Virus record (IMG/VR): IMGVR_UViG_2534682222_000010
Location: 1-7,832 of that record
DNA length: 7,832 bases
Source of the DNA: a virus
Taxonomy: Duplodnaviria > Heunggongvirae > Uroviricota > Caudoviricetes
Reading direction: 5' to 3' (one strand)
Part shown: positions 1-7,832 of the stretch, piece by piece
How the letters are laid out: every line of letters starts with the position of its first letter
How positions within the stretch are numbered: position 1 is the stretch's first letter
Made by a program: the position numbers and the translations under genes
Notes under the pieces: model-generated
The model's database searches: none
Told to the model about the DNA's origin: nothing
What the model saw: only the letters and a program-made list of their open reading frames with translations

Positions 1-484
1 GGTATGTGAGAATGTCAGCAATAGTATTTTTACCGATAATGTCACGTCCAACAGAAGTTAAATCAGTCTGCGCAGCTGTATCAGTTCCAGTGAAATACGG
101 TAATTTATTTGCTGCGCCCACTAACGCGGCTAACGCCGTCAATGTAGGATTCAGCGGCTGGAAGTTCCCAAGGATGTAGGACAGCGTTCCGGCCGTCATC
201 ATGTTTGCCGCAATGTCATTTGCTGACCACGCTCGTGGGACAGTTCCTTCCTGCCCACGCTGAATAGTAAAGACATCACCAGCCCGGGCAGTAACATGAA
301 CAATCTCCGTAAGAGAACCGGTTGTAGCATCAATCAGCGTCAGCTTAAAGAAACTTGTGCCTGATACCGGAGAAGGAAATAGTGCACCAGTTCCGGTATT
401 TAGTGTCAACGATGTTGCTGAGGCGCTAATGCCAGCCGCCAGAACGCTTTGAGCATTGTTAGCAGCTAAAAGTTGAAGTGCCAT
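1..484 (-). CDS. Phage tail fibre protein, N-terminal 161 codons (gene continues beyond window start)
   Basis: Minus-strand ATG at 484..482, preceded by GGAGGA (493..488) with a 3-nt spacer. Hand translation MALQLLAANNAQSVLAAGISASATSLTLNTGTGALFPSPVSGTSFFKLTLIDATTGSLTEIVHVTARAGDVFTIQRGQEGTVPRAWSANDIAANMMTAGTLSYILGNFQPLNPTLTALAALVGAANKLPYFTGTDTAAQTDLTSVGRDIIGKNTIADILTY is open to position 1. The stretch TLTALAAL..NKLPYF..VGRDI..KN..AD is a motif I recall from enterobacterial prophage side tail fibre proteins. Absent from the ORF track because it is truncated by the window edge. Confidence 0.75.
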   Translation of the reverse strand, partial: MALQLLAANNAQSVLAAGISASATSLTLNTGTGALFPSPVSGTSFFKLTLIDATTGSLTEIVHVTARAGDVFTIQRGQEGTVPRAWSANDIAANMMTAGTLSYILGNFQPLNPTLTALAALVGAANKLPYFTGTDTAAQTDLTSVGRDIIGKNTIADILTY

Positions 485-505
485 TTATCCTCCGGGATTC
501 GGGCA

Positions 506-534
506 ATAAAAAACCCGCCGAAGCGGGTTTGGTT
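506..534 (-). terminator. Intrinsic terminator downstream of ant (possibly bidirectional)
   Basis: Perfect 6-bp stem ACCCGC (513..518) / GCGGGT (523..528) with a CGAA loop. On the minus strand the hairpin is followed by TTTTTTAT; on the plus strand only by TTGGTT, so it is stronger for the minus strand. Confidence 0.6.
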
Positions 535-542
535 AACGATTT

Positions 543-1517
543 TTAGTTAATTACGAATTCTGCTTTAGCGCCGCGGAAGGAGATTGTTTTGTTTCCTGCC
601 CGCCGGCAAGCATCAGCAATTGCTTTCATGCCATATTCAATATTTGCCAGATGACTTCTCATTGCTACGATTTCAGCCTTAGGCGCTGATACGTCAAACC
701 CTGCCGCCTCAAGAATACTGATCAAGCGAATGGCGGACGATGTTGAATTGTCGCCACAGAGCATAGGCATAGTGACGTCCAGGGCAGGTGCACACATTGA
801 CTTTCCGAATGACAGGTTGCCACTGCGAACCACCGGATTGTTGTCAATCCACCACTGGAGAGGAAGGTTTACGTCAAACTTCGGTGTAGGGAGCGCCTCT
901 TGCTTTCCAAGAAACTCGCCTTCAATCGGTACGCGCGCCGCAATAGATAGCGCTTCGGTAAACTGGTCGTCGCTGATTTCTTTGTAGCTGCAACCAAAGT
1001 GGGATTTCAGTGATGACCACATAGTGATCATTGCCTTGGCCTGACAATCTTTCGGCAGTGCTTTACCACGGGTCATTACCAGTTGTTTGATCGCCTCCTG
1101 CTGCTCGGGAGTGATTTTACCTGGTAATGCCTTTTTCGCCTTGCGTGGGTTTTTGACCTCGCCTTTAGTCCAGTATTCGTAAAGCACATCGTCGCACTCC
1201 TCCTGATAGCGAATGACGTTATCGCGAATTCCTGGCCGTACTTTGTTAGGGCTGATGGTTTGGAGCCAGCCATTCAGTTTGCGTAACGCAAGGCAAAGCA
1301 TGGTTTGTTTACCCCCTTTCGTAGGGATCATGATTTCCATGACCCCTTTAGCAAACCGTGATTTCAGCTTATCGACCTGACCTTGATAGGTTAATCCCAT
1401 GCCATCAATAATTGGGCGCATTGGGGTATAAGCCTCACCGTTGTGCTCTACCACGAAAAGAGAATTTCCATAGAAAGGCACGTTGATTGTACGATCTGCA
1501 ATTGCTAAACTATTCAT
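543..1517 (-). CDS. ant: Phage antirepressor (Ant-like), 324 aa
   Basis: Part of track ORF 543..1607, but I place the start at ATG 1517..1515 (MNSLAIADRTINVPF...), which has AAGGA 7 nt upstream. The track start at 1607 lies inside the arc coding sequence in another frame and has no spacer after its purine run. The N-terminal half resembles the AntA/Rha-type antirepressor domain from memory. Location immediately downstream of an Arc homologue and divergent from an Mnt-like gene matches P22 immI. Confidence 0.75.
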   Translation of the reverse strand: MNSLAIADRTINVPFYGNSLFVVEHNGEAYTPMRPIIDGMGLTYQGQVDKLKSRFAKGVMEIMIPTKGGKQTMLCLALRKLNGWLQTISPNKVRPGIRDNVIRYQEECDDVLYEYWTKGEVKNPRKAKKALPGKITPEQQEAIKQLVMTRGKALPKDCQAKAMITMWSSLKSHFGCSYKEISDDQFTEALSIAARVPIEGEFLGKQEALPTPKFDVNLPLQWWIDNNPVVRSGNLSFGKSMCAPALDVTMPMLCGDNSTSSAIRLISILEAAGFDVSAPKAEIVAMRSHLANIEYGMKAIADACRRAGNKTISFRGAKAEFVIN

Positions 1518-1589
1518 TGTTAGTTCCTTGGTAGTTACTGACAAATTTGAAGCCCTGACTGTTGCTGCAGTTGGGGCTTCGTCGTTTCT
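1518..1589 (+). ncRNA. Candidate sar-like antisense RNA covering the ant ribosome-binding site
   Basis: Plus-strand candidate promoter inside the 5' end of ant: -35 TTGATT (1483..1488), 17-bp spacer, TG-extended -10 TGcTAAACT (1503..1511), predicted start near 1518. About 70 nt downstream is a hairpin plus U-rich tail (see terminator 1549..1589). The transcript would be complementary to the ant SD (1525..1529) and the arc-ant spacer. Inferred by analogy with P22 sar; not demonstrated. Confidence 0.3.
1549..1589 (+). terminator. Candidate intrinsic terminator for the antisense transcript
   Basis: Stem GAAGCCC (1549..1555) / GGGCTTC (1574..1580), with an inner ACTG/CAGT pairing (1558..1561 / 1568..1571), followed on the plus strand by GTCGTTTCT. 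On the minus strand it is followed by AAATTTG, so it is not a terminator in the mRNA direction. Confidence 0.35.
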
Positions 1590-1749
1590 ATGCCTTAATA
1601 AATCCATCTTCTTTCAAGCTCCTTTCTATACGTTTAATCACCTCACTGTTTACCGAGCGCCCCTCTTCTTTTGCTGCTTTCTTCAGGATTTCCTTCAGTG
1701 CATCAGGGAACCGAATGCCTGTTGGAGGGATGTTTCTTGCGTTGTGCAT
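1588..1749 (-). CDS. arc: Arc-like ribbon-helix-helix repressor, 53 aa (not in ORF track)
   Basis: Minus-strand ATG at 1749..1747 with AGGAGA (1760..1755) 5 nt upstream; TAG stop at 1590..1588. Hand translation MHNARNIPPTGIRFPDALKEILKKAAKEEGRSVNSEVIKRIERSLKEDGFIKA. Same length as P22 Arc and, from my memory of that sequence, shares the EEGRSVNSE core and C-terminal KEDG.I.A pattern. Sits directly upstream of ant as in P22. Confidence 0.85.
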   Translation of the reverse strand: MHNARNIPPTGIRFPDALKEILKKAAKEEGRSVNSEVIKRIERSLKEDGFIKA

Positions 1750-1771
1750 ATCATTCTCCTACTCAAAAAAA

Positions 1772-1784
1772 CTACATTATGTAG
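1772..1784. promoter_or_regulatory. Operator candidate 1: perfect 13-bp palindrome CTACAT-T-ATGTAG
   Basis: 6-bp arms around one central base. Embedded in a 17-bp unit ACTACATTATGTAGATT (1771..1787) that recurs exactly at 1828..1844. Lies just downstream of the candidate -10 of the arc-ant promoter, at the predicted transcript start. Confidence 0.6.
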
Positions 1785-1788
1785 ATTT

Positions 1789-1837
1789 ATAATTACAGCA
1801 TGTGTCTATTGCGTCAAGCACTTTTCGACTACATTAT
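1789..1837. promoter_or_regulatory. Candidate divergent, overlapping promoters (Pant-like on minus strand, Pmnt-like on plus strand)
   Basis: Minus strand: -35 TTGACG (1817..1812), 17-bp spacer, -10 AATTAT (1794..1789). Plus strand: -35 TTGCGT (1809..1814), 17-bp spacer, -10 CATTAT (1832..1837). The two -35 hexamers overlap on opposite strands. A perfect plus-strand TATAAT also sits at 1788..1793 but has no good -35. Hexamer assignments are by eye and uncertain. Confidence 0.3.
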
Positions 1838-1841
1838 GTAG
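1829..1841. promoter_or_regulatory. Operator candidate 2: identical 13-bp palindrome CTACAT-T-ATGTAG
   Basis: Second exact copy, centre 57 bp from the first. Overlaps the candidate -10 (CATTAT, 1832..1837) of the plus-strand promoter for the Mnt-like gene and lies upstream of the -35 of the minus-strand promoter. Confidence 0.6.
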
Positions 1842-1864
1842 ATTGTTGATTCTGAGGATGTAGC

Positions 1865-2197
1865 ATGAAAGGTGCCAGCTTGATAGCCCCGCTCGGGGTG
1901 AGGATCCCTGAAGATTTAAAGGAAAAAATCCAAGCCCAAGCAAAGGAAAACGGACGGTCGACTAACGCTGAAATCGTTCAAATACTCGAAAGTTCGTTTT
2001 CAAAGCTTGATGAAGGTGAAAACAATCGTTCGAATGAAACTTCAGGCCATTATCAATACTTACTGAGTATGAAGGATGAAATTATTGAGGCACAAAAGGA
2101 AACTATATCTCACATGGAAAACACTATAAATAGCCTCAGCGAGCACATTAACATTCTGAAAGATCATGTTGAGTTTTTGAAGAATAAGTACAAATAG
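1865..2197 (+). CDS. Mnt-like ribbon-helix-helix repressor with C-terminal coiled-coil extension, 110 aa
   Basis: Track ORF 1865..2197. ATG at 1865 with GAGGA (1854..1858) 6 nt upstream. N-terminus LGVRIPEDLKEKIQAQAKENGRSTNAEIVQILESSF fits the Arc/Mnt/MetJ pattern (beta-strand, helix, NGRS turn, helix). The C-terminal ~50 residues look coiled-coil-like with heptad-spaced hydrophobics. Divergent from arc-ant, the position P22 mnt occupies. Confidence 0.7.
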   Translation: MKGASLIAPLGVRIPEDLKEKIQAQAKENGRSTNAEIVQILESSFSKLDEGENNRSNETSGHYQYLLSMKDEIIEAQKETISHMENTINSLSEHINILKDHVEFLKNKYK

Positions 2198-2202
2198 CAA
2201 AA

Positions 2203-2220
2203 AGCCCACTGAAGTGGGCT
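2203..2220. terminator. Bidirectional intrinsic terminator between convergent genes
   Basis: Stem AGCCCAC (2203..2209) / GTGGGCT (2214..2220) with a TGAA loop. Followed on the plus strand by TTGCGATTT and on the minus strand by TTTTTGC. Lies between the stop of the Mnt-like gene (2197) and the stop of the minus-strand exported-protein gene (2231). Confidence 0.6.
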
Positions 2221-2230
2221 TTGCGATTTA

Positions 2231-2686
2231 CTACCATTGTTTTTTTAAATCGTCTTCTGTCATTTTTAATCTAAAAATATCTTTATATTTTTTTATGTAA
2301 ACTTCAGGGGATGCCCTGCACTTCATTTGAAAGTTTTTATCAAAATACTCCGTATTTCTTTTTATTCCTTCAACGGCGTCATTTTTTATCAACTCTTTAA
2401 CAATCATTCTGTATTCATCATGTGGGATAAGTAATATGTCACCAATCATATGGTCTCCTGAATACTGACCACTTACAGCATCATTTGCTGCATTGATGAT
2501 AAGCAAGGATGATGCAAAGCACATATTGTAAATATTTAGATCCGTTGGTTTCAACCCTGATTTTTTAATTTCATTTAACATCATTGAGTATTCTTCTTGA
2601 TCATTGGTTGGTAATGGAGCCGCCAACCCAACATGAACAGTTGAGAAAAAATACAAAAAACATGTTATTCCTATTTTTTTTATCAT
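2231..2686 (-). CDS. Hypothetical small exported protein with N-terminal signal peptide, AT-rich moron
   Basis: Track ORF 2231..2692, but the codon at 2692..2690 is GTG; the first ATG is 2686..2684, giving MIKKIGITCFLYFFSTVHVGLA/APLPTNDQ... (151 aa). N-terminus has a basic start, hydrophobic core and small residues at -3/-1, consistent with a signal peptidase I site; no lipobox. Two Cys in the mature part. By inspection the gene is much more AT-rich than the flanking baseplate genes. I recognise no family. Confidence 0.55.
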   Translation of the reverse strand: MIKKIGITCFLYFFSTVHVGLAAPLPTNDQEEYSMMLNEIKKSGLKPTDLNIYNMCFASSLLIINAANDAVSGQYSGDHMIGDILLIPHDEYRMIVKELIKNDAVEGIKRNTEYFDKNFQMKCRASPEVYIKKYKDIFRLKMTEDDLKKQW

Positions 2687-2733
2687 GCCCACTAACCCAG
2701 GTTATAAATGACTCGGAAGATAAGCATAACAAT

Positions 2734-3438
2734 TCAACCAATGATAGTCACGCTAACGGGTTGATAAAATGGCATGTGTAGCAGGCCGCTGTCAAACGCC
2801 TGCTTGAACAACGAAGCATATTCGTAGTTCGTGCTTTTTATCAGCAGGATTTTCTTCTGGTTGAACACCTGTGAATTGTAGGAAAATTTGTTGAACATGG
2901 AGGCATCAGTGAGTTTCCTGTACCCTTTGATGATCGATATGCTCGCCCCAGAATCAGAAAACAGAACCGAAATGCTCCACCTCTGATCGTTAACGACGTC
3001 TACGCCATCAACCCCTGTAAGAAACCTCATTATCCGGCGCTTTAACCATGGAATGGTGAAGTAATACCCGTCACCTTTATAGAAATTCCACGTCATGATT
3101 CGCTTAAACAGATCGTCTGAAACGACAACCTGCTCTGACTGATTAACCACCTTTCGCCCATTGAATGGCAACTGGTTGAACAGAACGGCGTTGTACGGGC
3201 CGAAAACGGATTGCTTTCCACTGACCAGCACCGGCGGCTTAACGCCATAAATCCCGCGGGCAATCCATTTTAACTGGTCACCAGCATTATACCCACCGAC
3301 AAAGATCGGAAGGTTGGCATTAATCATCCATGAATAAATTTCCTGAGCCATGGTATTATACGCAGTGACGAAGGCCTGTAGATCATCGTCGTCGTTATAC
3401 TGCGTATACAGATATGATTTAATTATATCTTCCAGCAT
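2734..3438 (-). CDS. Phage tail/baseplate protein, DUF2612 / gpI-like position (234 aa)
   Basis: Track ORF 2734..3456 starts on TTG; the first ATG is 3438..3436, one nucleotide after the TAA stop of the upstream gene (3442..3440). Lies directly after the baseplate-J-like gene, as in Mu-type and P2-type baseplate modules. Family call is from memory of DUF2612-type tail proteins. Confidence 0.55.
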   Translation of the reverse strand: MLEDIIKSYLYTQYNDDDDLQAFVTAYNTMAQEIYSWMINANLPIFVGGYNAGDQLKWIARGIYGVKPPVLVSGKQSVFGPYNAVLFNQLPFNGRKVVNQSEQVVVSDDLFKRIMTWNFYKGDGYYFTIPWLKRRIMRFLTGVDGVDVVNDQRWSISVLFSDSGASISIIKGYRKLTDASMFNKFSYNSQVFNQKKILLIKSTNYEYASLFKQAFDSGLLHMPFYQPVSVTIIG

Positions 3439-3439
3439 G

Positions 3440-4858
3440 TTATATCCCGTCGACAATTACCCCATTTGAGGCCATGTACCAGTAACTATATGGGTCACCG
3501 CTGATTATATTCGTACCGGCGTCAACGCCTGTGATAACGCCGTTCACAGTCACAATAACATTCAGGGTCGAGATCAGGCTCATATCGAGCGTGCTGTTAA
3601 TCGCCTGAAGAAAGACATCTTTGACGTTATTTATATTCATCGGCTTTCCTGCGAATATCCCGTTTACATAATTGATTACCGGTTGCGTCACCAGAGAGGC
3701 TATTGTCGCGTCTGTCAGGTAGTTCGCGCTTTCGGTTGCCCACTGAAACTTGATAGTCACCAGTTGCTGAAATGGTATAACAAACGGTATCAGGTAGTTA
3801 TCTGGCCAGTCGTTGACCGTAACCACATTATTCCTCAGGTTCGGCGTAACTATTCCACCACCAGTCCATGCGCCTGACGAGGTGGTATTGATGCCTATTG
3901 AGAAAGTGTGTGGACTTAACACGGTTATAGTGAGAGGGACGTTATTAATCCCGCTCATGCCGGTAACACCTGCGATATTAATTACCTGGCCAGAGCTGAA
4001 TCCGTGCGTGATGTCGGTCGTTACTACTCCTGGGTTCGCATTGGTGATCCCGGTGACGTTCAGGTCAGTCCCTTTTAGCCTGCTGATGTCGCCGGCTGAC
4101 TTATAAATGGCCCCGGCCATCTCATAGATATCGCCGCCGCCACACATAACAATCCAGGCATTACCGCTCTGAACAACGGAAACCAGACGAGCCTGGACAT
4201 TACTCAGGTCTGTCAATTTCTGGCGGATAAAGCCTGGATATCCCTGAACAGTCGACATCTGAGCTTCCCAGACGCGCTCGCGAAATTCGAAGTTAGTTTC
4301 AGGCGCACCACCTGGGGTGCCAGCAACCGGGTTGGTGCAGGTCAGAGTAATGCCAGACGGCAGGCTGGTCAGTATCTGATTAACCGATCCTACCGGTACA
4401 GCCCACGAACCAGTGTTTGTTGCAATGGCTGTTACCATCGAACTGACACCGGAAGACAGCACCACTGTCGCATCGGCGATCTGGTAGGTATACGTGCCAT
4501 CGCTGACCAGAAACCCCTGTGACACTACGAAGCCGACCGGGCCCTCAAACACGACAGGTACAGTTGTCGCCCCCTGAGTTTTTTGTTCGCTGATACCTGA
4601 CTGCTGGGCCAGAAGGTTCAGCATGTACATATTGGCTTTCAGCGGGCCTACGGAGTTGATGAGGTCGACACGAATCTGATCGGCAATGAGTAGCGCGCCA
4701 ACATCGGTACCGACGATATCCTCGATAAGTGATCCGGGGAGGTCCGTAGTGATGCCTGGTGATAATTCTGTGGCTCTTGAAACTAAGTCGGCGCGCAGCT
4801 CTTCGGATGTTTTCGGCACTGGCCCGGCTGCGTCATAGCTAACGGACAAATCACTCAT
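3440..4858 (-). CDS. Baseplate J-like protein (472 aa)
   Basis: Track ORF with ATG at 4858..4856 overlapping the upstream stop as ATGA. Size and position (after a ~110-aa gene, before the gpI-like gene and tail fibre) fit baseplate wedge protein J of Mu (gp47) or P2 (gpJ). Assigned by overall resemblance and synteny; unverified. Confidence 0.65.
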   Translation of the reverse strand: MSDLSVSYDAAGPVPKTSEELRADLVSRATELSPGITTDLPGSLIEDIVGTDVGALLIADQIRVDLINSVGPLKANMYMLNLLAQQSGISEQKTQGATTVPVVFEGPVGFVVSQGFLVSDGTYTYQIADATVVLSSGVSSMVTAIATNTGSWAVPVGSVNQILTSLPSGITLTCTNPVAGTPGGAPETNFEFRERVWEAQMSTVQGYPGFIRQKLTDLSNVQARLVSVVQSGNAWIVMCGGGDIYEMAGAIYKSAGDISRLKGTDLNVTGITNANPGVVTTDITHGFSSGQVINIAGVTGMSGINNVPLTITVLSPHTFSIGINTTSSGAWTGGGIVTPNLRNNVVTVNDWPDNYLIPFVIPFQQLVTIKFQWATESANYLTDATIASLVTQPVINYVNGIFAGKPMNINNVKDVFLQAINSTLDMSLISTLNVIVTVNGVITGVDAGTNIISGDPYSYWYMASNGVIVDGI

Positions 4859-5187
4859 ACGTTCACCGTTGTGATAATTTTAGAACCGGCGTTCGTAATC
4901 GCCGAAATGTTGTATACAGGCGGATCATCACTCACAATGGCGATCTGCAGCGATGAAAAATACGGACTAAATTGCCGCTGAAGCCTGTCGACATAGTAGG
5001 TAGGCAGCACCTGCTGAATAACAGAGCTCTGGGACGGTATGCCGTTGTTTGCAAAAAATGGTGACTCCTGCGGAGCCAGCTTGAGGTTCTGGATCAGCGT
5101 CGTCAGATAAATAGAATCATTGAAGCCGTTTTCATCCGGCACCACCAGCACCCACTTGCCATTTGCATCTCTTCCGTAGGTTCTCAT
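4855..5187 (-). CDS. Small baseplate protein in the gp25/gpW-equivalent position (110 aa)
   Basis: Track ORF; ATG at 5187..5185 overlaps the upstream stop (ATGA) and its own stop overlaps the next start. I do not see a clear gp25 signature in the sequence, so the call is positional only. Confidence 0.4.
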   Translation of the reverse strand: MRTYGRDANGKWVLVVPDENGFNDSIYLTTLIQNLKLAPQESPFFANNGIPSQSSVIQQVLPTYYVDRLQRQFSPYFSSLQIAIVSDDPPVYNISAITNAGSKIITTVNV

Positions 5188-5900
5188 TGCGTGATATTCC
5201 CGTTGAAAGTGGTGGTCGGGGCGCCAGTGTTTGAACCGCCATTCCCGTTTGTATGCTGATGGTTATTCAACCATGCGACCAGAGCTGCCCAGCCGGTATG
5301 CATAATCTCCGGGCTGGTGCTGGCGGTTGAATCCTGTAACTTCCCGCTCTGTCCTGTGATGCTCCACATTCCCTGGGTAAGGGTTAGAACGGTGCTACCG
5401 ACAGTGACCTTAAACAAATCGACGGCCGCAATCGTCACGCTGTCCGGAGTTAACAGAAACGTCGTGTTGCTTCCCTGGTCCCTGATAGTTACGCCCTCAG
5501 GTCCGTAGATAGTGACAACATTCCCGTCTACGGCTTCCCATTCAGTGTTGCTGATCGGCAGGTATACCAGGGCGCTAAGGTTGGCTGGAGGGGTCAGGTC
5601 GGCGATACCACCGCCCTGCCCGCTGACGCCGCCGAGATAGGTGTCGGCAGGAATAACAATGCCTTTATCACCCGGCTGCATCGGATAGCGGATGTACTGT
5701 GGACCAAAAAGCGGAATGGTGACATTCGGGAAAACATATGGGGTGTCGTGCAACTCGAAGGCCACGGTGACCATATTGCCATTCTGCTCAACAATGCTGG
5801 CGGGCAGGATTTTCCCGGCAGCCTGGAACGCCTCATTAAATTTCTGCTCCGCGAATCGGTTCATGTTCCGGCCGAAATTAAGCTTCTGGTCAACACTCAT
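5184..5900 (-). CDS. Baseplate central spike-like protein (gpV/gp45/Gp138-like), 238 aa
   Basis: Track ORF; ATG at 5900..5898 overlaps the upstream stop (ATGA). Position between the hub-like and small wedge-like genes; Gly/Thr/Asn-rich C-terminus typical of spike tips. Family call from memory and synteny. Confidence 0.45.
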   Translation of the reverse strand: MSVDQKLNFGRNMNRFAEQKFNEAFQAAGKILPASIVEQNGNMVTVAFELHDTPYVFPNVTIPLFGPQYIRYPMQPGDKGIVIPADTYLGGVSGQGGGIADLTPPANLSALVYLPISNTEWEAVDGNVVTIYGPEGVTIRDQGSNTTFLLTPDSVTIAAVDLFKVTVGSTVLTLTQGMWSITGQSGKLQDSTASTSPEIMHTGWAALVAWLNNHQHTNGNGGSNTGAPTTTFNGNITQ

Positions 5901-6919
5901 TTTGTCTTAACCGCCTCCGCCGGGTATGCCTCAATCACCGTGATCCACGCCTCTGCTGTCGGCTGCCTGCTGTTACCCAGCAACCTCACCGACTGAACGA
6001 CAAATTCGCCGTTAAACGCTGAGTCATCGCGAAACTGCGAGTAAGAGGATGCCTGAATCATCGGCCTGGCCTTTTCCGGCATCAGGATGTGATCGCCGGT
6101 CTGAAGGTCAGCGCGCATAACGCAGATGACGCTGACGACACCAAAGCTGATCCACGTTGGCTGACCTATCAGGTCATTGAAATTTATCTGGACAGGGTTT
6201 TTGCTCCTTCCCGTCGCGCTGGTTTTTGAACCCTGATCCGGGTGGTTGGCGTAGTCGTTATCCCACACCCGGATTTCGTTGCCATTGACCACGGCAATTT
6301 CCACCCCCGTATAGCCGGGGTCTTTGATGCGGGATAGCGAAAACGCCCTCAGGTTTTTTGCCAGCTCAGTGAGGGAGCCGCAAAACATGGGGCGATCGTA
6401 ATTCAGCGTCAGCCTGTCGCTGATGCTTATGTTCGGTGTAAATCCCCCCATCGTCATGACACATTGTGTCAGTGCTACGGAGAGTTTCTGCCCCATAGAC
6501 CATGGCATTGTCAGCTGGAGAGGAACCATTTGCCCGCGGGTTGTGGTGTTAACTGGACCAGAAACAATGATAAAATCAAGACGCATTTCTGTTCCTTGCC
6601 AGTTTCCGAATACCTGAAACACATAACCCTCAATAGCTAACTTTTTATTCCCCACGCCCGCCAGTGGGAGCCCTTTTGACATGCCAACAAAGATCTGAAT
6701 TTTTTTGCCATAGAGGTTCTGCCTTGCCTGCTGCATTTCTCTCGGCCCAATCCCCCATATTGTTAAATGGGTTTCACCCTGCGGGGTAGACTCTCCGAAC
6801 CTGAGAATGTCAAATTCAACCATCAAGGCGCCAGGGTTGTACGCTCCATTTTTATGACTGGAGTAGTGCTGGATGACTTTATCATTGCTATCAAGAATGT
6901 TTATCTCGTAATAACGCAT
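5897..6919 (-). CDS. Baseplate hub-like protein (Mu gp44/P-like position), 340 aa
   Basis: Track ORF; ATG at 6919..6917 shares one nucleotide with the upstream TGA (TGATG). Size and position immediately upstream of the spike-like gene fit a baseplate hub. Positional inference. Confidence 0.4.
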   Translation of the reverse strand: MRYYEINILDSNDKVIQHYSSHKNGAYNPGALMVEFDILRFGESTPQGETHLTIWGIGPREMQQARQNLYGKKIQIFVGMSKGLPLAGVGNKKLAIEGYVFQVFGNWQGTEMRLDFIIVSGPVNTTTRGQMVPLQLTMPWSMGQKLSVALTQCVMTMGGFTPNISISDRLTLNYDRPMFCGSLTELAKNLRAFSLSRIKDPGYTGVEIAVVNGNEIRVWDNDYANHPDQGSKTSATGRSKNPVQINFNDLIGQPTWISFGVVSVICVMRADLQTGDHILMPEKARPMIQASSYSQFRDDSAFNGEFVVQSVRLLGNSRQPTAEAWITVIEAYPAEAVKTK

Positions 6920-7194
6920 CAGCTTTTTACCTCAATCTGCCCGTTCTTTTCGCGCCAGATCATGGTCGTCGATGAGAAAACTCCACTTAAAAGGTTTATC
7001 CCCCCAGCAGATGTTGAACCTACGACGGCGGTATTCATGACCGTGTTGTCAGAACTATCAGTGATCAGCAGGTACCAACGCTGTGCGGCGATGTTCCACT
7101 TCATCTGGCAGGTATAAACGTTCCCGTCAAGAATTGGTGAGAACGTCACGCTACGCTGCTCTCTTCCAGTAAATGGATAATTGACGGTACTCAT
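6919..7194 (-). CDS. Hypothetical phage structural-module protein (91 aa)
   Basis: Track ORF; ATG at 7194..7192 overlaps the upstream stop (ATGA) and its stop overlaps the next start, so it is almost certainly translated as part of the operon. No family recognised. Confidence 0.45.
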   Translation of the reverse strand: MSTVNYPFTGREQRSVTFSPILDGNVYTCQMKWNIAAQRWYLLITDSSDNTVMNTAVVGSTSAGGINLLSGVFSSTTMIWREKNGQIEVKS

Positions 7195-7832
7195 ATCCCG
7201 AACGCCCCCTGGAGTTTACCTATCAGTCCAATTACCCCCTCCGCACTACTTGCTACTGCTCCACCTAGGGCGGTATTGCCAAGAGCTGATGCCGTATTTG
7301 TCCATGATGGTGCCTTATTAGGATCCCCGGCATCTATTCTCTTGAGGAAGTTGGTAACTGCTCTGTCAGCATCATTGGTGGTAATAAGTGGCTGCTCGAA
7401 ATCCCAGAGCCAGGACCGCTGAGGAAGCGGATCATTACCGGATGAGTTGTCCTTAACCGTTTTCAGGATGCAGTTGTTGTAGATAATTGACGGCGTGGCC
7501 ACGATGTAAGTCCCGCCCAGGTTGGCATGCGCCTGAAGCACCGCCTGCAGCGCGCTCAGTGTTACCAGTTTGGTCATAGCGCCAGTATTCTCGTTCACTG
7601 GCGCATCCATCATCAGGCTGACCCTCAGCGGCTGAGCCAGAAGCGCGTTGGCCGCGACGGTCTGGTTAGCGAATGGGTATTTAGCGATGTCATAGTCGAC
7701 CATCGTTGCGCCCTGAACAGGACGCCAGTGACAGAAATATTTATCCAGATCGGTAAGGTTGATTGCTCCTCCGATCAGCCCGGTTACAAAGCTGGCGCTC
7801 TGGGTTAGTGCCACTATGGGCAGCATGCCGCC
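7191..7832 (-). CDS. Phage tail/baseplate-associated protein, partial (upstream part probably outside window)
   Basis: Track ORF 7191..7826 (211 aa from the first ATG), but the frame stays open through the last two codons to the window end at 7832, so the true start may lie beyond the window. Gly/Ala-rich C-terminus. Positionally equivalent to a DNA-circulation or tape-measure-adjacent protein; unverified. Confidence 0.45.
   Translation of the reverse strand, partial: GGMLPIVALTQSASFVTGLIGGAINLTDLDKYFCHWRPVQGATMVDYDIAKYPFANQTVAANALLAQPLRVSLMMDAPVNENTGAMTKLVTLSALQAVLQAHANLGGTYIVATPSIIYNNCILKTVKDNSSGNDPLPQRSWLWDFEQPLITTNDADRAVTNFLKRIDAGDPNKAPSWTNTASALGNTALGGAVASSAEGVIGLIGKLQGAFGI

Follow-up and report, generated by a model that had tools for sequence, protein, structure and literature searches.

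A terminator-like hairpin separating a P22-type immI cassette from the tail-fibre gene in a lambdoid prophage with a contractile tail

The short gap that separates the antirepressor gene ant from the tail-fibre gene in a 7,832-nucleotide stretch of viral DNA (IMG/VR record IMGVR_UViG_2534682222_000010; hereafter the window) is largely occupied by a hairpin, T2, which has the form of an intrinsic terminator. We consider it probable (roughly 75%) that T2 stops the transcripts of the neighbouring cargo genes and of the candidate ant promoter Pant, and that late RNA polymerase modified by the antiterminator Q reads through it into the fibre gene. The window phage, a lambdoid prophage with a contractile tail, is a relative of Klebsiella phage Chronis, and its layout is an ordinary lambdoid one that reveals no new mechanism.

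In the model that we favour, T2 would be the intrinsic terminator that closes a variable cargo slot of this prophage, filled in the window by a gene for a presumably secreted protein and by the entire immI cassette. Unmodified RNA polymerase starting at the cargo promoters, including Pant, would halt there, which would keep the fibre and assembly genes off in the lysogen. In the lytic cycle, a single promoter beside the Q gene would serve the late operon. Since Q would render this polymerase resistant to terminators, it would pass the hairpin T1 (2222..2201), run antisense across mnt and in the sense direction across arc and ant, continue past T2 and enter the fibre gene, which would be translated from its own strong ribosome-binding site. 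By analogy with what has been proposed for P22, the late polymerase may be modulated while it crosses immI.

The ant-fibre gap and the immI cassette of the window

On the minus strand the TAA of the ant-like reading frame occupies 545..543 and the fibre ATG stands at 484..482, which leaves 58 nt between them (542..485). The sequence-only reading had given these positions exactly, and it had described the gap as mostly hairpin and T-run, in agreement with the 30 of 58 nt that the T2 hairpin and its tail take up. The hairpin begins 12 nt past the ant TAA, and on the sense strand its stem, GCGGGUUU, is followed directly by UUUAUUG; in the terminator scan the element appeared as AAACCCGC-TTCG-GCGGGTTT at 530..511, then TTTATTGCCC at 510..501. 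The stem has 8 bp, 5 of them GC pairs, and when folded alone T2 reached −12.8 kcal/mol (z = −3.8), with none of 200 shuffled sequences being as stable. The fibre N-terminus matched several PHROG tail-fibre families (E-values down to 4.5e-21), and the homologues in RefSeq are annotated as tail fiber protein. A small predicted hairpin over the fibre Shine-Dalgarno sequence was dropped, as it is weak and absent from relatives. The Rfam matches over 505-624 (Trp_leader and rsmX, E-values 0.7-0.9, far under the gathering scores) were set aside as terminator look-alikes.

Only 26 nt lie between the stem and the fibre ATG, and a scan limited to sigma-70-type consensus found no minus-strand site of at least 9/12 from 484 to 1516. 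This bears out the earlier claim that the fibre gene has no room for its own promoter. With no promoter room downstream of T2 and no candidate upstream of it in ant, transcripts that reach the fibre gene must cross T2; the idea that fibre expression depends on terminator read-through is thereby supported, and close relatives do carry Q.

Table 1. Features of the window that are discussed in the text, with positions counted along the window.
Feature	Position	Strand	Remarks
Tail-fibre gene, 5' part	1..484	minus	ATG 484..482; continues beyond the window edge; PHROG matches
Fibre Shine-Dalgarno sequence GGAGGA	488..493	minus	3 nt before the ATG; within the conserved leader ATTGCCnnAATCCCGGAGGAnAAATG
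T2, intrinsic-terminator-like element	501..530	minus	stem AAACCCGC/GCGGGTTT with UUCG loop (530..511); tail UUUAUUGCCC (510..501)
ant (antirepressor), 324 aa	543..1517	minus	matches Pfam P22_AR_N, PHROG Ant and P22 Ant
sar-like antisense RNA	1517..1584	plus	over the ant ribosome-binding region; terminator hairpin 1548-1581
arc-like ribbon-helix-helix repressor, 53 aa	1588..1749	minus	Pfam Arc (PF03869), 2e-12
Divergent control region	1771..1844		candidate operators and candidate Pant
mnt-like ribbon-helix-helix repressor, 110 aa	1865..2197	plus	opposite to the late genes; Pfam Arc (PF03869), 3.1e-12
T1, two-way terminator-like hairpin	2201..2222		where mnt and the 153-aa cargo gene end towards each other
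Cargo gene, 151-153 aa product	2231..2692	minus	N-terminal hydrophobic, signal-like segment
Last baseplate-module gene, about 234-240 aa	2734..3456	minus	phrog_8212, 3.8e-75; adjoins the variable slot upstream

The insert ahead of T2 is a complete P22-type immI cassette that comprises mnt, two candidate operators, arc, a sar RNA and ant, with mnt divergent from arc-ant, and it sits in the slot that separates the last gene of the baseplate module from the fibre gene, directly 5' of the receptor-binding gene. The Ant protein matched Pfam P22_AR_N (PF10547) at 4.9e-41 and the PHROG anti-repressor Ant at 5.8e-66, and it is 41% identical to P22 Ant over 212 residues; the match to the N-terminus of P22 Ant places the true start of the gene at 1517. 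The arc-like protein is 38% identical to P22 Arc over its full length (BLASTP 1e-13), and the mnt-like protein is 39% identical to the N-terminal domain of P22 Mnt (BLASTP 1e-10). The sar-like RNA spans the arc-ant junction and was matched at full length by Rfam RF00262 (46.9 bits, with the gathering score at 43; E 2.5e-07), with a fold of −31.8 kcal/mol (z −6.3). Two 17-nt repeats, ACTACATTATGTAGATT (1771-1787 and 1828-1844), each contain the palindrome CTACAT-T-ATGTAG and, judged by the P22 layout, are candidate operators. The candidate Pant, which reached 9/12 with a TG motif in the promoter scan, consists of TTGACG (1817..1812), a 17-nt spacer and TG-AATTAT (1794..1789). On the far side of mnt, T1 (fold −15.8 kcal/mol, z −4.9) would be a second terminator in the path of late transcription. 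The 153-aa cargo protein beyond T1 yielded no Pfam or PHROG matches, and the promoter scan gave no convincing site for its gene; a homologue with 66% identity is the sole cargo at the corresponding position of E. coli KCJ3K291. Although the cassette belongs to the P22 type, the phage itself is not a P22-like podovirus: the window encodes Baseplate_J, baseplate-hub proteins and a tail fibre, and relatives carry myovirus names (vB_YenM).

Cargo and terminator at related junctions

Relatives of the junction were collected via protein search. Megablast of window positions 1-3500 against a phage collection gave no matches, and an exact-pattern scan of genome contigs with the conserved leader, a pattern that was too strict, returned a single locus (Rahnella). 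In the relatives the position of the last baseplate-module gene is unchanged throughout, and the slot between baseplate and fibre ranges from 69 to 2854 nt, holding at least five types of cargo or none. At loci L074/L075 and L077 the baseplate stop and the fibre ATG are 69 nt apart, which means that the flanking genes are adjacent without cargo. The accessory genes in the slot mostly encode predicted lipoproteins and small membrane proteins, which could be exclusion factors, and for annotation purposes the baseplate-fibre junction can be treated as a hot spot of accessory genes.

A hairpin with a T-tail 25-29 nt before the fibre ATG was present at 43 of 66 distinct related junctions, compared with 1.5% of shuffled controls, and the T2 feature is therefore more than a chance occurrence. 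Its presence followed the orientation of the cargo. It was found with all 25 co-directional cargoes, with 10 of 23 divergent ones, in 2 of 5 empty slots and in none of the 4 cases where the junction lies behind another fibre module; for co-directional cargo against divergent and empty slots combined, Fisher's test gives p = 2e-6 when loci are counted as independent despite their shared ancestry. The unbroken association with co-directional cargo suggests selection against cargo read-through. The stems vary in sequence yet remain paired, 4 of the 8 stem pairs having changed on both sides among 18 variants. These pairs were counted on loop-centred hairpins with 4-nt loops, in which the overall percentage of pairing follows from the selection itself because the hairpins had been chosen for being hairpins; a MAFFT alignment of 28 junctions was not used for the count since its structural register is off. 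The leader ATTGCCnnAATCCCGGAGGAnAAATG is kept in most related junctions.

The terminator also remains in 2 empty slots and 10 slots with divergent cargo. In these no transcript of co-directional cargo would need stopping, and the copies there may be relics or have another role. Its absence from 23 of the 66 junctions indicates that the hairpin is dispensable for fibre expression and phage viability. Relatives without ant have the same terminator and leader ahead of the fibre gene, and the terminator is thus not specific to ant: it accompanies every co-directional cargo and occurs even in empty 69-nt slots. That it goes with all co-directional cargo and is often lost with divergent cargo fits a terminator that decouples the fibre gene from cargo and Pant transcription, and lends no support to the earlier suggestion that Pant may feed the fibre gene and so couple receptor-binding protein expression to the immunity region.

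Q and the late operon of close relatives

At the loci that encode an identical Ant, the late genes all point the same way with little space between them, and one of these loci (L004) runs on into a lambdoid early region with RecT, GamL, Kil, an S24 repressor and CII. The related prophage of E. coli KCJ3K291 (L011) shows 83% DNA identity across the baseplate and fibre genes, and on the yciI side its flank is the same as that of locus L005. It is a complete lambdoid prophage in which Q, lysis, head, tail, baseplate, cargo and fibre genes lie on one strand. Its Q belongs to PF03589 (8.4e-44), and two strong, tR'-like terminators (23019-23043 and 23304-23321) stand directly after Q and before the holin gene. 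The putative late promoter, judged by eye, is only a weak match to the consensus. Within the late operon of KCJ3K291 one promoter-like site was counted, compared with 12.1 ± 4.0 expected.

On one IMG/VR contig (L095/L013) an identical Q precedes, by about 22-24 kb and in the same orientation, a fibre gene that is 95% identical to that of the window, and this contig retains the last ~20 nt of ant together with an identical hairpin. Among the best 80 matches to the KCJ3K291 Q, the only related loci on a shared contig were L013 and L038, both of them ant-less, and P22 gp23 as a query retrieved lambda-type Q contigs only, which did not overlap the related loci. The suggestion to look for a Q-like or gp23-like antiterminator elsewhere in the prophage was in this way answered in part: close relatives have Q about 23-24 kb upstream on the same strand with tR'-like terminators behind it, and the window's own prophage by extension presumably carries such a Q.

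Alternative readings and known systems

A promoter belonging to the fibre gene itself, overlapping the hairpin or T-run or lying in the 3' end of ant and perhaps responding to a phage-specific activator, appears highly improbable. Coding sequence can contain promoters, the consensus scan covered sigma-70-type sites only, and the T-run and ATTGCC leader are kept even in junctions that have no hairpin. Against this stand not only the absence of sites in that scan and the mere 69 nt from baseplate stop to fibre ATG in empty slots, but also the best hexamers near the hairpin, which by eye match 3-4/6 of the −10 consensus at the wrong spacing. Moreover, relatives are unrelated in sequence 5' of the T-run, so no shared promoter can lie there, and a promoter within ant would still meet the terminator. 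It is less far-fetched, but still rather unlikely, that a meaningful share of fibre mRNA stems from Pant leak-through and that Mnt and Arc thereby set the fibre level. Pant is the nearest well-matching promoter-like site on the sense strand, and intrinsic terminators are never 100% efficient; however, T2 equals the annotated P22 ant terminator in form and stability, the link of the terminator to co-directional cargo and its presence ahead of the fibre gene in ant-less relatives point the other way, and the corresponding statement for P22 concerns polymerase from the late promoter rather than Pant transcripts.

We also weighed the possibility that the hairpin is chiefly something other than a terminator, namely a stabiliser of mRNA 3' ends, a stabiliser of 5' ends after processing or, together with the leader, a boundary for recombination between cargo and fibre modules, and we regard it as distinctly unlikely. 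Relatives with differing cargo do become homologous from the T-run or hairpin onwards, two fibre paralogues in L079 and L080 each have their own copy of hairpin and leader, the stretch between ant and tailspike of CUS-3 is annotated as 'boundary sequence', and P22 and CUS-3 are similar to the window for ~20 nt beyond the hairpin. Nevertheless, a GC-rich stem with U6 directly behind it is what marks intrinsic terminators, the link to cargo orientation is what a transcriptional role predicts, and a boundary function would be compatible with termination. In addition, the unrelated KCJ3K291 terminator at 23304-23321 has the same TTTTTTATTGC tail, and for this reason the resemblance to P22 may be generic. 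A related idea, tentative and on balance unlikely, is that hairpin, T-run and leader (TTTTTTATTGCC..GGAGGA..ATG) form a portable junction cassette that P22-like podoviruses (t_ant/bsq1) and this contractile-tail family share by common descent, that makes the receptor-binding gene strictly Q-dependent and that serves as a homologous joint for the exchange of morons (immI) and fibre modules. If true, this could explain why antirepressor cassettes stand directly 5' of receptor-binding genes despite unrelated tails.

Termination at T2 with Q-dependent passage remains our preferred reading, and it has a close counterpart in P22. In both phages the order is late structural genes, accessory gene(s), opposite-strand mnt, divergent promoters with operators, arc, sar, ant, terminator and receptor-binding gene, with Ant, Arc and Mnt 38-41% identical over the aligned regions, and the P22 ant terminator shares with T2 the 8-bp stem, the UUCG loop and the U-run. 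The analogy to P22 gene 9 that had been drawn from the letters alone was apt, as in the annotation of the P22 record mnt, arc, sar, ant and an ant terminator come before gene 9. Berget, Poteete and Sauer reportedly described, in 1983, a control of P22 tail protein expression by transcription termination. The two systems differ in that P22 has a short tail with a tailspike, whereas the window encodes the baseplate of a contractile tail along with a tail fibre; in addition, the C-terminal third of Ant is unrelated, the Mnt of the window is longer (110 aa) and the Q of its close relatives is of the PF03589 type. The terminator stands 26 nt from the start codon here; in CUS-3 the distance is about 64 nt, in P22 about 168 nt. 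The arrangement has precedent in P22 (PMC2629481, PMC8022706), where an 'ant moron' lies 5' of the tailspike gene (PMC2629481), and the slot is hypervariable in P22-like phages (PMC2629481) as it is in the relatives of the window. Our data extend this 'ant moron' layout, a secondary immunity cassette sealed by a terminator before the receptor-binding gene, to a lambdoid contractile-tail family. They also lend comparative support to one of the roles proposed for late-operon terminators, which is to bar non-antiterminated transcripts from virion genes and to let Q-modified polymerase pass.

As in other lambdoid Q late operons, the relatives have Q and a putative short leader with tR'-like terminators, followed on one strand by the genes for lysis, head and tail. 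A moron, as PMC2629481 relays the definition of Juhala et al. (2000), is a promoter, gene and terminator inserted among late genes. The window cargo resembles morons in being bounded by terminator-like hairpins and in that the baseplate and fibre genes are adjacent in cargo-less relatives; it differs in that its promoters are predicted and that the terminator also occurs in some slots without co-directional cargo. In CUS-3, the ant gene, with 74% identity across the N-terminal 207 aa, has behind it in bsq1 the sequence ACCCAGC-TTCG-GCTGGGT, a T-run and ATGCCCAAAAT, just ahead of the receptor-binding gene; CUS-3 is, unlike the window phage, a P22-like podovirus, and past the terminator the similarity extends for only about 20 nt, which may be a generic match. 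Baseplate-J-like proteins with 66-75% identity to that of the window are encoded by Klebsiella phages Chronis (vB_Kpn_Chronis, MN013086) and RothC/RothD, by Yersinia phages of the vB_YenM_29.18 type and by Pantoea phage PdC23. Chronis, an isolated phage, has the same order within its tail module, with cargo gp22, AAACCCGC-TTCG-GCGGGTTT plus T-run and fibre gp23, but its slot is without an immI cassette and the distal parts of the fibres differ.

The junction between ant and the tail-fibre gene

Reading frames on the window sequence placed the stop codon of ant and the ATG of the fibre gene exactly where the sequence-only reading had put them, 58 nt apart. A terminator scan of this gap returned AAACCCGC-TTCG-GCGGGTTT followed by TTTATTGCCC, a hairpin (T2) with a stability of −12.8 kcal/mol when folded alone (z = −3.8; none of 200 shuffles was as stable). 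Only 26 nt separate the stem from the fibre ATG, and no sigma-70-like site of at least 9/12 was found in a consensus scan of the minus strand from 484 to 1516. Since a promoter farther upstream would have T2 in its path, the fibre mRNA must cross the hairpin, which supports the earlier proposal that fibre expression depends on terminator read-through. T2 is a real and correctly placed feature that is well explained by established lambdoid logic.

The gene downstream of the junction has hits in several PHROG families of tail fibres (lowest E 4.5e-21), and the gene upstream encodes an antirepressor (Pfam P22_AR_N, 4.9e-41; PHROG Ant, 5.8e-66) that shares 41% identity with P22 Ant in the N-terminal 212 residues. 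Because of this N-terminal match, the ant start was assigned to 1517 and not to the first ATG of a longer ORF. The sar-type RNA covers this start and its ribosome-binding site; a candidate sar promoter, noted by eye, is weak and scored below the threshold of the scan. Two identical 17-nt repeats (ACTACATTATGTAGATT), 57 nt apart and each containing the 13-nt palindrome CTACAT-T-ATGTAG, flank an arc-facing promoter-like site (candidate Pant), one lying just downstream of the −10 and the other upstream of the −35. These repeats are likely the Arc/Mnt operators, although they are identical in sequence whereas O-arc and O-mnt of P22 are distinct. Together, ant, arc, the divergent mnt, sar, and the repeats with their promoter-like site make up a complete P22-type immI cassette. 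A two-way hairpin (T1) lies between the converging 3′ ends of mnt and a 153-aa cargo gene.

Features of the window around the immI cassette
Feature	Position	Strand	Basis or remark
Segment shared with E. coli prophage fibre genes	1-112		fibre codons ~125-161
Fibre ATG	484..482	-	
GGAGGA	493..488		3 nt ahead of fibre ATG
T2 hairpin	530..511		terminator scan
ant stop (TAA)	545..543	-	
Candidate sar promoter	1483-1488, 1506-1511		TTGATT, 17 nt, TAAACT; predicted start ~1518
sar antisense RNA	1517-1584	+	Rfam RF00262, 46.9 bits (gathering 43), E 2.5e-07
sar terminator stem	1548-1581		15 bp
Arc homologue	1749..1588	-	Pfam; comparison with P22 Arc
17-nt repeats	1771-1787, 1828-1844		likely operators
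Mnt homologue, divergent	1865-2197	+	Pfam; comparison with P22 Mnt
T1, two-way terminator-like hairpin	2201-2222	both	−15.8 kcal/mol, z −4.9
153-aa cargo gene	2692..2231	-	signal-like N-terminus; between last baseplate gene and immI cassette
Promoter-like site	3355-3382	-	TCTACA, 16 nt, TATAAT; 10/12
Baseplate_J-like protein, 472 aa	3440-4858	-	

In the P22 record, sieA, mnt, the overlapping Pmnt and Pant with their operators, arc, sar and ant are annotated in this order, followed by the ant terminator (16012-16035) and gene 9 (16204). The hairpin after ant in P22 and CUS-3, ACCCAGC-TTCG-GCTGGGT with U7, matches that of the window in form and stability, and a resemblance of about 20 nt extends past the stem. 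As an unrelated terminator in the E. coli KCJ3K291 prophage has the same TTTTTTATTGC tail, this resemblance is no proof of common descent of the terminators. The distance from terminator to start is 26 nt in the window, ~64 nt in CUS-3 and ~168 nt in P22. The window shows the P22 arrangement in a phage whose tail is of another kind. It is a new, if modest, point that the ant-moron layout recurs ahead of the receptor-binding gene in a family of lambdoid phages with contractile tails.

Cargo and terminators in related loci

An identical Ant protein was found on 24 contigs. In all of them the baseplate genes are followed by variable cargo, then by mnt, arc and ant, and after a gap of 58-59 nt by the fibre gene; one contig (L004) also includes an early region of lambdoid type, encoding RecT, GamL, Kil, an S24 repressor and CII. 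DNA identity across the baseplate and fibre segments is 83-85% in E. coli prophages, which lack the immI cassette, and comparison with KCJ3K291 suggests that the cassette and T1 were inserted between the 153-aa cargo gene and the fibre-proximal terminator. A nucleotide search of the phage collection with positions 1-3500 of the window gave no match. The baseplate-J-like protein shows 66-75% identity to proteins of Klebsiella phages Chronis, RothC and RothD, several Yersinia vB_YenM phages and Pantoea phage PdC23; its residues 275-338 match a ubiquitin-E1 FCCH-type domain (PF16190, 1.3e-14), from which the RefSeq names of its homologues derive.

The slot between the last baseplate gene and the fibre gene is empty (69 nt) in some relatives. 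In the rest it is occupied by a divergent gene for a small membrane protein, by one of several co-directional genes whose products have a signal or lipobox-like N-terminus, or by an mnt/arc/antirepressor cassette, of which there are at least four kinds. Across the related loci (L001-L092) the cargo consists mostly of small envelope-type proteins: proteins of 151-153 aa with a signal-like N-terminus, several of 187-327 aa with a lipobox-like LSGC, IAGC or LVGC, and a divergent protein of 82-99 aa with two hydrophobic segments. Such proteins may be superinfection-exclusion or conversion factors; that of the window, the only one searched, had no match in Pfam or PHROG. The best promoter-like match on the late-gene strand of the window lies within the last baseplate gene, ~660 nt upstream of the 153-aa gene, and this predicted promoter could drive the cargo gene in the lysogen. 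In three loci (L013, L039, L047) the ant-type hairpin persists together with the final ~20 nt of ant (GCAGAATT[C/T]GTAATTAACTAA), ~70 to 45 nt upstream of the fibre ATG and directly downstream of a 256-aa lipoprotein-like gene; this remnant is a footprint of loss or replacement of the immI cassette.

We compared the 75 nt upstream of every fibre start that could be recognised in the E. coli, NCBI, ENA and IMG/VR loci and in Chronis. A hairpin with a T-tail was present in 43 of 66 distinct upstream sequences, compared to 1.5% of shuffled controls; in nearly all of the 43 its end lies 25-29 nt from the ATG, and the stem is followed by a conserved TTTTTTATTGCCnnAATCCCGGAGGAnAAATG. Similarity among relatives with different cargo starts at the T-run. 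The stems vary (CCCGC/GCGGG, CCCAC/GTGGG, CCTCGC/GCGGGG, CCCACC/GGTGGG, CCGCC/GGCGG), and four of the eight stem pairs were altered on both sides among 18 variants with 4-nt loops, which had been pre-selected for a hairpin. The presence of the terminator followed the orientation of the cargo, again a modest new point: it was found in all 25 junctions where the nearest cargo gene is directed towards the fibre gene, in 10 of 23 with a divergent gene, in 2 of 5 empty slots, and in none of 4 where the fibre gene lies behind another fibre module (co-directional versus divergent plus empty, Fisher p = 2e-6, uncorrected for ancestry shared among loci). In L043 and L044 the stem has decayed, and in the isolated phage Chronis cargo gp22 is followed by the same hairpin and the fibre gene. 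The terminator is, on these comparisons, a property of the slot and not of ant, and looks selected to block transcripts from cargo promoters such as Pant. A fibre gene fed from the arc-ant promoter, the alternative offered by the sequence-only reading, is at odds with this pattern of co-directional and divergent junctions.

Late transcription and the proposed role of T2

The Q-type antiterminator that had been suggested exists in this family, where it was seen in relatives without ant. The KCJ3K291 prophage is a complete lambdoid with int, exo/bet/gam, repressor, cro, cII, O/P and nin genes, the last followed by an antitermination protein (PF03589, 8.4e-44); the lysis, head, tail, baseplate, cargo and fibre genes all follow Q on one strand. 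Two strong terminators lie between the Q and holin genes, and elsewhere on the sense strand of the late region clear termination signals occur only after the lysis cassette. These ~20 kb (22800-42700) contain one sigma-70-like site, compared to 12.1 ± 4.0 expected from shuffles. An IMG/VR contig (L095/L013) encodes an identical Q ~22-24 kb upstream of the fibre gene on the same strand; this fibre gene is 95% identical to that of the window, and the identical hairpin and ant remnant are retained. Two contig-overlap searches with Q proteins, one over the 80 best hits of the KCJ3K291 Q and one with P22 gp23, found no link to the ant-bearing contigs.

The simplest account is that T2 is a terminator acting as an insulator. 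Transcription begun at a cargo promoter, in this case Pant, would halt at T2, which would leave the fibre and assembly genes unexpressed in the lysogen. During lytic growth, Q-modified polymerase from a single late promoter would pass both T1 and T2 and reach the fibre gene, which would be translated from its own strong ribosome-binding site. That T2 terminates and that Q overrides it we infer from established lambdoid biology. The insulator account would predict a hairpin that is tied to co-directional cargo and decayed elsewhere, and both were seen. Villafane et al. describe the roles of internal terminators in late operons as not known, and suggest that they may block transcription without antitermination. 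Convergent transcription of mnt and sar, or bound repressors, may still slow the late polymerase on its way through immI; PMC2629481, citing Adams et al. 1985, reports a proposal of this kind for P22.

Organization of the fibre genes

The segment of the fibre gene at the window's edge is ~93% identical to many unrelated E. coli prophage tail-fibre genes, and the remainder of the fibre N-terminus has no such match to these genes; the segment looks like a shared joint for the exchange of distal fibre parts. In three loci (L005, L006, L008) the fibre and assembly segment is invertible and is followed by a resolvase-type invertase gene. Seven others contain a second fibre gene that shares the conserved N-terminal domain of the first; the hairpin and leader precede both copies (L079, L080) or only the first (L074, L075, L077, L082 and Chronis, L092). 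The annotated start of Chronis gp23 (19898) falls within the terminator T-run. The start used in all relatives corresponds to the ATG at 19919, which has GGAGGA ahead of it, so that gp23 was probably deposited with a start 7 codons too early.

Follow-up and report, generated by a model that had tools for sequence, protein, structure and literature searches.

A probable complete copy of the P22-type immI antirepressor switch carried by a contractile-tail lambdoid prophage

The window analysed here is the whole 7,832-nt stretch of a Caudoviricetes record (IMG/VR IMGVR_UViG_2534682222_000010). Between baseplate genes and a tail-fibre gene, it carries a compact regulatory cassette composed of a divergent 110-aa RHH Mnt-like repressor, a 115-bp control region, a 53-aa Arc, the antisense RNA sar, and a 324-aa Ant. 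The functional unit extends from one terminator to another (window 511-2222), slightly beyond the interval 543-2197 originally delimited by the first-pass annotation, whose three open reading frames (ORFs) are all present, namely 110 aa at 1865-2197 (+), 53 aa at 1749-1588 (-), and ant at 1517-543 (-). In window coordinates, the features are as follows:

2..484, minus strand: tail-fibre gene, of which the N-terminal 161 codons lie within the window and the rest beyond its edge; directly downstream of the cassette
511..530, minus strand: intrinsic terminator downstream of ant, consisting of AAACCCGCTTCGGCGGGTTT and a T run (terminator scan)
543..1517, minus strand: ant, 324 aa (Pfam P22_AR_N, E 6e-41)
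1483..1511, plus strand: candidate Psar, TTGATT-17-TAAACT, read from the sequence, inside the first ant codons
1517..1584, plus strand: sar (Rfam RF00262), antisense to the ribosome-binding site and start codon of ant
1588..1749, minus strand: arc, 53-aa RHH repressor, first gene of the arc-ant operon (Pfam Arc)
1772..1784, no strand: candidate operator O1, CTACATTATGTAG, just downstream of the candidate Pant -10
1789..1817, minus strand: candidate Pant, -35 TTGACG (1817-1812), 17-nt spacer, TG-extended -10 AATTAT (1794-1789)
1793..1805, no strand: candidate operator O3, TTACAGCATGTGT, weaker, within the Pant spacer (motif search)
1829..1841, no strand: candidate operator O2, CTACATTATGTAG, 24 bp ahead of the mnt ATG and, relative to Pant, 11 bp upstream of the -35
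1865..2197, plus strand: Mnt-like repressor, 110 aa, opposing late-operon transcription (Pfam Arc, E 3e-12)
2201..2222, no strand: bidirectional terminator hairpin, AAAGCCCACT/AGTGGGCTTT, common to mnt (plus) and the 153-aa ORF (minus)
2231..2692, minus strand: cargo gene, 153-aa ORF, 33% GC, signal-peptide-like N-terminus

As first proposed, the gene order, orientations, and sizes reproduce those of immI in annotated P22 (NC_002371), in which late genes are followed by an opposite-strand mnt, a promoter/operator region, arc, sar, ant, a terminator, and the receptor-binding tail gene. The window likewise presents a repressor divergent from arc-ant across a short, palindrome-bearing control region, at a terminator-flanked site in a late operon upstream of a receptor-binding tail gene. 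Similarity to P22 Arc, Mnt, and Ant was significant for all three proteins when aligned to P22, and the RHH fold proposed for the two small ones was borne out by a PDB search, in which both matched solved Arc/Mnt chains. Arc belongs to the Arc family (PF03869; E 2e-12, 47.2 bits against a Pfam cut-off of 20.4), aligns end to end and gap-free with P22 Arc at 38% identity, matches PDB Arc chains at E 6e-8, and is 85% identical to Arc of Erwinia phage Midgardsormr38. The 110-aa protein shares the N-terminal Arc-like RHH domain of P22 Mnt (residues about 9-50; 39% identity to P22 Mnt residues 8-45), followed by a long C-terminal helix (58-108), and matches 1mnt_A (E 1.3e-4) as well as Arc chains. 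An AF2 single-sequence model places helices at 16-28, 32-52, and 58-108, with pLDDT >90 in the last. The tetramerisation family PF11423 (Repressor_Mnt), which P22 Mnt matches at E 1.6e-20, yielded no match in this protein at E <= 1. Because PF11423 is absent and a longer predicted helix is found instead, the protein is best described from its sequence as Mnt-like by architecture and position, and not as a demonstrated Mnt orthologue.

Ant is a composite of a conserved N-terminal part and a distinct C-terminal domain. Residues 12-121 correspond to P22_AR_N (PF10547; 139.7 bits against a Pfam cut-off of 30.7), and identity to P22 Ant is 41% over 212 aa, covering the N-terminal two-thirds (P22 residues 1-200). 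Residues 1-207 are homologous to Ant of P22, Stx phages, and CUS-3, with 73-78% identity to the Stx-phage, CUS-3, and S.Kent proteins, and the full-length sequence is 62% identical to a protein of Klebsiella phage ST101-KPC2phi6.1. Residues 208-324 (window 546-896) form a domain other than P22_AR_C: these 117 aa had no Pfam matches, including to P22_AR_C (PF10548), the family matched by P22 Ant (E 7e-31) and by the Ant of Stx phage 2851 (E 1e-29), and their closest relatives are found in Klebsiella phages. Because this C-terminal domain is unrelated to P22_AR_C, the target of Ant could differ from that of P22 Ant. A PDB search returned no sequence relatives of Ant, and the best match in a scan of genome contigs (one genome per species) was from Klebsiella grimontii (87%), in a different regulatory context. 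The start codon was placed at 1517, where MNSIAI aligns with MNSLAI of P22 and an AAGGAA ribosome-binding site is present. A longer, 354-aa ORF starting at 1607 was considered and set aside because of its overlap with arc and because it would read the sar hairpin as coding sequence.

RHH proteins are frequent among antitoxins, and an RHH pair associated with a large protein could also represent a toxin-antitoxin, plasmid-stability, or anti-phage defence module, a reading to which weak Pfam matches to FitA-like, HicB, and ParD-like RHH families and the name “plasmid stability protein” given to the 110-aa protein in one source would lend themselves. However, the best Pfam family of both small proteins is Arc, above cut-off, the large protein combines P22_AR_N with clear identity to P22 Ant, sar is present, position and orientation match immI, and PADLOC matched none of the three proteins. 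We thus consider such a module extremely improbable, and interpret the locus as an immI cassette.

The mnt-like/arc intergenic region (115 bp, window 1750-1864) includes an exact direct repeat of 17 nt, within which lies the perfect palindrome CTACATTATGTAG; this palindrome gave 4 strand-matches against 0.17 expected, a count reached by 0 of 200 shuffles. Operators had been anticipated in this region, and candidates are indeed present, as two copies of this palindrome and a weaker third site, but the word is not that of P22. O1 covers the expected Pant transcription start, which is the position of Omnt in P22, and an equivalent site is kept at the same relative position in 23 diverged cassettes. 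The position of O3 corresponds to that of Oarc in P22, and cassettes of the other subgroup have a full palindrome, CTACATCATGTAG, as this central site. P22 lacks an equivalent of O2, which, as ACTACATTATG, shows the strongest conservation of the three sites when cassettes are compared. The candidate Pant was supported by 9 of 12 matches plus the TG in a promoter scan, and the operator word, its three positions, and an invariant TTGAC at the -35 recur in the 23 diverged cassettes, with systematic differences between the three sites in their central bases. For mnt, a consensus scan found no convincing promoter, and no convincing hexamers were found for a P22-style Pmnt fully overlapping Pant or for a promoter symmetric to Pant. 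The weak candidates were TTGCGT-17-CATTAT and a lone TATAAT (1788-1793). O2 probably overlaps a weak mnt promoter, with TTGCGT at 1809-1814 and, after a 17-nt spacer, CATTAT at 1832-1837 as the candidate, although this Pmnt assignment is one that we only infer.

The Arc-like and Mnt-like proteins display the same P-x-G-x-R at the positions used by P22 Arc for DNA contacts, and P, G, and R occupy these three positions in both proteins of every cassette of the subfamily. Since the two strong operators are identical and both RHH proteins carry P-x-G-x-R, the P22 division into Oarc and Omnt is therefore not simply transferable. The same parts might then follow another logic than in P22, in which the two paralogues read one operator word at three sites and differ only in oligomeric state, with bridging by the long Mnt-like C-terminal helix and no Arc- or Mnt-specific operator. 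Besides the shared contact residues, this would fit the identical 17-mers at O1 and O2, the presence of O2 where P22 has no such site, and the 50-residue C-terminal helix confidently predicted for the Mnt-like protein. Pointing the other way, the N-terminal arms of the Arc-like and Mnt-like proteins differ (MHNARNI vs MKGASLIA, respectively), when arms are known to contribute to DNA specificity in P22 RHH proteins, and the systematic central-base differences between sites could encode discrimination. We regard this shared-word logic as possible but somewhat doubtful. Similarly tentative is its generalization, in which the subfamily word yTACAT-N-ATGTAG would lie at the start site, in the spacer, and upstream of the -35, maintenance vs shut-off would be set by oligomeric state via a Mnt-like coiled coil, and the mnt-operator-arc-sar chassis might act as a general controller of swappable antirepressor cargo (with heads of the P22_AR_N or Bro-N type joined to P22_AR_C or different tails).

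The description of the module as complete had rested on the mnt-like gene, operators, arc, and ant, all of which are confirmed, but it had overlooked sar. This antisense RNA was detected with Rfam model RF00262 at 46.9 bits (E 2.5e-7; gathering score 43). It has a 5' hairpin, its terminator hairpin (1548-1581) leads into a T-rich tail that reaches the arc stop codon, and its fold energy is -32.7 kcal/mol (z = -6.35). The terminator hairpin is nearly identical to that of P22, and its stem displays compensatory changes at 6 of 12 pairs across 20 cassettes. The -10 of the candidate Psar aligns with the annotated P22 Psar -10, and 18 other cassettes have retained a TAnAnT hexamer situated 3-5 nt from the ant ATG complement; sar is predicted to be transcribed from this promoter. 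Only a few related cassettes reached the Rfam gathering score, even though the hairpin is visibly conserved, which suggests that sar-like antisense RNAs extend well past the detection range of the Rfam model.

The genes surrounding the cassette are those of a contractile tail, consistent with the myovirus-type flanks noted in the first-pass annotation. Upstream genes encode baseplate J/wedge and hub proteins (Pfam and PHROG; Baseplate_J by Pfam within the window), a 464-aa gene outside the window in a syntenic E. coli relative matches tail sheath (PHROG, E 7e-45), and baseplate J shares 71% identity with its counterpart in Yersinia phage vB_YenM_29.18, for which a contractile tail was shown by EM (PMC9224151). 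A whole-window megablast against the phage collection returned no matches, and this backbone family was recovered only by protein search. In a backbone relative without the cassette, the early region encodes LexA-family CI, Cro-like, and CII regulators along with a Q antiterminator. The flanks thus belong to a lambdoid, Q-antiterminated prophage family of Enterobacteriaceae with contractile tails, whose CI and Q antiterminator supply a plausible Ant target and read-through mechanism, respectively. Downstream of ant, the tail-fibre gene proposed earlier is confirmed by 86-97% identity of the fragment to annotated E. coli tail-fibre genes; it starts with an ATG at 484, ahead of which lies a GGAGGA ribosome-binding site, the gene at the same position in sister loci (L005-L014) carries Gp53-like_C or Collar domains, and it is the positional analogue of P22 gene 9.

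Comparison with a related E. coli prophage (L002) defines the cassette as a discrete unit, since the segment missing from this prophage is precisely window 530-2232, so that the two differ cleanly by the presence or absence of 1.7 kb. The junctions fall at or near the terminators: the one at 511-530 is also found upstream of the fibre gene in L002, while the one at 2201-2222 marks the right edge of the cassette, with the presence/absence boundary at 2232/2233. The adjacent 153-aa ORF, which had no Pfam, PHROG, or PADLOC match, has a diverged 154-aa ORF as its positional equivalent in a relative that lacks the cassette (71% DNA identity over 74% of the gene). This ORF co-travels with the cassette within a block (897-2692) that is 99-100% identical between prophages whose baseplate genes are 70-95% identical, although the loci compared had been selected by identity of their Mnt-like protein, a choice that biases upwards the identity measured for linked DNA. 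Because L002 lacks the cassette and a near-identical block sits in diverged backbones, the cassette is therefore mobile and, judging from these alignments, qualifies as a “moron”. It passes almost unchanged among diverged E. coli, Enterobacter, and Citrobacter prophages. Exchange also extends across tail types, as the N-terminal part of ant together with sar displays 72-75% DNA identity with podovirus CUS-3 and Stx siphoviruses, and Arc is 85% identical to its siphovirus relative. The modular exchange proposed in the first-pass annotation is hence supported, as is the unrelatedness of the tails involved, but the regulatory circuits are related and the backbone is lambdoid. Within the cassette, the C-terminal half of Ant is itself exchanged, with 90-100% identity among loci and a break at about residue 207.

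These patterns raise the question of what the cassette is selected for. P22 Ant is active against heterologous repressors as well as its own, and Ant here might serve mainly in inter-prophage conflict, i.e. the trans-induction of resident lambdoid prophages rather than the control of its own immunity, with the resulting advantage driving spread. The near-identity of block 897-2692 in diverged backbones suggests recent horizontal spread, related phages manage without the cassette, and the exchange of the Ant C-terminal half would fit as well. However, the linked identity is inflated by the choice of loci, and the dual action of P22 Ant is equally compatible with a conventional immI switch, so that we view a primary role in conflict as rather unlikely. 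A far less likely interpretation is that the cassette is a decaying, non-functional remnant, as degraded ant morons are frequent in P22-like phages (PMC2629481) and IS elements occur near some sister loci (L006). In contrast to such remnants, all cassette ORFs, ribosome-binding sites, the candidate promoter, operators, sar, and terminators are intact, and the sequence is 99-100% conserved across many genomes: in the assembly collection, 248 indexed blocks contain an identical Mnt-like protein, and the layout was identical in all 10 loci read, which occupy several chromosomal sites. We conclude that this is probably a complete and functional P22-type immI switch carried by a contractile-tail lambdoid prophage.

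Such a switch could operate as follows, with the pairing of proteins and sites, the target of Ant, and the timing all to be taken conditionally. In a lysogen, the Mnt-like RHH protein would be expressed from its own weak promoter, opposite to late transcription, and would occupy the CTACAT-N-ATGTAG sites at the Pant start, within its spacer, and immediately ahead of the -35, keeping arc-ant silent. Upon a new infection, with no Mnt-like protein present, Pant would fire and yield Arc and Ant, and Ant would bind and inactivate CI-type (LexA-family) repressors. Arc would then build up and switch Pant off, and sar, transcribed from Psar inside the 5' end of ant, would pair with the ant ribosome-binding site and block translation. 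During lytic growth, Q-antiterminated late transcription would pass both flanking terminators to reach the tail-fibre gene. Taken together, the shuffling of antirepressor cargo, the wide occurrence of sar, and the exchange of the cassette could bear on cross-induction of co-resident prophages in clinical Enterobacteriaceae.

Among known systems, the closest point of reference is immI of P22-like phages, described as an “ant moron” (Villafane et al. 2008, PMC2629481). Both cassettes lie inside the late operon directly upstream of the receptor-binding tail gene, both encode a 53-aa Arc and an arc-ant spacer of about 70 nt with sar, both have Psar lying over the first ant codons, and the two Ant proteins have P22_AR_N and the central region in common. 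Unlike P22, in which the virion module is that of a podovirus, Oarc and Omnt are distinct, the DNA-contact positions read Q/H-x-N-x-R, Mnt includes PF11423, and Ant ends in P22_AR_C, the window combines a contractile-tail baseplate with two to three copies of CTACAT-N-ATGTAG, P-x-G-x-R at the contact positions, a longer C-terminal Mnt helix without PF11423, and another C-terminal Ant domain.

Lambdoid temperate myoviruses with the same backbone, namely Klebsiella vB_Kpn_Chronis and RothC/D, the Yersinia vB_YenM_29.18 group, and Pantoea PdC23, display a syntenic tail/baseplate module with baseplate J proteins 66-75% identical to that of the window, but lack the immI cassette. In these phages, an unrelated 210-230-aa ORF fills the slot flanked by the 234-aa baseplate gene and the fibre gene; this ORF had no PADLOC, Pfam, or PHROG match in the Chronis and YenM phages. 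The 97-aa slot ORF of E. coli 88COLEC was examined as a potential Mnt remnant and proved instead to be a hydrophobic, membrane-like protein.

Conversely, similar cassettes are found with other tails. Erwinia phage Midgardsormr38 and Stx phage 2851 (Pankowvirus) both carry, as here, a divergent RHH/arc-ant arrangement between tail genes, yet are siphoviruses with non-contractile tails. Beyond its closely related Arc, Midgardsormr38 encodes a Mnt-like protein 48% identical to that of the window and the same operator word twice, but has two antirepressor genes (P22_AR_N and KilAC). In 2851, the N-terminal half of Ant is 74% identical to that of the window, whereas arc and ant overlap without a sar spacer, the reading heads are of the P22 type (N-x-R), the Mnt-like ORF is unannotated, and Ant includes P22_AR_C. 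Among myoviruses, an ImmI region was already reported in Edwardsiella phage Edno5 (Gofduovirus; PMC6372524), in which a mnt/arc-antirepressor cassette lies within the tail operon of an EM-verified temperate myovirus. It belongs to the same P-x-G-x-R subfamily (Arc 68% and Mnt RHH domain 72% identical to those of the window), with an operator word of the same type and a sar-like hairpin after arc, without a Rfam sar match at the gathering score. The Edno5 cassette is located between tape-measure and baseplate genes instead of before the tail fibre, and its cargo is a 201-aa Bro-N protein instead of P22_AR_N. The cassette described here thus adds to a known class of mobile phage cassettes, of which it is an ordinary member. 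Overall, this comparison indicates that the immI “ant moron” is not bound to podoviruses and occurs in late operons of all three tail types, including a published myovirus, with a conserved repressor-operator-arc-sar chassis and a shuffled antirepressor cargo.

ORF calling resolved the window as a single long late operon on the minus strand, with a P22 immI-type cassette lying ahead of the fibre gene and an intrinsic terminator at both ends of this cassette. The ORFs, sizes, and orientations proposed in the first-pass annotation were borne out, including by Pfam matches above curated cut-offs. The features, from the 5' end of the operon, are as follows:

7826 down to 2734, minus strand: seven late-operon proteins of 211, 91, 340, 238, 110, 472, and 240 aa, the 472-aa one being a Baseplate_J protein with an inserted E1_FCCH domain (Pfam)
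2692-2231, minus strand: 153-aa ORF of low GC
2201-2222: intrinsic terminator
1865-2197, plus strand: Mnt-like 110-aa ORF (Pfam Arc PF03869, E 3e-12, above curated cut-off)
1749-1588, minus strand: Arc 53-aa ORF (Pfam Arc PF03869, E 2e-12, above curated cut-off)
3' end at 543, minus strand: ant, a large ORF (Pfam P22_AR_N, E 6e-41, above curated cut-off)
511-530: intrinsic terminator
start at 484, minus strand: fibre gene, continuing beyond the window edge

The mechanical ant ORF begins at 1607 (354 aa), a start that we rejected. The biological start is at 1517 (324 aa), based on an AAGGAA ribosome-binding site, a codon-for-codon alignment with P22 Ant, and the upstream part being mere translation of the hairpin of the sar RNA. 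In the baseplate J/wedge protein (3440-4858, minus strand), the FCCH domain of ubiquitin-activating-enzyme E1 occupies residues 275-338 (Pfam E 1.3e-14), and E. coli homologues of this protein are already named after the domain in RefSeq.

Against the annotated P22 genome (NC_002371), the window Arc is 38% identical to P22 Arc across all 53 residues, ungapped, the ribbon-helix-helix (RHH) domain of the 110-aa protein shares 39% identity with P22 Mnt, and Ant is 41% identical to P22 Ant over the first 212 residues. Sequence searches with both small proteins also recovered Arc and Mnt chains of known structure, so that the similarity to Arc, Mnt, and Ant on which the first-pass annotation had staked its claim is present in all three. 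It is very unlikely that a unit encoding these proteins is a toxin-antitoxin or defence module. The C-terminal regions differ from P22: P22 Mnt matches the tetramerisation-domain model PF11423 whereas the window protein does not, its C-terminus being modelled as a confident 50-residue helix (single-sequence AlphaFold), and P22_AR_C is present in the Ant proteins of P22 and Stx phage 2851 but absent from that of the window. The C-terminal 117 residues of the latter had no family match in Pfam, and their nearest relatives are in Klebsiella phages.

The arc-ant spacer encodes a sar RNA (RF00262, 1517-1584, plus strand), scoring 46.9 bits against an Rfam gathering score of 43. It folds into two hairpins (-32.7 kcal/mol, z = -6.35), with a terminator hairpin almost identical to that of P22, and a candidate Psar (TTGATT-17-TAAACT) lies within the first ant codons, the location of the annotated P22 Psar. 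The initial list of parts included neither sar, nor this promoter, nor the bracketing terminators. In the mnt-arc control region, the perfect palindrome CTACATTATGTAG occurs twice, at 1772-1784 (O1) and 1829-1841 (O2), inside a 17-nt exact repeat (expected count 0.17; observed count reached in no shuffle), and a third, weaker copy (O3), TTACAGCATGTGT, is found at 1793-1805. The sole consensus promoter of the region, a minus-strand TTGACG-17-AATTAT whose -10 is TG-extended, is taken to be Pant, the arc-ant promoter; read this way, O1 would lie over the start site, O3 in the spacer, and O2 just upstream of the -35. By position, O1 corresponds to P22 Omnt and O3 to Oarc, while O2 has no P22 counterpart.

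Both paralogues of each cassette have a common DNA-reading head, namely P-x-G-x-R in the window, Erwinia phage Midgardsormr38, and Edwardsiella phage Edno5; at the same positions P22 has Q/H-x-N-x-R, and 2851 has K-x-N-x-R. Since the Arc-like and Mnt-like proteins share this head, and the strong operators O1 and O2 are identical, the two RHH paralogues may not discriminate between operator sites, although we consider this somewhat doubtful. The best-supported reading, and in our view a quite probable one, is that the cassette works as an antirepressor switch of the P22 type. Its parts are directly observed in the window, as are their positions and homology; binding assignments, Ant target, and timing we infer from P22. 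In this switch, the Mnt-like protein would keep Pant closed in the lysogen, and Pant would fire upon infection of a naive cell, leading Ant to inactivate CI-type repressors. ant would then be shut down transcriptionally by Arc and translationally by sar, and Q-modified late transcription would pass through to the fibre gene.

This regulatory architecture recurs across 23 IMG/VR loci with Mnt-like relatives at 43-100% identity. In all 23, the divergently encoded Arc is 53-54 aa long (as much as 65 aa if the mechanical ORF opens further upstream), the heads are P-x-G-x-R, yTACAT-N-ATGTAG sites occupy three conserved positions, and the Pant -35 has TTGAC without exception. The cassette of the window is very unlikely to be a decayed remnant. 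The sar architecture is likewise kept in the arc-ant spacers of 20 cassettes, including those of P22, CUS-3, Midgardsormr38, and Edno5: a TAnAnT hexamer (read directly in 18, and in P22 the annotated Psar -10) lies 3-5 nt from the ant ATG complement, 6 of the 12 pairs in the GC-rich hairpin have compensatory changes, and the tail, which is T-rich, terminates at the arc stop codon, yet only a few attain the Rfam threshold. In 16 of the loci L035, L036, and L042-L061, a sar-like antisense element, made up of a promoter -10 adjoining the ant start codon, a GC hairpin with covariation, and a T tail, also accompanies Bro-N, not P22_AR_N, cargo; most of these elements also fall below the gathering score. 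Because most conserved sar-like elements score under this threshold, the sar family appears broader than the current Rfam model. The gene following arc is combinatorial, with P22_AR_N or Bro-N heads joined to P22_AR_C or other tails, so that shuffled antirepressor cargo is carried on a conserved regulatory chassis.

Megablast returned no phage record matching the window, and the structural genes were matched at 85-89% identity by prophages in four complete E. coli genomes. The remainder of one of these prophages is lambdoid, with an integrase, exo/bet/gam, a LexA-family CI, a Cro-like protein, CII, a DnaB-type helicase, Nin genes, a Q antiterminator, lysis genes, and terminase. The tail module of this relative includes a 464-aa gene matching a tail sheath PHROG (E 7e-45), window proteins match PHROG baseplate hub and wedge families, and baseplate J is 66-75% identical to homologues in Klebsiella phage Chronis, the Yersinia vB_YenM_29.18 group, whose contractile tails have been seen by EM (PMC9224151), and Pantoea PdC23. 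The first-pass label of a contractile-tail late operon is therefore correct. Lambdoid regulation would also provide a plausible CI-type target for Ant, and may allow Q-dependent passage of the late transcript through the cassette terminators. In the related E. coli 88COLEC prophage, PGAP assigns the name "anti-CBASS protein Acb1 family protein" to a 473-aa gene (L037 6046-7467, outside the window) beside the large terminase, in the expected portal position, and names its 539-aa neighbour a NUDIX domain protein; both names look odd there. Separately, four sister prophages (L007, L009, L013, and L014, ~5600-8600, beyond the window) encode a Resolvase/invertase downstream of the tail-fibre gene, adjoining genes for tail-fibre C-termini and tail-fibre assembly in opposite orientations, which resembles an invertible host-range segment of the Mu G or P1 C type.

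The interval separating the fibre gene from the last baseplate gene is a variable cargo slot, because its contents differ between relatives. In E. coli KCJ3K291, precisely window 530-2232 is missing, with 33 bp instead, and both the terminator preceding the fibre gene and a diverged 153-aa ORF homologue (71% DNA identity) are retained; in 88COLEC the filler is a different one, of 355 bp, and encodes a 97-aa membrane-like protein; and Chronis and Yersinia vB_YenM encode a 210-230-aa late-strand ORF (L015 9169-9861 and L016 9184-9816) with no detectable family. The cassette is mobile. The assembly collection has 248 indexed blocks with an identical copy of its 110-aa protein, and the layout is unchanged in ten loci read at several chromosomal sites; E. 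coli, the Enterobacter cloacae complex, and Citrobacter are among the source names, and one flank is 100% E. coli. Across L005-L012, the 1.8-kb block 897-2692 (ant N-half, sar, arc, operators, mnt, and 153-aa ORF) is 99-100% identical, the ant C-half 90-100%, and the adjoining baseplate genes only 70-95%, a contrast that is partly an ascertainment effect as selecting loci by an identical Mnt-like protein inflates the identity of linked DNA. Identity breaks sharply at two points, one where the ant domains join (~residue 207) and the other within the 41-bp gap (2692/2734) before the 240-aa gene. The 153-aa ORF (2231-2692, minus strand; 33% GC), which moves with the cassette inside this block, has a signal-peptide-like N-terminus (MIKKIGITCFLYFFSTVHVGLAAP...) and matched nothing in Pfam, PHROG, or PADLOC. 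It adjoins mnt, roughly where P22 has sieA and other cargo, and its diverged counterpart in the cassette-less relative (154 aa, 71% DNA identity over 74% of the gene) is at the same position.

Matches to known-phage DNA are limited to window 897-1590 (ant N-half and sar), at 72-75% identity to podovirus CUS-3 and Stx siphoviruses. The Stx siphovirus 2851 (Enterobacteria phage 2851, NC_049943) has its arc-ant pair between minor-tail genes, and beside this pair, whose Arc-like repressor and Ant are annotated, we observed a divergently oriented, unannotated 106-aa Mnt-like ORF (L033 5973-6293, plus strand) with an RHH domain and a helical tail (Pfam Arc E 1.4e-20); this phage therefore has a complete, only partly annotated mnt/arc/ant module. 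The siphovirus Midgardsormr38 carries an Arc-family/Arc/Ant/Ant cassette among tail genes, its Arc being 85% identical to that of the window, and Edno5, a myovirus by EM, has a Mnt/Arc/Ant cassette between tape-measure and baseplate genes. Because this ImmI region was already described by its authors (PMC6372524), immI in a contractile-tailed phage is not new in kind. The cargo slot likewise has a parallel in P22-like phages, whose "ant moron" site precedes the tailspike gene (PMC2629481). Overall, the P22-type layout, the Arc, Mnt, and Ant similarity, sar, and the mobility of the unit support both the original immI identification, which was accurate, and its interpretation, and place the cassette within a known class of mobile phage regulatory cassettes.

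Follow-up and report, generated by a model that had tools for sequence, protein, structure and literature searches.

The window, that is, the whole stretch of viral DNA analysed (7,832 nt), contains an immI module of the P22 type oriented along the minus strand, with the gene order mnt-like, arc and ant, in agreement with P22 and epsilon34 (Table 1). The ant start codon is the ATG at 1517-1515 of the minus strand, the arc stop codon occupies 1588-1590, and the spacer between both genes amounts to 70 nt, versus 68 nt in P22. The position of the candidate Pant matches that of the annotated Pant of P22 and epsilon34, from which its identity is inferred. The module is flanked by baseplate hub/wedge-family genes and a tail-fibre gene (2734-7826 and 2-484, respectively, all on the minus strand), as opposed to the podovirus tail genes of P22; judged by this neighbourhood, the host phage is no podovirus of the P22 kind. 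As in P22, immI lies just upstream of the gene of a receptor-binding protein.

Table 1. Features of the immI module of the window and of the predicted antisense element, with the evidence for each.
Feature	Position	Strand	Evidence
ant, antirepressor gene (324 aa)	543..1517	-	PHROG anti-repressor Ant families, E = 5.8e-66 and 1.1e-61
Psar -35 hexamer, TTGATT (4/6 consensus), 17-nt spacer to -10	1483..1488	+	Sequence
Psar TG-extended -10, TGcTAAACT (TG 1503-1504, TAAACT 1506-1511)	1503..1511	+	Alignment with epsilon34 Psar
Stem-loop I, 8-bp stem UUGUUAGU / ACUGACAA	1517..1544	+	Fold
Predicted sar RNA, about 68-72 nt	1518..1589	+	Rfam RF00262, own covariance model, fold
ant Shine-Dalgarno AAGGA, 7 nt 5' of ATG; putative sar target	1525..1529	-	Sequence
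Hairpin II, 14-15 bp G+C-rich stem, 4-nt loop; predicted intrinsic terminator	1548..1581	+	Terminator scan
U-rich terminator tail UCGUUUCU, running into the arc stop	1582..1589	+	Sequence, terminator scan
arc-like repressor gene (53 aa)	1588..1749	-	PHROG Arc-like repressor families
Candidate Pant (TTGACG, 17 nt, AATTAT, with TG), would drive arc-ant towards sar	1789..1817	-	Promoter scan
mnt-like Arc-family repressor gene (110 aa), divergent from arc-ant	1865..2197	+	PHROG Arc-like families

Concerning the nucleotide relationships of the module, a megablast search of the interval 1300-2300 against phage and E. coli genome collections found nothing, and sensitive blastn returned 70-79% identity to the immI regions of Erwinia, Salmonella and Stx phages and of P22, in the last case detectable over about 80 nt only. 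The closest contig, L024, is 91.8% identical to the window across 5.4 kb.

A search of the window with Rfam release 15 gave a plus-strand match to the sar family (RF00262) at 1517-1584, with 46.9 bits against a gathering score of 43 (E = 2.5e-7) and over the full length of the model (positions 1-68 of 68); no other family reached its gathering threshold in the window. The margin of 3.9 bits rests mainly on the second of the two hairpins described below. With the same model, scores of 97.8 bits were obtained for P22, 95.6 for epsilon34, 84.6 for CUS-3, 77.3 for S.Kent and 29.5 for phi330, and no match at E < 0.1 was found in Oslo and Midgardsormr38, while 11 of 16 sampled IMG/VR or genome loci were missed at the gathering score. 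Judged by these scores, the sar family is much broader than the current Rfam model, which at its gathering score misses most of the structurally clear relatives, among them those of Stx-type phages, Oslo and Midgardsormr38. Weak matches of two relatives to ctRNA_pGA1 (28 bits against a gathering score of 45) were discarded, as they reflect a generic likeness of a hairpin followed by a U-tail.

Conservation was analyzed in 94 ant loci collected by an Ant protein search of genomes and IMG/VR. A covariance model of our own, built from eight aligned sequences, matched the window at 1517-1589 with 88.1 bits and located the element, antisense to ant and abutting its ATG, in about 70 of the 94 loci, which correspond to 57 unique promoter-plus-RNA sequences. 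Four plus-strand matches of this model were ignored because they were the reverse complement of hairpin II.

The original prediction included a TG-extended -10 element within the first codons of ant, firing away from this gene. It was found on the plus strand at 1503-1511, where TGcTAAACT overlaps ant codons 3-5 (Ser AGT, Leu TTA, Ala GCA), while the ant codon Ile-11 (ATC) provides, with its third base, the G of the -35 TTG. Taken by itself, this putative promoter (Psar) is at chance level: of 200 shuffled versions of the window, 61 contained the motif TGNTAWACT one or more times, and a generic promoter scan of the window did not list Psar, because only 8 of its 12 consensus positions are matched. 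What raises Psar above chance is its register with the Psar of P22 and epsilon34, the Rfam match and its conservation among relatives. In an alignment of eight regions (window, P22, epsilon34, CUS-3, S.Kent, phi330, Midgardsormr38 and Oslo), TTGCTAwACT was invariant and coincided with the -10 (TATACT) of the epsilon34 promoter that is annotated as 'located by similarity with P22 Psar'. In P22 the TG-extended -10 occupies the same position, ant codons 3-5, with TATACT instead of the TAAACT of the window, which is one step weaker; the -35 regions also differ (TTGATT in the window, GTGTTA in P22), as a consequence of two additional codons that separate both elements in Ant of the P22 type. A minus-strand site reported by the promoter scan at 1544-1516 (TTGTCA, 17 nt, AACAAT) was rejected, since transcription from it would start within ant, 3' of the ATG, and since stem-loop I, read in reverse complement, already accounts for its hexamers.

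Among the unique relatives, the TG was kept in 56 of 57, and the -10 hexamer was TATACT in 29 and TAAACT in 19, so that the TAAACT of the window is a common variant of the family. TTGATT, TTGATA or TTGATG was present at the same -35 distance in 40 of 56. The alignment of 55 distinct ant 5' ends gave zero synonymous entropy at codons 3-5 (Ser-3 AGT in 51/51, Ile-4 ATA in 28/28, Ala-5 GCA in 51/51) and 0.16 bit at the Ile codon that supplies the -35 G, which was ATC in 41 of 42, as compared with values mostly of 0.6-2.1 bits for codons 20-39 of the same alignment. This codon usage shows that the putative sar promoter constrains synonymous sites of ant, even if the freezing of codons 3-5 could be due in part to a constraint on ant translation initiation.

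The predicted transcript would begin at 1518-1519, just outside the ant ATG, if the spacing between -10 and start known from epsilon34 and P22 is applied: 7-8 nt past the -10 as in P22, the annotation of epsilon34 placing the start of its sar RNA 8 nt past the Psar -10. The 3' end would fall within the U-rich tail, at 1585-1589. The size of about 70 nt compares with the 68/69 nt of P22 sar, and the locus between arc and ant is the same, so that the similarity to P22 sar in size and position held. A folding check of the transcript had also been proposed, and the 73-nt RNA 1517-1589 folded into two hairpins with -32.7 kcal/mol and z = -6.05; since none of 200 shuffles was as stable, the structure of the RNA is beyond chance. 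Stem-loop I displays the anti-Shine-Dalgarno UCCUU (1525-1529) in its apical region. For hairpin II, the terminator scan gave a 15-pair hairpin at 1548-1581 of the plus strand followed by TCGTTTCT, with a U-tract that is interrupted (UCGUUUCU). Of the originally proposed hairpin with a U-rich tail reaching the arc stop, about 70 nt downstream of the promoter, the hairpin and the tail were recovered, but not the distance, because the hairpin starts 37 nt past the -10 and it is its end that lies about 70 nt past it. The full complementarity of the transcript to the ant Shine-Dalgarno and the arc-ant spacer is perfect by construction.

Compared to P22 sar, which is described by RF00262 and annotated also in epsilon34, the element of the window is at the same locus, antisense to the arc-ant spacer and with its 5' end abutting the ant ATG, it shares the two-hairpin architecture and the mnt/arc/ant context, and the stem of its hairpin II is identical to that of P22. 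The difference lies in stem-loop I, with 8 bp in the window (UUGUUAGU...ACUGACAA) and 6 bp in P22 (GUUGGU...ACUGAC). The stem-loop I type of the window is common to Oslo and to the loci L076, L031 and L008, and it is present in Klebsiella-type prophages. Elements with the same promoter, position and two hairpins occur, unannotated, 5' of ant in Stx phages, Oslo, Midgardsormr38 and many IMG/VR prophage contigs; most of them score below the RF00262 gathering threshold, and their hairpin II differs from that of the window by compensatory changes.

The evolution of the two hairpins was examined in these relatives. With an alignment made by MAFFT only, RNAalifold recovered hairpin II, with compensatory changes in 10 of 13 pairs, and did not recover stem-loop I, because its subtypes misalign. 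In the alignment fitted to the covariance model, 93.7% of the cells were paired, versus 30-48% with slid partners, and compensatory double changes were seen in 17 of the 22 pairs (stem-loop I, 7 of 8; hairpin II, 10 of 14), a count to be read knowing that a model-fitted alignment leans towards structure. When the sequences were folded one by one, stem-loop I appeared in nearly all of 54 relatives despite their differing sequences, with stems such as UUGUUAGU/ACUGACAA, UCAAUA/UGUUGA, UAUCAGUU/AACUGGUA and UGUCUAG/UUGGACA, and with a CCU/UCC anti-Shine-Dalgarno in its apical region. When about 55 distinct relatives are compared, the two-hairpin architecture, its strand and its promoter all bear signs of selection.

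These results bear on the possibility that the promoter is real and acts mainly through transcriptional interference, with polymerases from Psar colliding with those from Pant or occluding them, and with the RNA as an incidental product. Psar and the candidate Pant are indeed convergent and about 265 bp apart, and sequence alone cannot separate interference in cis from RNA pairing. Against this, compensatory changes in 7 of its 8 pairs have preserved stem-loop I across many differing sequences, the anti-Shine-Dalgarno is always found within the apical region of stem-loop I, and action in trans is listed for P22 sar (PMC12197685). The covariation of stem-loop I indicates that the sar RNA itself matters, not just convergent transcription, and we consider interference as the main mode of action improbable.

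Another alternative is that there is no sar RNA. The hairpin would then belong to the arc-ant mRNA and serve there, for instance, in processing, stabilisation or coupling, and the promoter motif would be a by-product of the N-terminal codons of Ant. Every hairpin exists on both strands, and synonymous usage is often biased near start codons. The asymmetry between strands is nevertheless strong. In hairpin II, 102 cells of the alignment were G·U on the sar strand versus 6 A·C cells, which on the strand of the ant mRNA would form G·U pairs; being G·U confined almost to the plus strand, many pairs would be A·C mismatches in the ant mRNA. The sar strand was the more stable in 54 of 54 relatives, with mean values of -28.6 versus -18.4 kcal/mol, and the U-rich tail follows the hairpin on the plus strand only. 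The G·U asymmetry and the stability of the sar strand indicate that the structure is selected in a plus-strand RNA and not in the ant mRNA. The frozen Ile ATC that provides the -35 G also argues against this alternative, as it is 11 codons away from the ant start codon, with a distance of exactly 17 nt to the -10. Moreover, P22 sar is experimentally established and aligns to the window. An mRNA structure devoid of sar RNA is, on this evidence, very improbable.

A third explanation concerns the start of ant. In the window, the ant frame is open up to an ATG at 1607 (ORF 543-1607, 354 aa, overlapping arc), and if translation began there the arc-ant spacer would be coding and its conservation would be that of a protein sequence. 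The frame is also open in 32 of 57 relatives, and the GenBank records of Oslo and phi330 place the Ant start at such an upstream site. However, in-frame stops occur in 25 of the 57 relatives; in the locus L025, whose Ant is 95% identical, an almost unchanged leader sequence stands in another frame relative to ant; and the element measures between 71 and 77 nt, with length differences not divisible by 3. In addition, ATG 1517 has a good Shine-Dalgarno 7 nt upstream, P22 Ant begins at the homologous MNS..., and conservation tracks base pairing rather than codons. A coding spacer is hardly credible in view of these data: the extended ORF was rejected as coding on account of the in-frame stops, the frame shift in L025 and the variable length, and the true ant start is, as judged by this comparison, ATG 1517 and not the upstream ATG of the mechanical ORF. 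A 126-aa ORF on the plus strand (1483-1863) was also rejected as coding. As a minor point, upstream-open ant frames are found, besides that of the window (543-1607, minus strand), in L004 (725-1699) and L006 (641-1645), and the GenBank Ant annotations of Oslo and phi330 are probably too far upstream, their extension not being conserved.

Every defining feature of sar that could be tested was thus found. The element sits within an immI module (mnt, arc, ant); it has its own putative promoter in the 5' end of ant, homologous to P22 Psar; it is antisense to the arc-ant spacer and covers the ant Shine-Dalgarno, with its 5' end adjoining the ant start codon; and it comprises two stem-loops, of which the 5' one contains an anti-Shine-Dalgarno and the 3' one, rich in G+C and followed by a U-rich tail, is the terminator hairpin. 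For this reason, it is assigned to the sar family as a divergent member. The interval 1483-1589 of the plus strand is very probably a homologue of P22 sar, encoding an antisense RNA against the ant ribosome-binding site; the original reading as a sar-like antisense RNA is therefore endorsed by the Rfam match, the Psar alignment, the mnt-like/arc/ant context and the signs of selection in about 55 relatives.

The sar mechanism has been known since 1987, and its current understanding is unchanged by these results. The details of P22 considered here were drawn from secondary sources and database annotation. P22 sar, with 68/69 nt, pairs with the ant mRNA and blocks translation initiation (PMC12197685, PMC7968456, PMC2629481), and it is detected by RNA-seq (PMC13397905). 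By analogy with P22, a weak sigma-70 promoter with its TG-extended -10 in the first ant codons would initiate at about 1518-1519, transcription would head away from ant over the 70-nt arc-ant spacer, and hairpin II with the U-rich tail at the arc stop would end the transcript, so that the RNA would measure about 70 nt and form two stem-loops. This RNA would be exactly complementary to the ant leader and would display the anti-Shine-Dalgarno UCCUU in stem-loop I, so that its pairing with the arc-ant mRNA would occlude the ant ribosome-binding site and less antirepressor would be made. It would thereby form a post-transcriptional layer on top of the Arc/Mnt-type repression of Pant. The transcription of sar, its exact ends, its base-pairing action and its effect on lysogeny are accordingly, for this genome, those to be expected from P22.

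With respect to other antisense RNAs of phages, c4 of P1/P7 lies upstream of its target on the same strand and is processed from the operon transcript, instead of being encoded on the opposite strand. The element of the window does not belong with c4, as it is on the strand opposite to ant and sar is the sole Rfam family that reaches its gathering score. Both have in common that a small RNA blocks, or in this case would block, translation of an antirepressor at the ribosome-binding site (PMC12197685).

As to the significance of the assignment, the annotation of the window gains a non-coding gene, ATG 1517 is settled as the start of ant, and the picture of an immI switch of the P22 type becomes complete in a phage whose tail is of a different type. 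The comparison of relatives also shows that sar is far commoner among ant-bearing enterobacterial phages, Stx phages included, than the Rfam model detects.

Concerning the low score obtained with RF00262, the sar of the window is a mosaic of the P22 hairpin II stem and a non-P22 stem-loop I. Its type of stem-loop I was found paired with 9 different types of hairpin II, and the P22 type of hairpin II with 7 types of stem-loop I. The marginal score is explained because the halves of sar reassort freely among phages, and the combinations suggest a hot spot of recombination within sar, where arc and ant meet. Reassorted sar types are seen among the loci L008-L101, for instance at 3929-4001 of L076 and 3928-3999 of L097. 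A more speculative proposal, which we hold to be rather unlikely, is that sar consists of two modules, of which stem-loop I moves together with ant and hairpin II with arc, each recombining independently of the other, and that the variants of stem-loop I are trans-acting specificity classes. If it were true, these classes would decide which co-resident or superinfecting phages silence the antirepressor of each other, as an RNA-based layer of heteroimmunity like c4 of P1/P7.

Some other features of the window are worth mentioning. The Pant/Pmnt region contains a 24-nt direct repeat (1771-1794 and 1828-1851, 88% identical, 57 bp apart), both copies of which hold the palindrome CTACAT-T-ATGTAG; one copy overlaps the predicted start of Pant and the other a possible -10 of Pmnt. 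The N-terminal strands of the Arc-like and Mnt-like proteins are similar (PTGIRFP and PLGVRIP), and because of this likeness both proteins may read the same operator, unlike Arc and Mnt of P22. An A+T-rich minus-strand ORF at 2231-2692, coding for 153 aa with a signal-peptide-like N-terminus (MIKKIGITCFLYFFSTVHVGLAAP), occupies the place of sieA and other moron genes of P22 and gave no match in a PHROG search; between this ORF and the mnt-like gene there is a hairpin (2201-2222). Just past the ant stop, at 502-530 of the minus strand, a strong hairpin resembling an intrinsic terminator was noticed by eye (AAACCCGC-TTCG-GCGGGTTT followed by TTTTTTATT); since the tail-fibre gene, which starts at 484, lies beyond it, late transcription would need to read through this hairpin.

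Among the relatives, the contig L100 carries two sar-like elements of different types, at 3929-4001 and 6224-6297, about 2.3 kb apart. The second one lies ahead of a divergent gene resembling ant, and its -10 region is deviant.

Follow-up and report, generated by a model that had tools for sequence, protein, structure and literature searches.

We analyzed a window of 7,832 nucleotides (positions 1 to 7,832 of the IMG/VR virus record IMGVR_UViG_2534682222_000010) and found that positions 513 to 2733 very probably constitute an inserted "ant moron," a 2.2-kb cassette that lies within a baseplate gene cluster and carries a P22-type immunity-I (immI) control unit. The evidence comprises gene identity, conservation of open reading frames (ORFs), an Rfam match, covariation within a hairpin, and the positional homology of a start codon and a promoter. 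The order and orientation of the elements, mnt-Pmnt/Pant-arc-sar-ant, are those of P22 immI, and the moron is likewise placed in the late or tail gene region (PMC2629481). In contrast to P22, the host phage carries baseplate genes and does not belong to the P22-like podoviruses. A megablast search of the phage collection with positions 400 to 2300 returned no match, and a search in distant mode was needed to obtain matches; complete E. coli genomes had the flanking tail genes in common with the window and lacked the cassette. The same arc-sar front end was found joined to four different antirepressor N-terminal domains. The cassette belongs to a known P22-type system, and its Arc protein has already been catalogued: NCBI lists the exact sequence under the name "Arc family DNA-binding protein," with 224 contigs that carry it, and the exact 324-amino-acid (aa) Ant protein is present there too. 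For the window, the gain in annotation is a real repressor gene and a small RNA. For phage biology, the cassette provides a further example of a mobile ant moron, this time in a phage that has baseplate genes, and the sole point of possible specialist interest is a conserved start codon that overlaps arc.

The arc gene is a 53-codon ORF plus a TAG stop on the minus strand at positions 1588 to 1749 (ATG at 1749-1747, TAG at 1590-1588). The sequence upstream reads as a Shine-Dalgarno (SD) motif, AGGAGA (1755 to 1760, minus strand), separated from the ATG by the 5-nucleotide (nt) spacer atgat, and its calculated duplex with the 3' end of 16S rRNA has an energy of -7.3 kcal/mol at that spacing. 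The first-pass annotation had recognized this ORF, its SD motif and its spacing, and had named the product as the Arc repressor; it was right on each point. The gene was missing from the ORF track because 53 aa falls below the 60-aa default of the ORF listing. The product matched the Pfam Arc family (PF03869; E = 2e-12; 47.2 bits against a cut-off of 20.4), with residues 5 to 52 covering positions 2 to 49 of the 50-position profile, and it matched the P22 Arc structure 1arq in the PDB (E = 1.2e-7, residues 5 to 52 on residues 5 to 52), as well as 1baz and 1u9p. Alignment to P22 Arc had been proposed as a check on the assignment. The alignment was gapless over 53 residues of each protein, with 20 of 53 positions identical (38%) and an identical GRSVNSE turn, and the product is predicted to be colinear with the solved P22 Arc fold of beta-strand, helix A, G-R-S turn and helix B. 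The predicted DNA-reading strand differs, being P-T-G-I-R-F here and Q-F-N-L-R-W in P22. The arc ORF was intact in all 48 related loci (39 distinct DNA sequences). Among the 39 distinct sequences pN/pS was 0 to 0.35 with a pS of 0.4 to 0.96, which indicates strong purifying selection. In all related loci arc has the same context, as the first gene of the ant operon, divergent from an mnt-like gene. By homology and conservation, the ORF at 1588 to 1749 is a genuine gene for an Arc repressor of the ribbon-helix-helix (RHH) class. A chance ORF at these positions was considered and is ruled out by the 48 intact loci together with the low pN/pS.

Downstream of arc, the canonical form of ant (543 to 1517, minus strand; ATG at 1517-1515) encodes a 324-aa antirepressor, and the ORF in the track (543 to 1607, minus strand; ATG at 1607-1605) encodes 354 aa. 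Ant matched the Pfam domain P22_AR_N (PF10547; E = 6e-41; 139.7 bits against a cut-off of 30.7) and was assigned to the PHROG "anti-repressor Ant." It was 41% identical to P22 Ant over 212 aa (Ant residues 1 to 207), with residue 1 aligned on residue 1, so that the P22_AR_N domain is shared from the homologous methionine. Residues 208 to 324 gave no alignment to P22 Ant; similarity to P22 Ant is not full length, the C-terminal half being unalignable, and C-terminal parts of Ant are exchanged among relatives. The ATG at 1517 was found in all 26 loci inspected, and a purine-rich SD motif 6 to 8 nt before it is kept in relatives while the surrounding sequence varies. Codons 1 to 12 are also kept, as M-x-S-[IL]-A, with synonymous changes. 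In the closest relatives, L021 and L022, Arc is 100% identical and Ant is 74% and 95% identical; the upstream frame there differs from that of ant and is closed by a TGA overlapping the ant ATG, and therefore ant in these loci must start at the canonical ATG. The same ATG is the only possible ant start in several other relatives. On these comparative grounds, ATG 1517 is homologous to the start codon of P22 ant and is a real start of ant. The N terminus of P22 Ant was reportedly determined experimentally by Sauer et al. in 1983.

Public records give three lengths for Ant, namely 354, 324 and 312 aa, and the comparative data, which favor 1517 as the canonical start, bear on the other two. The shortest form, given in most RefSeq entries of the protein cluster, would start at GTG 1481; a length of 312 aa is given by many WP_ entries of the same 90% cluster, and the Pfam domain begins near this residue. 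The GTG has no SD motif (duplex energy of +0.4 kcal/mol), however, and the valine codon is GTT or GTA in seven loci (L052, L002, L003, L006, L010, L012 and L065), so that a start at 1481 is not conserved. The conserved codons 1 to 12, with their synonymous changes, and the alignment with P22 Ant from residue 1 also argue strongly against 1481. We consider this start extremely improbable and rejected it on the variation of the valine codon.

The first-pass annotation had moved the start of ant from 1607 to 1517 and had called the latter supported by a ribosome-binding site (RBS). The move to 1517 is borne out, but 1607 turned out to be conserved too. The SD motif AAGGAA (1529-1524) does lie 6 nt from ATG 1517, with a duplex energy of -5.4 kcal/mol, but an SD-like AAGGAG precedes 1607 at a spacing of 10 to 11 nt with an equal or better energy of -7.9 kcal/mol. 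Therefore, the RBS argument cannot separate the two starts, and the comparative data do. If Ant were made only from 1607, the 354-aa ORF would be the true gene and 1517 an internal methionine. The conserved ATG and open frame at 1607 would fit, as would the long form annotated both in DAG28296.1 and in the RefSeq record of phage 2851, where Ant starts at an upstream ATG with an 11-nt overlap of its Arc-like gene, and the PHROG profile phrog_245, which includes a long N terminus. Against this, the frame of the upstream ATG is discontinuous with ant in L021/L022, L023, L025, L035 and L047, and the counterpart frame in P22 has only a TTG and ends 7 nt past the ant ATG. The SD motif before 1517 is kept while the peptide that would be encoded there varies, the 5' loop of the antisense RNA described below is complementary to this SD, and the P22 ant start is annotated at the ATG homologous to 1517. 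P22_AR_N begins at residue 12 of the short Ant, and the N-terminal extension is therefore outside the domain. We judge exclusive initiation at 1607 very unlikely.

The interval between arc and ant, from 1518 to 1587, is exactly 70 nt long and is filled by a predicted sar-like antisense RNA of about 70 nt on the plus strand (1518 to ~1587). Rfam model RF00262 (sar) matched 1517-1584 of the plus strand over its full length (model positions 1 to 68) with 46.9 bits (gathering score, 43; E = 2.5e-7), and the RNA has a minimum free energy of -31.8 kcal/mol (z = -5.8). Its 5' end abuts the ant ATG at 1517 and covers the ant SD, as in P22, and its 5' stem-loop carries UUCCUUGG, complementary to the SD motif AAGGAA. 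The 3' hairpin (1548-1581, plus strand) is a terminator-like site followed by UCGUUUCUAU. In the P22 record, sar occupies 15021-15090 and adjoins the ant ATG at 15091; details of P22 sar were taken from the P22 RefSeq record and reviews (PMC7968456, PMC12197685). The earlier description of a 70-bp arc-ant spacer with the architecture of P22 is accurate for the length and the layout, namely a spacer of ~70 nt with an antisense RNA, a 5' anti-SD stem-loop and a 3' terminator hairpin, but the spacer in the P22 record is 68 nt. With 70 nt here and 68 nt in P22, the frame that leads out of the 3' end of arc runs on into ant in the window and does not do so in P22. The first-pass annotation made no mention of sar opposite the ant start.

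Across 23 distinct homologous spacers, including that of P22, 92% of the cells in the 13-bp helix of the 3' hairpin were paired, and compensatory changes were present in 9 of the 13 pairs. None of 500 shuffles reached the observed values, and slid controls gave 35 to 57%. These figures refer to the 3' hairpin, since alignment of the 5' stem-loop is unreliable; cells scored as unpaired in columns 47 to 50 reflect six spacers with a longer, bulged hairpin whose upper stem is misaligned by MAFFT. A putative promoter, Psar, lies within ant codons 3 to 12 (1483 to 1511, plus strand), with a -35 of TTGATT (1483-1488), a 17-nt spacer and a -10 of TAAACT (1506-1511). It matches the consensus at 8 of 12 positions, below the threshold of the promoter scan, and occupies ant nt 7 to 35, the interval of the annotated P22 sar promoter. 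A TAnnnT-type -10 is present at this position in 102 of 112 distinct loci, compared with 19% at control positions. The same hairpin necessarily forms in the ant mRNA, where it might act on the sense strand as an attenuator or stabilizer of the arc-ant message with no antisense RNA being made, and a weak Rfam match (23.7 bits) on the minus strand would agree with this. However, the sequence that follows the hairpin on the minus strand is AAAUUUGUCAG and not a U run, only the plus strand was called terminator-like, only the plus-strand match passes the gathering score, and the promoter-like -10 at the position of P22 Psar is kept in those 102 loci. A function confined to the sense strand therefore appears very unlikely. 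Judged by these matches, the spacer is no ordinary coding sequence; it encodes an antisense RNA homologous to P22 sar. No sequence link was established between the sar-like RNA and the small RNA 24B_1 of Stx phage (PMC10732415).

Upstream of arc, a putative Pant promoter (1789 to 1817, minus strand) has a -35 of TTGACG, a 17-nt spacer and a -10 of AATTAT with a TG upstream of the -10, and it scored 9 of 12 in the promoter scan; a TTGAC-type -35 is found at this position in nearly all related control regions. Two identical operator-like palindromes, CTACATTATGTAG, form the direct repeat family D1, with its two copies 57 bp apart. One (1772 to 1784) lies over the predicted Pant start site and the other (1829 to 1841) beside the mnt-like gene, and related loci have an ACATnATGT motif at the corresponding places. 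Identical palindromes distinguish this region from P22, with its Oarc and Omnt. The mnt-like repressor gene (1865 to 2197, plus strand), which is divergent from arc in every related locus, encodes 110 aa with an N-terminal RHH domain and a helical tail. The product matched Pfam Arc over residues 12 to 47 (E = 3.1e-12) and was 39% identical to P22 Mnt over 38 aa. P22 Mnt is 83 aa long and its tail is unrelated: beyond residue 47 of the mnt-like protein we found no alignment to P22 Mnt and no Mnt C-terminal tetramerization domain, and the only other domain match was a weak, subthreshold one to the coiled-coil DUF16. At the far end of the operon, a predicted intrinsic terminator follows ant (511 to 530, minus strand), consisting of the terminator-like site AAACCCGCTTCGGCGGGTTT and then TTTATT.

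By analogy with P22, these elements suggest how the cassette may work. Predicted Pant (1817 to 1789, minus strand) would transcribe arc and then ant, and Arc would shut Pant off after a burst of expression. In the lysogen, the divergent mnt-like repressor would keep Pant silent, and both proteins would act through the CTACATTATGTAG palindromes. The sar RNA would be made from the promoter inside the first ant codons, with its 3' hairpin serving as its own terminator, and its pairing with the ant mRNA would block initiation at ATG 1517.

The upstream ATG at 1607-1605 opens a frame of 30 codons (1518 to 1607, minus strand) that runs through the sar target into ant, and we asked whether it is a coincidence, given that the first-pass annotation had considered that this ATG merely happens to be in frame. 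The ATG lies within arc codons D48 and G49 (GAT GGA), where 20 nt of arc are left to read. Its frame is shifted by one base from that of arc (1749 - 1607 = 142) and agrees with that of 1517 (90 nt). Both the ATG (35 of 39 distinct arc sequences) and the GGAG before it (at 1622-1619 in the window; 34 of 39) are kept at synonymous sites of arc. In this Arc family, the codon for Asp48 is GAT in 35 of 35 cases, compared with about 70% GAT at other Asp positions. The codon for Arg43 is CGG or AGG (NGG) in 34 of 35, which preserves GGAG 11 nt before the ATG, and other Arg positions in arc have NGG in 0 to 14 of the 39. These data do not support a chance match of frames.

Conservation of 1518 to 1606 in the arc frame versus the ant frame had been suggested as a check. 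Between arc and ant, 37 distinct spacers contain 63 stops in the arc frame, 5 in the leader frame (that of ant in the window) and 30 in the third frame. Read from the arc stop codon to the ant ATG, the leader frame is free of stops in 32 of the 37 distinct loci. The upstream ATG is present in 33 loci, and in 32 of these the frame that it opens reaches the ant start or ends no more than 15 nt from it. In 29 of 37 the length of the spacer is 1 mod 3. Seven loci have a leader out of the ant frame; its stop lies at -33 to +1 relative to the ant ATG, and six of the seven stop within 14 nt of that ATG, three of them as an ATGA overlap. These unweighted stop counts overstate the signal, and related spacers were then clustered. 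With cluster weighting, the stop-free fraction was 0.70 for the leader frame, 0.53 for the other non-arc frame and 0.22 for the arc frame, and an ATG-started leader ORF reached the ant start in 0.33 of 29 clusters, compared with 0.06 and 0 in the other frames. Open ATGs occurred at a rate of 0.38, compared with 0.16 at control positions taken within the upstream genes (binomial P = 0.004); a naive count would give a far smaller P value. In several other repressor families upstream of ant, an ATG in the leader frame is found 6 to 30 nt before the hairpin, and in L187 the upstream gene, which is not arc, has an ATGA stop/start overlap. The phrog_245 Ant profile has about 29 N-terminal positions that are matched by the 1607 extension, for a gain of 37 bits.

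These observations raise the possibility, which we hold tentatively, that translation also starts at 1607 as a supplement to 1517, led by the GGAG or by reinitiation after arc. Ribosomes from 1607 would then traverse the sar-target hairpin and, in the window, produce an Ant of 354 aa that is extended at its N terminus by 30 aa; where the spacer of a relative differs by 1 to 2 nt, they would stop at the ant ATG and then reinitiate. In either case, translation of ant would be coupled to that of arc. There are precedents. In P1/P7 immI (c4-icd-ant1/ant2), an antisense RNA controls antirepressor synthesis, expression of ant depends on the upstream frame icd, and two Ant proteins, Ant1 and Ant2, are made (PMC8201110, PMC8546580, PMC12197685), which makes it a model for a leader with dual starts. 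P1/P7 differs in that c4 arises by processing of the same transcript and has repeated sites as its targets in trans; neither Arc nor Mnt is involved, and no sequence relationship to the cassette is expected. In the orf45-anrP-IsrK system of Gifsy-1, antirepressor translation is coupled to a short upstream ORF, orf45, whose nucleotide sequence is conserved and whose peptide is not; there, in contrast, the RNA activates and does not repress, and the genes are unrelated (PMC12197685).

Several findings weigh against initiation at 1607. The sequences are related, and after weighting the difference in stop-free fraction is modest, the 0.70 of the leader frame standing against 0.53. The fraction of clusters in which ant shares the hairpin frame is 0.61 for 21 spacer clusters and, by a separate calculation, about 0.40 for 29 upstream-sequence clusters, where 0.33 is expected by chance. 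The arc-spacer module carries the in-frame state along with it, and therefore the Bro-N, Rha and KilA-N partners do not count as independent cases. In addition, the 11 nt from GGAG to ATG make a long spacing for an SD, conservation does not extend to the leader peptide itself, the leader frame of P22 offers only a TTG, and the ATG is absent from five members of this Arc family. On balance, and with the chances put at clearly below even, P22-type immI cassettes could contain an unannotated translated leader that starts within the last codons of the repressor gene and spans the sar-target spacer. Such a leader may be fused in frame to Ant, giving long and short forms like Ant1 and Ant2 of P1, or may stop at the ant ATG. 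If so, ant synthesis would be coupled to arc translation, the sar target would be a translated region and not a simple untranslated RBS, and use of the 1607 start would add an undescribed layer of translational coupling to the classic model of sar/ant antisense control.

The cassette also resembles those of Stx-converting and other lambdoid phages (for example, phage 2851 and the Stx2a_WGPS phages), which are ~72% identical in DNA to positions 897 to 1590 of the window. The match covers the 5' half of ant and the spacer, and ends at the arc stop codon. In these phages, too, an Arc-like gene lies upstream and the cassette is inserted among tail genes, but the Arc-like protein is of another subfamily, with 57 aa and the C-terminal sequence ...ANGR.

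The first-pass annotation had claimed that the ORF track missed an arc gene, and a minus-strand ORF is indeed present at 1588..1749, with 53 codons from an ATG (1749-1747) to a TAG stop (1590-1588) and a Shine-Dalgarno sequence, AGGAGA (1760-1755, minus strand), separated from the ATG by 5 nt. Its absence from the track is due solely to its being shorter than 60 aa. The product of this ORF matches the Pfam Arc family (PF03869; E=2e-12, well over the curated cut-off) and the solved P22 Arc chains (E about 1e-7), and its 53 residues align end to end with P22 Arc without gaps, 20 of them being identical, those of the GRSVNSE turn among them. In a scan of viral contigs, full-length Arc relatives (65-100% identity) were encoded at 46 loci, and selection was analyzed in these and two further loci (48 loci, 39 distinct DNA sequences). 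The arc frame was intact in 48/48 loci, at a length of 53-56 codons, and across the 39 distinct sequences pN/pS was 0-0.35, with synonymous differences near saturation. These comparisons indicate that the 53-codon ORF is a real arc gene. It is also an ordinary one, annotated elsewhere and known to databases beforehand: the identical protein is held at NCBI as 'MULTISPECIES: Arc family DNA-binding protein [Enterobacteriaceae]', from 224 contigs.

The spacer between the arc stop and the ATG at 1517 is 70 nt (1518-1587), as had been proposed. The arrangement is that of the P22 RefSeq record, in which arc has 53 codons and the arc-ant spacer, of 68 nt, is occupied by the sar RNA, which abuts the ant ATG. 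In the window, Rfam sar (RF00262) matches the plus strand at 1517-1584 over the full model length (46.9 bits; gathering score, 43). The fold predicted for this RNA (-31.8 kcal/mol, z=-5.8) has two hairpins, the first of which displays UUCCUUGG opposite the ant Shine-Dalgarno sequence, while the second (1548-1581) is followed by UCGUUUCUAU and is called terminator-like on the plus strand only. In P22 the sar terminator likewise adjoins the arc stop, and the sar promoter lies within ant nt 7-35; the equivalent interval here holds a putative Psar (1483-1511, plus strand; TTGATT, 17-nt spacer, TAAACT). Covariation was scored for the 13-bp terminator hairpin in 23 distinct homologous spacers, including that of P22. 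Pairing was retained in 92% of cells and nine pairs had changed on both sides; these values were reached by 0/500 shuffles, and slid partner columns gave 35-57% pairing. RNAalifold independently recovered the helix. Furthermore, a -10-like hexamer occupied the P22 Psar position in 102/112 distinct loci, compared with 19% at control positions. These data suggest that sar, as a predicted RNA, is a well-supported added part of the locus. The best promoter-like site of the region (1383-1412, plus strand; TTGATA, 18-nt spacer, AATAAT, 10/12 matches) precedes the sar start by about 105 nt, antisense within ant, and could give a longer antisense transcript.

Public records hold three Ant lengths for this one gene: 354 aa from 1607 (a metagenome-derived Caudoviricetes record and raw assemblies), 324 aa from 1517 (several GenBank E. 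coli entries) and 312 aa from GTG 1481 (most RefSeq WP_ entries). The last was rejected, as GTG 1481 has no Shine-Dalgarno sequence and seven relatives have GTT or GTA for this Val. The start had earlier been reassigned from 1607 to 1517, and the ATG at 1517 was found in 26/26 loci inspected, preceded in relatives by a purine-rich Shine-Dalgarno sequence despite variable surroundings. Window Ant aligns with P22 Ant residue 1 on residue 1 (41% identity over 212 aa). The closest relatives, L021 and L022, encode an Arc identical to that of the window and Ants 74% and 95% identical; there, because of a 2-nt insertion, the upstream frame is not in phase with ant and closes at a TGA that shares bases with the ant ATG, which leaves the canonical ATG as the necessary start of Ant. 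The comparisons thus uphold ATG 1517 as a genuine ant start. In RefSeq phage 2851 (L002, 1198-2202), Ant is annotated from an upstream ATG, with an 11-nt overlap with its Arc-like gene.

The 354-aa ORF (543..1607) does start inside arc, at an ATG in codons 48/49 (GAT GGA) that is one base off the arc frame and precedes ATG 1517 by exactly 30 codons, in frame with ant. However, the view that this ATG is an accident did not hold. Asp48 was encoded by GAT in 35/35 Arc-family sequences having Asp there; the GAT share at other Asp codons of arc and the mnt-like gene is about 70%. Arg43 was CGG or AGG in 34/35, which keeps GGAG 11 nt before ATG 1607, whereas the invariant Arg13, Arg31 and Arg40 each used four to six different codons and neighboring synonymous sites were scrambled. 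The comparative data, which include an open frame onward to ant, argue that dismissing ATG 1607 as accidental is unjustified.

These observations raise the possibility that translation also begins at 1607, which would yield either an N-terminally extended Ant or a leader with a coupling role. Among 37 distinct loci, the frame of ATG 1607 (the leader frame) contained 5 stops between the arc stop and the ant ATG, compared with 63 in the arc frame and 30 in the third; it was stop-free in 32/37, and spacer length was 1 mod 3 in 29/37. In seven loci the leader was discontinuous with ant; counted from the ant ATG, its stop fell between -33 and +1, within 14 nt in six of them, and three of the stops were ATGA overlaps. 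Two more scans gave 112 distinct upstream regions, in which several unrelated repressor C-termini (...ANGQ, ...GDVVIQ, ...KNAQP, ...EKMFGA and ...MQDAL) had an ATG in the hairpin-defined frame shortly before their own stop codon; one non-arc upstream gene (L187) showed an ATGA overlap. Because the sequences are related, leader statistics were weighted by cluster. An ATG-started leader ORF reached the ant start in 0.33 of 29 clusters, compared with 0.06 and 0, and an open ATG occurred at a rate of 0.38, above the 0.16 of a control, the same frame inside upstream genes (binomial P 0.004). However, after weighting, the stop-free fraction of the leader frame (0.70) stood only modestly above that of the other non-arc frame (0.53); that of the arc frame was 0.22. 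The AAGGAG before 1607 equals in strength the Shine-Dalgarno sequence before 1517 but lies 10-11 nt from its ATG. As the in-frame state passes on together with the arc-spacer module, the various downstream domains do not count as independent evidence. The extension matches about 29 N-terminal positions of the PHROG Ant profile phrog_245 (+37 bits), which tells only that many annotated phage Ants have it. Precedents exist: P1 needs icd to express ant (PMC8201110) and produces both Ant1 and Ant2 (PMC8546580), and Gifsy-1 couples anrP to a short ORF with a non-conserved peptide (PMC12197685). On balance, we regard initiation at 1607 in addition to 1517 as possible but somewhat doubtful, and as the single point of the locus meriting experiment. 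In P22 (L071, 4008-4100), a TTG preceded by GGAAGGG lies in the hairpin-defined frame within the last arc codons; no stop interrupts this frame until a TAG 7 nt beyond the ant ATG, so P22 itself may contain a short leader ORF, about 25 codons long.

The predicted arc-ant promoter, Pant (1817..1789, minus strand), comprises TTGACG, a 17-nt spacer and AATTAT. Two identical palindromes, CTACATTATGTAG, stand 57 bp apart, one (1772-1784) over the predicted Pant start site and the other (1829-1841) adjoining the divergent 110-aa mnt-like gene, with a degenerate third copy between the Pant hexamers. Control regions of L007 and L021-L066, related loci, carry three good copies, of which one adjoins mnt, one separates the Pant -35 from the -10 and one covers the start site. 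In the mnt-like protein, an Arc-type RHH domain that shares 39% identity with P22 Mnt across 38 aa is joined to an unrelated tail. The DNA-reading strands of the two repressors are nearly alike (P-T-G-I-R-F in Arc, P-L-G-V-R-I in the mnt-like protein). Unlike P22, which has two different operators, the window control region (1765-1865) has identical palindromes, and this identity, with the near-identical reading strands, suggests that Arc and the mnt-like protein may both read one shared site.

The ant-sar-arc-mnt unit and a 153-aa ORF form a 2.2-kb insertion (window 513-2733) between a tail-fiber gene on one side and baseplate genes on the other; at this site, an E. coli prophage with 87-89% identity on either flank carries instead 355 nt with a 97-aa ORF (L001, 2014-2368). 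The cassette fits the 'ant moron' known from P22-like phages (PMC2629481), but in a phage of another kind. The 153-aa ORF (2231-2692, minus strand) is visibly A+T-rich and has a signal-peptide-like N-terminus (MGMIKKIGITCFLYFFSTVHVGLAAP); a search for Pfam and PHROG matches to it found none. A terminator-like hairpin (2201-2222) follows it and also lies just past the mnt-like gene on the other strand. Among L024-L066 (e.g., L029, L034, L044 and L049), a common front end of arc, hairpin, Shine-Dalgarno sequence and ATG is joined to four antirepressor N-terminal domains (P22_AR_N, Bro-N, Phage_pRha and KilA-N), with the junction within the first few ant codons, where the Psar -10 also sits. In many P22-like viral contigs (L076, L079, L082, L089, L121, L123, L131, L142 and L143), genes unrelated to arc have as their stop codon a TGA that also opens the sar hairpin (..AGT TGA AGCCCC), and by this pattern the hairpin base looks like a recurrent recombination junction.

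Follow-up and report, generated by a model that had tools for sequence, protein, structure and literature searches.

Which protein reads two identical palindromes placed between the divergent repressor genes of an antirepressor cassette, and how far does such a control region follow the immI region of phage P22? The question is raised by a stretch of viral DNA of 7,832 nucleotides (IMGVR_UViG_2534682222_000010:1-7832), called here the window, in which a mnt-like and an arc-like gene are separated by an intergenic region of 115 bp (1750-1864).

The cassette and its two repressors

The following features surround the intergenic region.

543-1517, minus strand: ant antirepressor gene, 324 aa (Pfam PF10547 P22_AR_N, E 4.9e-41, residues 12-121)
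1517-1584, plus strand: sar-like antisense RNA (Rfam RF00262, 46.9 bits against a gathering threshold of 43, E 3.6e-8)
1588-1749, minus strand: arc-like RHH repressor gene, 53 aa (Pfam Arc PF03869, E 2e-12)
1865-2197, plus strand: mnt-like RHH repressor gene, 110 aa (Pfam Arc PF03869, E 3e-12)
2201-2222: hairpin terminator with perfect 10-bp arms, reported by a terminator scan, between the convergent mnt-like gene and 153-aa ORF
2231-2692, minus strand: 153-aa cargo ORF with a hydrophobic N-terminus and no Pfam match

The Pfam matches bore out the gene assignments of the preliminary description, namely an Arc-like protein of 53 aa, Ant and a divergent Mnt-like RHH protein. The arc-like gene directly precedes ant, also on the minus strand, and heads the Pant operon. 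The sar match spans the ribosome-binding site and the start of ant (ATG 1517-1515); it contains a terminator hairpin at 1548-1581 with a fold z-score of -5.6, a site also reported by the terminator scan. With Ant, the Arc-like and Mnt-like proteins and sar all found, the four components of P22 immI are all present, and these matches identify the cassette as a complete P22-immI-type "ant moron" among tail genes, a term described for P22-like phages (PMC2629481). The cassette measures about 2.2 kb with the 153-aa ORF and is inserted in a myovirus-like prophage, with the tail-fibre genes on one side and the baseplate genes on the other; in E. coli relatives of this prophage it is missing and a 98-aa membrane ORF takes its place. 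The same cassette type occurs in several different tail-gene contexts, including lambda-like ones. The 324-aa ant gene was also called in related loci, and the 153-aa ORF was there present, truncated or replaced.

Relatives of the Mnt-like protein that are 95-98% identical come from Enterobacter roggenkampii. Among sequenced phages the repressor pair was found only in Erwinia phage Midgardsormr38 and Edwardsiella phage Edno5, and no operator description for either phage was found in the open-access literature searched. Megablast of the window against phage records gave no match, and distant blastn matches covered only the N-terminal coding part of ant; relatives of the control-region DNA were therefore reached through the proteins.

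Both repressors have the features of the RHH fold. The Arc-like protein aligned without gaps to solved Arc over residues 5-52 (E 1e-7), and the Mnt-like protein aligned without gaps to Arc residues 1-47 and matched 1mnt over residues 11-50 (E 1.3e-4); the turn motif, NGRS or EGRS, aligned with that of Arc and Mnt. In the strand, both repressors have P9, G11 and R13 against Q9, N11 and R13 in Arc. These three residues were invariant in 24 Mnt-like homologues and were kept in the Arc-like homologues. An AF2 model of the Mnt-like protein contained the RHH domain, a helix at 16-29 and then a long, confident C-terminal helix at 33-109. This layout is of the Mnt type, but the C-terminus had no sequence similarity to that of Mnt; the protein probably oligomerises as Mnt does. 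A PDB entry named "Arc family DNA-binding protein" (9PIO) proved irrelevant, as it belongs to a study of ClpXP substrates.

The ribbon is the main specificity determinant of RHH proteins (PMC3413123). The N-terminal arms of the two repressors differ (MHNARNIP in the Arc-like and MKGASLIA in the Mnt-like protein). In P22, Knight and Sauer reportedly found in 1989 that the specificity of Arc and Mnt lies largely in this arm; identical strand residues are, therefore, no proof of binding by the Arc-like protein to the same sites.

Candidate operators and promoters in the intergenic region

Three candidate operators and two sets of promoter hexamers were placed in the intergenic region. In the window's coordinates these are:

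1772-1784: O1, candidate operator palindrome CTACATTATGTAG, within a 17-bp repeat unit ACTACATTATGTAGATT at 1771-1787
1793-1805: O3, candidate degenerate middle operator TTACAGCATGTGT, in the Pant spacer at about -23 to -11
1829-1841: O2, candidate operator palindrome CTACATTATGTAG, within a 17-bp unit ACTACATTATGTAGATT at 1828-1844
1794-1789, minus strand: predicted Pant -10, AATTAT (promoter scan; upstream TG at 1797-1796)
1817-1812, minus strand: predicted Pant -35, TTGACG (promoter scan and weight matrix)
1830-1835, plus strand: candidate Pmnt -10, TACATT, inside O2
1809-1814, plus strand: candidate Pmnt -35, TTGCGT, weak, paired with TACATT

The sequence and coordinates of the two 13-bp palindromes, reported earlier as lying in 17-bp direct repeats 57 bp apart, were confirmed. 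The element CTACATTATGTAG is a perfect 6+1+6 palindrome contained in both copies of ACTACATTATGTAGATT, with a start-to-start distance of 57 bp; O2 starts 36 bp ahead of the mnt-like ATG and O1 lies 22 bp from the arc-like start codon. To evaluate chance occurrence, the 115-bp intergenic region was subjected to 20,000 dinucleotide shuffles. One such palindrome is unremarkable, being found in 951 of the 20,000 shuffles, and the whole window holds 5 against 2.0 expected. An exact direct repeat of at least 13 bp appeared in one shuffle of 20,000, and the observed repeat measures 17 bp. The hexamer ATGTAG at 1858-1863, directly ahead of the ATG at 1865, had also been read as a lone half-site. This claim was not retained: the plus strand of the window has 5 ATGTAG against about 2 expected, which is not significant, and the copy at 1858-1863 overlaps the Shine-Dalgarno region and is kept only in the closest clade, being absent from four more distant loci (L018-L021).

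O1 and O2 are both identical in 10 other genomes with the same Mnt-like protein. The control regions of these loci are identical and give no footprint information, so diverged cassettes were gathered via the Mnt-like protein, and the comparison set came to about 80 related cassettes. The 13-bp element at O2 was invariant in 7/7 diverged loci although the flanks had drifted, and O2 is the most conserved of the three sites (20.8 bits). Most related loci have a site of the O1 type at the same position. O1 varies more than the other two sites (14.0 bits), and in diverged loci its core is kept while the rest degenerates. The identity of the pair over 17 bp, flanks included, thus holds as a property of the window's lineage and fails as a general property of the system, since elsewhere O1 differs from O2 or the identity is limited to 13 bp. 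A 13-bp identity of O1 and O2 has nevertheless arisen independently in two loci (L014 and L105), with other flanks and another variant of the site.

A description in terms of two identical operators is also incomplete in the window itself. O1 and O2 are indeed identical, but a third, degenerate site, O3, lies between them at the position of P22 Oarc. It matches O1/O2 at 8 of 13 positions and at 7 of the 8 core positions. The O3-O2 spacing is 36 bp in 18/19 loci, whereas the O1-O3 distance ranges from 16 to 29 bp. The information content of O3 (16.5 bits) exceeds that of O1, and the right arm of O3 is conserved despite its position in a promoter spacer, where no given sequence is needed. The middle position holds a full palindrome in four loci (L019-L021 and L104). 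The fixed distance to O2, the conserved right arm and the information content above that of O1 support O3 as a real site, and with O3 the design would be one of three graded sites rather than two identical ones. An independent viral sample repeated the O1/O3/O2 layout and its spacing pattern. Relative to the mnt-like ATG the sites of the window lie at -93 (O1), -72 (O3) and -36 (O2); the corresponding positions are -96/-73/-37 in Rahnella, -99/-75/-39 in Symbiopectobacterium and -96/-72/-36 in Mangrovibacter, each with a good middle palindrome. An arrangement of three sites flanked by one long and one short divergent RHH gene was found from Enterobacterales to alpha- and betaproteobacteria, and the only recurrent palindromic motif of the intergenic region is the CTACA-N3-TGTAG family.

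The association of this motif with the repressors was evaluated in species-representative genomes, a site being defined as CTACA-N3-TGTAG with at most one mismatch within 250 nt upstream. At least one site was found upstream of 15/30 genes with a P[LFY]G[VLI]R strand, against 1/50 genes with other strands (Fisher p = 3e-7), and the background was 2 matches in 80 kb. The positives of the genome sample include alpha- and betaproteobacteria; half of the PxGxR genes in this sample have no recognisable site. In the viral sample the motif was absent from P22-type and "QLRIRLP"-type loci. These counts make CTACA-N3-TGTAG a well-supported candidate for the operator type of a widespread PxGxR-strand RHH subfamily that includes both repressors of the window, a subfamily delineated in the present analysis and not a named family. 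The window fits the layout of this subfamily, which has one to three sites within about 120 bp upstream, with two perfect sites and one degenerate one.

A search for further operator copies, proposed at the outset, was run on about 200 kb of flanking DNA from ten genomes (20-kb flanks) and found none, so the circuit appears to be self-contained. When viral contigs were scanned for the exact 14-mer, most of the matches were isolated ones due to chance, and the pair was found only in L177, which is on the same contig as L226.

Pant was predicted as TTGACG-17-AATTAT, with a weight-matrix score of 11.5 bits; it is strong and in the same register in 19/19 loci scored, and GTCAA of its -35 is invariant in the alignment of diverged loci. 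The arc-ant transcript is predicted to start near 1782. Counted from this start, O1 would cover about -2 to +11, O3 about -23 to -11 and O2 about -47 to -59, which agrees with the earlier placement of one palindrome over the predicted arc-ant start.

The assignment of Pmnt is less straightforward. On the plus strand, TACA[T/C]T, at positions 2-7 of O2, stands alone among the -10 candidates in having a consistent position (above 3 bits in 15/19 loci), a signal that is partly forced by the operator sequence. The candidate promoter is weak, with about 6 bits, a 15-nt spacer and a poor -35. At O2 the central base of the palindrome is always T (2.0 bits), whereas at O1 and O3 it is free (0.2 and 0.9 bits). 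As this T is the last, critical base of TACAYT, its invariance supports the assignment of the -10, and we infer that Pmnt is positioned at O2. The mnt-like transcript is then predicted to start near 1842, with a 23-nt leader containing a conserved GAGGA. The other palindrome had been said to overlap the candidate mnt-like -10, and TACATT does fall inside O2. The claim that the divergent promoters overlap stands in part: their predicted -35 hexamers are shared (TTGCGTCAA), and the overlap is limited to these. Two other placements of Pmnt were discarded. With a -35 TTGACT/TCGACT over the left arm of O2 and a -10 at 1848-1853, the transcript would start after the conserved Shine-Dalgarno GAGGA, although several loci do keep TTGACT. 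A P22-like, fully overlapping promoter with its -10 over the Pant -35 had a low score and was not conserved.

Proposed assignment of the repressors to the sites

Taken together, the palindromes are very probably operators of the cassette's own RHH repressors. The alternative that the identical pair is a meaningless duplication or gene conversion, or a site for LexA, the main prophage repressor or an RNA hairpin, was judged highly improbable. A recent conversion would fit the lineage-specific 17-bp identity, which includes the flanks. However, sites of this type are conserved in very distant cassettes and tied to the strand type of the adjacent RHH protein, and an identical O1 and O2 arose independently in the two loci mentioned above. 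LexA controls other antirepressor modules, those of N15, Gifsy and SPC32H. The region 1750-1864 contains no LexA-like box (no match to CTGT-N8-ACAG with up to two mismatches). The main prophage repressor predicts extra copies, and the 20-kb flanks hold none; a hairpin with a 6-bp stem and a 1-nt loop cannot be stable. This group of explanations appears largely refuted by the conservation of the sites.

We then compared operator variants with the repressors that accompany them. Position 6 of O2 is T in 11/11 loci in which the Mnt-like protein starts with MKGAS, and C in 7/7 loci in which it starts with MKGMR. The rule was repeated in the independent viral sample (24/24 and 12/12), and it holds in a matched pair of loci with similar C-termini (L102 and L101). 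Identical Arc-like N-termini (ENARNIPPTGIRFP) accompany both operator classes. Position 8 of O2 does not correlate strictly, as L102 and L105 have CAT-T-GTG. Judged from these alignments, the covariation of O2 is with the Mnt-like N-terminal arm and not with the Arc-like one. The independent changes behind the covariation are far fewer than the loci counted, and the arm codons lie 36 bp from O2, so that the covariation could also reflect linkage within one co-inherited recombination block. Since O1 equals O2 in the window, the same protein should occupy both, and by the covariation this should be the Mnt-like protein. We regard the Mnt-like protein as the probable main occupant of O1 and O2. 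When the short partner has an FMLRLP or a PLGLRIEP strand, the Pant-proximal O1/O3 geometry is altered, with a 16-bp spacing or 11-bp direct GTGTAG repeats, and the O2 type is kept. This is a hint that the short protein acts at O1/O3. O3 itself gave no clean signal of covariation with the Arc-like strand type, being nearly the same in L023 (FMLRLP) and L103 (PTGIR).

The preliminary description had assigned both promoters to a single repressor, Arc-like or Mnt-like. Identical sites do require the same reader, but the either/or may fail, since both proteins have P9, G11 and R13. Both could read O1, O3 and O2, the outcome being set by concentration and oligomeric state and not by operator sequence. 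We consider this possible, though on balance doubtful. It is favoured by the shared DNA-facing residues, by the retention of PxGxR in both paralogues of gamma-, alpha- and betaproteobacterial cassettes, and by the CTACA-N3-TGTAG family being the sole recurrent palindromic motif between the genes; yet the arms differ and arms add to Arc/Mnt specificity, the operator variants follow the Mnt-like arm rather than the Arc-like one, and the altered O1/O3 geometry next to an unchanged O2 type suggests a division of labour. It is quite improbable that the Arc-like protein is the main binder of the identical palindromes and shuts both promoters, the Mnt-like protein acting at O3 alone or at some other place. 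In favour of this assignment, the PxGxR strand is present in the Arc-like protein, the start codon of its gene is a mere 22 bp away from O1, and there is a precedent in P22, where Arc represses both Pant and Pmnt. Such an assignment is, however, at odds with the covariation of O2 with the Mnt-like arm and with the identical Arc-like N-termini in both operator classes. Moreover, the distance from O2 to the mnt-like ATG is conserved (-35 to -42), and PxGxR genes without an RHH partner (L028, L043) have upstream sites of the same type, both of which are typical of autoregulation.

Our preferred reading, which we hold to be likely as a whole, is an immI-type switch with the Mnt-like protein at O1 and O2 and the Arc-like protein probably at O3, in a cassette ordered as mnt-like gene, O2/Pmnt, Pant -35, O3, Pant -10, O1, arc-like gene, sar and ant. 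In the lysogen, the Mnt-like protein would be made from the weak Pmnt and would fill O1 and O2. At O1 it would block Pant at its start, so that neither the Arc-like protein nor Ant is made; at O2, likely over its own -10, it would limit its own synthesis by autoregulation. If Pant fires, for example on infection or on loss of the Mnt-like protein, the Arc-like protein would build up and exert negative feedback on Pant, most probably at O3 and possibly together with O1. The sar RNA would restrain translation of ant, as in P22. The occupancy of each site, the position of Pmnt, the oligomeric states and the direction of regulation are all inferred. With O1 equal to O2, autoregulation and repression of Pant would share one threshold, an odd design unless binding is cooperative.

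A bolder version, which we think unlikely, would have the paralogous RHH repressors (an Arc-like dimer and a Mnt-like oligomer) share one operator code, read by an identical, minimal Pro-Gly-Arg ribbon and tuned by the arms over three graded sites, with the occupant of O3 repressing Pant and stimulating Pmnt through the rigid 36-bp O3-O2 arrangement. Such a stimulation, with O3 centred at about -43 of the predicted Pmnt start, is pure speculation. If this version were true, a bistable RHH switch resembling lambda OR would stand over an antirepressor from enterobacterial prophages to alphaproteobacteria.

Comparison with known control regions

The cassette shares with P22 immI the gene order and orientation, a 53-aa Arc-like protein encoded first in the ant operon, a divergent RHH repressor with a C-terminal helical extension (here predicted, and without sequence similarity to the C-terminus of P22 Mnt), sar above the Rfam threshold, Ant with P22_AR_N, and transport as an "ant moron" inside late/tail genes (PMC2629481). 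The control regions have points in common and points of difference. The identities of Oarc and Omnt in the P22 record X01916.1 we take to be established knowledge. In that record Omnt covers Pant positions +1 to +17 and the Pant spacer contains Oarc, which makes O1 and O3 the positional equivalents of Omnt and Oarc, respectively; O2, at the mnt-side promoter, has no P22 counterpart. The 21-bp Oarc and the 17-bp Omnt of P22 are unrelated and were confirmed to be unlike each other, as had been stated, whereas the window has three related 13-bp palindromes unlike ATGATAGAAGCACTCTACTAT or GGTCCACGGTGGACC. The contrast goes deeper than operator sequence: both repressors here share P9/G11/R13, while those of P22 differ in strand and arms (Q9/N11/R13 in Arc, and H/N/R at the equivalent positions in Mnt). 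The P22 intergenic region measures 90 bp against 115 bp, and its Pant and Pmnt overlap fully, each -35 lying over the other's -10, whereas the predicted Pant (1817-1789) and Pmnt (1809-1835) of the window share only their -35 hexamers.

These comparisons make the cassette a well-supported variant of the known P22 immI system and not a new kind of system. Two defining features of P22 control, the distinctness of the operators and the complete overlap of the promoters, are not found here and appear replaced by three graded sites and by repressors that share one ribbon. A search of the open-access literature found neither this operator type nor its layout described; subscription papers lay mostly outside the search, and this is weak evidence of novelty. 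Arc and Mnt are textbook models of site choice by RHH proteins, and P22 immI is a model antirepressor circuit. The window would represent a widespread sister design in which the repressor ribbons have not diverged and the operators form one graded family, a finding that is not surprising in principle. Its natural variants form a series in which the contribution of N-terminal arms to RHH specificity can be followed, for example through the pairing of AS or MR at residues 4-5 with T or C at operator position 6, and the design allows a test of how a single operator code could provide for maintenance as well as for feedback repression. Together, the motif and its three-site arrangement may also serve as an annotation signature for antirepressor morons and their control regions in Enterobacter, Citrobacter, Salmonella, Rahnella and other prophages.

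With CopG (a 13-bp pseudo-symmetric operator), omega (ATCAC heptads) and MetJ (metboxes), the cassette has in common short palindromic or repeated sub-sites, an antiparallel beta-ribbon in the major groove and multiple sites per promoter, and variant sites in three loci (L023-L025) contain ATCAC, as in omega. As in these designs, a ribbon Arg probably reads a G in a CA/TG-containing core. There is, however, no membership at the sequence level, as Pfam places both proteins in Arc PF03869. The LexA-controlled modules (N15 AntC, Gifsy GfoA/GfhA, SPC32H Ant) resemble the cassette in that the antirepressor is silent in the lysogen; they differ in that the cassette has no LexA box, and its control is proposed to lie with its own RHH repressors and sar.

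The lambda OR region, like the window, has three graded operators of one type between divergent promoters, and two repressors (CI and Cro in lambda) may read the same sites. The middle site is centred at about -43 of the predicted Pmnt start, against -42 of PRM for OR2, and the O3-O2 spacing is rigid. The differences are a helix-turn-helix fold in lambda against RHH here, another spacing of the sites, and the control of an antirepressor in place of a primary immunity switch. In its logic, the cassette resembles lambda OR more than P22.

Operator geometry and the surroundings of O2

In the related loci L022, L267, L269, L271 and L276, whose short partner carries a PLGLRIEP strand, the intergenic region contains GTGTAG-N5-GTGTAG direct repeats in place of the sites proximal to Pant, the promoter of the arc-ant operon. 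Despite this replacement, O2, the operator on the mnt side, is unchanged in the same loci as CTACACTGTGATG. These loci provide a possible example of a change in operator geometry going along with repressor replacement. In several lineages (L018-L021, L098 and L104), a near-consensus TTGACT hexamer on the plus strand runs two bases into the left edge of O2; the version at this left edge in the window reads TCGACT (1825-1830). The TTGACT hexamer may belong to an extended operator or be the -35 element of an alternative promoter. Two more ATGTAG hexamers, 32 bp apart, were found on the plus strand at 142-147 and 174-179, where the left end of the window covers the tail-fibre region; this pair is probably due to chance or to a coding repeat.

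The sar-type antisense RNA

The Rfam family RF00262 (sar) matched the plus strand at 1517-1584 with 46.9 bits, above the gathering score. This sar-type antisense RNA is complementary to the ribosome-binding site and start of ant, and the following elements were located on the plus strand:

1484-1489 and 1507-1512, +, candidate sar promoter, weak (TTGATT, 17 nt, TAAACT)
1548-1581, +, hairpin of the sar-type RNA

Insertion site of the cassette and neighbouring genes

The entire arc/ant/mnt cassette (about 517-2733) is missing from E. coli prophages that are otherwise 85-89% identical, in which the same junction is occupied by a predicted membrane protein of 98 amino acids (compared at L001, 3485-3868). 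This junction, with tail-fibre genes on one side and baseplate genes on the other, has the look of a moron-exchange hot spot. Just past the ant gene in the related prophages L004, L006, L010 and L011, a Hin/Gin-type resolvase adjoins oppositely oriented genes for a tail-fibre C-terminus and an assembly chaperone (about 5.6-7.7 kb, locus coordinates), an arrangement that suggests an invertible host-range segment.

3440-4858, -, gene of a baseplate-J-like protein
2231-2692, -, 153-aa ORF adjoining the mnt-like gene, within the cassette

Residues 275-338 of the baseplate-J-like protein matched PF16190, the FCCH domain of ubiquitin-activating enzyme E1 (E 1e-14), which is unusual for a phage baseplate wedge protein.

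The 153-aa ORF has a hydrophobic, signal-like N-terminus, and a Pfam search with it gave no match. Among the related loci, some have an intact counterpart of 151 aa and some a version truncated to 72 aa, while in others it has been replaced, in one case (L003) together with an IS fragment. A role in lysogenic conversion or in exclusion is possible for this ORF; at the equivalent position, P22 carries sieA.

What the first reader, a model, noticed from the sequence alone, without database searches (positions are those of the whole stretch)
2231..2733. AT-rich gene for a small exported protein inserted between the baseplate operon and the immunity module
The baseplate operon ends at 2734 and the tail fibre starts at 484; normally these are adjacent. 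The first gene of the intervening insert encodes a 151-aa protein with a clear N-terminal signal peptide and a sharp drop in G+C relative to its neighbours, pointing to foreign origin. It sits where P22 carries sieA (between late structural genes and mnt), so a superinfection-exclusion, anti-defence or periplasmic host-modulating role is plausible. I recognise no known family, which makes it the best candidate here for something undescribed.
Basis: partly seen in the sequence, partly recalled or inferred. Interest (0 to 1): 0.7.

Follow-up and report, generated by a model that had tools for sequence, protein, structure and literature searches.

The report
Orphan exported protein in prophage cargo slot
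A small AT-rich gene between a prophage's baseplate and tail-fibre genes encodes a probably periplasmic protein of an undescribed family, sitting in a swap-in slot that almost always holds one cell-envelope protein gene; this suggests a surface or phage-exclusion role, but that role is untested.

Summary
Window 2231-2686 (- strand) is a real 151-codon gene. Its G+C is 31% (GC3 29%), against 45-55% (GC3 57-65%) for the structural genes. It has a classical Sec-type signal peptide and is followed by a strong terminator.

It belongs to a tiny family of 21 clusters, all from Enterobacteriaceae prophages. The family has no Pfam, PHROG, NCBIfam, PADLOC, PDB or BFVD match. The mature domain is under strong purifying selection (dN/dS 0.1 or less) and has two invariant cysteines.

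Every homologue examined sits in the same place: directly after the last baseplate gene of a temperate myophage lineage (Klebsiella Chronis/RothC, Yersinia vB_YenM group 1). In 75 unbiased relatives:
- 4 slots are empty, so baseplate and tail fibre are adjacent.
- 70 hold exactly one of at least seven unrelated envelope-protein cargoes, such as a 2-TM protein, lipoproteins, signal-peptide proteins or O-antigen modifiers.
- 1 holds two such classes.

The P22-type immI module (Mnt/Arc/sar/Ant) is a separate cassette that combines with any of these cargoes.

The gene is therefore a classic moron-type cargo gene for a periplasmic protein. It is not a SieA homologue. Its function is inferred only. 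Phage entry exclusion is my leading guess (about 0.4), ahead of other envelope conversion roles. It is a new member of a known kind, of moderate interest.

The parts
2231..2686 (-). CDS of the 151-aa exported orphan protein. Signal peptide is codons 1-22 (2686-2621). The mature domain is about 129 aa, 15 kDa, pI 5.7, with two invariant Cys (C56, C123).
2687..2733 (-). 47-nt spacer between the baseplate gene stop and the start codon. It holds only a weak Shine-Dalgarno-like GGG/TGGG and a motif (GTCATTTaTAAaaCcTGG) shared with E. coli and Citrobacter alleles.
2723..2751 (-). Possible weak sigma-70 promoter (-35 GTGACT 2751-2746, 17-nt spacer, -10 TATGCT 2728-2723; 8 of 12 matches). An element occurs at the same position in all six divergent alleles. 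It is below the scan tool's threshold and is not demonstrated.
2201..2222 (-). Intrinsic terminator hairpin (AAAGCCCAC-TTCA-GTGGGCTTT followed by a T-run) 9 nt after the stop codon. It lies between the convergent candidate gene and the Mnt-like gene. Free energy is -17.4 kcal/mol, z = -5.3.
2734..3456 (-). Last gene of the baseplate operon (240 aa, phrog_8212). It is the upstream anchor of the cargo slot.
1865..2197 (+). Mnt-like ribbon-helix-helix repressor, the first gene of the separate immI cassette.
1588..1749 (-). Arc-like repressor (immI cassette).
1517..1584 (+). sar antisense RNA (Rfam RF00262, 46.9 bits against a gathering score of 43), as in P22 immI.
543..1607 (-). Antirepressor Ant (P22_AR_N domain). 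The longest ORF is 354 aa, but the real start is probably the ATG at 1517, just downstream of the sar-covered spacer.
505..530 (-). Backbone terminator hairpin plus T-run, followed by GGAGG and the tail-fibre start. It is conserved in relatives whatever the cargo and marks the downstream edge of the slot.
1..484 (-). N-terminal part of the tail-fibre gene (runs off the window). It is the downstream anchor of the slot.

Best explanation
Shown: 2231-2686(-) is a moron-type cargo gene. It is an AT-rich, independently acquired cassette (gene plus terminator, possibly a weak promoter) in a hypervariable slot between the last baseplate gene and the tail-fibre gene of a temperate, lambdoid-organised myophage lineage. 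It encodes a precursor with a Sec/SPase-I-type signal peptide and a hydrophilic, all-alpha mature domain of about 129 aa. That domain has two invariant cysteines and is under strong purifying selection. Inferred: the protein is exported to the periplasm and stabilised there by a disulfide. It is made from the prophage (own weak promoter) and/or as the last gene of the late baseplate transcript. It acts on the cell envelope. My committed guess for the mechanism is superinfection exclusion. The soluble periplasmic protein would bind a conserved periplasmic or inner-membrane-facing component needed for genome delivery by incoming phages. That could be a host factor, or the conserved lytic-transglycosylase-bearing ejection or tape-measure protein of related phages. 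DNA entry would be blocked after adsorption. The other, unrelated envelope proteins that alternate with it in the same slot would achieve the same end by other means.
For: The gene is real and constrained: dN/dS is 0.1 or less with saturated synonymous sites, and 43 columns are invariant across 22 sequences. Export signals: an n-h-c signal peptide is present in every full-length member even though its sequence is not conserved, and there is no lipobox. The only hydrophobic segment is the N-terminal one. There are exactly two Cys in every mature domain, 67 residues apart. The AF2 model is all-alpha, with pLDDT 80 and pTM 0.72. Moron anatomy: G+C is 31% against 45-55% here and in every homologue. 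A terminator follows the gene directly. The slot is empty in 4 relatives. Position is fixed: every context examined (E. coli, Citrobacter, Klebsiella, Raoultella, Salmonella, metagenomes) has the gene right after the 234-240-aa baseplate gene. The slot has a consistent theme: 71 of 75 unbiased relatives carry an envelope-protein gene there, and 70 carry exactly one class. The classes are a 2-TM protein, lipoproteins, signal-peptide proteins and Gtr/acyltransferase O-antigen modifiers. Isolated phages of the lineage also have a signal-peptide protein (Chronis gp22) or a lipoprotein (vB_YenM_29.18 gp073) there. Mutually exclusive, non-homologous envelope proteins at one fixed locus is the pattern known for exclusion and conversion genes (for example the three SieA sequence types, PMC10883804). 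The lysis cassette lies elsewhere in the genome. Low dN/dS argues for a conserved target and against an arms-race interface.
Against: No experiment or homology links this family, or any other non-Gtr cargo of the slot, to phage exclusion. All are 'unknown function'. PADLOC gives no hit. No sigma-70 promoter passes the scan threshold upstream. The best element matches only 8 of 12, so expression in lysogens is unproven and the gene may be purely late. The cargo type does not track the tail-fibre receptor-binding type. That removes the simplest self-receptor-masking model of the Llp/Cor kind. Many invariant polar residues (H89, E91, D69, D78, R124, several Tyr) would also fit an enzyme or a ligand-binding site. 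Signal-peptide cleavage and the disulfide are inferred. SignalP was not available, and the model coordinates could not be inspected.
Confidence: 0.4

Rival explanations
1. It is an envelope conversion or fitness factor unrelated to phages. A periplasmic protein made by the lysogen would protect or alter the host, for example as an orphan immunity protein against periplasm-acting toxins (T6SS effectors, bacteriocins, lysozymes), or as a stress, serum or host-interaction factor like the lambda Bor/Lom or Gifsy SodC morons.
For: The anatomy is the same as for the main explanation: exported, AT-rich, terminator-bounded cargo next to tail-fibre genes. Some occupants of the slot are O-antigen modification genes, which are classic lysogenic conversion. 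Strong purifying selection and many invariant polar residues fit a conserved ligand or an enzyme-like site. One degraded E. coli prophage keeps the gene although upstream structural genes are gone. From my own knowledge, periplasmic or outer-membrane virulence morons next to tail genes are well known (lom, bor, sodC).
Against: There is no similarity in sequence or fold to any solved immunity protein, lysozyme inhibitor, chaperone or enzyme. The family is very rare: 1 of 5,426 complete E. coli genomes and 1 of 100,044 species representatives. It is never found outside this phage slot, so there is no sign of selection as a host gene. No toxin or effector partner is nearby.
Confidence: 0.3
2. It is a late-expressed helper for the phage's own lytic cycle. 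Transcribed as the last gene of the baseplate operon, the periplasmic protein would act late in infection. It might, for example, keep progeny from adsorbing or ejecting into the dying cell or debris (T5 Llp-like logic), or tune envelope breakdown.
For: The gene is on the same strand as the baseplate operon and only 47 nt downstream of it, with no terminator between them and no convincing promoter of its own. The slot is occupied in 95% of relatives, as if the function were nearly indispensable.
Against: The commonest alternative cargo (a 2-TM protein, 34 of 75) and two signal-peptide families lie on the opposite strand, so they cannot be part of the late transcript. The lysis cassette is elsewhere. 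Four relatives have an empty slot. The cargo does not track the tail-fibre type. The AT-rich foreign composition and alternative unrelated occupants are not typical of core lytic functions.
Confidence: 0.15
3. The protein is not exported, or is not functional in this window. The N-terminal hydrophobic stretch would be an uncleaved membrane anchor, or the gene a decaying passenger.
For: Signal-peptide cleavage is only inferred. The translation-initiation signals are weak in this allele. One gene caller started the near-identical homologue at an internal codon, giving 141 aa.
Against: The reading frame is intact here and in all alleles, with dN/dS of 0.1 or less. The n-h-c layout with a small-x-small site is preserved despite sequence turnover of the N-terminus, where pN is about equal to pS. 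The mature domain is hydrophilic (GRAVY -0.53) and is predicted with good confidence to be a globular helical domain.
Confidence: 0.07

Closest known systems
P22 sieA (superinfection exclusion A), with the neighbouring immI region
   Same: The map position is the same: after the last late structural or ejection gene and before mnt (opposite strand), arc, sar and ant, then the tail fibre or spike (PMC10883804). The size is similar (about 150-165 aa). Both act in the envelope. Both occur as several sequence-unrelated types at one locus.
   Different: SieA is an integral inner-membrane protein with three TM segments and no signal sequence (PMC10883804). This protein has one N-terminal signal-type segment and a soluble mature domain. 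There is no sequence similarity: no PHROG or Pfam hit. The host phage is a contractile-tailed myophage and not a P22-like podophage.
T4 Spackle (Sp, gp61.3), a periplasmic inhibitor of the incoming phage's tail lysozyme (from my own knowledge)
   Same: Both are small soluble periplasmic proteins with a cleavable signal peptide and a mostly helical structure. Spackle is a working model of how a periplasmic protein can block genome entry. The lineage's tape-measure or ejection protein carries a lytic transglycosylase domain.
Lambda-type morons next to tail genes (lom between J and stf; bor), following the Hendrix/Juhala moron concept (from my own knowledge)
   Same: An extra gene lies between tail genes that are adjacent in relatives. 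Its base composition is deviant, it has its own terminator, its product is exported to the envelope, and the phage has a lambdoid late operon with a lysis-terminase-head-tail order.
   Different: Lom is a beta-barrel outer-membrane protein and Bor is a lipoprotein. This is a soluble all-alpha protein of an unrelated, undescribed family. A promoter of its own is not established.
Receptor-masking lipoproteins Llp (T5) and Cor (phi80/N15/T1), encoded next to receptor-binding protein genes (from my own knowledge)
   Same: Both are envelope-targeted exclusion genes placed beside the tail-fibre or RBP gene.
   Different: This protein has no lipobox. The cargo type does not co-vary with the tail-fibre C-terminal type. 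The lipoprotein families that alternate in the same slot (CL3, YenM gp073) are closer analogues.

Membership tests
Phage moron (extra gene cassette between conserved phage genes) | Lies between two genes that are adjacent in related phages | tested here: met
   Four relatives have 69-123 bp between the baseplate gene and the tail fibre (L046, L074, L076, L095). Others carry unrelated cargo at the same point.
Phage moron (extra gene cassette between conserved phage genes) | Nucleotide composition differs from the flanking phage genes | tested here: met
   G+C is 31.1% (GC3 29%) against 45-55% (GC3 57-65%). The same holds in all homologue loci.
Phage moron (extra gene cassette between conserved phage genes) | Own transcription terminator downstream | tested here: met
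   A hairpin at 2222-2201(-) has free energy -17.4 kcal/mol and z = -5.3. Homologues without immI are followed by the backbone terminator.
Phage moron (extra gene cassette between conserved phage genes) | Own promoter, with expression from the repressed prophage | tested here: inconclusive
   No site passes the scan threshold. A weak element matching 8-9 of 12 is positionally conserved in six alleles. Expression cannot be tested with these tools.
Sec-exported soluble periplasmic protein (SPase I substrate) | Tripartite signal peptide (basic n-region, hydrophobic core, small-x-small site), no lipobox, no further TM segment | tested here: met
   Manual criteria were applied to 22 sequences. K/R is present in the first 8 residues, the h-region peak is 2.1-3.5 (Kyte-Doolittle), and a site lies at residues 20-22. 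The only hydrophobic segment is N-terminal. SignalP was not available.
Sec-exported soluble periplasmic protein (SPase I substrate) | Actual cleavage and periplasmic location; disulfide between the two conserved Cys | not testable with these tools
   This needs fractionation, fusions or mass spectrometry.
P22 SieA family | Integral inner-membrane protein with about three TM segments and no signal sequence (PMC10883804) | tested here: not met
   There is a single N-terminal hydrophobic segment and the mature domain is hydrophilic, with GRAVY -0.53.
P22 SieA family | Sequence similarity to a SieA type | tested here: not met
   No PHROG or Pfam family matched. There was no tblastn hit in 50,697 phage records.
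P22 SieA family | Blocks DNA injection of related phages | not testable with these tools
   This needs plating and K+ efflux assays.
Cor/Llp-type receptor-blocking lipoproteins | Lipobox with an invariant Cys at the cleavage site | tested here: not met
   No L-x-x-C lipobox is present in any member. The Cys in the signal region (C9) is not conserved.
Known anti-phage defence systems (PADLOC-DB) | Match to a defence-protein model | tested here: not met
   There were no hits at E of 1 or less.
Any solved fold (including periplasmic immunity proteins, lysozyme inhibitors, T4 Spackle) | Significant structural or profile similarity | tested here: not met

The most novel reading that the evidence does not exclude
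The protein founds a new family of periplasmic, disulfide-stabilised all-alpha phage-exclusion (or toxin-immunity) proteins with a fold not seen in PDB or BFVD. The locus it occupies would then be a previously undescribed envelope-defence hot-spot of a widespread temperate myophage lineage. That hot-spot offers at least seven unrelated, mutually exclusive envelope proteins doing the same job by different mechanisms.
Probability: 0.3. Interest if true: 0.6.

Novelty: new member of a known kind. Interest (0 to 1): 0.42.

Why it matters
Exported moron products are how many prophages change the surface, phage sensitivity and fitness of their hosts. Few periplasmic examples are understood mechanistically. 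This family is undescribed and its fold finds no match in PDB or BFVD. The more useful result is the slot itself. It is a fixed position, occupied in about 95% of a widespread Enterobacteriaceae prophage lineage, and it holds exactly one of at least seven unrelated envelope proteins. That gives a compact, directly testable panel for discovering entry-exclusion or conversion mechanisms. If no phenotype is found, this is simply one more orphan cargo gene.

Tried and rejected
- Family searches: Pfam, PHROGs, NCBIfam and PADLOC gave no family for the protein or its E. coli homologue.
- tblastn against 50,697 phage records found nothing. Against 72,556 plasmids it found only noise, which argues against a plasmid-borne immunity relative such as a pesticin or colicin immunity gene.
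- A family profile searched against 1.84 billion cluster representatives recovered only members and fragments of the same family.
- A profile search of PDB sequences gave E of 0.35 or worse.
- hhalign against the other cargo families of the slot gave probabilities of 0.8-39% over short segments, so they are not distant relatives.
- Receptor-masking tied to the phage's own tail fibre was rejected as the simplest model. The gene occurs with 9 tail-fibre C-terminal types, and the same fibre types occur with other cargo.
- Lysis-cassette membership was rejected: lysis genes sit upstream of terminase in Chronis.
- An exact 33-mer from the gene was not found in 100,044 species-representative genomes, so the window's host remains unidentified. 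The identical allele with immI occurs in metagenome contigs L014, L015 and L018.
- Rfam found no RNA in or next to the gene, only sar in immI.

Full report
**What is in the window.** The - strand carries a run of overlapping or abutting structural genes from 7826 down to 2734. They include:
- a Pam3 gp18-like baseplate plug (6919-7194);
- a 472-aa Baseplate_J protein with an E1_FCCH domain (3440-4858);
- a final 240-aa gene, phrog_8212 (2734-3456).

After a 47-nt spacer comes the candidate ORF, 2231-2686(-). Next is a terminator hairpin at 2222-2201. After that comes a P22-type immunity I module:
- a Mnt-like RHH repressor, 1865-2197(+);
- Arc, 1588-1749(-);
- sar antisense RNA, 1517-1584(+), Rfam 46.9 bits;
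- Ant, 543-1607(-).

A second terminator (505-530, - strand) and a GGAGG precede the tail-fibre gene, which starts at 484 and runs off the window.

**Checking the observation.**
- The ORF is 153 codons from a GTG at 2692 and 151 from the ATG at 2686. Homologue N-termini favour the ATG.
- G+C is 31.1% (GC3 29%). The neighbouring baseplate gene is 45.1% and the rest of the operon is 48-55% (GC3 57-65%). The lowest 200-bp windows of the whole sequence lie at 2101-2700. The AT-rich tract extends into the Mnt-like gene.
- The N-terminus is MIKK, then IGITCFLYFFSTVHVGLA, then a small-x-small site (GLA|AP).
- All full-length homologues keep the same basic, hydrophobic, small-x-small layout, with a site at residues 20-22. 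The sequence of this region is free to vary: pN is 0.47-0.62 between distant alleles, about the same as pS.
- There is no lipobox and no other hydrophobic segment.
- The mature protein is about 129 aa, 15 kDa, pI 5.7 and hydrophilic. It has exactly two cysteines, and these are invariant across the family.
- In the mature domain, synonymous differences between alleles are near saturation (pS 0.64-0.86) while pN stays at 0.08-0.26. Where it can be computed, dN/dS is 0.05-0.10.

SignalP could not be run, so export rests on manual criteria.

**What the family is.** A search of 5.8 billion proteins found 21 clusters, each 141-155 aa apart from one 115-aa member that lacks the N-terminal region. They come from E. 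coli, Citrobacter, Salmonella diarizonae, Klebsiella grimontii, Raoultella and unnamed assemblies. All are annotated 'hypothetical'.

A profile of the family, scored against 1.84 billion representatives, found nothing outside the family. The following searches also found nothing:
- Pfam, PHROG, NCBIfam and PADLOC;
- tblastn against phage or plasmid records.

AlphaFold2 with the family alignment gives an all-alpha globular domain of eight helices, with pLDDT 80 and pTM 0.72. No search gives a significant match:
- Foldseek against PDB: best E 2.9;
- Foldseek against BFVD: best E 0.64;
- PDB sequence profile: best E 0.35.

AFDB could not be searched.

The family is rare. It occurs in 1 of 5,426 complete E. 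coli genomes and 1 of 100,044 species-representative genomes, Raoultella planticola ATCC 33531.

**Context is the informative part.** Every homologue whose surroundings I read lies immediately after the 234-240-aa last baseplate gene and before the tail fibre. This holds whatever the host genus and whatever the fibre. In all of them the gene is AT-rich (31-35%, GC3 28-30%) against a 45-52% backbone, and it is followed by a terminator, then GGAGG and the tail-fibre start.

I then fetched 80 IMG/VR loci using only the baseplate gene as bait. In the 75 that contain both anchors, I tabulated the slot:

| Slot content | Loci (of 75) |
|---|---|
| Empty (69-123 bp) | 4 |
| Exactly one class of envelope-protein gene | 70 |
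| Two classes | 1 |

The occupied slots break down by class as follows:

| Class | Loci |
|---|---|
| 82-120-aa two-TM protein on the opposite strand | 34 |
| Lipoprotein family | 13 |
| The candidate family | 7 |
| 232-337-aa signal-peptide family | 6 |
| GtrA/GtrC-like or acyltransferase O-antigen modification genes | 6 |
| 136-aa signal-peptide family | 4 |
| Singleton signal-peptide protein | 1 |

The locus with two classes pairs an O-antigen modification gene with a further singleton signal-peptide protein. It is counted once, in the O-antigen row.

These families are unrelated to one another by profile comparison. None has a known function.

Cultured members of the lineage show the same pattern. 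These are temperate, contractile-tailed phages such as Klebsiella vB_Kpn_Chronis and RothC/D, Yersinia vB_YenM_29.18 and Pantoea PdC23 (bioRxiv 10.1101/2024.12.02.626457; PMC9224151). Chronis gp22 is a signal-peptide protein and YenM gp073 is a lipoprotein.

**The immI module is a separate cassette.** It is present in 11 of the 75 loci. It always lies distal to the envelope gene. It is combined with five different envelope classes.

Six of the seven unbiased candidate-family loci lack immI. The window's arrangement, with an identical allele plus immI, recurs in three metagenome contigs (L014, L015, L018).

The region therefore has two independent sub-slots.

**Expression signals.** The gene is on the late-operon strand, 47 nt after the baseplate gene, with no terminator between them. 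Late read-through transcription is therefore likely.

No sigma-70 site passes the scan threshold upstream. A weak element (GTGACT, 17 nt, TATGCT at 2751-2723; 8 of 12 matches) has a counterpart at the same distance in six divergent alleles. That is suggestive only.

The Chronis genome is organised like a lambdoid phage: lysis cassette, then terminase, head, tail, baseplate, slot, fibres, integrase. Terminators inside the late operon therefore imply antiterminated late transcription. This part is inference. It is the arrangement in which lambda-type morons are expressed from their own promoters in lysogens.

**Most likely function.**
- Shown: this is a composition-foreign, terminator-bounded cargo gene for a protein with Sec-type export signals, in a slot dedicated to envelope proteins.
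- Inferred: the protein is periplasmic, soluble and disulfide-bonded, and it acts on the envelope.
- I commit to post-adsorption superinfection exclusion, with a probability of about 0.4. Three things point that way. Mutually exclusive, non-homologous envelope proteins at one locus is the pattern seen for exclusion genes. The locus mirrors P22 sieA-mnt-arc-ant. Strong purifying selection suggests a conserved target.

The evidence against is substantial:
- There is no homology or experimental link to exclusion.
- There is no proven prophage promoter.
- The cargo does not track the tail-fibre type. The candidate occurs with 9 fibre C-terminal types, and the same fibres occur with other cargo. 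That removes a simple own-receptor-masking model.
- Many invariant polar residues could equally mark an enzyme or a ligand site.

The rival explanations are:
- a non-phage conversion or immunity factor (0.3);
- a late-expressed helper of the phage's own cycle (0.15);
- no export or no function (0.07).

**Comparison with what is known.** The gene works like a moron. Three of the four sequence criteria are met, and the promoter criterion is inconclusive.
- It is not a SieA family member. SieA has three TM segments and no signal sequence (PMC10883804), and there is no sequence match.
- It is not a Cor/Llp lipoprotein, because it has no lipobox.
- It is not in PADLOC.
- It resembles T4 Spackle only in being a small helical periplasmic protein. 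No solved structure matches it.

**Verdict.** This is a new, orphan member of a known kind: an exported prophage cargo protein. It is not a new kind of system. The most useful by-product is the definition of the slot itself as a compact panel of unrelated envelope proteins that can be tested side by side.

Noticed in passing
window 1517-1584 (+): Rfam finds the P22 sar antisense RNA (RF00262, 46.9 bits against a gathering score of 43). It lies exactly between the arc stop (1588) and an in-frame ATG of ant at 1517. The 354-aa Ant ORF (543-1607), which overlaps arc, is therefore probably over-extended, and the real start is likely at 1517 (about 324 aa).
   Followed up: partly
window 484-2733; loci L016-L095: The region between the last baseplate gene and the tail fibre has two independent sub-slots. 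The proximal one holds exactly one envelope-protein class in 70 of 75 relatives. The distal one holds an optional immI module in 11 of 75, combined with five different envelope classes.
   Followed up: yes
L001:3575-3868 (+ in record; opposite to the late operon), also L004 and 34 IMG/VR loci: The commonest occupant of the slot is an 82-120-aa protein with two TM segments and a charged C-terminus, encoded on the strand opposite to the late genes. It has no known family. In topology it is a closer SieA- or Imm-like candidate than the finding itself.
   Followed up: partly
window 505-530 (-): A conserved hairpin plus T-run (AAACCCGCTTCGGCGGGTTTTTT) followed by GGAGG precedes the tail-fibre start in most relatives read, including one with an empty slot (L095). 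The tail fibre therefore lies behind a terminator, which implies antiterminated late transcription or a separate promoter.
   Followed up: partly
window 3440-4858 (-): The Baseplate_J-like protein carries a domain matching the ubiquitin-activating enzyme E1 FCCH domain (PF16190, E = 1.3e-14, residues 275-338). RefSeq names the E. coli homologues after it. It is an odd domain to find in a phage baseplate wedge protein.
   Followed up: no
window 2231-2686 versus L002:3564-4028: Alleles of the candidate gene are far more diverged (66% aa identity, synonymous sites saturated) than the flanking backbone (about 86% nt identity, 87-89% aa identity). This indicates that old alleles are swapped into the slot by recombination at the conserved flanks.
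   Followed up: partly
L087-L094 (about 3.3-4 kb slots): In some relatives the same slot holds a different tailspike-like gene plus GtrA/GtrC-like or acyltransferase genes (O-antigen modification) on the opposite strand. This is a seroconversion cassette placed beside the receptor-binding protein.
   Followed up: no
L101 (E. coli O93:H19, GCA_036437285.1): The structural genes upstream of the 238-aa baseplate gene are missing, and early-region-type genes (a zf-dskA_traR protein) abut that gene. The prophage appears to be partly deleted, yet it retains an intact candidate homologue and the tail-fibre genes.
   Followed up: no
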